64,000 nucleotides of DNA from Eledone cirrhosa (taxonomy: Eukaryota): positions 52,452,001 to 52,516,000 of the forward strand of contig OZ024745.1 in the NCBI GenBank assembly GCA_964016885.1. The letters run 5' to 3'. A program made the position numbers and the translations under genes. The notes under the pieces were generated by a model. It saw nothing but the letters and a program-made list of their open reading frames with translations, was not told the DNA's origin and ran no database searches. Shown here in pieces: positions 1-64,000 of the stretch (positions are counted from its first letter, which is position 1; every line of letters begins with the position of its first letter).

Positions 1-420
1 CCTAGGGTAGAATCCTGGTCAAAATGTACACGTAAGCTTTTTCGGTTTTTATTTTAGAACCCATAGTAAAAAAACTGAAAAGGCTTACAGGGAACCCTAT
101 CTCTGACCAGTATCGATCTTCAGACCTGCATCACCACAGTCTATGATTGCTTCAACTACGCCAACTAGACAGCTATAAAGAGGTAATGAAAGTTGACAAC
201 TATAAACCTACTTTCGAAATCAAAGTTTAAAAGATGTGGTGTCGTTCGTGGCTTTCCTAGAGCAATTAGTAATATTTAGGTTCGACTTCTGGTCATTATT
301 GCAAGACCCTAGATTTCGCAATATATATATTTTTTATTGGAGAAGGTAATATATTTTTCCGCCAAAATTTGATTGCCCTGTTTTGTTTCCACTTACGTAT
401 TTTATAGAAAATATTATTTA

Positions 421-439
421 TCTGTATATATATAAAATT

Positions 440-538
<99 letters not shown>

Positions 539-1148
539 AGACTGTGTGTCTGTGTTTTACCTATAGGGTCCTACATCTTACAACCGATTTTCATGAAACA
601 CTTTACAGGCTCATAGATCAGTCATCGGGGAGTGTTTTCTATATGTCAGCGTATCGTTTTTTTTTATTCTGGGGTCATTCTGCAGATAAAAATCGATAAG
701 GTGGTCATCTTTTTTTAGGTATCGAAAAATAAGATTTTTGGCCCAGGCTCCCACAATTTGCCACCGATTTCGTTCAAATTTTAAAGCAAAATAAAATATA
801 TCATTGCACATCCTGTAACGTCTTTATATTTTGCATTTGTTCTACAGGGACAGCGGTGGCAGCCGCTTAACTATTCGAAGATACCACCTTTTTTCGCTCA
901 AATTTCCCCATTTTCGGCTCTAGCCACATTTTTCAACCGATTTCATTCAAATTCGAAACTCCCTCCTCCAGCATGCACCTTCGTCAGTCATCCGCTTTTC
1001 TCAGTGATATACGTCATCTCCACCCTGCCCCGCATGGCCTGTGTGTGGCCATGGATGAGTCATCGAGAAGCAGTCGCTAAGATCAACACCTTTTCATCAG
1101 AGCAGATATTATTTTACCTACCCAGGCAACGCTGGGTACTGCTGCTAG
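421..1148 (+). mobile_element. Non-autonomous Helitron-like element
   Basis: Starts TC after A (420), 5' TCTGTATATATATAAAA then (TG)n and AACCGATTTT motifs; ends with hairpin TACCCAG-gcaacg-CTGGGTA (1119-1138) and CTAG (1145-1148) followed by T. Confidence 0.8.
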
Positions 1149-2084
1149 TATAACATATATTTCAACACAGCACAGACAACAATTATGTGAAAGCAATAAT
1201 TTTACACTCTATTCAAAACGTAGGCATTAGTTGTTTCTGACCGTCTAATTGAGTGTAATATATTCATTGTAGGTTTAGCTTGACTGCAATGTATGAATCT
1301 TTGTTTCAAAACCTATCTATATGTCGGTTTAATATTCATATTATAATAAAAAATACTTAATATTGATCGGAAAGTCGTATTTACAGTTTGGATGTTATTA
1401 TTCATATACATGAACGTATTTTCTAGAATCCACAATTACAAAAGTGAACATCTGCCAGGAGGCGATATGAACAGATACTCTATAATAACGTAACAGCAGA
1501 CCTGAAAGCAATTGGTTTAATTTATGAAGATAAATTGTATAAAATCATTTTTCTTTGTTATATTCATCATTATGGAGAAATTAACTTTTCATATTTGCAA
1601 TAGATTTTCAAATAATTTTCTCAAAAGGTGATTTGTCTTTATAATCACCTCCTTTCATTTCCTGTTCAAATATATTTAAGACGATGTAATGGGGAAACAA
1701 ATCTCATTGCGGAGGGTTCTACACACGTGATAATTTTGTAAATTTTACAGGGTTGCCACACATTACAATGCGTTAGAGAATGTAATCGCCAGTCATTAGA
1801 GTGGATTAAATTTAATATAATACAATAGGAAATCATTACCACTTGAGTATATGTGAAAAATCAATAAACAATTATGTATTCCTTTCCAAAATAAATGAAA
1901 GAGGACAAATATCTTTTTTGACGCATCGCCTTGTTTTGAAGAATTGGAGAATTCTTATAGCAGTGTAGAAAACAACGGAAACTTCAACAGTGACCTAATT
2001 CTCTATACTAGTAACTATCTGCAGTTTAGTTATAAACAAAATATAACTTTGTATACAAAAATATAAATGTATATATGTGTAATA

Positions 2085-2174
<90 letters not shown>

Positions 2175-3239
2175 CATGTATCCCCGCCGAGGTAATTAAC
2201 ATACAAATGGGTGAATATTAGTACAATGCATCTAGAGTCAAATATAGTTAATTTGACTAAAACTTATATTGTTATTCGCTAGTATTCCTCGCCGATATCA
2301 TTTCCTCTAGTAATCGATACTATTCGTAGTTCCATATAGTCATGGAATTTGGAGTGCTGCAGCACACATTTTGAAAGGTTTATTTTGGGCGATGCATGAT
2401 CTGTCTGATTTTGTGAGAATGAGCCTAGCCGCTGATGATTCCCATCAAAATTGTATTCTACTAACTGTTCCTATATTGAAATCGGCTGACCAGAGTGTTT
2501 ACCTTTTTCTAAAAAGAAATGTAATCATTGACAACATGTTTTGTAGCACGTATAAAATTGCCTAAATTACCACCTTTACCCGAACCCAGAGCTGCCAACA
2601 TCAACTGAGCAGGACGACGGAGGAATAACTATGATTCAATGATGTTTATAATTCTCCAGGCACTTTTAAGAAACCGTATGTCTATGGTACATGGAAGGCC
2701 TCTATATTTCGTTGTGAATGATAAAAAACTGGTGGAATTGTCTGGAAACTGCTAGCAGTAGGAAGAAGGTGAGATGAAATTCACAACAGAAAATAAAGAA
2801 TTAGTTATATTCTATATTACTTTAATTTTTTTCATTATACTTAAGGTTGTCGAACTAATTAACTACAGTTTCCATCCTTACGAATATATTACATACACGT
2901 ATGAATAAACGTCAATATATAATATAAGCAAATTGGAATTAATAAAATGTCCTTTGATATTCAGTGCATTTTTTTCCTTGTTATATGTTTTTGGCCATGC
3001 AATCGATTTTTAGAAACTCACACCGGCAAAATCCTATGCCAATTTAATCTAAATACATTTTCTTACTCATGAATGTAATATAATATTTAGCTAGACATTA
3101 AGGAGATGAACATCAAATGTCTGATAAAGGTCATTCTTCTGATACTATCTAAGAAGTATTACACACACACACGCGCACACACACACACACACATACACTC
3201 ACACACAGGCACCCCCCCCACACACATATGTATATATAT

Positions 3240-3292
<53 letters not shown>

Positions 3293-3303
3293 ATAATAAT
3301 ACA

Positions 3304-3510
3304 TTTGAAGACTAAAATCCAAAGAGGGCTCGATAAGGATAAATATATATCAAATATATAAGAACCGTAGAGCAAACATTTATTAAAATTTCAGATTAAA
3401 GTTTAAGCAAAGAATCGCTGCTTTCACCCTTAACGGGATCTTCAGAAGATCCCGTTAAGGGTGAAAGCAGCGATGCTTTGCTTAAACTTTAATTTGTTAT
3501 TTTAATAAAT
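3304..3510. mobile_element. Short fold-back PLE pLTR remnant (family C) with HHR-like motif
   Basis: Palindrome centred at 3444 (GGGATCTTC-A-GAAGATCCC), (AT)n both sides; same sequence and same outer boundaries as 34111-35600. Confidence 0.75.
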
Positions 3511-3535
3511 ATATATATATATATAGATATATATT

Positions 3536-3579
<44 letters not shown>

Positions 3580-3617
3580 AATATATGCATATATATATAT
3601 ATAAGATAGATATAAAG

Positions 3618-3654
<37 letters not shown>

Positions 3655-6600
3655 CATACGTATATGTGTTTTCTCATACTTTTGTTAAATTCTGCATTGT
3701 ATTGATTTTCGCACGTTATACACTCTTTTCTTTTTTGCATCAACATCGTACAGCCAATATCTCTGTGGACCTAAGAACTATTTTTAAATCATATATTGTC
3801 TTTGTTGTGTTTTTTGTACTTTCCTTTGTTTATGTCTATCCAAGTTATAATTACCATTTTAATTTTTCTTCTGTAGTTGCTGCACTTTTCTTAATTTTCA
3901 TTAGATTTTATTGTGTTCTATATTTGAAAGAAGATAGAGGAATGAGAGTTATATATACAAACTGACAAGAGAACGTCTGAGGGTGTGATGCAAAAATACA
4001 CAAATAGAAAAGATAACCACGTATATAATTGTAATATTACATAGTAGGCGTTAGTTCGGCGGCAGAACAAAAGGCAAAGTAATTTTACCAATTCTAAAGC
4101 GTTTCAAATTTTGTGCACGTAGCTTAAACTATTTGGAGCTGAAAAGTTTAATATTAATTTAGAGTTTCGTACAATATAATCTCATGAAAAATTGCCCCAC
4201 AAATTTATTTCAGGTTGCTTCAATATGAAATATAGTTCTCGAACTCTAATAAAGACTATATTACAATAGCTCTGTGGCTGACATCTTTATATGTATATTC
4301 CAGTTCAACAGAAACCTCATTTTGACGATATGTTCCATTCACAAATTCCATTTCTAGTATATCAGCCAGTTTAAATATTAAATTAAGTTACAAATAATTG
4401 TTCTACCTCACTTACTCTTCCTTTCACGCATATAACCCCTCTTTCTAATGCATAATGTGTGAAAGTAAGTGAAAAGAAATAACAGGCAATAGAAAAGTGA
4501 AATTTCGACATTAAGAAATCTCTGATTTGACCCGAAGTTATTGATTCTCGGAAGTAGGACATCATATCCGACGAAAAAAAAACTTGCATTCTAGAACACG
4601 CAAACCATTAAAATATTAAACACAAATTACGTAAAAAATATCAATTGGAATATGAAAATTGTAGAGTTCGTTATTCAGACTGATACTTCGAACAGACGCT
4701 AAAAGATTTTCTTGGTGATTGCTTATGTATTTATATTAAGGCGCAATCATAGTGCTTTAGATTAGATTAAAAAAAAATAATAATATGTCTCAAAAAAAAT
4801 AGTATGTCTTCGTTATAGAATTCCAATAACAGACACAAATATTATCTGAGTAACCTCTATTAGTATGACAATACGACAATATTTAACATGAAACAAGGCA
4901 AGTTCATGCTTTGACACATTCTTCGACACCAACTTAGACACTCGAGCTACAAAACTTGCTTCCACTGTTCGCAGGAATGTAGATGACATAAACACAAGTA
5001 AATAACAGCGCTTGTCCGGTCGTTCTCTTTGCAACGAACACGGCACGGGACAGCTTACCTCTTCCATAAAATCGGTACGATAGCTGCCCACCTGGAGAAC
5101 GATCTCCGAGATGTGGGGTGACTATTACAGCGAGTTTCACTGGACATTGTCTGCGGAAATGCCTTTTGTCCTTTTGTACGCGGGGTGCAAGACGAAACAC
5201 CGCTCTGATCTCGGTATAAATTATGCAACCCTCTCCCCTTCTCACTTCCTTTTTCTAGTATTCTTTGATCTGCCCTCTTCTATTCATATATGTCATTTAG
5301 TGTCTATTCCGATGCTAATTTCTTTTTTCTGAGTTTGACCACTTATATTTTAAAATGAATTGAGAAAACAAGCAGATTTGTTCTCTTAAAGAACGGATAG
5401 CAATACGATTACCACATATGATGGTTAGTTGCTATATAAGCGAGCACATTCTGTACGAATATGCAACCCCGAAACAAGAACGGTAAACTACTAGGCAGAA
5501 TGGTGTAATAGGCGATACATGTATATCCCAAGAAAACACTCGCTATCCAGTGATGTACCTTCAAAGAGGTGACTAATGGCCGCCTCTAAAAAAGCCTTGA
5601 TTTTGCCGGTGTGAGAAAGTAGCACATTTTTACCCATTTTGTCTGGCTGCTGTGACCATTATGTTCGTACTTCTATCTAGTGAAAGTTAAGTCCAATTAT
5701 GTTTGTATATGTAGCTTTGGGTTAAACGTTATTACATCTGCTGCATATCGCGTAGAAGTTGATCATTGAATTCCTACTATATATAAACAAGTACTTTGTT
5801 TTATATACTATATCGCAACTATATTTATTTTGATTTATATAATTGACGAATTCCTCTGATGATTGATTAGCGTCTTCTATATCTTAACCTAAGTCGATAG
5901 TTTTTGATCGATGATTGATTGCTTAGATGGATTTTAGGTTGTGCTCCTTCGAATTATGAAATAACGCTATAAGAAATAAGAACTTTGTCCATGTAAATTA
6001 CATATTCTTCCTTGATATATGTGCATTGTATGTATCGAGATACTGTGTTCTCCGAAGGTATAAGGTCCTTTGTCTCTACACATGGTTACATATACCTATT
6101 AATTTGAATTATGCAGAAATATCATACATAACTGATGTTTTGATACCTTAAATTTGTATCTGTGTACAATTGCCTCCTGTGTTTTTTTGGTTCATTTAAA
6201 ACTATACACATATATACATGTGTGTGTTTGTGTGTGTGTGCGTTTGTATGTGTGTGTGAGGTTGTGTGGTTGTGTATTTGTGTATGTGTGTGTGGTTGTG
6301 TGTGCGTGTGTGTGTGAGTGTGTGTGTGTGTGTTTGTATGTGCGTGTGTGTGGGTGTGTATTACAAGTCTATCTATTATTGCGTTTCATTGCGTTCGTTG
6401 ATAAGGTAAGAGGACCCGTACGGTTTTTCCTTTGTACATTTTCCTGCACAGTATGGGTCTGACGGGTGGGGTCGAAAGTATTATAATTGATTGTTTTGTT
6501 TGAAATTCTGGTTAGCTTTAGTTTGATATAACTGTAGATGTTTTTAGTTTTTGGCCACTGACAGAACTAATTACACACACGCAGACACACACACATACAC

Positions 6601-6745
6601 CCAAACAAACACACACACACGCAAACACACACACACACACACAAACAGAAACAATCACACATATATCCGCCTCTCTCTCTCTCATATTTTCACTCTCTCT
6701 CCCTCTGTGTCTTTCTCTTTCTCTATCTCTTCCTCTCTCTATCAA

Positions 6746-6827
<82 letters not shown>

Positions 6828-7268
6828 CAAAAGGGATATTTAGTTTGATGGTAATTCAACAAATATATATGTTTATAACTGATTCGAAGCGCTCGACAAG
6901 TTTTCTGGAGTATAATATCAATGATATTAAATAATGGAAACTATATTTATAAAACCATATTTATTCTATTATATATATTTCAAGGATACCAAAACTTTAG
7001 TTCCCTCTCATCAGATACAAAGTTTGTTTTATAAATATTGACATATCAACGAAGATGATCGTAACGGTTCAAGTTTTTCCTGGATAAACTTGAACCAGAA
7101 AAAACTTGAACCGTTAAGATCTTCTTCCTGGATATGTAAATATTTATAATACAAAGTTTGTATTTTATCTGATAAGTGCGTGCCAAAGTTTTGGTACCCT
7201 TGAAATATATATAATAAAATAAATATGGTTTTATAAATATAGTTTCAATGTATTTAATATCATTGATA
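6828..7268. mobile_element. Diverged fold-back PLE pLTR remnant (family A) with HHR in each arm
   Basis: Imperfect inverted arms about 6920-7075 and 7100-7265; minus strand CTGATGA-gaggga..tcctt-GAAA-TATAT-ATA; homologous to 30581-31064 and 32690-32922; (AT)n flanks. Confidence 0.7.
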
Positions 7269-7864
7269 TATATATATATGGAGGAGGTTATAGTTCACTT
7301 GAAGCATTGTGTAATGAGGTATAAACGTTTGAATATGTATAATAAAGCCAAAAGAATGCAGGTATGGACATAGAAAAAATAATGCAATTGCAAAAGATAT
7401 TGTTGACAATTCGTCTTTTACCTTAGATTTATTTTAAACGTCCTTAATTTTCGAGATAATATCTCTTCTTCAGAGGGAAATAAAGGTCTCAAACCAGCGT
7501 TCTAAATATCTTGCCAAGCCATGCTGACAGGAAATAGTATAGAGTATCTGTTCTATCTCTAATGACAAAGAGTTAAGGTTAGGTGGATAAAGAGTAGTCT
7601 CCCTTTAAAAAGGGTTTGTTTGACGGTTTTTTTTAAAATATACATGCCTGTTTAAGTGTGTGGGAGAATGCATGAAGGTGTAAGTATGTGAGTGTGTGTG
7701 AGTGTGAGAAGATAAGTTTATTCGTAAATGTTGGTGATAGGTGTTATCTGGTGTTAGAACTGATTTTGTGTGTGTATGTGTGAGAGAGAATAAGTGGAGG
7801 TATAAGCGTGTGTGTGTGTGCGTGTGTGTGTATGGGGTGTGTAAATATGGGGCTAGAAGCCCTA

Positions 7865-8989
7865 TCAGGTTATGAATTGGGTGTTGAGTTCTAGTCTATT
7901 ATTGATAGGTGGTAGTGTTTTATCTATAATTAGTGCTTCCTTAATTCTAAGATTGCCGTGGTTTCTTTCCTTAGTTTCTATCCTAACTGTTATGGTTTTG
8001 TCGGTGTTTTTGCATTTAACTAGGTGTTTCTTAAATGAGGAAGCGTTAGCATTGAGGTGTTCTTTTATTCTTATGTGGAGTGGTCTGGTGGTGCTACCTA
8101 CGTAGAAGTTGTTGCATTTGTCACACTCTAGTCTGTATACGACGTAAGCCTGGTGGCATAGGTATGTGTCGTTGATGGGGCAGTTGGCTAGTCTGCAGCA
8201 GTTGTCATGTCTGGTGGAGTGTCTTTTAGCTAGCTGTCCGCGCAGAGAAGGACCTGAGTGGGCCAGTTGGATATCTAGTCCTTCTCGTCTGATGGCTCTG
8301 CGGATGGCTGTTGTTGTTTCTTCACTGAAGTGTGGGAGCTTCAGGAAGCAAGTCTTAGTGCCTCGGGTGTGGTGTCCTCTGTTCTTTCTGACACGGTTTG
8401 TGGTGGATGTCGTGTATCCGTTCAGTTTGAGTACTTCCAGGAAATGTGTGGTGTGTGTGTCTCTGTCTCTAACGTCGGTGCATTTGTTCTGGATACGTGC
8501 CAGTTCGTTCCTTATGTATCCGAACTTGGCACCGAGTGGGAGGGCCGATCTGAAATGTACGAACAGGTCCCTGCTGGCGGCTTTTTTATAGAAGCAGGTG
8601 TGGATGTTGCCTTCCTCTGTTACCCTGAGTTGGAAGTCCAGTAGGGATAGGGACCCACGGTCATCGGGGTGTTGCATGCTGAACTTTATACTGGCGTCCA
8701 TGCTGGAGAATGTTGTGTATATTTTATCTGGCTCCTCACAGGATGTTGTGAGGATGAGTATGTCATCTACATATCGGGTGAAGAAGGCATGGGAATGACA
8801 GGTGTTGAGGGCTCGGCATTCTAGCTGGTTCATGTAGGTGATGGCCAGCAGGCCCGATAGGTTGGATCCCATGGGTAATCCTGTTGTCTGCCTATATGGG
8901 TGATGGTGGAAGGTTAAGTACGTGTTGTCTACTGTGAAGGACAAAAGCTGGTGTATGTCCGTCGGGTGGAGGCCGTAGCAGTGGATGTC
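7865..8989 (-). pseudogene. PLE RT C-terminal half plus GIY-YIG endonuclease (possibly Naiad-like)
   Basis: GLPMGSNLSGLLA, RYVDD, LSLLDF, then Cys-rich linker and VVYRLECDKCNNFYVGSTTRPLHIRIKEH ... LRIKEALII..P.IN; lacks N-terminus in this orientation. Confidence 0.92.
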
Positions 8990-9450
8990 TTAAGCGACAA
9001 TGAATTATACACAAGATCCCGGACATGACTGCAGCCCAGATCGAAAAACAGACCAACTCCATTTGGTTCGATATCTGTAGGAGAAGACAACTCCCAAATA
9101 AAGTTAAGCTCAACTACACCACTAGAAAAAGCAGACTGCCCACTTTCTACCACCTCATCAAGACCCACAAGAATAGCACTAAGACGCAAATAAGACCCAT
9201 CGTCTCTAGCATAGAAGGACCCCTATACACAATTTCCTGGCTCCTCTCCCAGGTCCTCAAGCCTCTACTATCCACCTTTCCCGGGCATGTCAGTAGCTCC
9301 GACGAAGTTATACGTAGACTACACCAACTCCAGCCAGAACAACTTAAACTAAATAAATACGCTTTTAGACTCGACGTTGTCTCACTCTACACTACAGTCA
9401 CCGCTCATCCAGCTGTCGATTTATTGATGGACTGCGTGGTCGCAGAGGAC
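8990..9450 (+). pseudogene. Inverted upstream segment of the same PLE RT
   Basis: LPTFYHLIKTHK, IRPIVSS, LDVVSLYT motifs; ends ...DCVVAED, which continues as DIHCYGLHPTDIHQLLSFTVDN on the minus strand from 8989. Confidence 0.9.
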
Positions 9451-9900
9451 AGCACTAATTATAGATAAAACACTACCACCTATCAATAATATACTAGAAC
9501 TAAACATCGAATTTATAACCTGATAGGGCTTCTAGCCCCATATTTACACACCCCATACACACACACGCACTCACACACGCACGCCTCCACTTATTCTCTC
9601 TCACACATACACACACAAAACCAGTTCTAACACCAGATAACACCTATCCCCCACATTTACGAGTAGACTTATCTTCTCACACACGCACACACACTCACAT
9701 ACTTACACCTTCATGCATTCTCCCACACACTTAAACAGGCATGTATATTTTAAAAAAACCGTCAAACAAACCCCTTTTAAAGGGAGACTACTCTTTATCC
9801 ACCTAACCTTAACTCTTTGACATTAGAGATAGAACAGATACTCTATACTATTTCCTGTCAGCATGGCTTGGCAAGATATTTAGAACGCTGGTTTGAGACC

Positions 9901-9957
9901 TTTATTTCCCTCTGAAGAAGAGATATTATCTCGAAAATTAAGGACGTTTAAAATAAA
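9901..9957 (+). ncRNA. Minimal type I hammerhead-like motif (inverted copy near 7428-7484)
   Basis: cct-CTGAAGA-a-GAGAT att ATCTC-GAAA-ATTA-agg; distal tttattt/aaataaa pairing; stem III reduced to palindromic AATT. Confidence 0.6.
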
Positions 9958-10058
9958 TCTAAGGTAAAAGACGAATTGTCAACAACATCTTTTGCAATTG
10001 CATTATTTTTTCTATGTCCATACCTGCATTGTTTTGGCCTTATTATACATATTCAAAC

Positions 10059-10100
<42 letters not shown>

Positions 10101-10105
<5 letters not shown>

Positions 10106-11377
10106 TAGTATATTTACCAACATATGCGTACATATGTACACTAATGCCAGCAAATACATAAGTTATGTCATAGTACCTAGGTATTTCTATGCAGGGGGAT
10201 GCAGAACAACTATATGAAAGACGTAAAATAAGAAAATTTTAAAAATTAAAATTAACATACTTACTAAAATTTTCACTCCAACTAATTAGTTTCTGTAATG
10301 GGATAAATATAGTTACGCAATGTAACTATCGAGAATTCATTACGTCATCAGGGAGTCTATTCTCAGCTAAGTCCCCAGGCAATGCGCGGACACTAGGAAC
10401 TCATATAAAAATAATAATTCGGTGGATGGAACAGCTAGCGGGGACTGAATTCCATAGCACTGAAAAAGTTCACTGTCTCTGGTCAAGTGGCAGATTCTAA
10501 AGAATCAATCATGTGACACTGAGGCTAGTCAGTAGGAGTGGGGTGGTATTATGACAAGAGCCTACTACCACTACTATGAATTACCAGTGGATTTTGCAAG
10601 TTTGCTCAACAAATAAATAATTTGGAGATAAATATAGAGAATTAGTATATTTACCAACATATGCGTACATATGTACACTGATGCTAGCAAATACATAAGT
10701 TATGTCAGAGTACCTAGGTGGTTCTATGCAGGGGGATGCAGAACAATTATATGAAAGACGTAAAATAAGAAAATAAAAAAAATTAAAATTTACTTACTTA
10801 CTAAAATTTTCACTCCAACTAATTAGTTTCTGTAATGGGATAAATATAGTTACGCAATGTAACTATCGCGAATTCATTACGTCATCAGGGATTCTATTCT
10901 CAGCTAAGTCCCCAGGCAATGCGCGGACACTAGGAACTCATATAAAAATAATAATTCGGTGGATGGCACAGCTAGCGGGGACTGAATTCCATAGCACTGA
11001 AAAAGTTCACTGTCTCTGGTCAAGTGGCAGATTCTAAAGAATCAATCACGTGACACTGAGGCTAGTCAGTAGGAGTGGGGTTGTATTATGACAAGAGCCT
11101 ACTCCCACTACTATGAATTAGCAGTGGATTTGGCAAGTTTGCTCAACAAATAAATAATTTGGAGATAAATATAGAGAATTAGTATATTTACCAACATATG
11201 CGTACAGATGTACACTAATGCTAGCAAATACATAAGTTATGTTATAGTACCTAGGTGGTTCTATGCAAGGGGATGCAGAACAATTATATGAAAGACGTAA
11301 AATAAGAAAATTTTAAAAATTTAAAATTAATTTACTTATTAATTTTTAAAATTTTCTTATTTTACGTCTTTCATATA
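10101..11377 (-). mobile_element. ORF-less 537-bp tandem repeat (about 2.3 units) with one HHR per unit and terminal inversion; retrozyme-like or tandem pLTR
   Basis: Unit starts at 10101, 10638, 11175; HHR on minus strand in each full unit; 11286-11377 folds back; abuts (AT)n. Confidence 0.8.
10275..10356 (-). ncRNA. Type I hammerhead ribozyme (second copy 10812-10893)
   Basis: ACTCC-CTGATGA-cGTAATG...CATTACa-GAAAC-TAATTA-GTT-GGAGT: stem I 5 bp, stem II 6 bp, palindromic stem III, GUU site. Confidence 0.85.
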
Positions 11378-11699
11378 TGAAGCTTGTTTCTTCCCCCTAC
11401 GGTTAGCTATACTTTTTGTTGTTCTCCTGTCTCACTCGCTTTACGCGTTTCAATTGTCCTAATAAGTTATTTTGGTTATTATTGCACCGACGTGAGGTAT
11501 ATGATTTTTAATGCAATGAAATATCTATGATCGTCGGCAAATCACTGATGAGGGACTCATTTTATTACATGTTATCCATGTGCTACCTGCAGTATTTTTC
11601 TCTATATTTTATTATATATATATATATATATATATTGAGAAAGATAGATAGAGTAAGTGAGAGATAGAGAAAGAGAGAGACACAGAGGGCGAGAGAGTG

Positions 11700-11744
<45 letters not shown>

Positions 11745-11777
11745 GTGAGAGAGAGAGAGAGAACATAAGAGAGAGAG

Positions 11778-11817
<40 letters not shown>

Positions 11818-13199
11818 ACATATATGTGATTGTTTCTGTTTCACTACGTAAAATCAATTGGTATAAATCGCAAGGAGAAAACATTCACTGTAATCTGAAA
11901 ATTATATATGTTGCATTTTTCCTAGAATTCTGTGATTCTCTTTTAAGTATGGAACCCAATTATATCTGTAATTTCGAGCACAAATTTTAAAAATAAATTC
12001 CTGTATCTGTACTGCTTCCATCTACGATTGAACGCTTCAGATAATAACATCATCAATATATATTGTGGACAATTATCTAATACCTGACCATTATCATAAA
12101 AAAAGCAGTATTTCTAATGTTTTCATTACATGTTACAAACATTTATCCTAAAGAATATTGTACATTACATTAATATTGCAGCACATATCATTATTTGATA
12201 AACTGAACTGTTGAAGAGGAGTAAAGTACTCATTTAAAGAATGCCTATTACAATATATTAATGATGTTCCTTGTGACTGTACCAAATTAAGCAAGCTTCC
12301 TTCTAATTTAATTGGGCGCTTGCAGCTGGGTATAATCACGTATCCTACTATTCATAAAAGGACATATTCTGTAGAAACAAATTATCTCTCATGTATACGT
12401 TTTGTTAATACAATTTGTATGTCAATACGTTTTCATATGACTCCAGGAAGTACATTAAATGCATATTAAAATACAATTAATAATGTTTCATATATATTAC
12501 ACTTTAGGATATACCTACTCAATATTTAATATCATAAAGCTTAGATTTGTAATCAGTTTTATTATTAAATACATTATGTATTTAAAACATAGTACTTCAG
12601 TCGTTCTTCTTGATATTTAGATAGCATAAATTTAATAAAAGATATTTAATTTAGTTTCACAACTATCGTTGTAAAGTTATATGTCATGCACGATGTCATT
12701 GTTTTTGAATAATCGTCCTAAGTTATCATATCAATTTTGATCAATTCTTACTGATTTGGAGATATAGTGTTTCGAGTTTATACGATTGACTTCCTTTCAA
12801 GTGAAATTTCATTGAAATACAACTAAACTACCGAAAGAGCGCAGGATTGTATCTGCGAATAAATTATGAACAACTTGAAATATGTAAGTTCGATAAATAT
12901 CTATTCAGCAGAATTAGCACAAAAATATTTATATGAATATCATACGTGATTGGAGTTCGATTAGTGCCGACTTATGTCTGCTGTCTTATCAAGTGTATCT
13001 CTTTGTATTAGATCTGCAGAGAAAACAAACAAAAGCTACTTATCAGGATTGCAATGAGTAAGATAGGATTTGTTCTACGCATTTTGATATAAATTCATTC
13101 ATACACAGCGTGTATAAAATATACATAATTGAAGAAGGAAGACAATGCTAATGGAAATTAAACATGTTTGGATGAGATTTCATCGCACAGGCCTTAAAA

Positions 13200-13620
13200 T
13201 AGCTGTTCAATATATTTAAATGTATGAATATTTACACAGTTGAACACCCACATAAATCGAATATAGGTTGCAGACCTATCAACGATGACACTAGGCAAAT
13301 TCCTCCTATACGGGTGAAAGTATAAGGAAGAGAGATCGAAAATGCATCTGGAGTTTTTTAAGAATATGTATTTATTTACTTTCCCGGTTTCACAATTCTT
13401 ATGCTTTTCAAGCGTACAACACTTTCCTTGTACGAGGTCCCATATTCCGTTGCAAGATCGAGGACCATGGTCTGAATGCATTTAATATCATACAATGTTT
13501 TCCCTGGCTTTGTGGCCGATCGTATTCCTAAGATATGTCGATTACTAAGTATTTCGTGTGGTAATGTAGTACTCTCTAATGGTGATTTCTGGACCTTGCT
13601 AATCAGTAACGTCACGTTCA
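13200..13620 (-). mobile_element. Possible highly decayed CR1/L2-type LINE 3' remnant
   Basis: Translated pieces DIKCIQ..SYKESVVRL and RNLPSVIV..F loosely resemble CR1 ORF2 C-terminus; weak. Confidence 0.3.
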
Positions 13621-14801
13621 TTTAACACTTCATACAGTAAAAAAGGCGTCTTAATGTTTCGCAGGGTAGCATTTCTATGTATCTATATATATATGTGTAT
13701 GCGTATGGGCGTACGTAATATGTCCTTACTTATGTTTCACACACCAACGCTATCTACACTTAATGGCCCTTGCTTCAGTGTCTATGCTTTCTTTTGTCGC
13801 AGGCATTTGATAGTGTGTTTGAGGCCTATGGCGGAAGCTAGGAAACCGGTTTGTGAAAATGCTTTTCAATCTATATTCCGGACACTTAACATATCCTGTT
13901 TCCATCCACCTCATTGCAAGGAAACAAAGGTCAGGCACACTCACACAGATCCACACAGACACATTTCCACACACATCAACACAAAACATACAATGGTAAT
14001 TTCCCTTCTTAAAATCCTCTCATATCTAACACACATTGCGATCAGCTCTTTCCAAAAATAGCAGACTACACACAGCGGTCTATTCATCTTTGTCTACACA
14101 CAAATAATAAGAATACAATTATATGCGGAGAAAATCCACAGTCACCAAGATGGCAGGAAATATTGTAATATATTTCATTCTGTGGAACTATAGAAACGGT
14201 TTAAAATTTTAAAGAATATGTAACATTTTGCCTTTATTTTTGTAAGAGAAAATAAAATCGGCATCATTAACTTATCTTATGGCAAACAAAATTATTTGTT
14301 CACCTTTTAAAACATCAGAAGTAAAAGAAATCCTGGACGCTTATAATATGTGACTGATAACGTTGGTTTAACACGAGTGAACGTTCTCCAATACTGGGAT
14401 TCACCCACTAAAAATCCAACATCATGAATATTAAGTATTTTATGAATATGTATGGCTAATTTACGATGAATAATTACAATTATATTTTCATTTATTTATT
14501 TGTGTTCCATCCGACATAAAGATATATATAGAGATTGAGTGAATTTCAACGACGCCGGTAGATGAAACGTAATGTTAACACCGATTTTGTCTAATCGCAG
14601 AAAGTATGTTGCTGGCAGAAATTATATAAAGCAGTGTCCCCAAACTTCAACAAATTCTATAGACTCCTTTCAAGCACACAGTAAAAGTATACTCGTACAT
14701 TATATTATTAATTTCTAGAGGGCTTGAAGACAGAATAGTTTACAGTACAACGTAAGTTCATCTATTAATTGAATACGATATTTTGAAAGCTGAATCTAGG
14801 T

Positions 14802-14899
<98 letters not shown>

Positions 14900-15143
14900 G
14901 CGCGCACACATACACACACACATACATACATAGCGCACAAATATACACACACACACACTCAGGCACATACATTGATATCTGCATTAGTCGGCAACGCCTA
15001 AATCATAAAACAAAACTCTCCTACAAGCAATAGCATATAATGAATTATTTACAAGGTATATTTGAAAATGGATTTTGGCTTCATATTTCCTCGTTATGTA
15101 TAATGCACATGTGTGTAATTCATTTGCTTAAATATACTTAACC

Positions 15144-15212
<69 letters not shown>

Positions 15213-15615
15213 ATATGTATATATATATATATGTGCGTGTGTGTGTGTGTTTGTGTGTGTGTATGTGTGTATGTATATATACATATTTATATATGTATAT
15301 ATACTGTAACAAAACAAAATATAAGTACAAATCTAATCAAACACTTTGCACAATTAGTAATACAAAATAGAGCAAGCAAATATTTCCTGCTGTTAAGCAG
15401 AATAATAGAAAATTTCGTAATTCAAATTCGCAATACAACTTCCAATTTTACGACTGATACAATGAACAGCAGTTTACAAATACGCAAGTACACACATACA
15501 TGCGAATACATACTTGCGCAAGTGCGCACATACATACGAATACATACGAAAACGCACAAATATATTCATTTACTTTTGCATATCTCCCTCTCTTTTTCTC
15601 ACTCTCTCCCTCATT

Positions 15616-15699
<84 letters not shown>

Positions 15700-16270
15700 C
15701 ATATACCATTTGTGAAACAGTATTTTGCACACATATATAATACAAATGATATTATACAAATAATATTCAAGACAAAATACATTTTTTAAGTTCGGGAACT
15801 TTTACTCATGGTACTATTTCATAGACCAAAGAACCAAGGGAAAATCGAAGTTAATCTAAGCAATCGCCTATCGGAATACAAGAAACTAATAATCGGAGTT
15901 AATTGTCTTTATAAATGTCCTATATTGTGCAAAATACCTTTATATTTATTGATAGGAGTGAGTCTGTATAAAAAAGCTTTTGAGACCAACTGGAGTCGAA
16001 GTAAGACATACTTTCTGCTTACAACTTATATAAAGGGTTGTTTTTTTTATTATATATATATGTATATATGCAGTAAGTCTTAAAATGAAGTACAAACCAT
16101 TTTATGCTGAAAAATAGGAACCCAGGCACGAAAGTGCCCACAAATTTGTAAGTGTTCATTATTCCCATCTGCAGAAGTTCGTAGGTAGGATGTTAGTAAA
16201 GTGGGGTCTTACTGTGTACATGTATATATATATATATATAATACTATATATATAATACTGTATATATATA

Positions 16271-17506
<1,236 letters not shown>

Positions 17507-17521
17507 CTATATATATATATA

Positions 17522-17628
17522 TAATTGTTTCTACTATTGGCACAAGGCCAGAAATTACCCAGTACATTACTGGTACTTTATTTTATCGACCCCGTAAGGA
17601 TGAAAGGCAAAGTCAACCTCGGCGGGAT
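17522..17628 (-). mobile_element. Nin-core SINE, 5'-truncated
   Basis: Matches 16271-16378. Confidence 0.8.
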
Positions 17629-18999
17629 ATATATATATATATAATACTATATATATATATGTATATTGTTAAGAATCAAACATTTTCATGTGTTTCTCAA
17701 AACCCGAACTATAAATACGCTAACATTGGTTGCAAGAGAATAATAATATCTTGATTTCTATTATCTACAACGCCATTCCTGACATTAGCGTAATTTGAAT
17801 CCCCAGGCACTAATCTCACCTCCTGTGGAAGCAGGCGCGATTTGATCTCAGAAAGCACAGATCTGCGACAGGCAACATATGATAACCTGGCTGACGCAGG
17901 AAAAAATATACCCCCCCCCCCATCCTCCTAATCTTTGGACTGTTACCTTATCAACATCAAAAAGATGAAAGTCAACACGGGGAAATTATAACGAAGCATT
18001 TTTTATGTCAATTTATCTAAACTTCCAATTCGCCACCACATCTGTAATCGTTGCCATAACACGTGTGAAAGACTCCTTTCCACCTTAATGTTCCATTGTG
18101 TAGCACGATACCCAACACACCCGCAGTGGAATGACTGAAATACTAAAATAATAAACAATTCATATATGAAGTGGGTAAGTTCTAACATGAGGAATATTCG
18201 ACAGGAGGTTCTAGTAAGTCCGACAACTTACACGAAGCTGAATATTATGATTCATTTATCAAGTTATAATTCAATTTTATATATTTGCAGAGATTCAATA
18301 GCGTTGCCATAAGAACCATATGCCTATTCTGTATTCAACTTTTTTCTCGTCAATATTTTCAATAAATCAAAATTATATTTTGTCTCAAGTTATACATAAT
18401 CTCAAATAATCAGTTTAAACCTAATGTTTTATCTTTTGGAAACATTTAGATATTGCGTATCAAAGTTTGGTATTTTCAACATTTTGAATATATAAAAAAA
18501 AATGCAGTAGATCAGGCTTGGATGTAAAGTTTTGGACTGGTTGAAGTATTCTGATAAACAATATCAATACGAAAAAAAAAAATGTTCCATGTCCGTCGAT
18601 AAATCTACCGTGTATCCCAGCACGATATATAATCACTTAGAGAATCAATCATTCAATCTGGTTAAGCAACTAACTGAATATCCGTCATCATATCACTCAC
18701 TGCATCTATATTTTTCTCAGTGTTTCCATCTCACTTACATTCTGTTTACTTATATATACATTGTCTTCATATCAATATTTCAAAACGTACTAAATATATG
18801 TAAATCTGTGTTTGTTTGCAGAGTTACACACATGTGTAAGCTGCGAGTGTCTTATTAGAGAAATATTTCGCGCAACACGTACACAACTACATGTAATTAT
18901 GCATGTGTTCGTATATCAGTATGTGTACCTCTGCGTATGAATACATAATAATTTCCTATATATATATATATAAATACATATAAATATACAATATATTCA

Positions 19000-19074
19000 C
19001 CTGTTGAGTGCTTTATAGCAGTTATAAACATGTTTAAGCTTGTTGAATCCCAACAAATTAAATATAACCTCTGC

Positions 19075-19075
<1 letters not shown>
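19000..19075 (+). mobile_element. Family A 3'-terminal fragment between (AT)n tracts
   Basis: GAGTGCTTTATA.CAGTTATAAA...CAACAAATTAAATATAACCTCT matches 32868-32920. Confidence 0.65.
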
Positions 19076-19139
<64 letters not shown>

Positions 19140-22100
19140 GAGGAAGAGAGAAATGTAAGAAACCTAGTAGAATACGGTGGTTATATATGTATGCTTGATG
19201 ATCATATATTTGTCGTCTGGTAAATGCTTATGAGTCAGTATTTATAAGCTATACGTTACCGCTTACGAGTTTGCATCATTAAAACTTTTCTTATGTGTGT
19301 GAGGTAATTTGGTGTCATTCTCTATAGTATATGTGAATGTCGAAATTTCCATACGTCTGTACTTATTGATTTTATTTGATAAACGTCTATGTATGAACTA
19401 TCTTCTTTAAAACAAAAACAAATACGAAGTCAATGTGAGTACTGGTGTACCAATAATGCACAAAGTAGACAGATTGGAATATTGTCTTAAATAGCAATGC
19501 AGACAGTGAACAAACTCGAACATTTATTGATTTCACAGCCAACACGAGCAAAACAGATGTTCAAATTAAGATAGATTTAAATTTGTCAACAACTTCTCTA
19601 GAAATCGTCTACATACCAAGATGTAATCGTTAATTAGAAAGGTTGCTGATGGTATTTATCATTTGCTATTCATGTTTTCATGAATACTTGGGCTTACATT
19701 TAGAGTTAATATATTCTCCTATTGTAAGCTTGGAAAGTAGAGCTGATTTCATATACGCCTAAAGGGCCTTAGATAGTCGTTTTCTATAAATCAAACAAAA
19801 TATTCTGATGTGGTAATAGTCCGGGGCTATAATTAATCTACCACTATTTGTAGAAATAATTGACATACACGGTGGCAGTTATGAAATGTTTCAGCACCAA
19901 CCCGAAGTGAGGATGTCAACATGGTTATTTTGCCTGCAGGAAATGGCACATATATCTCCTTGAAACCACGTTACCGTCTTAATCAGGACGGGTAGATTGA
20001 AGAGAGAAGACTAAATGCAAGATGAGATAATCGCGACTCGAACATTGTTCGATTACAAATCTACTTGCCGAATATAAATATAACAAGATTTTACATCGTT
20101 CAGTTTATTCTACTGAATATTATTTGGCGATGGAGAGGAATCTGTTATATCTATTTGTGCTTTCATAGATATATAATGTATTTCAAGTGAAAAAGGTAAA
20201 CTGTGTACATTTCAACATATCATATAATAAGTAGAAGTCTTTTTCTGACTGTTGCAGAGGTAAATACTATTTCAAGGAAGATATACATTAATTTTCTAAA
20301 ATAATATTTTTGATGATGATTAAAATTGTAACCTAGTGTTGATTATCGAAGAACAATCTATAGCCTTTAAGAAAAAAAAATCGATTTGACCTGTTCTTCC
20401 AGCTTCAAATCTGAGTAAATATATTTGAAGCCTTGTGAAAAGGTTGAATCTTAATTATCATATGTTATGAATTAAATTATAATTCGTATATTTTATTTTG
20501 GTGCTGTGTTTAATACAAATTATCTTTTTTGATGTAATATGTAAGACGCATTTTTAAACAATCAATTTTCCGCAGATGATACCCAAGTTGACATATGCTG
20601 GAGGCATTTGTGTATGTATTTCTGAAGAGTTTATCTCAATTATTCTGCACTGAGAGGAAAGGATATAGAGTGTGCATATAAAAATTGAAATAGTAATACA
20701 GTGATAGAGAAGCTGATTGAATATTTGATATCTCCATACAAAACATATAGAAGAATGGAAAATATAAGAAAAATGATAGACATCTTAAATTATAAACGAA
20801 ACCTTCATTAGATAGGAGTTGTGAAAATAGCTGTATGTTAAAGGAAACTAAATTGTAGTATATTAGAAGACGAAATCCTAACCGTTTTCTGAATAAAAAG
20901 ACGCTTTGTGTTACTTTATGTTATATTCTCTAGTAAAATACGGCGTGTACGTGATATTTTTGCGTATATGATAAAACCCGCACGATTATTTAAAACATTT
21001 TCGTAAAAAATTCGTCCTGCACGTTTACAATAATGTCTGCAATATCTCACCATATAATTAAGTGTAATAATATGTTGTATGATATATATCCAACAAAAAT
21101 TAAATGACCTAAGATATTTCGATAGTGTTTCGATCCACTGAGACAGGTAATAAATGTAAACAGCAATTGGTGATTTTACTTCAATTCACTAGTTGTGATA
21201 TTGCTGGAATCTCATTGATATTGATGTGGTTGTATGAAACACTGATATGTAAGAAAGAAACCGGCATCGGTCTATATCGATCATCTCCTGAATATACTTT
21301 ATTTTATAAGCCGAAATTATTAAAGGCAAGAATGTGCTTGGCACGATATCCGGACTGGATCTGTTCATAATTAATTTTAGATAAGGTTTCTCATGGCTGT
21401 TTTATTGCATTACTGCAAAGTTTCCTATATTTTGAGAAAATTCATAAGCATGGAATTTCTTTCCTGGATATCCATAGAGTTGATATACATTGATAAGTAG
21501 ATAGATTAAGTACATCTCAACAATTATTTGCATAAATATCTACAACATATACATACATCGATATCTACGTAGCTGATCCATATAGATGCATAATCAATTT
21601 TGTAAATGTATTTTTAGAAACCTGATACACATGACTATGCAACAATGCAATCGACATGGAGAAATACTGAGCTAATTCATGTACAAACATCTCATACCGA
21701 CCGACGCTACAGAAATGTTGACAGAGACACCCAAAACAAATTTAATATGCATATGTTCCTCTGATTATGGAAACAGGTGAATTCAAACAGGGATTATTTT
21801 TAGTTTCTAAAATGGGATAAATATCATATGTAAATATATTATAAAAATCGGAACTATTATAATTGTATGTTCGATGTAATTAATGAAAGTATCACTATTA
21901 CTTCAACTACGCGTGCAGCCGTAATACACTGATACTACAACTGTAGTAATAGTTACATATACTATAATAGCAGCAACACAGCAGTAATATCAATAGCAAA
22001 ATTAAAAATAACATTAGCGACAGGGACAGCCAAAACACCACCACTAACTGCCACAACCACACAATACCTAGAAAACTTAACAAGAAGAAAGATAGAAAAA

Positions 22101-22673
22101 ATGTGTCTCAACACACAAAACATGCTCCTCACCGCTTCAAGCTTCACGAGGGGGAAACGAAAGAACAACAAAGAGAATCCCTTGTGAAAAAAACGTAACA
22201 CATAAAAACAAACAATACAGAAGACTGAAAGATTTAAAGGATATATAGAATTTGCACTAACTAGCCACACATCAACATCAAGTGAATAATTATAATATCA
22301 CTAACGCCTATACCACCACCGACACTACTAATTCCATCAAACCTACTAACAGCACAATGGCACACTCGACATTAACACCTGCAACAATTCATTAAAATCA
22401 TTGCCACATAGTCATTAGAAGCACATAGGACATATTAGTTTATTTTAATAAGGAAACACAAAAATACTTTATAAGACAATTATATAATGATTCACATCAC
22501 GTACTCATTTTTGAAACAACCATCGCAGAGCAAGCTTTATAAATTTCCGAAAAGGCCTGGAAACGTTCTAGGGGAAAGACAGTAAGGGTCTCTCTTGAGG
22601 ACTACATAGAGAAATAGCCCCAACTAATAGAAAGGCCGGTTATCTTGTTCCTCCAAAGTAAAGTTGAAGGACT

Positions 22674-22787
22674 TTTCGATTAAAGTGCCTTTAATTTGAT
22701 TACGTAGTGTATAATTACGTAATACTTTTCAAAGGTATTACGTTCTTATACACTACGTAATCAAATTAAAGGCTCTTTAATCGGAAA
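22674..22787. repeat. Imperfect about 114-bp palindrome
   Basis: CGATTAAAG.GCCTTTAATTTGATTACGTAGTGTATAA and its reverse complement flank a nested ACGTAATAC/GTATTACGT hairpin. Confidence 0.85.
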
Positions 22788-23599
22788 TACATTTGCATAA
22801 GAAACACAAGAAAAAAGTTACCTACATGTTAGCCATCAGGGAGACCATATTTTCCAAATTATAAGCACTACACTTACACCTATTTTATAAGCACTACACT
22901 TATACCTATTACATCCGATCTTTCTGGACACATGTAGTAAGTTTGTGATCGTAGTCATCAGCGACTGTGGTAGTCTGTTTCCCTTTTCTTCTAAAAATAT
23001 TTTGTGGCATGTTCCACATGTTAGTACTAGTAGGGACTGGAATAAATCCCGTACACACTTTTGGATTGTGTGCGGTTAGCATAAGGATGATATGAGTTCA
23101 GAACCACCTACAGCTTGCTTAAATATTTAGAAATGTCAGTCAGGTACCGATTAAACATTCTAGAATAAGAGTTTGTGGACAATGGGCAACTGTATCCGGT
23201 CATGCAGATTCTATTAAGGCAGGGTATCTTTTAAGTCAGCAACATGACGACATGTATTAGACAGGAAACCATCAAATTTAGCCGAAATCGATTTGCTATC
23301 AGCAGGAATAATCCTATTTCCTCAACTGAAAACAAAATGCATGTTAGATGTATAGTGTATGCGTTGATATAACCAGGAATAAAATAAATTCGATATGGCT
23401 GCGTTGCAGGGTGCGTCCTGGCAACAAACTCCCATCTAGATGTTTGTTAAACTGGAATGTGTAATTGATACAATATTCCGTGCATATAAATGCTGCACTA
23501 CTATATTACTGTATCATTGCAATGATTTAAATATAAAGGATACATAGCTCTCTAGGACACGGATGACTTAGTATTTTGGACCTAGGAGGCTCGCCTCTG

Positions 23600-23830
23600 T
23601 GGCACCAGACCGGACAAGGTGTTTTGTGGGAAGACCAGTAGTTGCCCATGCATACCAGTTTCCCCCTCCTCGCTAGCTGTATTTTCCCGGAGAAAAGCTA
23701 ATTCAGATACAACTTGACACCAAAGCCGTCGCAACTCATTTCTGTGGCTAAATGAACAGGAACATTTTGAAATAAATTGTTTTACTGAAGGACATAACGG
23801 ACCACCCGGTTTAAAAATATAGGATCATAA
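23600..23830 (-). mobile_element. Old SINE remnant of a second family
   Basis: AGACCAGTAGT.GCCCATGCATACCAG and GTCGCAACTCATTTCT..GCT..TGAAC.GG resemble an abundant Octopus SINE as recalled; not database verified. Confidence 0.5.
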
Positions 23831-24899
23831 CCATTGAAAATGCTGGATTGATTAAATTTTGTTTCTCTAAAATTGTTTCCTACAATAAATTAACGAATCG
23901 ATAATTTTATAACATACTAAGGCCTGAATATTATACGTAAAAAGAGAAATACTTAGCAATATATTTTCTTAATGTATTCATATTAAACAGAATATCTATA
24001 AAATGAACATTTATAATATTATCAAAGATATAGCAAACCTTTTCGAGATAAAAAAACAAACAAATTTTCTCTGTTTGAGGAGTTTATATTATAATTATCT
24101 TTTATATTAAAATTTTCAGCAACACAGTTAACGTCATAAATTGGGAAATTTGATTACATATTACACACATTGACATCCATTCGTGTACATAGAGAGACTC
24201 GCACATACAAACACACACAAGCACATACATGTACACAGTTATATTTGTATGATTGTATGTGCAAACGAATATTTTTGTGTGATTATGATTATCTAAGAGT
24301 TTTAAAACTATATAAAAATAAAGTAATATAAAAGTCATTAATTGTAGTTTACATTTTGAGAAAGATAGATTCGCCATTAAAATTAAATATATTTTCATCA
24401 GATTATTTTCTGTTATCGAAAGGATATTTCAATTTAGAACACTTTGAATATGCATGCCTCTGGCTTATTTTATTTTAATGTCATTTTCTATTGTCTAAAT
24501 AAAATATTCAATTTGACACAACTTCAAATAATTATATAACTCCAATACATATATAAATATTTATCAAGTGAATTTCATATTGCAAATGTTTTATCATATG
24601 ATATGTAATGAAATGGGATAGGAAACCATTAGAAATATTCGGATATTGTGCATATTATGAATTGAGAATGAGTGAAGAATATCGACTCTATCAACGTCGG
24701 GGCTCCTTGTCAAAGAGACTTGATCGATCATATTTACCACAGTACATGTTTGTGTCAAGCATTTCACCGATTGTATCTATATAATATTATTATCATTTCT
24801 TTTGTCACGCATTGACTAGACTTCTCGTATTCAGGTCGTATTTTACAATCATTTATAATCTTTTTGAAAATGTCGTTCTAAAATTTTCTTTCATTTCTA

Positions 24900-26640
24900 C
24901 AAATAACATATCGTCCAGTCCTAATGCCGTCAACTACTTGTATTAACTACCTCCTGCCTGCTCTTTGGTTATTCCCGATGTCAACCTTAATCCACTTAAT
25001 CCTTTGCCCTTTTGATATAGAGCGCAGAGCATTTGGAAAGACCAAAATAAATATAAACTTCATTGCTACATATATGGGGTGTTTTATACAAATAATCTAT
25101 CCTGTTTTCTGACTCCCCAAGTATTTTTAGGTTGAATGATCCTTTTGCTCCAAATCCGTAACCCCTTTAAACTTTCCTGAGTGTCAGCTTTATATGTTTA
25201 AATGGAATGACGAATGGTGACGGTAAAAATGAGTCTCTTTAGAAGAGGGCTCTTTTAATTTCTGCTTTTCTAAGGAATACATTGATCAAATACAATTTGG
25301 TCTTCCACGATAGAATACTATTCAGAAGAAATGTTTGTTTTGTCAATAATAACAAACCCATGCACGCATTAAACAACCCACTGCTGAAGAGACATATCAT
25401 ATGCTTTCTTTCTATATATGTTGGTATGAAACTTCTTACATTGTCTCAAAAGTGTCCTATCAATCTCCTAGTAATTTGTGGTGGTTGAAATCTCCGACAT
25501 CCATTTTGCTCTCTTGATAATGTTCTCTCCTGTACAAAAAAGTATATTCCTTCTCCTTAAATATTCCGGCAAGTACATTCCATAACGTTGTCAGGTATGG
25601 TATCGGGTGGTTGTTCTCCACAACATTCCATTTATTTCTATATTTTAGTATATACAATATACATGGTCCTTCCCGTAACAATTCAAGTGGAATATGCATC
25701 TCCCTGCGGACATTCATTAAATGGAGTTGCCTGTCTGTCATTAACCGCATTGTATCTCTTCAACGAAAAGCCATCAACCGGGGCACTCCTGTTTAGTGGC
25801 TTGCTCACTTGAGTCCTCGCATCAACTTTGCTTATCGTATTGTCTCTCTGTTATCTTTGGAATTCTGTCATCATAGTTTCTATCCACTCGGCATCCCTTG
25901 TATTCATCACAGTGTTTCCTCATATCCCATACTAGAAGGCCTTCATTTGGTTAGCATTAGGAACAACATCCTTCCCAACATCTGCTTCCCAGATATGGAC
26001 GAATTGTTTTGGACTGTTTTGGAACATTCTATTCACCTCGAAATGCTTACTTCTGATCACATTTCCTCTTATTTTCTGAGTTTTAATTGTTTTAATTGTT
26101 CTATTACAGTATAGAATCTATTCCACCGTATTTAATGCTTCTTGTCTAATGTCTCTCGATCGGTCCTTTTTTTACATTTTTCCATTTTCCTCTAAACCAT
26201 TGCTCACATTTACTTAGATGCTGATTTAAAAGCAGTATGTTATTTTCCATGAGGTGATTCCAGCCTACTTATTTTGCGTCATGCTGCTTCGTTTCGGCTA
26301 GTTATAGTTTTTATCATCAAGACGTGCAATAGCTTGGGTAAGGTTCCTTTGTATTATGTTCTCTGTCTGGATATGTGGTATGACAGCATTTGTCTTTTCG
26401 ATAATTTCATTCATCATGCTCCTATCTACTCTTCTCATCATCAGCGGGTTTTTTCTTCATCAAATGCATAAGCCGCCTTTGTAATACAAACGATTCATCA
26501 ACCAACTAGCTCCTCCTTCTTGTAAAACCAACCTCAGCAGTAATAGGGTTAGATTTTTCCACTTATTTAACCAGTCCTTCCTCCAAATGTGCAAGCTAAA
26601 TATACAAGCAGCTAGCGTAAGAAAAACTACAAGACAAAGC
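24900..26640 (-). mobile_element. Decayed R4/Dong-like non-LTR retrotransposon RT region
   Basis: Frameshifted motifs in order: FQNSPKQF, F*YGI*G..DAEWI, NNHPIPYLTTLWNVLAGI, KKAYD..W, *KYLG, LYIKRAK; boundaries approximate. Confidence 0.65.
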
Positions 26641-29600
26641 ACCGAGAGTATTTATTATGAATTCATATAAATAAAAAAATTATATAAGTTTTGATAATGT
26701 GACATGTGAGCATTCAAAGAGAAATAGAATAAATACAGGAAAATTAGTAATTCTTTATATGAGACCTCAGTATTAAACTCGGATTTTGAAACCTGATCAT
26801 AAGTGCCTCTTGTTTTGGTTATATGTTTTTGTTTTTGTTCTGTGTTGACCTAAGTATTGTAATCAATGATGTGATTCGTTGTAACTTTCCATTCATATAT
26901 CAATGTCTCTCCTACTGTTGCCACATTTCATACGTTACTTTCTGTAATTTATCTTGCCACAATAATTTAGAGACTATCAATTTCTAGAGTATTTAGACTG
27001 TGGTCAAGGGAGTAAGGTTAAATTTTAGAATAAAAATGTTTAACTCCATATAGTATCTAACATGGAAATGCATTAACAAAAGGAGAGAACATTGTATTTG
27101 CGAATAATCATTGACAAATATACACAAAATGATATGACAGAATGCTTGGGAAAAATCTGAAGTATATGTTGCATTGAACAGAGGTTCCTATCTGTCTACG
27201 ATTAGTGAATAAAAGCAATATAGATACTGACACTAAAAGCAGTTTTAAGCTTATGAATATGAAGAGACATGGCATAGCATGACACTTGTGATAGCGAAAC
27301 GTAATATTTCAATGGGATGATATTACCAAACATAAATCTCTTCAATAGGTATTCATTAACTAGACAACAAACTTCAAATTGTATAGTCTATTATATTACA
27401 AGGAATGACTCATCTATACATTTGATGTCATCTTAAAGTTAGGCTCTTTCAACAGAGTCAATTGATCTTTCATTGTATTTCTACAGACGTTTTAGAGGAA
27501 AAATAGTGATGTATGATATTTAAAGATGAAAGATATATCCTACACTTGTTACGTTTAGTAGCAACGAGATATTTCGAACTACATATCTACACCATAGCAT
27601 CAATTAATGGAGGTGGTTCTCATTGATGATAACCTGTTAAGAAGACACTACTAGCGTAATTAGTAATAATTATACATATGGTTCCTATAATTTTAATCAT
27701 ATCAATAACATTATTGTTATTCCCATCTTTCACTGCGTATTTGAAAGCAGATCTGTTTGCCTTAGTGATTAGATGTGTTATTCGATTGTATTCTAGTAAT
27801 ATATGCGCACTGCTATATTTCTTAGCTCATGTATACGTGTAGAGAATGGTGTATTTTTATATTCATAAAAGAGGAAATATCTATATTGTTTCTATTTTAA
27901 AAACGTAGATTCTGAGTATCTCTATTTTCAGACGTTTAACCTAGTATAGATATTCCTACGTAATATGATGTGGTTATTACGAAGTTCGCTTTACAATAAT
28001 GTTATCTTTTTCAAGGCAAACCTGTGGCGTGATCTGTAAGAAACATTTCTATATAGCTTTCTGTACACCCTTACATATGAATGGAATTGCGTGGAAGGTA
28101 ACTGTAGAATTCACTCGGAAGAACGGTACTTGTAATTCAAATATCAAATTTAATCACTCTTTGCGCCAAACCACCTCGGACTTAGAAATACGTGAATAAT
28201 CAACCCAACTGAGAAATACTAATCAAATCACGCTTTAAGTTTTCTTGCATTTAGTTCCATTGTTTGAAAAGCAGAATTTAACTTGTCGAACCTGAGGGGA
28301 ACCACAAGTTTTTCTCCAATTAATCTAAAGAATTATTGAGGTCAATTAGAATGGATACGCTGTACTAGAAATATTTTCTCTAATCTTCTAGGTGGCTTTT
28401 CTTTCACGCAAGGGAATTAGGTGCCTTCAATTGATGAAAACAAATCAAAACTAGGCTACGCATTAACGGGAATATATTTTGTAGTTAGATATCAACAGAC
28501 GTGGCGAACAATAATGGTGTAGCGTATTTCCATTATTTGTTGTATTTGTTGTATTTGATATGTTTGATTATATGAATCATAACTCCTATTTAATATGATA
28601 TCTCAGTCAAAACGTAGAGAAGAATTGTCTCCTATGAGACAAAATGAACTGAGTATGAACTGAGTTAATAAACCCATATTTACGCCTTCGTCCAATTCAC
28701 TACAAGGAGAGCGATATGATTCTGACAATATATTGTACTTCGTTTTCATAAAGTAATGGAAGTTGGAACCAAACTTGATATTGTTTAAACACATAATGAA
28801 ATATAACATGTGTATTACTAGTATTATTTGTATCACCTACTATACGAAGAGTCATATCCCCCATGTCCAATAAATATAAAACCATTTAAATACATCTATG
28901 CATACATAGATGTTTTTATTTCATAAAGAAAATAAAAGGCAATTAAATCAATCGACAGACATCGGCAGATATATGAGCATCAATAAGCATGAAATTGTTA
29001 ACATGAGCACAAAGTGAACAGCGCAGTATTCTTTCCTCAATCATCATGCCTCCTGATTCAATCAGATAGCTTCTCATTTTCCATAGAAAATCTTAATGGG
29101 GATATGCTGTATGCGATTGAATCCATATTTCGTTTCGATTGACTCAGGTTTTTCGAATAAATATGTCACTCGGTTCAATATCATTACCTGTCTCATATAC
29201 CAGATTTGCTGCATACGGTTAATTTTGTGGTTCGTTCCTCCATTACCCGAACGCTAAAATATATTATAGGTACAAATATTGTTTGATATCGGTGTAAATT
29301 ATATAGTGATCCTTAAAATAAGATAATTTCATAGAAGATGTTTATATTATATAACGACCAACAGAAGTTTTGTATATTTCAGATCGAAGTTAAGGAACCT
29401 AGATCTCCATTGACAGTAAAGCTTTTAGATATTTATAATCATTTACGTCTATATTATGTTTTTGCTTAAAACGAACTTTTATATTTTCGTTTCCTAACTC
29501 ACTATAATTCAAAGGTTATCGACTTTATCTTCGGGTGTTTTTGTAGAAGAGTCTTATGTTTACTCAAAGTGAAAATCATCCAATATTTTACGGGTTAGAT

Positions 29601-30539
29601 GTTTAAATACATTTTTGAACAAGTATGCATTTTTGGTAAGATTTCGAAATTAACCTCTAGAGATTATGGGAGCTAACACACGTAAGGTTTTGAGAAGTTG
29701 TGTTAATACTTCGAAATATTGGTTACCGTGATAAAGAACGATCGAAGGAAAACATGGGTATCTTGCAGTATATGATTATTTGATCTTATATTCAATTTCA
29801 AATCCGATTACGATAAACATCATTTTTTTTATTTCTTCACAATCAATGAAAGTGTAACATTAGTGAGTGTATTGGCCATCAATAACTGTCTCATATTTAT
29901 TTAAACCTTTTTCAATACACAAAATCGATATTTTGAAGTACTAAATCCCCAAATCCTGGAGGGCAGGGAAATTTCTAATTGATTTCCAAAACCTAATGCA
30001 TAAAGATAATATATATTCAGGGCTCTCAATACGATTATTTATCAGTCAAGTTACTCACCTTTATGTTTAGATTTCTTCAGAAATTATTTCTTAGGGCTAG
30101 AAATAATGTTTTCATATACGATTAAACCGTCAAATATGTCACTTAAGGGTTTAATGACAACATATGTGTTGGATGGGAACAGTTGTTTATCTCTATAGGG
30201 AATAGATGTTTTGCATTATTAAATAATATCAAAGAACAATCTTATAAACCTTGATTATAGAAAATAAGTTGTTCATTTAGAATCAATTGTGTTTTTTTCA
30301 CTAATTTGAAATGTTGCCAATTGTATAGATAGCTATACAAATATTACTAACTGAGCCGTATTTGTCGGTAAACGGGTAATTATTATATAAAATAGAGACT
30401 TGCATCGGGTAATGTTACGACAGACTAATAAATTATTTATTTTACGTTTTAGTATCGCCTACGGCAGCATCTTATTTACAACCTATCTATGAATTAAATA
30501 TCTTCAGCGTATTTATGGAAACGACGTTTTGCAAATAGG

Positions 30540-31800
<1,261 letters not shown>

Positions 31801-31862
31801 GCACGTATATATATATATACGTACATATAGATATATATATATATATACATATATATACATAT

Positions 31863-32340
31863 ATCAAAATAAAGATCCGAAGGCATGGTATAAAGTTCCA
31901 ATCATTTTAATCACGGCACATGTTTCAATAAGAGATAGCTTGAGCGTATGGCCATGATCGATTATCACTGATCTCGTCAGGTGAAAATGAATTGTTTTCA
32001 AATCCTTGATATGAGGGAGAAAATTTAACGAAAATTTAACTAGAGTTTTGTCCCCCATATGGGAGACAATTTGAAGACAATACATTTTCACTTAACGAGA
32101 TCTGTGATAATCGATCATGGCCACACGATTCTCTTATTGAAACATGTGTCGCGATTAAAATGATTGGAAATGTATACCATGCCTTCGGATCTTCATTTTG
32201 ATACAAATACTCCGTTTTGCATCATCTAGTTATTCCTATAAATGGAATTGGAGATATACAAAAGCCTGGAGAACTTAATATTGGTAAATTAATATTGGAC
32301 CGTATGACACAACCAATAATACACCTTACTATATAACAAC
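31863..32340. mobile_element. Diverged fold-back pLTR remnant with HHR
   Basis: 31863-32000 vs 32068-32203 inverted; minus 31911-31984 TCAC-CTGACGA...GAAAC-ATGT-GCC-GTGA, plus arm retains GAAAC-ATGT-GTC; right arm about 135 bp longer. Confidence 0.7.
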
Positions 32341-32428
<88 letters not shown>

Positions 32429-32537
32429 TATATATATATTAATATATATATTTTAATATATATACATTTTAATATATATTAATATATATATATTAATATA
32501 TATATTTTAATATATATATATTTGAATATATATATAT

Positions 32538-32650
<113 letters not shown>

Positions 32651-32689
32651 TATAAATATATATATCCAGGAGACACAACCGTTAATGTT

Positions 32690-32922
32690 GGATTTTTTCA
32701 GGGTATGTCAATATTTATTTATAAAATTAATCTATATTATATTTTTTCTGATGAAAGCGCACCATAATCTGCCTTGGTGGCCCTTGAAATATGTATAATG
32801 AAAAAAATATGGTTTTATAAATATAGTTTCCATTTCGTAATATATTGTATATTTAATCCAATAATGTGAGTGCTTTATATCAGTTATAAAAATATTTTGC
32901 AACAAATTAAATATAACCTCTA
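32690..32922 (+). mobile_element. Single-arm family A pLTR remnant with HHR
   Basis: CTGATGA 32748-32754, CACCA/TGGTG stem II, GAAA 32786-32789, family A tail. Confidence 0.7.
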
Positions 32923-32945
32923 CATATATATATATATATATATGT

Positions 32946-33372
32946 ATAATATAAGATCAAAAGATGGTTAAAGGAGTTCCATATATTTTATTATGCGCAT
33001 TTCAAAAACAAACATCATCAAACAATAATATTTGTGTTTTCATCAGATAAAACAGGAGAACATGATATGAAGGCTAAAAAACACTTGTTGATAGTGCAGT
33101 TTTAAATCAACATATCATATGTTGATTTAAAACTGCACTATCAACAAGTGTTTTTTAGCCTTCATATCATGTTCTCCTGTTTTATCTGATGAAAACACAA
33201 ATATTATTGTTTGATGATGTTTGTTTTTGAAATGCGCATAATAAAATATATGGAACTCCTTTAACCATCTTTTGATCTTATATTATGCATACTCCAGTCC
33301 CACAAACTGTAGAGTGCTTCTTATCCGATATCTGCATTGCTTTATTGTACTACAATAAAACTCACCTCCTAC
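32946..33372. mobile_element. Perfect 170-bp-arm palindrome (1-nt spacer at 33116) plus about 85-bp 3' extension
   Basis: 32946-33115 reverse-complements 33117-33286; HHR in each arm; (AT)n flanks. Confidence 0.88.
33180..33246 (+). ncRNA. Minimal type I hammerhead (inverted copy 32986-33052)
   Basis: TTTTAT-CTGATGA-AAAC..hairpin..GTTTTT-GAAAT-GCGC-ATA-ATAAAA. Confidence 0.85.
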
Positions 33373-34083
<711 letters not shown>

Positions 34084-34110
34084 ATAATAATAATAGTAAT
34101 ATTAATAAAA

Positions 34111-35600
34111 TTGAAGACAAAAATCCAAAGAGGGCTCGATAAGGATAAATATATATCGAATATATAAGAACCGTAGAGCAAATATTTATTAAATAACAGA
34201 TTAATGTTTAAGCAAAGAATCGCTGCTTTCACCCTTAACGGGATCTTCTGAAACTAATAAAGGCAATCTGTAAACGCAGAACTGGATTTTTCAAAAAACG
34301 TTGCAACCGGAGGAAGACAGGAAGACGATACTTTGGTTCGTGGTAACGTTCGCTGGCAAAGAACGGGGGAAAACGAATAATACGTCATTAATAGGAGCGG
34401 CGAAAAACAATTACGCGCAAAGACAGAACCACGTTTATGGTATAAAAGAGGTCGTAGACTAATGTTCTCTTAGGTGGTGCATAGAGACGTTCTCTGGCAA
34501 TGAAAGAAAAAACGAAGATAATACATCATATGTGGAGCGTGGAGAACAATAGCACGCAAAGACAAAACCACATAAATGGTATAGCAGAAGTCGTAGACTA
34601 AAATTCTAACTAGGAGACCAAATGAATCTCCGCTACAGAGTTAAGAACACAGTAAATAAATACAATACAGAAGTAATAGAAATAAATATATACCTACACG
34701 CAAACAAATACATACATACACAAGCATACGCAAAACCTTACCATAGGTATACAAAACCACGCACATATAAATATGTGTGTGTGTTTGCATGCTTGTGTAC
34801 AAATAAATAAATAATTATATAAACGTATATAAGTTAATAAATACGTATATAACAAGCGCACATACATACCCACATATAAATACACGAATGTTCGGAGACG
34901 TAAATCAACTAAAACAAGAGGTACACATATACACACACCCACCATACGTACGAACCTGCATACTCACGCAGACGCAAAACTCCCGTTTATTATAGCATAC
35001 ATACACACATATTTATATGTGCGTGGTTTTGTATACCTATGGTAAGGTTTTGCGTATGCTTGTGTATGTATGTATTTGTTTGCGTGTACGTATTTATTTA
35101 TTTCTATTACTTCTGTATTGTATTTATTTACTTTCTTCTTAACTCTGTAGCGGATATTCATTTGATCTCCTAGTTAGAATTTAATCTACAACTTCTGCTA
35201 TACCATTTACGTGGTTTTGTCTTTGCGTGCTATTGTTCTCAACGCTCCACATATGACGTATTATCTTCGTTTTTTTGTTCATTGCCATAGAACGTCTCTA
35301 TGCACCACCTAAGAGAACATTAGTCTACGACCTCTTTTATACCATAAACGTGGTTCTGTCTTTGCGCGTAATTGTTTTTCACCGCTCCTATTAATGACGT
35401 ATTATTCGTTTTTTCCCGTTCTTTGCCAGCGAACGTTACCACGAACCAAAGTATCGTCTTCCTGTCTTCCTCCGGTTGCAACGTTTTTTGAAATATCCAG
35501 TTCTGCGTTTACAGATTGAATTTGTTAGTTTCAGAAGATCCCGTTAAGGGTGAAAGCAGCGATTCTTTGCTTAAACTTTAATCTGTTATTTAATAAATAT
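34111..35600. mobile_element. Large fold-back PLE pLTR (family C), about 600-bp arms
   Basis: 34183-34780 reverse-complements about 35003-35599 with scattered mismatches; (AT)n flanks; no ORF. Confidence 0.85.
35511..35586 (+). ncRNA. Hammerhead-like motif with variant core CAGAAGA
   Basis: AGTTT-CAGAAGA-tCCC gttaa GGGt-GAAA-GCAG..TTGC-TT-AAACT, distal ACAGATT/AATCTGT pairing; the CAGAAGA core is also in the opposite arm and at 3443-3449. Confidence 0.6.
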
Positions 35601-35768
35601 ATATATATATATATATATACATTTATATATATGTTTTTATATACATTTTTATATATATACAATTTTATCAAAAAATTTTGTGTAATCCAGGGAAAAAACC
35701 AATAGAATCTTAACGCAGAATAAAATTAAGAGTAAATACTTATCCTTCAATTTGGAAAAATCTACAAA

Positions 35769-35848
35769 TGCTGTATATAGTCTTAAAAATACTATTTCAC
35801 GAAACTTTTCAGTTGGGTTAGTCACGGTTTGGGTCGTTCATCAGCAGA
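35769..35848 (-). ncRNA. Type I hammerhead-like motif
   Basis: ctg-CTGATGA-ACGA...TCGT-GAAATAGT..ACTATA-TA-cag; stem I short. Confidence 0.6.
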
Positions 35849-35975
35849 GCTCAACACGATACCCAAATCTCACTGGTAAATAAGCCAGAAGAGAAATTAA
35901 AAGCAGGCTAGTTACACCTCGTGTGGAATTAAGATAATAACAACATGTGTACTCGTCTCTACCACACTAATTCGG

Positions 35976-36030
35976 ACCGCCTGAAGAGGTCACAGCCAAA
36001 GATGGCTGTCACCGAAATATGTATAGCAGT
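35976..36030 (+). ncRNA. Minimal type I hammerhead
   Basis: ACCGC-CTGAAGA-GGTcACAGCCA..TGGCTGTcACC-GAAA-TATGT-ATA-GCAGT; second copy 59335-59389. Confidence 0.8.
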
Positions 36031-36399
36031 AATAAACGAAGCCAAATTTAAAACATTTGAATTATTTATTGTATTTTATTATTATTATATATAAACATAT
36101 ATACATAAACAGAGAAAGCCTTAAGCGATACTCCGACCAACTCCATCTCACTCAACAAACATTAGGATATACCTAAGTATTATCCCAATTTAGTGTTTGG
36201 GGTGCTAACTAATCAGTATTTCGTGGATAGCTAGTTGTATTATTTTATATGAGACATTATTAAATAATATATATATATATACATATATATAGATAGATAG
36301 ATATATACATGATATAAATATATACTTATATAAAAAAAAAAAATACATATATATATATATATAAATATATACTTATAACGGCACATAAAGATACACACT

Positions 36400-38325
36400 G
36401 GGCTATCCATGAAAGGATGCACCTTGTTATATGTGCCTACAGAGATGTTGTTACGTTGCGAACATGGATCAATCCACGTTTGGAATCTTCACGCAAAGCC
36501 ACATAATGTGCGTTCATGTTATTACAGTAAGTAGTTTGCGCAGGCCGTACATAGAAAATGCGTGCAGATATACAGAAATAATAATAAGAAACGTGTATGC
36601 AAATGAGAGAGTACATACATCTGAGTTACAAAAGAGGACTATGAGATACATACGTGGGTCTGTATAAGGAAAATACATTAGGTGTTACAAAATGGAATGC
36701 GTGGAGAGAGTATAAACTCTCTACTGAAAAGTTACACATGCATGGGTGCGTGAACAGGCCATACTAGAGCATGTCACTGTGGGTGTGGTATAGTGTCTTA
36801 TTGGTGTAAGGCACGGGACAGAATATCAGTGGAATTTGCGTCAATCTGTCCCGGCTCAGGCAATGGTGTTGCCTAGGGTGACGTGCAGAGTCGGGTAGGC
36901 ATCCTGGGTTATGTCGGCTTACCCCACCGGGTATATATAGTCAACAGGTATGGTGTCTGGTCCTTTGAACCCGTTTCGCCGCTCTGGCCGGTGTGCACTC
37001 ACCCGCATGCTTTTAGCATGGGCTGCTCGGTGTATTCCATGCGGAGAGTATGCACCTTCTCTGGTGTCTGCATGTCAGGATTATTTCCGATTTCAGGTTG
37101 ACCGCATCATCCTTCAGTCTGACTATCTCCATGGCATCGGATAGGCATAGCCTACACTTTCTATTTCCAGCCGAATGGCATTCGCTTGCCGAACGATACT
37201 TCAGTTGAGGTCATACGGGGTGCATTTGTCTTTCAAGTCCCACACAAGGTCCGCCAACCTAGTAGAGTGCCTCTTGCTCCGGTCCTTGAATGTGTTTGTG
37301 TGGTTATACATCCTCGATTTAAAGGTCGGGGATGTTGCGCCGAAGTAGGTGCGCTTTGTGTTGTGCGTGCTAATCACACATTTATATACAGGCCCTTCGT
37401 TAGGCATTTTCCCTGCAGAGGGAACTATGTGTCCGCTCGGCAGTTGCACGTTCTGGCACTTGATCTACCATGGCCCTCTCCCGATACTCTGGGTGTTGTT
37501 CTGTCAACACGGTGGTCTCCACTTCGCCACTTATTTCCGCCCGGCGTTGGCTTGTATCATCTTCCGTGGGCGTGGCGGCCGCCGCAGGGGCCATGTTGTA
37601 GTTAGAAAACCGGTCTGCAAAGGGCCCTTCGGTGCCGATAGACGGTCATTTGGCCGCCGCTGTTGACGGTCGAGGCTCCCCATCTTCGCCGCATTGGTTT
37701 TGGCCATATTGTCTTCCATGTTAGGTGCGGTGAAGAAGGAGAAGTTCACCGTTTGACGGTTGAAAGCTTGTGGTATCTGCTCGACGGCGTGAAGCCATAG
37801 TCCAACGCTCCGAAGAAGAGGCCTGGTACATTGCTGCATACATTCTTCGAATACGGCGCGTTAAACCATGTAACCTTGTCTTGTTACTTCGTCTGTATAT
37901 AGTAGCGTGAATGTCTGTTGGGTCAGTATCCGTTCCGGGTTTTTCCCGCCCATTATTTCGTCCCCTATGTTACCGCTATCTATGTCTACTGTGGACGTCA
38001 GAGTTACCCCGTTCGCTTACTGAGGTATTCCGTTTGTGTTGTCGGCTCTACTGTTAGTCTCGTTAATGTTATGCGGTGCTGTTGTCGGGGCTATATCATT
38101 GCTACCGGTCGGGATGTTTCCTCTACCAGGTTCCAGGGCGTACTTGTCCTTACCCTGTCACTAGTTCTAGTTTCTGCGAGGCATAGTTGCGCGTGCCGGG
38201 CTTCTGTCTACGTGTACTGCGTGGTCTGGCGTCCGCGTGTGTGTCTTCGTCTGTCTTAGTGCCGGTCTTGTGTCCTTGTGGTGATCTATGCTCCTACTCG
38301 TGTCCCTGGAAGCTAGGTATTTTTT
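36400..38325 (-). mobile_element. Decayed PLE 3' portion (linker, GIY-YIG, pLTR)
   Basis: Frameshifted WFNAPYSKNV, NRQTVNFSF..PNM, CNCR..PLQGKCL, YFGATSPTFKSRMYNH, STRLADLVWDLKD, CRLCL, TCRH (about 37040-37875); boundaries approximate. Confidence 0.8.
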
Positions 38326-38835
38326 ATATATATATATATTTATAGCGAGATGCAACATTTCATGTATGGCCCATTTTGTATCTTTATATGACTTTGTGTG
38401 TATATTCGTTTTATGTATATATATATTGTTATGCGTGCGTGTATGTGCATATGAATATGCGCATATTTGTGTATATGCGCCAGTGTGTGTGTGTGTGTGT
38501 GTACAAGTACTAGTGTAGGGAAAGGGTTGTTTGTCTGTATATATATGTGTATGCGCGCGAGTGTGTATATATGTATATCGGTACGTGTATATGTGTGTGC
38601 GTGGGTGGTGGGTGGTCTATGTATATGTCTGTAGGTGTTTGTGTGTACGGGTATATATACGCGTGTGCATGTGTATGCACATGTATGTGTGTGCGTGTAT
38701 GTTGTTCATACAGGCATGTGGGTATGCGTATGTCTGTACGTGCCTCTCTGGATGCATGTATGCGTATAATTTAATGTTCTCCTTAAATGTGTGTGTATAG
38801 CGAGTGACTATACGTATGACTGTCATTATCTCTGT

Positions 38836-39023
38836 GTGGATTGGCAGTATCGGTAGAGGGTCGGACGCCATGCTTTGACGTATAGAGTTACGGCCCTTGC
38901 CATTCTGAGTTCAAATTCCGTCGAGGTTAACTTTGCCTTTCATCCTTACGGGGTCGATAAAATAAAGTACCAGTAATGCACTGGGTAATTTGCTGGCCTT
39001 GTGCCAAATGTAGAAACAATTAT
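38836..39023 (+). mobile_element. Nin-core tRNA SINE, near full length
   Basis: TGGCAGTATCGG A-box, GAGTTCAAATTCC B-box, Nin-type core. Confidence 0.85.
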
Positions 39024-39930
39024 CTATGTGCTTGTGTGTGTGCGCGCACGTGGATGTGTGAACAACCAAACACAACAGTAATTTATTGAAGTGTAGCAGA
39101 TATGGGACAGTTAACGGCCTGATGGTTAGCGGACTGGTACCTCAGGTCAGAATTATGATGATGTCGACAACCAGCGGCCAATCACAGGACGCGCTAACAG
39201 GATGAAGTTTCTGATGGTATTGGCCCAGAGGGTCAGATTCCCCAGTGAGACAATATGCTCCGAAATCATTAGACGTGTCCGTCGAACCTGCGGGTCCAGA
39301 ATCAGACAGATCCACACAATGATCGCGTCTGGGAAAGTCCGCCGGGGAAACAATGTATGTGCGTGTGTGTATGTGCAGAGACATATATTTATATGTATGA
39401 GAATATAATTAAATATTGGATACCTAAATAGCGAATGTTACGCGATACCATAACCCCCCCCCCCCCCCAACACACACACATGCACAAATACACAGAGCCC
39501 CGGCGCACAGGATGGAGAAGGCGTTTCCACGGTGTACGGCAAGGGAGACGCGTTGGAAAAGCCACTCCAACTCGCGGGGTTCAAATCTGCGGCTGGCCAG
39601 CTCAGCGCCTATGGTGGTGAGTAGGGAGATAGCCCTAGGGCCGAGGAGACCAGAAGTCTCCACTGTCAGGGGTACAACCGCAAACCTATCGGAGAGCGAC
39701 CGGTATATGAGAATCTTGGCCACCTCAGGCCGACATGCGGCAGAACCTGGGTTAGTCGCAGACTGCACGAGGTTGCGGCTGCTGAAAGTGTCGGTGCAAA
39801 TCATTCCAGACGAGGTGTTTGCCACCGCGGAACGGGAAGATTGTCATGCCATCTGGCCGTTTGCCGTCCCCTCGGTCCAGCCCCACCGGCTCGATCTGGG
39901 AAGGGAAGCCCGCAGCATCCAAGCCATGCT

Positions 39931-41208
39931 TTATGACCTCGTTGAGGGCAGCATGGCGTGGAAGGCGGCCGGCACTGTGGGCATGAGAGAGCGGGTGGAG
40001 GCCGAAAGAGTCCATGGTGGATCCGCAGCGATATCGGTGTGGACGCAGATCCGGAGGCCGAGCCTCAGGGAAACGCCGATGCGCAGGTCATTGTTGTCTT
40101 GCTGCGTACCAGTGGAGAAAGAGGACAGGGCATGGAGCCAGGCACCACTGTGGGGTTTGGAGGACGCACGAAAGCAGGTCGAGCTGGCTCGTGAACCTGT
40201 CTGATGCCAGGCTGCACTGGATGGCATCCCAAGTGCTTTGGGGGAACTTGATGTCAACATGGGGAGGAGGAGGGACGTGTACTGGGCTAAGTTAAAGCCG
40301 GTTCCACGTCTCACAGGTGGTCTCACGTTCTCTAAAAAAGTGGGTTCTATTGTGTTTTGAAGAACCCGGCTGACCAGGACGCGGCACGAGCTTACCGACG
40401 AAACATTTGCGCGTAAAGCCAGCGAGATCGAGGACCGGAAGCCAAGGCCACCATACCTGACAGGTAAAGTGGCTTGTTGCCATCCAATGTCTTCAAACTT
40501 GACGTTGCATATCTCCTCGGCTGCTGCTCGGATACAAGTATCAAGGTCAACGAGGAGAGATGTCTGGGTGTAGCACGGAGCAATGCGAAGTGTACAGAGG
40601 AGCTTCAGCATGGCGAAGCAGTTCCTTAACAGAAAGAGAGCTGGGTGGCCGTCAATCAAGCCCAGTCGGCTCGAAGAAGTCTGGAGCTGTTGAAGCCTGG
40701 ACCTGATGGTGGAGCGGATGGCCAGCGGGAGGATTAGTGAACCGAGGATGAGGATATCCTCTTTGGGGGTCACCTGTACCTGGTGGAGAATGGACCGTAC
40801 GTCCGAGACGGAGGCTGCAAAGCTCTCAGCGTCGTGGCTGACATTCACCACCTCCGACATGGCCGAGTTGACCTGGAAGCCGATTCCCGCCAGAGCAGGA
40901 ACCACCGATTGAAGGTCATGGCAGAAAGTCTGTACGGGCCCGCCCAACGTAGCATCATCCATATACCAAACGTTAAGAGGGGTTATGATACTCCGGACGA
41001 TGTGGTCTATTATAGCAAGGGCAAACAGGAGGGGTCCCAAAGGGTCGCCCTGTTGGACCCCAGTAGCCGAACGTATGACAGTATCAGCAGCAAGGACCAT
41101 GATAGGGGCTCCATAAGACAGGTAAACCAGCGGGTAGGTAGAGGGGGCTCGGCTGGGGCAGTCATTGAGCAGATGGTCCCCGCGCAAGCAGTTGAAGGCA
41201 TTATTCAT
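39931..41208 (-). pseudogene. Reverse transcriptase domain of CRE-like element
   Basis: QGDPLGP and YMDD motifs; flanking parts in other frames. Confidence 0.88.
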
Positions 41209-41949
41209 GTCAAGCTTGACAATGACGTGGCTTCAGCGGAGGAGGGAATAGCAACTCCTTGAGGTGGGCTGGTCAGAGACCATCAGCACCTCCGCTGCTG
41301 CTAGCTGGGAAGGACTTGATGGCAGACATGATGTCTGCGTCGGAGCCACAAGGAGCAAGTTGGGTTTGGGTTGGGTATTCGGTATGAGATCAGCGGGTGG
41401 GTCAGGATGTTTGAGTCCCAGGGCAGCTAGGACATCCTCGGTGAGTTGGAGGACAGTGTCCTCTGAGTCAACCATTGTGACTGCGGCCGAGACATCAACC
41501 ATGATTCGTTTAGCATTTACCCGGTCACGCAAACGCTTGGCGCTGGCCTCGGCGATGGAGAATTAGAGGTACCCGGGGGTGGGGAGTGCGGCGTTCCTGG
41601 GCACGCTTGGAATGGGCATTTGCCCAAAGGACGAAACATTAGCCTTGACTAAGCCTTCTGTTGACCGGGCGCCCTGGTCAGCGCCAGAGCTGGGGATGCC
41701 GAGGGCGAGTGGGGCGAAATAAACGAGTCGCTTCTCGTCGCTGGCTCGATTAGAGTCCAGGGCTCTCTCAATCGAGGAAGTGAGGATATCGGCTACCGGC
41801 ACCCGGGCCGCTTTTCGGATCCTGAGTGGGACCTTCCGGAGACGCCTGAGCCGAGCAATGTTGACCAGCGACGCTTGGGCGACGGGAAGGCTCGCTGTCT
41901 CATCCGGTAATGTGTCAGACGGTCGTGGCTGGGCAGACGAGTGGAAGAG

Positions 41950-42095
41950 TGGCAATTCCTGCATCTCCATGCTGCGAGGGCACTGGAAGCTAGACGTGTC
42001 AAGCCAACACAGGTGAGGTGGTGGAAGCAGCCACAACCCGAACAGTTCCGGCCCCTCTTCCGTCTGTTAGTGTTGCTGCAACTGCTGCAGGTGTC
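41950..42095 (-). pseudogene. PHD finger at the N-terminus of the CRE-like ORF
   Basis: Manual in-frame translation DTCSSCSNTNRRKRGRNCSGCGCFHHLTCVGLTRLASSALAAWRCRNCH = C4HC3 with W before the last Cys pair. Confidence 0.8.
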
Positions 42096-42814
42096 GGCTT
42101 GGGAGGATGGGGGATGGGCCGTGTGGCCGGGTTGCGGCGCCGATCGGCATCAGGGGTGAGTGGCTGGCATGTGTGGGTGGAAGGGAAAGTGCTGGTAAGA
42201 GGGCCTCATAGCTCACCTACATCAGATATAGAGGCGTCAGAGGACAAGATAGAAAAGAAGGGGTGCAAGAAGGTAGAATGTAAGCAAATAATGAATGAAT
42301 GGATGAAAGTACAAAAAAAAACAAAAAAAAACAACAACCCCCGTTTTCTCTGTTCCCCTCTTTGGGGGAAGAGATAACGGGGTTGTTCCCAGCGCAAAGA
42401 CCCAGAGTTCAGCACGTACACATGCGAGCTTGTTAGCAGTTTCTCATAGGATCTCGTGGCTGGGGATGAGTCTATCAATCCTGAAAACATGTGTTGTTGT
42501 TGCTGGTGTTGTTCTTGTCACTGAAGTTAGAGTTGGCTTCCTTTTTTTAATGGTAGTGGTAGTGATTGCAGGTGAGATGTTGATGTATACACATATATGT
42601 TGTTGTTGTTAATGTCACAGTTGTTGTTGTTGCCTTCCTCCTGTTAATGGTGGTGGAGATGAAACTACTACCAGTTCCTTTACCGAAGATGCGGGGGCGA
42701 TGTTATTATCCTGTTGCTGTCGCCTTCATGACCAGAGATACGGGTCGGTGGCTTTCGGCATCATTTGGCAGCACAACGGCAAATAAGTATATTCTCTATT
42801 TTTTTTTTTTTTGT

Positions 42815-43910
42815 CTTTTCTTTCTCTCTGTCTAATCCGATTCAAATTATTTGGCAGTGAATTGGTGGCCGCTTGTTTTTTTTTTTTTTATGTTTCCATT
42901 TGTTTTTATTTATATCTCTCGCTCTTCTCGTATGTTTCGGTGCGTTCAATGTGTGATGTTCCTAGCAGTTATTATTTGAGGCTATATTTCCATTCCAGGA
43001 TGTATTCCATCATATTTGAGGTTATATTTCCATTCCAGGATGTATTGCATCATAACAGCACATTCCTCTTCCCAGCATCATGTGAGTTAATGCCACGAAT
43101 GTTTGGGGCGAATGTTTGACTATTGGGTAATCAGATAATCCAAGCATAAAATCATCACTGTAGATATGGATAGAGTCTAGTGGATTTGAGTATGTGTTAG
43201 AAGTAATGAAGCAGAGTGGTAAATGTTTCAGATAAAAATTCATTAACTCAAGAGGGTTGGTATCTGATGCAGGCAAATTTCCTTCATCGATGTCAGGATC
43301 GACGTGTTTATGAACTTCGCGTGTTGAGGTACGTATGGCGAACTATAATGTTTAATAATTCGCGACTAGTATGACAGCTATGTACGGCTCTCATTCAATG
43401 GGATGAAAAAGCCTGTAAATGGGTATACTTGCCTCAAGGAATGGCACAATATTAGCATGCCACATACATATATACACATACATGTATGCCCACGTACATA
43501 TGTGTTTTGGTATGTCAAATACACACATATATATGTGTATATCCGTGTGGGGAGCAACACGTGTTGGTTTGCTTTTAATTTTTTTTTCTTCTCTCTTTCT
43601 AATCCGATTAAAAAAAAATTATTTGGCAGTGAATTGATGGTCGGTTTTTTTTTTCGTCCCCCTTCCTTTTTTTTGTTTCTTTCTCTCGCTCTTCGCGTAT
43701 ATTTTGGTGCGTTATATTTGTGAGGTTCCTATCAATGGTTAATAGTATTTATTATTTGTGGTTATGTTTCCATTCTAGGATGTATTCCATCATAGCAGCA
43801 CATTCTGATTCCAAGAATCTTGTATTAGACAGTGAATTAATGTCGCGAATGTTTGGAACGCAAAAGTATTTGAGTAATGGGTGATCCAAGCGTCAGATCA
43901 TCAATGTATG
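42815..43910. repeat. Diverged direct duplication (about 42815-43160 and 43575-43910)
   Basis: Shared CTAATCCGATT, ATTATTTGGCAGTGAATTG, TTTCCATTC.AGGATGTATTCCATCAT, CGAATGTTTGG. Confidence 0.8.
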
Positions 43911-44152
43911 GCAATCAAACCTTAAACAGAGCTCGGAGCAGATATTACGTTAAGAGAACATTCAGACAGAGTTGATGTGGAAAAGTTGAAAATGTTAACC
44001 TCGTTGGGTGTTGAATTTGTAGTTCCAGAAGAATTGTTTTTTTATTCAATCACAGGAAAGTGCACACACATACATATATGTATATATACAGATACATATG
44101 TTAATGAACTTGTATTTCACGTTAAACACAGAGAGACATCAGTAAATAATAA

Positions 44153-44331
44153 TAACTGTTTCTACATTTGGCACAAGGCCAGCAATTAGCCAGTGCGTTA
44201 CTGGTACTTTATTTTATCGACCCCGTAAGGATGAAAGGCAAAGTTAACCTCGGCAGGATTTGAACACAGATTGCAAGGGGACGTAACTATGCTGGAAAGC
44301 ATGTCCGACCCTCTACCGATACTGCCAATTC
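44153..44331 (-). mobile_element. Nin-core tRNA SINE
   Basis: Matches other copies. Confidence 0.85.
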
Positions 44332-44746
44332 AATAATAATAACTATATTTAGATATGAAAATCTAGATGTACATATCCCTATTTCGCGGGTTACTTTTAT
44401 TTTTCCTGTGTGTTTAGCAACACGTGGTTGTGTGGGTTGCTGCTAACTCTAGCAGAGCCCAAGAAAACACGTCTTTACTATACCTTGGCTCATCGGTCAT
44501 TGTAACACACAATAGAGTTCAGATGCATCACTGATTTTGCGTTTTCTATTCTATCATACTCTGCTCTGAGTGCTCAACCGGCATACTGCCTATGAAGCAT
44601 CTTAGCTACCATCAGACACATATATATATATACGTAGATATATAAGGTTAAAATTTGTTTAAAGATATAGTACCAAGAAAAACAAACGACTAGGCATGAA
44701 GTAGAGAATAGAGGAGTATATAAATGTGCATAAAAAGCTTTCTCCG

Positions 44747-44782
<36 letters not shown>

Positions 44783-44784
<2 letters not shown>

Positions 44785-45391
44785 AGAAATTAGAAATTAT
44801 AAGCTTTCACCGTATTTTAGACTAAAGAAATTTCTAGCCTGATAGTGGGGTTTATAATCCTCGGAGAAATGGAAAAAGATGAATGTTACCGTACATGGGA
44901 GTCGAACCCACATATTTGGTTATCCAGACCACTGTGCTACCATTACACCAATATTTCTCCAAGGGTTATAAACCCCACTATCAGACTACAAATTTCTTTA
45001 GTCCAAAATACGGTGAAAGCTTATAATTTCTAATTTCTAATTTCAAACTCGCGCACCGTTTCAAAAACATACTTACATGTTTACGTTTATAATTTGCTTG
45101 TTTATCATTCACTTGCTAAGTACATAGCTTCTAATTCGAATGGAAGGAGACGGGATGTGTATTGGTGTAATGGTAGCACAGTGGTCAGGATAACCAAGGA
45201 TGTGGGTTCGACTCCCATGTACGGCAACACTCATCTTTTTCTATTTCTCCGAGTGTTATAAACCCCAGTATCAGGCTAGAAATTTCTTTAGTCTAAAATA
45301 CTGTGAAAGCTCATAATTTCTGATTTCTAATTTCAAACTCGCGCACTGTTTCAAAAACATACTTACATGGTTACGTTTATAATTTGCTTGT
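44783..45391. mobile_element. Inverted plus tandem about 290-bp unit carrying a tRNA-like sequence
   Basis: Minus arm 44783-44953; plus direct repeats 44953-45101 and 45243-45391; (AT)n flanks. Confidence 0.75.
45156..45226 (+). other. tRNA-like cloverleaf (inverted copy 44887-44953), probably not a functional tRNA
   Basis: A-box TGGTGTAATGG, D stem GTG/CAC, TGGT/ACCA anticodon stem with 7-nt loop, T arm GTGGG-TTCGACT-CCCAT, TTTTT at 45236-45240; acceptor stem poor. Confidence 0.75.
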
Positions 45392-45417
45392 ATATATATA
45401 TATGTGTATATATATAT

Positions 45418-45783
45418 ATAGAAGGATTTTAATGGATACAGTTTAGTTAAAAGGAATTTATTGACACGTGTTTCTATAACAGTTACATAACCTGAAAACA
45501 GCTGCTATCTACAAAGTATTAGTTATGCAGACATTCAATATTTCAATGTTATTATCAACTGTCATTTCATCGGAATAATTTTACTGAGGACCTGTTTGTT
45601 TTTATAGAGAATATTAGGAGGGAGGGGTGAAGTTGTTAGAAGAATAGTTGAGGGAGTGGTTTTTTGATAGCAGTGAGAATTTTTGGTGGCAGTGAGTAAT
45701 TAGATTGCCATCTGTTGTTTTGAGCAATATAATATTTATATTACAACAATATAATATTTATATTACAACACTACAGAAAATAC

Positions 45784-45787
<4 letters not shown>
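45418..45787. mobile_element. Family B pLTR: minus arm joined to a short plus 3' terminus
   Basis: 45418-45723 matches 16612-16913 (core here CCGATGA); 45728-45787 matches 17427-17459 with a 22-bp duplication. Confidence 0.8.
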
Positions 45788-45830
<43 letters not shown>

Positions 45831-46839
45831 TTCTGTGTGTGTGTGTATATATATATGTGTACACGTACATATGTATATGTTTATTTTATATTTTTCCTTA
45901 CTCATCTTGTCTATTCCGTGCCTCCCTTTTCTGCTTAATCTCTATTAGTGTAAAACAGGTGCCTTTATGTCTGAGGAGATAGCGGTAAGAACATCCTTAC
46001 TGCAAGATGCACCGACCTCACCTCGCACTGTGACCTCTTTCTGATGAGGTTCAGTATTTTCCGTAATACTAGCGATTGAGCAAAATATTAATACGCAATC
46101 AACACTTGAAGCCAGATATTGTACTGTAACGTGTTAAAGAACGGGCTCTAATTAAAATGTTCTCCACTAACCTCTACTTCATGCATAATCGTTTGTGTTT
46201 GCTAGTACTATACCTTTAAATGTATATATATATATATATATGTAGATAAATCTACCAAGAGTTTACGGTAGTGTCCAATCCGTATGAAAAACTCAATGTA
46301 ATCCGGATATCATGGAAAGAAGGGATGCAATGAAAAATCACTTTCGGTGAAAGATAAACGGAAAACGGAGTCAAGATAAAATATTAAAAAAATAATGAAT
46401 AAAACAATGAAACAGTTCCTTATATTAAACAAAAAAAGTTCATTATTTAACGATCGTTTCTAGGATATATATGTGTTAGAATTGGCATGCATATTCAACA
46501 GATCTATGTACAAAATTATACAAAATTATACAAACTATCAAACTTAAATATACATACCAAACACATATATATGCCGTCTTCAGAAATAATGAAATATATT
46601 TATTGATAATAACAACAATTCAAAATTACAGGTCTGTTTGGGAACAGAGTTCAAATTGACCAATGAAAATACAAAAAGTTTATACAGTTAGGTGTGTGTA
46701 TATATATGCACATAAGTAACTTCGTTCACAGATATGCATAAAGATATATGTTCACATGCATACGCTTGCTAAAAAGATGTATGTAAATACAAAAATTCAA
46801 GGCTAATGTCTCTGTATGTTTATAATCTACAGATAAAAT

Positions 46840-48860
<2,021 letters not shown>

Positions 48861-49483
48861 ACGCTTACAAATACAAATAATAATAGTAGGAGGGGGGGAG
48901 GGGGGATTATAGTAAATATAGGTTTCAAGAAACATAGAATATTAATCTGCATTTAGATCATAATATGTGTTTACATATTGTTATACTTTGGGAGGGTCAT
49001 GTTGCCAATAAGAAACACACGCACCAGTTGCTTTCACTTCAATTTAATTTATTATATATTTATAAATTTACAAATTTATAAATTTCTGGTTGGTTGGTTG
49101 GTTCCACAACCAGATAGTTGTTTATATATATATAGTCATAGTTCTTTCGTCACACACTCTGTGACCTCTTCAGTGACTGGGGATTTCTTTCTTCGTTTCT
49201 GTGCCTTTCTTTTCTTCTATCCTACGCCATTTTGTTTGTGTGTGGGTTGCGTGCTCAGTTTGCGCATGCGCCACATCCGGGTGTCTGTGTGTGTTTGTGT
49301 TCATTTTTCTATTTTTCTATTTATATTTTTCTATTTGTTTGTTTATTTATTTATTTATTGTTGGTTGGTTGTTTGTTCTATGTGTGTGTGTGTTTTCATT
49401 TTGTCTTGTGTGTGTTTTCATTTTGTGTGTGTTTTCAATTGTAAGTTGTTTGTTCTATGTGTGTGTGTGTTTTCATTTTGTCC

Positions 49484-50267
49484 TTAATTGTAAGTTGTGA
49501 TGTTGCTGTTCCACTCATATTTTCTATTTAATTTTGGTTTTAATTCTTTTATGCTTACTGCCTCTGTAATTTGCCTAAACATTGCGTCTTTCTTGTGTGT
49601 GGATTCTATTTTTATTTCTATGCTCTCTAATTTACCCCTGTGTTCTATCTTAGCATGTTGGTAGAGCACAGATGATTCTTTATTATCTTGGAGGTCTCGC
49701 CAGTGTTCATTTATTCGTTCCCCTATACTACGAGCTGTCTCACCTATGTACACTATATTTTTGTTTCTACATTGTCCTTCAGTACATCTTATGCTATATA
49801 CTACATTTCTAGTTTTACAGTTAATATGGGGGCTTATTTTACAGGTTATACATTTCTTATCTATACATGAGGGTCTTTGGAACGGGTATGTCTTGCTAAT
49901 AAGTGTTTTTACGGAGGTACCAGGTCTTTCTACTATCTTAATATTGAGATTATGTTTCTTTAGGGCCCTTCTAAATTTGTAGGCTAGTTCGCCTCTAGGG
50001 GTTGTATTGATGAACATTACACTCTGGTATTTATTGCTATCATACCATGAGTTTATTCTATTGGCCTTGTTCTTAGTTCTTTCTATTCTATTCCAAAATT
50101 TGCTCCTATACAAGGCGCAGGTCCCATTTATGTCATTATCTACCATTTTTTCCCATTTGGTTCTGGCTCCTTTATATACTCTGATTCTATCTCTCTGATT
50201 GTAGCCAGAGAACTGCATACGGTGGATGAAGTGTTGTATGTGTCTCTCTAGTTCTTCGGGGTTGCAC
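49484..50267 (-). pseudogene. PLE post-RT region and GIY-YIG endonuclease, 5'-truncated
   Basis: SGY, LYRSKFW, C-x4-C-x2-C linker, NVVYSIRC, YIGETARSIGERINEH, RQITEAV, LNRK.EW. Confidence 0.9.
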
Positions 50268-51058
50268 CTGGCTACAATCAGAGAGATAGAATCAGAGTGT
50301 ATAAAGGAGCCAGAAGCAAATGGGAAAAAATGGTAAATAATGACATAAATGGGACCTGCCCCTTGTATAGGAGCAAATTTTGGAATAGAATAGAAAGAAC
50401 TAAGAACATGGCCAATAGAATAAACTCATGGTATGATAGCAATAAATACCAGAGTGTAATGTTCATCAATACAACCCCTAGAGGCGAACTAGCCTACAAA
50501 TTTAGAAGGGCCCTAAAGAAACATAATCTCAATATTAAGATAGTAGAAAGACCTGGTACCTCCGTAAAAACACTTATTAGCAAGACATACCCGTTCCAAA
50601 GACCCTCATGTATAGATAAGAAATGTATAACCTGTAAAATAAGCCCCCATATTAACTGTAAAACTAGAAATGTAGTATATAGCATAAGATGTATTGAAGG
50701 ACAATGTAGAAACAAAAATATAGTGTACATAGGTGAGACAGCTCGTAGTATAGGGGAACGAATAAATGAACACTGGCGAGACCTCCAAGATAATAAAAAA
50801 TCATCTGTGCTCTACCAACATGCTAAGATAGAACACAGGGGTAAATTAGAGAGCATAGAAATAAAAATAGAATCCACACACAAGAAAGACGCAATGTTTA
50901 GGCAAATTACAGAGGCAGTAAGCATAAAAGAATTAAAACCAAAATTAAATAGAAAATATGAGTGGAACAGCAACATCACAACTTACAATAAAGGACAAAA
51001 TGAAAACACACACACACATAGAACAAACAATTTACAATTGAAAACACACACAAAATGA
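50268..51058 (+). pseudogene. Second copy of PLE GIY-YIG region
   Basis: Near-identical to the minus copy; stop codon differs. Confidence 0.9.
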
Positions 51059-51298
51059 AAACACACACAAGACAAAATGAAAAAAACACACACACATAGA
51101 ACAAACAACCAACCAACAATAAATAAATAAATAAACAAACAAATAGAAAAATATAAATAGAAAAATAGAAAAATGAACACAAACACACACAGACACCCGG
51201 ATGTGGCGCATGCGCAAACTGAGCACGCAACCCACACACAAACAAAATGGCGTAAGATAGAAGAAAAGAAAGGCACAGAAACGAAGAAAGAAATCCCC

Positions 51299-51343
51299 AG
51301 TCACTGAAGAGGTCACAAAGTGTGTGACGAAAGAACTATGACT
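51299..51343 (+). ncRNA. Minimal type I hammerhead (inverted copy 49134-49178)
   Basis: AGTCA-CTGAAGA-gGTCACA..TGTGAC-GAAA-GAA-CTA-TGACT. Confidence 0.85.
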
Positions 51344-52021
51344 ATATATATATAAACAACTATCTGGTTGTGGAACCAACCAACCAACCAGAAATTTATA
51401 AATTTGTAAATTTATAAATATATAATAAATTAAATTGAAGTGAAAGCAACTGATGCGTGTGTTTCTTATTGGCAACATGACCCTCCCAAAGTATAACAAT
51501 ATCGGTTTCAACACACGATTTCAGATAAAGAATCTTGCTAAACAAATTCAGAAACGAAATGTGTTTACATAGTTTCAGTATTAGGAAATGTAAGAAAGAA
51601 GGCAAAATTATGCATTTCAATATAATTATACCATTAACCATAGGTTAACTAAATTAAGGATAGTTAATATATTGATTTCTAAGGTGTATACTACTTAGGT
51701 TTATAATGTTTGAAGCGGAATTTTGAAGTTAAATAGTAGTAGAGTATTAATAATAGTATAACTAAATTAAAATTATTAACGTTATGGTATCAATATTAGG
51801 AAATGAAATTTAGTAATAGGGAAAAAACAAATAAAGTATTTTGGCAAGCGTATGCATGTGAACATATATCTTTATGCATATCTGTGAACGAAGTTACTTA
51901 TGTGCATATATATACACACACCTAACTGTATAAACTTTTTGTATTTTCATTGGTCAATTTGAACTCTGTTCCCAAACAGACCTGTAATTTTGAATTGTTG
52001 TTATTATCAATAAATATATTC

Positions 52022-52172
52022 CATTATTTCTGAAGACGGCATATATATGTGTTTGGTATGTATATTTAATTTTGATAGTTTGTATAATTTTGTATAATTT
52101 TGTACATAGATCTGTTGAATATGCATGCCAATTCTAACACATATATATCCTAGAAACGATCGTTAAATAATG
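52022..52172 (+). ncRNA. Type I hammerhead with about 115-nt stem II region
   Basis: CATTATTT-CTGAAGA-..ATATATATGTGTT...AACACATATATAT..-GAAAC-GATC-GTT-AAATAATG (8-bp stem I, 13-bp stem II helix). Confidence 0.75.
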
Positions 52173-52385
52173 AACTTTTTTTGTTTAATATAAGGAACTG
52201 TTTCATTGTTTTATTCATTATTTTTTTAATATTTTATATGTATATATATATATATCCAACATTAATTTAATTTAATTTAATTAAGTTAGTTATGTCCGAG
52301 ACATGCGCCATATCTACCGTTTAATAAGCTCAGAGATTCCAATGAATAGATCCAAGCATTTTATATCAACTAGAAATTGAGAATA

Positions 52386-52644
52386 ATTTGTAAAGTGTGT
52401 AATCACACATAGCTAGGTAGGTAACTAATTAAAGTTTAACTAGAGCTTCAAATATTACCTTTTTAAAAAATGATTAATCCAAGATTTGACTACTGTGACT
52501 TTACGGATTAATGGTGAAATATATTTCTTTAATGAAATATATACAAGGAAGATTAATCATTTGTTTAAAAGGTAATATTTGAAGCTCTAGTTAAACTTTA
52601 ATTAGTTACCTACCTAGCTATGTGTGATTACACACTTTACAAAT
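52386..52644. repeat. Inverted repeat, about 93-bp arms, about 70-bp spacer
   Basis: 52386-52479 reverse-complements 52551-52644. Confidence 0.88.
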
Positions 52645-52876
52645 CATCCCTTATGATTGTTTCATGTGTTTATTTTACATATATACATATGTCAATCAAT
52701 TATATATATATAAACAATTATATATATATAAACACACACACACGCACGTAGACACACACACACAAACACAGACATACACACACTCTCACATACACGCACA
52801 CACACACACGCACACATACACATGCATATATATATATATATATATATAAATGTAATCTGCGTTTTTCGAATATTAA

Positions 52877-52977
52877 TAATTGTTTCTACTTTTGGCAAAA
52901 TTGCACCAATTACCCAGTACATTACTGATACTTTATTCTATCGACCCCGTAAGGATGAAAGGCAAAGTTAACCTCGA
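52877..52977 (-). mobile_element. Nin-core SINE 3' fragment
   Basis: TATCGACCCCGTAAGGATGAAAGGCAAAGTTAACCTCG. Confidence 0.8.
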
Positions 52978-53380
52978 ATATTAATAATAACATTCGATTC
53001 GTTTGCAATGATGCAAACAAGCCTCAATTTTAATGCCATGTCAGTAGAATGAACCCTTCATTCTTGCTCTTGTGTTGGCATGTGAACAGAACTGCAGACA
53101 TTAATTTTCTGGGAATCACCCTTCATCAGTACAGCTCATTGTTCACCTGTCAAACTGTCAGAGCTAGAGAAAATATATACTACTTTCAAAAATACACAGT
53201 GAGTGATCGGACTGATTTGCATATTAGCAGACTGGCTGATATGCAAATCTGGCTGTTCAGTAGATCTGGTACTATAAAATTGAGGCTTGTTTGCTAATTG
53301 CAAACGAATCGAATGTTATTATTAATATTCGAGTAACTCAGATTACATTTATTGTATTCAGCCATGTAGAGCGAAATTTT

Positions 53381-53411
<31 letters not shown>

Positions 53412-53589
53412 GCTGTACGGTGAGGATGTTTATATGCGAAATTACGAAATCCAGTTGTCCAGAAGTTCAATCATTAATCAATTTAAATCTAACACGCTTA
53501 GTAACCTCCAACATTTCTTGTTGAATGTTCGAACCTTAATAATAAGTAAATAAGATAAACTCAGCCATCTACCAAATTATGTAAACAAA

Positions 53590-54360
53590 AATACCTATAT
53601 TATTTCTTTCCTTTCTATAAAACTATATAGCAATATTGCACATGCCTACGGAATCAAGACTGTTTATTCCTCCCTAGACGCAATTCCCTTATGAACTACT
53701 AGACCATATTGTTAAAAGATGGATTATAGATCGTATTGAGTTTATATTAGAAAACAAGCGTTTTATGTTCAATGAGACAGCCTATCATCAAGAGCTAGAA
53801 ACTACCATTGGATCAAACGTTGTAACAACATATGCCAATCTATTCATAGGATAGCATGAAGGTCAAATCTACCAACAATCCTTACATATTGATGGATATT
53901 AACCCAGCTGTTATATAAAAGATGGAGTTTGTGTCATCTGTTATATAAAATATGCGGATGGAGTCAGCTGTTATATAAAATATGGGGATGAATTCATCGG
54001 TTATATAAAACGTGGGATTTATGTCAGCTGTTATATGAAAGATGGGGAAGGATGCAGTTGTTGTTTAATAGAAAACTCGAAACAACTGTTTATGTTGTGG
54101 AGGCAAACACTTAATAAATTAAAAATCTATCAAATCATCATTAATAATATAAATCCTGGCCTCCAATTCAGGACGTACTTCGATAACGAAACCTTCTCCT
54201 TTTAGATATGCTAATAACAATTCATAAATCTAAAGACTGATAAACATTTCAAACCCATGACGCCCGGAGATATTTCTTATTTACAAAACACCCAGTGAAT
54301 TATTCCTTTCAATTGAGGTAAGCGACACAATATTCTCTAACCGGCCTAAAAGACATCAAT
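53590..54360 (+). mobile_element. Decayed PLE RT remnant interrupted by a minisatellite
   Basis: LYSNIAHAYGI, FILENKRFMFN..YHQ...TTIGSNVVTTYANLFIG*HE, later INPGLQF, LDMLIT, IPFN. Confidence 0.7.
53905..54065. repeat. About 30-bp minisatellite, 5-6 units
   Basis: Recurrent CAGCTGTTATATAAAA.ATGGGGA. Confidence 0.85.
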
Positions 54361-54448
54361 ATTCAGTATTCAGTATTCAAAAACAAGAGAAATCAACACC
54401 GAGGATGAAATAACTAATTATATAATGACGAGTATTTTGGAAAATCTA

Positions 54449-54524
54449 CCTAGATTTAAAATATACACAAATATAATTTATTTTACATTAAATAATTTAT
54501 TTTCGTAGTGCATTCTAAATTTCC

Positions 54525-54562
<38 letters not shown>

Positions 54563-54786
54563 CACTATGGGCTTATCTTCAATTGTGTAGTATTATTTTC
54601 CCTATAAAATTCATAGGATAGCATGAAGGTCAAATCTACCAACAATCCTTACAAATTGATGGATATTTGAGTTCAAATCCTGCCGAGGTTAACTTTGCCT
54701 TTCATCCTTACCTAGATTTAAAATATACACAAATATAATTTATTTTACATTAAATAATTTATTTTCGTAGTGCATTCTAAATTTCC

Positions 54787-54846
<60 letters not shown>

Positions 54847-55068
54847 CACTATCGGCTTATCTTCAAATGTGTAGTATTATTTTCCCTCTAAAATTCATAG
54901 AATAGCATGAAGGTCAAATCTACCAACAATCCTTACATATTGATCGATATTTGAGTTCAAATCCTGCCGAGGTTAACTTTGCCTTTCATCCTTACGGGGG
55001 TCGATAAAATAAAGTACCAGTAATACACTGGGTAATTGCTGGCCTTGTGCCAAAAGTAGAAACAATTA
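54449..55068 (+). repeat. Tandem duplication joining (AT)n, a PLE RT piece and a Nin-core SINE
   Basis: 54449-54709 repeats at 54710-54993; SINE body continues to 55068. Confidence 0.8.
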
Positions 55069-55178
55069 TTTTCCCTATAAAAGTTATTCGTATAGAGTTC
55101 CTTATTCCTTATTTTCTATTGTTCAACCCCTCTCAACCAACAAAGACACACACATACACCCACACACACACACACCTC

Positions 55179-55256
<78 letters not shown>

Positions 55257-55257
55257 T

Positions 55258-55337
<80 letters not shown>

Positions 55338-55347
55338 TGTGTGTAGT

Positions 55348-55810
55348 AAGGTGTTCGCTCTAACATAGCTGCATGAATATAAGTATGAGTAATTTGTATA
55401 TGTATGAATAACGATTTTGAAAGCCTTCAGCTATGCATTTTGATAACTGAAGACATAACGCCTACTAGCGGATTCAAGCTGAAGCAAGGGTGGGTAACTG
55501 TCGACGTTTCTGCCCCTGATCGTTATCAAAACAGTGCTACCTTATTCTGCTCTCTGCTGGAACCCAATATAGTCATAAACACCTATGTTCAGCTGATACA
55601 GCTCATTTAAATATAGAGCTCTCGGTCGGCTTGGATGGGAAATAGACTTAAGGTATTCGCTCTAACATAGATGTATTCTTATAAGTATGAGTAGTTTGTA
55701 TATCTAGCGATATACGGTATGCTTCTGAATTAACATTTTGAAAGCGTTCAGCTATGAATTTTGGAAACAGATGACATAGGGCTATATAGCGGATTCTATC
55801 AAAAGCAAGG
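55348..55810. repeat. Diverged direct duplication, about 300-bp period
   Basis: AAGGT.TTCGCTCTAACATAG, TATAAGTATGAGTA, TTTTGAAAGC.TTCAGCTATG, TAGCGGATTC in both. Confidence 0.75.
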
Positions 55811-56926
55811 ATTATATATATATACGTATTTCTCAGTAATGATTTAATATATGAAATTTGATGTAACATTTCAATTTTTTAATTGATGATACATGAGGCA
55901 ATGTTAGTTGTGATCAAGTGAAATATGTTGATTATATTACAGTTCAAGAGGAACCTACTCCCTTACTTCGGGTAAATGAATGGTTTCTTTCGTCTAAAGA
56001 TAAAACATATAATTTTAAGGTATGCACGAATCGAAAGCTGTTGTGATTATACATTAATATCAGCCTTAGCATAGTAAAAGAAAATATCTCTTCTGATATG
56101 AATAGAAAATGTGTCATGAAATTGAATTATCCGATACATGCCAATTATTCTACGGCACGCAAAGACAATTGTAACATATATAATCATACTGGAAGATAAA
56201 AATTGATATAAACAAAACCAGATATTATCTGACAATTGAAGTAATGCAATTGTCTTCCAAAGCAATAAAATAATCTGATAAGTCTTTATATATTATATTT
56301 TATCAGATACTGATCGAAAACATGGAAAAGGAAGAAATTATCAAACTCCTAAAGTTAACCAGACGAAGCAAATTAAAAATGAAGTAAAAGGGGAAAAATA
56401 AATTCGAAATAAAAAAGTACATAATGGTTAAGAACGTGTGACTTTTAATTTAACATTACTTTAAACTTTAAATTTTTTTTTGAAATATTAAAAAATGCAA
56501 ATTTACAGAAGAATATGGAAAAAAAAGTATTGATAGTTTTATCCAATTCGCTAAATGCTATTCTTACCCATGCGCTAGTTTATTTTGTATAATTTAATTT
56601 CTTATTTCTCATTATTTTTATTCTTCGTTTTCCACTTCTTAAATCATTAATATTGAATATTTTGGCTATGAAACAAGACGGAAACGAACACACGCCAGAA
56701 AAAAAAAAATAGAAAAAGAAAATGCCCAGTGAATTATAAACCAAACGTAAAAATTAAAGAAGTACATTAATTGAAATTGCCTATTAAATTCATTATACAC
56801 AGACACAAAAACATGCTCATACACAAACGCACATGTGTATGAATACAACTCGATTGAGTTGACCATAACCATATACATTATCAACCTTTATTGTGAGTTC
56901 ATGAATTATTTAAAAGCTTAGTGTAA

Positions 56927-57015
<89 letters not shown>

Positions 57016-57017
57016 CG

Positions 57018-57069
<52 letters not shown>

Positions 57070-57089
57070 CACTACTAATACCACCACCG

Positions 57090-57136
<47 letters not shown>

Positions 57137-57143
57137 GCTGCTA
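56927..57143. repeat. (ACT)n microsatellite
   Basis: Directly visible. Confidence 0.95.
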
Positions 57144-59163
57144 CTTGCTTGCTATACTGATGTCGACGATCTGGTGGTGCAATTAATTCTTATATTTAAA
57201 TATATTAGTATTAGCAATCAGAGCTCTCTACTTGATCATGTATTTTTCCTCAATCTATTTTCTCGTTAGATTTGTATAGCGACCACCATTGTGCCTAAAC
57301 GTCAACAACTAAATGTTATGTCCAATAGCTGAATTGCTACTCCAGTCATAATTTCGCATTTAGACATAATGGATAGAGAAGATCTCAGCAGTGCTACGTT
57401 TGTTTGGCTTAGTCATTTATCAACATATTCGCCAATCAATATTTTATTGTATTTCATGATTAATTTATAATTGGGTTAGGTTATAATATTAAAATTGCTA
57501 ATGCGTTGAAAACCTTGAGTGGCTAGGTCAGAATCTCCCAGGTTTATGAATATGTTCTGTTGAGCTTTATACAAAGGAAAGGAAAATGTGATTTCAGATA
57601 AGGAAACGTCCAAGAAAAGAGAATATAAATGTAACTAATTTAAAATCGTGTATCAATGACTAGACGACGTGCATGAGTGTATATTCTATGCATTGAATCT
57701 ATGATGATAATATGTAAATAGTGTTGAAGAAGAGGACTGTCCAGCGTTAAATAAACGATGACTGACAGCAGGAGCATAAGCGATGTGACCTGAGGTGTGA
57801 AGGTGACTATCATTGTGTACTGATTTGCAAAACATAAGGATGAGAGTGAAAATGAAAAATTACAATTTAGTATAAACACTTAGCTATGTATTGTTATTAA
57901 AATTCGAAATATTGATAAATAACAGGATAAACGTAAAGTCACTAATAGAAGTGCACTGTTATCAGTCATAGAAAAAACCCTGAAATAATGAAAATTGCGT
58001 ATTTTATCGCTGTATTTTATTTTACTTAAACTTTGAAAGTAAAATAGGATAAAAGAAAACCGAAATCTACGTATATTCCATTTACACGCTGCTATATAAT
58101 TCCTTGCTACAGGAAAATATATGTACCAACTATGGATATAGAAAATATCACCATGGTTTTTCCGTCATGATCCTTTATTCAAGTAAATTGTTTTCAATAA
58201 ACAGCTACAACAAAATAGGAAACATATATATATATATGTATTTGTTGTTTTTTTGCATAATTTGGAAATATATTAAACGGTATATATTATAAATATAGAC
58301 AATGACAGAGTGAGTGGATTGTAACGGCTAGCATGCCTTTTAATATTAAGTCTAATATTTATTGAGACCAACTTCTTTCGTAAGGGTGAATTATTCAATT
58401 TTACATTTTAATTCTGGTATATTACATAGCTTAAGAAAGATTGGATATAACCAATGTACAAGTATACATTGAAAATATTGTTATAATTTATAAGTATACT
58501 TTCATCATTTTTATTTAAATTCTGTGACTATTACTTTACTGTTCATTCGACCTATAAAGATGTGTAAATCATCTGTCACTGCTGACGCCTCTTCTGTCTG
58601 AAACTTTACACATTGTGGTGAGATTTAATTTTCAGTGGTTGGGTGCCAGAAGGTGTTTCGATGCATTTAACATCTACAAACTGTTGGTGTCAGCAGTTTA
58701 CCTGAGATCAGGGTTGAGTACGACGCGTGAAGTAAGTTTGAAATGTATCAATGCTTTCATATGATTTGTTTTTCTCTATACCTGAAATGCCATTGTTTAC
58801 GTCAACTGTAGACTATAATTTCTAAATAGTTGCTTTTATCTTGTCTGATGATAAGCGCCTCAACATCAACACACTTATTGTCACACATCTATATCCTGAG
58901 TGACTTGGACGTCACTGAAACTCTCATTTTAGCTAGAATGAATTCCTCCACAGTAATGGTAGAGCACGCTGTGGTAGGGCTACACTGTGTGCATATATAG
59001 TTCTTTTCACGTGTTTATGCGTCCGTGTGTGCTTCTATCTATTAATATGTGTACGCGTGTGTGCTTGCCTGTGCCTTTGCTTTTAATTGGGGCGTAAATA
59101 TATATATATATATATATATAAATATGTGTTCGTGTGTGTGTGGATGTGTGTGTGTGTGCGTGC

Positions 59164-59208
<45 letters not shown>

Positions 59209-59334
59209 CAGGTATCATAGGATTCCAGTTACTCAGAGAAAAAACAACACAACGAAGACCTGGACATATCGATGGATTGACGGAGTAAAACACACTTCAA
59301 CAACGAGTGTACCTGTCTTCCCACACCAATTCGG

Positions 59335-59389
59335 ACTGCCTGAAGAGGTCACAGCCAATGATGGCTGTCACCGAAATATATATAGCAGT
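59335..59389 (+). ncRNA. Minimal type I hammerhead within a pLTR remnant (about 59210-59445)
   Basis: ACTGC-CTGAAGA-GGTcACAGCCA atga TGGCTGTcACC-GAAA-TATAT-ATA-GCAGT. Confidence 0.85.
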
Positions 59390-61417
59390 ATATCTATAAT
59401 TTGTAATAAACGAAGCCAAATTTTACATATTTGTCATAATTATTTTATATATATATATATATATATACACAGAAGAGGATAGGGAGTGTCTTATATATGA
59501 GAAATAGATATATAAATAATTGTCAGCGTGTCAGAAATAGAAATTAACTTGTGATATCAAGGAAAGATAAGAAAAACAAAAAATTCATCGTTGTTGCCGA
59601 AAATGAATATCGATATGTAAGTAAATATATGATTCCTGAATCCTCGCGCATTAAATATAACTGAATTATTTTATATTTAATCAACTCTTTATTTCGGCGC
59701 TAACGAATTTACGATCTCGGAAATTCCTGAGATCGTAAAATCCTCACTACTCCAAAAATAACAAATAATGTTTTGCTTTGCTGCTGAAGACGAAACACAG
59801 TTAGGTAGAGTCTTCTTCCCGATTTTGCCGGAAAAAATATTATTAGTAATTGATTGTTATGCCCTATACTTATTTCGTTTTACTTCCGTATAATTATTTC
59901 TCTTAAGCTCTTTAATGCGCCACATATCAAACGTCTTGTAGCTTGGTTTAACCTTGGAAACATGATATGAAGTACCGATTCCTAGACAATTTGCAGATAT
60001 CCTTCGGCATATAACTGGACACGTATCAATTGGTTACAACTGCAGCAGTAATAAATTTATTTAAACCTGTTTTGGGAGAATTGATTTATGAGGATTATTT
60101 CAATATATTTCATCAGAATTTAAGCGATTTTATTTATTATGATAATTGTTTGTCTTGAGAGAGTTTTGAAATAGAATACCTGACTTAAAGATTCAACATC
60201 ATTCATGGTGTAGAAATTGTAACATACTAATTTAACTAAATACTTAGCTTAACTATAAATGTGTTAATTCATTGACGTTATTGAATATTGGCATACGATA
60301 AAATTATTGATTTTCTACATTTTCTTATTACGTGATGATAAGATATATATATTACATGCTCTTAAGATGTGACCGTTGAAAGTCAAACCACAATCAACAA
60401 AACATTTATGATGCGTATGATAGTTAATTAATCAGTATTGATATGTTGAAGAGAATATATTAAGATTTTCCTATCAGTTAAACCAATCTCACAGAAATTG
60501 TAATTAAATAAGCCACATGACTGAATTAAAATTAATTGGACATCAGTGTGTCAGCAATCCGATTTCAATTACACAAAATGCGTCTACGTCCAAACAAAAC
60601 AATATTCTGAAGAGAATGATGATATGGAAAATGTAATCGTTTAATATATACGTTTTAAACACAATATAATGTATTAATAATGTTAAGAAATTATTTTGTA
60701 GCCACCACACCCGCCCATTTATTTAAACTCCCCTATCACATTGTGTTTTACCTATCGCTGAAAAAAATGTGGAGTATTAAGAAGGAAATGATTGTAGACA
60801 ATTCCTTGTCAAATAAATATATTATCCATAAAATACTTCGTTCGTATTCTTCGTGTTGTTTCTTTTGGAAAGGGAGGGAATTGTTGGAAGTTATATTTCC
60901 TATTAAATAAATAACACATTTCTACAGCTCAGGGAACTGGGACAACGGGAAATTACTGTATTATTTGTAGTTATAGGAAAGCTTTCTAATTTACCCAAAA
61001 CAGATATATTGGTATAATTTTGAAAGATCAAAGCGTTATAATATCTGTCTACTAACTGCCAAAGAAACAGATTATATTCCAGTTTAATTCATCGTTCTGG
61101 GAATGTCAATGAAATATTGAAGCATGAGAATTCTGCACATGTATCATACATATTCATGTATGATTTCCTAAGTTTTTAGCATATGCTACATTTCAATTAG
61201 CTAAAAATATAAGCTGTATGATTATATATTTCCTTTCATATCTTGTCTTGATAGTCAATTTACATGTGTAGACGCACACGTATCTGAAGAAAGCAAGTTA
61301 TTTAAATGTTTATCTGCATCTACAGAAAAATCCTAACGTATCTCATAATTTCTCTTTTTTCCCCACCACCACTCTTTCTCTCTCTTTCTCTTCCTCCCTC
61401 TTTGTTCCTCTCTTCCC

Positions 61418-61498
<81 letters not shown>

Positions 61499-61499
61499 T

Positions 61500-61987
61500 A
61501 GGTATATATATACGGGATAACAGGTTATCGTTAAGGCAGTCCACTTGGATGTAGTCCAGTTAGAGTACTCCGTGTGGTGGATAGTATTAACGTATGGCTT
61601 AGTTTGACTCAACAAGACGTTTCCATAGTGATGCTGCGAGTTCGCGGTGATTTCTATGTAGTTTATACTTGGAGTAATAATAATTCAAGAAAGAAGAGTG
61701 ACATGGTTTGCTATACAATAAGGGATTTATTCACATTGCTGACAATTGTTTTTGATCTGGTAGGTCTAGAGTTCGCTACTCGCCTGATTTTGCGTCAATC
61801 GATCTCCAATACTTTGTTTATAACCAGTCGTTTTCATCGTGCTCTGATGAAAACGACTGTATTGGAGATCGATTGACGCAAAATCAGGCGAGTAGCCAAC
61901 TTTAGACATACCAGATCAAAGAAACAATTGTCAGCAATGTGAATAAAGCCCTTATTGTATAGCAAACCGTGTCACTCTTCTTTCTTG

Positions 61988-61993
<6 letters not shown>
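61500..61993. mobile_element. Fold-back pLTR remnant with HHR-like motif
   Basis: 61679-61812 vs 61859-61993 inverted; plus 61840-61936 TGCT-CTGATGA...GAAAC-AATT-GTC-AGCA; microsatellite flanks. Confidence 0.75.
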
Positions 61994-62041
<48 letters not shown>

Positions 62042-62772
62042 GCATGTGTGTGTGTGTCTTTATGCGTGCCCATTTTGTAAAGATAAACTATTATATATAA
62101 AGTACGTATGGTGTGTCTTTATTTGTGTACGGTAAATAGAGTGTATTTTCCTTCGTGTATATATGTATATGCATGCGGATATTCATAAATTGTTGTAGTG
62201 ACCATTCAAATCAATCTGTTCTATTCTTCTTTTTCCTCACTTTATTCTGAATCTCGTTATTGTTTATCTTTCTATTACTGACTCTCAAAAGCCAATATGT
62301 TCTTTTGTGATTACATTTCTTGACTCGGTGCGGCTTGGTAAATCGTGAATAAATCATTTTAGCCAGTTGCTTTTTTACGTTGGATGTGATTATTACTAGT
62401 ATGAAAGTTGGTTCATCTAATTGAGTAATAAAATTAGTAAGTAGCATTCACACAAATAGCAAAATCACCAGTGGAGAAGCTCGTCCACTGTTTTAATGCC
62501 AGAAATAAATATCTACTTTTTTTCATTTGTTAAAGTTTCGAGCAGAAATATTATATATGGGAATAGTAGAATCAGCCACTAAGTTAATGCAACTTATATT
62601 TGTTTTGCTATTTCCTTTTATTTATTTACCCAATATTTATTTTAATGTATTACTGAAATTTTTGCGTATGTTACCTCGTTACGACAATGCACGAAATCTT
62701 GCTAAATGTAACGGTTGCCTCCATAAATATGGTTTCGTTTGATATGATGGGAATTATCTTTTCCTCTGTTTC

Positions 62773-62851
<79 letters not shown>

Positions 62852-62856
<5 letters not shown>

Positions 62857-63200
62857 AACGAGTAGGACCCCGACGGCTGAGCTCAAGCCGTTTCGACGGC
62901 TAATTCTGGACTAAATGAACATTTTTATCCGGGTATATGATAGCCGAGCTTCTCAGGGGGTAATTCCATATATGGTAAAAGTGATTGTCACAAGGATTGG
63001 TAAAAAGTTTGTTGTTGAGGCACATAATTCTATCATGGCAATTTGTGGGAGGAAGGGGTATCTGAACCTGCCAGTAGAAGAAAGAGGGAGAGGGAGTGGA
63101 GGAAACCCAGTCGTGCGTTGATAGTGCCAACTACAGCAGGGCAGGAGGTCAAGCAAGTATACTAGGGAGGGGGAGGGGGAGGAAGTCGAAACAATAAGTA
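62852..63200 (-). mobile_element. pLTR remnant with HHR-like motif (62867-62961)
   Basis: ACCCC-CTGAGAA-gctCGGCTA...TAGCCGtc-GAAAC-GGCT-tgagctc-AGCC-GTC-GGGGT; right boundary uncertain. Confidence 0.65.
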
Positions 63201-64000
63201 AATCAATATGGAGTAAATATATAGAAGAATACCAAGAATGTTAAAAATATAAAAAAACAATTTCTGGTTACCATTCCCTAACGACAGTCATCAAGTCTCT
63301 CACTAGTACTGCTAAACTATAGAAAAGTTTGCTAGGTGGGACGGAATTGTAATGAGACCATTTTAAGAGTTAGTAGTAATCAACCTAGTATATCTTACGG
63401 TGACAGGTCAACCAGTGGGTGGCCAAAAAACTAAAGAATCTACCACGAAATAATAATTCAGAGTCCCGAAACTAATACGAAATAATTGTTTCTACCCCAG
63501 GCACAAGCCCAGCAACCATCCAGTGCCAAAAATAAACTAATACGAAATAATAATTCAGAATCCCGAAAATGAATACTAATACTATCTCTAAGGGTGCCGC
63601 TACGATAGAAAAATTCTAGTGCAAACTACATAAATGCTCGTACGAAGTATATGAAAAATTTGATACGGAAAATTAATTAAAGAGACGGTCGTACTCACAA
63701 TTAAAATATCCCGCCCTCTCACACTCCAACACAAGTTATATCACGAGGCAGTTTTCCGCAAATACTGTATGCAATGGCTCATGCAAGAACATAAGAACAT
63801 ATACAAACCCATAACACTTCTATGCATTTCGCCTCTCCTGGTAACTCCTCATTTATTCCCCGTATTTCTCTCTCCTAAAGTATCTTATAATGAGCTTTTT
63901 CCTATTGAAAGACCGAAGATCGATTAGTCGAAGACTATTCTTGTATAAAACTCATAAAAGGTTCAAATTAATAACACTTTGTTCTGTTGACACGCTACCA

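Follow-up and report, generated by a model that had tools for sequence, protein, structure and literature searches.

The window analysed here, 64,000 nucleotides of Eledone cirrhosa DNA, carries at 44783-45391 a repeat laid out as one inverted arm and 1.5 direct units of 290 bp between two TA tracts. Positions in the 290-bp unit are numbered from q1 at 45106. The features of the locus, and of one separate insertion further along the window, are:

44747..44782, no strand: left (TA)n target; (TA)3 is present at this side in 54/66 position-sampled loci.
44783..44953, minus strand: inverted arm, q55-225; the inner start site forms its outer end, and the tail of ~60 nt is consequently missing.
44895..44950, minus strand: the inverted arm's tRNA-like module, whose CTGGATA loop (44921-44927) is intact; Rfam RF00005, 35.8 bits.
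44952..45105, plus strand: 5'-truncated direct unit, q137-290, abutting the next unit without a TA spacer.
45106..45391, plus strand: full family-A unit, period 290, with 11 substitutions, none of them present in more than 3 of 37 aligned units.
45139..45155, plus strand: leader strand of a helix extending the acceptor stem, predicted to pair with 45229-45245, with A-U/G-U exchanges between subfamilies.
45156..45226, plus strand: tRNA mimic, positions 1-73; A box (45163-45173) as in host tRNA-Gln, B box at 45205-45215.
45186..45192, plus strand: loop 32-38 at the anticodon position; predicted cut between 37 and 38 (45191 and 45192); the family CTGG is broken by T>A at 45187.
45211, plus strand: A58 in a GTTCGA T-loop; copies end just 3' of it.
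45229..45245, plus strand: trailer strand of the clamp helix, including a run of five T (T5, 45236-45240).
45252..45293, plus strand: two hairpins, GGGTT/AACCC and GGCTA/TAGTC, kept across subfamilies with variable loops.
45300..45349, plus strand: helix ACGGTG/CACCGT, damaged here and intact at 45010-45059, indicated by U-A/C-G covariation, fold and ends; its loop contains inner start sites 45324 and 45331, and it is likely a region bound by the PLE protein.
45332..45391, plus strand: Penelope-type (PLE) tail, bounded by the inner and terminal start sites.
45389/45391..45419, no strand: right (TA)n target; (TA)3 here in 60/66 loci, poly(A) in 0/66.
50252..51559, plus strand: truncated Neptune-type PLE, a separate insertion with its inner end at ~51500 and a 60-nt tail to 51559; its family is fused elsewhere to sister-family arms.

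An earlier sequence-only reading of the locus had described much of this layout, and its inverted arm (44783-44953 against 45160-45330, 171 nt, 93% identity), its direct repeats of about 290 bp (44952-45105 and 45242-45395, at a spacing of 290), its (AT)n flanks (TA tracts at 44747-44781 and 45389-45419) and the absence of a CTGANGA core from either strand of 44783-45391 were all recovered. The tRNA-like fold that it proposed is matched by Rfam RF00005 in the inverted arm, above the cut-off of 29 bits; ARAGORN called no tRNA gene in the window. The T5 that it took for a terminator is present, but that role is not established because the T run lies within the conserved leader/trailer helix and is disrupted in subfamily D.

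Other repeats share the window. A hammerhead-bearing repeat adjoins the element in the same TA tract (45391-45723), its core reading CCGATGA on the minus strand, and has matches at 16585-16914 and 17047-17349. A PLE with reverse transcriptase and GIY-YIG matches in Pfam lies inside a 620-bp inverted repeat at 7320-10065, a non-LTR reverse transcriptase ORF fragment (Pfam RVT_1, below the cut-off) occupies 39931-41232 on the minus strand, and further tandem or inverted repeats with periods of ~537, 600 and 284 bp are found at 10091-11342, 34182-35600 and 54447-54995. Within the element, a frame of ~74 codons without a stop (45096-45320, plus strand), read by eye in the family sequence, crosses the unit junction from the tail through the tRNA module; it is probably due to chance.

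The window locus is one decayed copy of an abundant non-coding, ribozyme-free repeat. A search of the 3.0-Gb genome with the unit returned 1946 candidates, 40 of which were scored, and a 26-nt motif from the family-A tail has 953 exact matches genome-wide (234 forward, 719 reverse); a family-B tail motif has 1050, a variant of ~271 bp included, and both reversed controls gave 0. The genome-wide copy number that the sequence-only reading had wanted established is that of hundreds of dispersed loci and an array of more than 220 kb, and neither outcome that it had set against its own proposal was encountered: the repeat is no single-copy local rearrangement of a SINE, and no LINE-type tail is seen, poly(A) being present in none of the 66 sampled loci. 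The array, in which family A runs on the minus strand of contig C28, starts at 19,440,624, continues as far as 19,663,000 or further and is no longer present at 19,720,001, which fits the reverse-strand excess of the tail motif. It is satellite-like (L061-L068, L378-L380; at least 222 kb), with higher-order repeats of ~13 and ~20 units, and its left end, read by eye, abuts Helitron-like sequence.

At least five sister subfamilies (B, B271, C, D and E) share the tRNA module. Unit lengths are 290 nt in A, 269 in B, ~271 in B271 and ~260 in E; C and D are older subfamilies, and the 72-nt modules of B and E differ at positions 33 and 34 only. Rare variants are shared by units within one insertion in 16/222 cases, as against 31/11723 between loci, a pattern that is suggestive of circular monomer templates but could also follow from a homogeneous parent or from gene conversion. 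Two contig sets from one sample repeat the known family variants and nothing further.

Insertion ends were compared in a position sample from contigs C1 and C2, for which 70 loci were fetched, 4 duplicates skipped and 66 kept; end counts refer to 65 loci, L149 being left out for having no motif after orientation, and three duplicates were skipped for family B. An inverted arm is present in 34/65 loci, and the direct arm is longer than one unit in 9/65. Half of the inverted arms (17/34) end at q219 or q226 and none (0/34) at the long end near q286. The tail between the two start sites measures 60-67 nt in family A and 38 nt in family B, with the same end pattern, and the inner start site lies in the loop of a helix that shows a U-A/C-G exchange between subfamilies. 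Tandem junctions are seamless, with neither TA spacer nor tail. One locus, L153, has a possible 9-bp target duplication. The same layout of partial tandems, inverted 5' arm and one-ended tail is described for PLEs (PMC8557442), and the tail of PAc is the stretch between two internal reverse transcription start sites in a stem-loop (PMC11167929). The element has the structure of a non-autonomous PLE derivative (partial tandems, inverted truncated copies, a one-ended tail and a microsatellite target); it is not an ordinary head-first SINE, and its tRNA sits inside a circularly permuted unit. That a non-autonomous, tRNA-bearing element is moved by PLE machinery, as the earlier reading had suggested, is well supported by the ends, the inverted arms, the TA targets and the composite insertions described below, and we regard it as very probable. 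A PLE sharing its 3' tail, which that reading had proposed to look for, did not emerge: there was no sequence match in the window or in 30 of 10596 GIY-YIG candidate loci, a small sample in which few families predominate.

Three independent composite insertions point to a likely partner. In a screen of 235 loci (some overlapping) with PLE proteins, each of these three was found to link an arm of B or E to a PLE ORF of Neptune type without a TA spacer, and in all three one outer end is the long end and the other the inner start. In L082 an inverted B arm with the long end meets a PLE arm ending at the inner site, a form that the L042/L066 composite resembles, and in L363 a PLE arm that has the long end faces an inverted E arm that has the short one; no direct PLE fusion was found for family A in the same 235 loci. 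The three composite ORFs belong to two related families, longer copies of which have a C-x4-C-x2-C linker ahead of the GIY-YIG motif. That linker is tied to Neptune, with Nematis sharing the motif (PMC8557442), and the assignment to Neptune is by linker motif, not by tree. The copy at 50252-51559 is of the same PLE family as those in L082 and L363, and a Neptune-type PLE is probably the partner of the element. The surrounding insertion (48957-51559), a truncated PLE of Neptune type, comprises inverted and direct arms and a 60-nt tail and has hammerhead cores at 49173 (minus) and 51304 (plus); its family is likely the partner family. The Neptune 3' end folds into a helix around the inner start like that of the element, but with a z of 0.84 this is given little weight.

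The module itself is a tRNA mimic. Its A box is identical to that of host tRNA-Gln genes, with 47-48 of 76 aligned columns identical overall, and the older subfamilies keep the host Gln D-loop length; a full cloverleaf with a 7-bp acceptor stem is present in B, C and E. Pairing in all four stems and the leader/trailer helix is kept in 90.9% of 704 cells, against 40-46% in slid controls, a figure favoured by the structure having been derived from the same sequences. A canonical anticodon loop has an invariant U33 and a purine at 37; in the module, position 33 is T, C, G or A according to subfamily and 37 is mostly T. A bacterial or phage origin of the tRNA was considered from 7 bacterial and 44 viral pattern matches and rejected: the six bacterial ones shown are ordinary tRNA-Gly-type genes, and the resemblance is convergence, because only the D and T arms match and the older subfamilies have the host Gln D-loop. 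Elsewhere in the genome, contig C1 (168211720-168275586, L230-L248) holds a cluster of more than 30 tRNA-Gln-like genes, some of whose repeats have a CTA anticodon (labelled Pyl by ARAGORN) and are probably decayed Gln copies or suppressor-like.

Many copies break at one point of this mimic. A58 corresponds to q106, and the 5' end falls at q106-116 in 25/65 direct arms and at q107-113 in 15/34 inverted arms; 25 of the 43 arms that reach q116 stop by q106, just 3' of A58, whereas ten other TA-like sites collect 0-3 ends each. Family B shows a weaker form of the pattern, with 9/20 inverted arms at +5 to +13. B copies starting near tRNA +1 make up 8/26 loci in a set biased that way, as against 2/27 direct arms when sampled by position. 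TRMT6/61A is described as methylating GUUCRA T-loop hairpins outside tRNA, with m1A truncating cDNA (bioRxiv 10.1101/202747), and judging from where the arms end it is fairly probable that m1A58 makes the cDNA stop, although a fixed RNA 5' end at position 59 would give the same break pattern. Misincorporation at A58 was seen in none of 37 A and 25 B units. Subfamily C, whose B box is without A58 and which has yet moved, offers 6 matches for comparison, too few.

A further feature of the module is the loop at the anticodon position. From position 32 to 38 it is CTGGATA in subfamilies A and B; B271 has CCGGATA, E has CGCGATA, C has CATGATA and D has CCGGCAA. Host Gln loops read CTCT/CTTT. The tetramer at 32-35 is self-complementary in every one of the six subfamilies (CUGG, CCGG, CGCG, CAUG). 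A fixed pattern searched genome-wide gave 931 matches with T33-G34 and 610 without T33; the first 100 listed of the latter comprise, by hand count, 52 CCGG, 34 CGCG, 1 CATG, 2 CGTG and 11 others, and no subfamily with non-pairing 33 and 34 appeared among the matches listed, 510 of the 610 lying outside them. T33 with a base other than G34 gave 25 matches, 13 of them the pairing CTAG, and a similar pattern without C32 gave 38; both sets are scattered and form no subfamily. In L006 (contig C4:231537068 and 231537358) two neighbouring tandem units are both without C32, through different substitutions. The pair 33/34 takes four pair types, pairs in 13/13 rows and gives the strongest covariation of 55 named pairs, a result that depends on about three independent changes among six related subfamilies, with a rough chance, by our own estimate, of 0.01-0.1. 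Since adjacent bases 33 and 34 cannot pair within one hairpin, the partner must be another unit, and from these patterns it is likely that the tetramers 32-35 pair between units.

Such pairing would have a particular geometry. A bulge-helix-bulge between units is possible in all six subfamilies, with a 4-bp helix of 32-35, 3-nt bulges and a C-G proximal pair. Among 15 tandem pairs found, 9 were evaluable, and in all 7 with intact tetramers the swapped folds lie 1.8-3.8 kcal/mol below the side-by-side ones, whether started at -5 or -10. In the broken-loop pair L005 the swapped fold is about equal to or worse than the side-by-side one; the other broken-loop pair, L062, also favours the swap at -5, and the control is not clean. 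Unconstrained minimum-energy folds lie 6-28 kcal/mol below both constrained forms, with a C32-G35' probability of 0.00-0.01, and a single unit folds no better than shuffles (z -0.97).

The account proposed here, which taken as a whole we consider evenly poised between right and wrong, is of a ribozyme-free tRNA-mimic repeat copied by a Neptune-type PLE from circles made by host tRNA splicing. A tandem locus with two modules would be transcribed, probably by Pol III using the A and B boxes and reading through T5. As the covariation suggests, two successive units, n and n+1, would then build a permuted tRNA, the 3' half of the former pairing with the 5' half of the latter and the leader/trailer helix assisting, with 32-35 against 35'-32', positions 36-38 bulged on both strands and C32-G35 as the proximal pair. 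TSEN would cut both bonds between 37 and 38, a double cut that would release exactly one unit with hammerhead-like end chemistry, and RtcB would join the ends into a seamless one-unit circle, the same product as a hammerhead gives in retrozymes. TRMT6/61A would methylate A58. The PLE protein, as the presumed enzyme, would nick both strands of a TA tract and start cDNA at the two internal sites, q219/226 and q286; in keeping with the observed ends, most cDNAs would end at A58 and become joined to the target or to one another, frequently at a neighbouring CATG palindrome, and read-through would yield partial tandems. In the window copy, one module is direct and the other inverted, and with the direct loop broken it could not have formed the bulge-helix-bulge in cis under this splicing model and is likely a dead end.

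Metazoan tricRNA formation by TSEN and RtcB requires a C-G proximal pair and a 3-nt bulge (PMC6614914), and related features of metazoan tRNA splicing and tricRNAs are given in PMC10485636. A tandem pre-tRNA that folds as a permuted tRNA and is cut in vitro by an archaeal enzyme is cited in PMC3978253, where type II permuted tRNAs are said to pass through a circle, and retrozyme monomers are closed by RtcB (PMC7229834). Some observations count against the model. Strengthening of the helix lowers splicing (PMC6614914), and the CCGG and CGCG tetramers are all G-C; T5 should stop Pol III within the first unit; and the C28 array could supply linear multimers without circles. That TSEN and RtcB circularise unit-length RNA is for these purposes a working model, to which we give slightly less than even confidence; somewhat more tentative still is the wider proposal that the lineage replaced its ribozyme by a host-enzyme signal, with TSEN and RtcB circles copied in rolling-circle fashion by the Neptune-type enzyme. 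The 'tRNA-processed' character suggested by the sequence-only reading may hold, with the sequence favouring a splicing endonuclease acting at the anticodon loop over a terminator or RNase P/Z.

The main rival is a kissing dimer without cleavage. The element would be the same PLE passenger, with a tRNA module that serves as Pol III promoter only and a loop that drives RNA dimers (kissing or as an extended duplex); the dimers would feed a two-primer PLE reaction, and tandems would come from read-through transcripts or template jumps. This accounts equally well for the covariation of 33 and 34 and would suit the two arms seen in 34/65 loci. Anticodon-anticodon pairing, however, uses the 34-36 side, whereas a palindrome at 32-35 followed by three free bases is the TSEN register, and in the composites the partner of the element is a PLE RNA without a loop of this kind. 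A dimer is also predicted for PAc (PMC11167929), and PLE hammerheads dimerise by palindromic loops (PMC6765202). We hold the dimer to be unlikely, though not negligibly so.

A lower probability still, small enough that we would be surprised by it, attaches to the same PLE passenger arising from linear read-through transcripts, made by Pol III or by Pol II over tandems and the C28 array, with the loop palindrome incidental and the tRNA module a promoter relic. The A and B boxes are intact, some B copies do start near tRNA +1 (the 8/26 of the biased set and 2/27 of the position sample), long multimers are available from the array, and few independent changes back the covariation; yet both double substitutions (GC, AT) land on pairing states, no single-step non-pairing subfamily appears among the 225 listed of 1566 pattern matches, and subfamily C has moved with a B box lacking A58.

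RNase P and/or RNase Z might instead monomerise tandem transcripts at the tRNA ends, where these enzymes cut in MALAT1/mascRNA. The full cloverleaf with its 7-bp acceptor stem in B, C and E would permit this, and a few ends do fall near +1 and at q119-125, but the main break is at A58 rather than at either end of the tRNA, the acceptor stem is prolonged by the leader/trailer helix, and cutting at both ends would remove the module from the template; we find this very improbable. More improbable again is an ordinary LINE-driven tRNA SINE with local rearrangement, already refuted for most copies: the tRNA-Gln-derived A box, the 5' truncations and the possible target duplication at L153 would agree with it, but the tandem junctions are without any tail, the 3' part is present again in the inverted arms, which stop at a fixed inner site, poly(A) is absent (0/66), and arms are fused to PLE ORFs.

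The sequence-only reading had also seen, after the tRNA, a resemblance to a hammerhead stem II and a minimal stem III. The hairpin CAGTAT/ATACTG that it took for stem II requires G45268 and T45302, found together in 1/37 aligned units, the window copy alone; for the GAAAGCT(C/T) taken as stem III, the C of GAAAGCTC (45312) occurs in 2/37 and GAAA is not conserved, GAAAGCT being read in A and E, with GATA at this position in B and GGAA in C. In the family the bases preceding GAAA pair forward with 45344-45349, not back with CAGTAT, and the 97 Rfam matches obtained in four loci with E values up to 5 include no ribozyme family. The hammerhead remnant is not real, because its stem rests on private substitutions, GAAA is variable and no Rfam ribozyme is matched. 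A look-alike CTGATAG...GAAA on the minus strand was rejected, as subfamily C reads CTAATAG. Descent of the element from a hammerhead retrozyme, with stem II, GAAA and a minimal stem III surviving the acquisition of a tRNA insert, is largely refuted and has next to no probability: its layout does resemble that of the hammerhead elements of the same window and GAAAGCT occurs in A and E, but its stem hangs on those two substitutions, B and C have GATA or GGAA, and the Rfam matches contain no ribozyme.

As read from the subfamily sequences, what is new here is the self-complementarity of loop bases 32-35 across all six. In the literature covered, mostly titles and the openings of abstracts with Repbase and Dfam outside it, no published tRNA-bearing, ribozyme-free PLE passenger or TSEN-circularised retroelement was found; many unclassified SINEs are counted in an octopus (PMC13282606), and an entry for the repeat, labelled as a SINE or as unknown, may already exist, possibly in the supplements of that paper or of PMC8557442. 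With this element the non-autonomous Penelope passengers gain a branch that has a tRNA mimic and no ribozyme. The composites show that two arms of one PLE insertion can derive from different RNAs, one per start site, a point relevant to the origin of inverted pLTRs and tails. If the splicing model is true, a mobile element parasitises tRNA splicing and a natural permuted-tRNA pathway exists in an animal, and TSEN and RtcB acting between 37 and 38 would be a ribozyme-free route to circular selfish RNA and a non-tRNA substrate of animal TSEN; according to a 2023 review, human mRNA targets of TSEN were not known (PMC10485636). If the m1A58 stop is true, the A58 break point is an RNA modification recorded in genomic DNA.

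Compared with known systems, the element is not a SINE2, a Helenus element or a tRNA gene. It has tRNA-derived A and B boxes, as SINE2 elements do, without their fixed 5' tRNA and LINE-type 3' tail. With Helenus (tRNA-bearing TRIMs) and tRNA SINEs it shares the nature of a non-autonomous retroelement with an internal tRNA-derived promoter (PMC10886601), and unlike them it has no LTR, primer-binding site, polypurine tract, fixed 4-5 bp duplication or LINE tail; retention of a tRNA fold is not reported for Helenus. Helenus, TRIMp3 and Ajax were rejected as identities for want of LTR features, the element having seamless junctions, TA flanks and inverted arms instead. Animal non-LTR retrozymes are likewise short non-coding tandem units, proposed to be non-autonomous PLE derivatives (PMC7229834; PMC7761336), and the unit lengths given above fall within the 170-400 nt of retrozymes. 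Their own circular RNA is closed by RtcB and reverse transcribed by rolling circle (PMC7229834; PMC7761336; bioRxiv 10.64898/2026.07.22.740005), whereas the circles of the present element are predicted only, and it has no type I hammerhead in each unit, carrying instead a tRNA mimic with a self-complementary loop.

In Schistosoma Sm-alpha and Sj-alpha, too, the tandem unit contains a Pol III promoter, transcription of one unit requires another upstream of it, and multimers are cut to monomers (PMC6765202); the cutting is by a hammerhead, which the present element does not have, and it keeps a whole cloverleaf. EN+ PLEs and MRC1-like derivatives share with it the partial tandems, inverted 5' arm, one-ended tail, two internal start sites in a stem-loop and microsatellite targets (PMC8557442; PMC11167929), and differ in that the element has no ORF, a tail of 60-67 nt (A) or 38 nt (B), a tRNA module and no sequence match to PLE ends. 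Finally, tricRNAs and type II permuted tRNAs resemble it in the bulge-helix-bulge at 37/38 predicted here, the C-G proximal pair and the order of TSEN, then RtcB, then a circle (PMC6614914, PMC10485636, PMC3978253). The motif of the present element would form only between two repeat units, however, and its circle would be the template of a retrotransposon rather than a by-product or a tRNA precursor.
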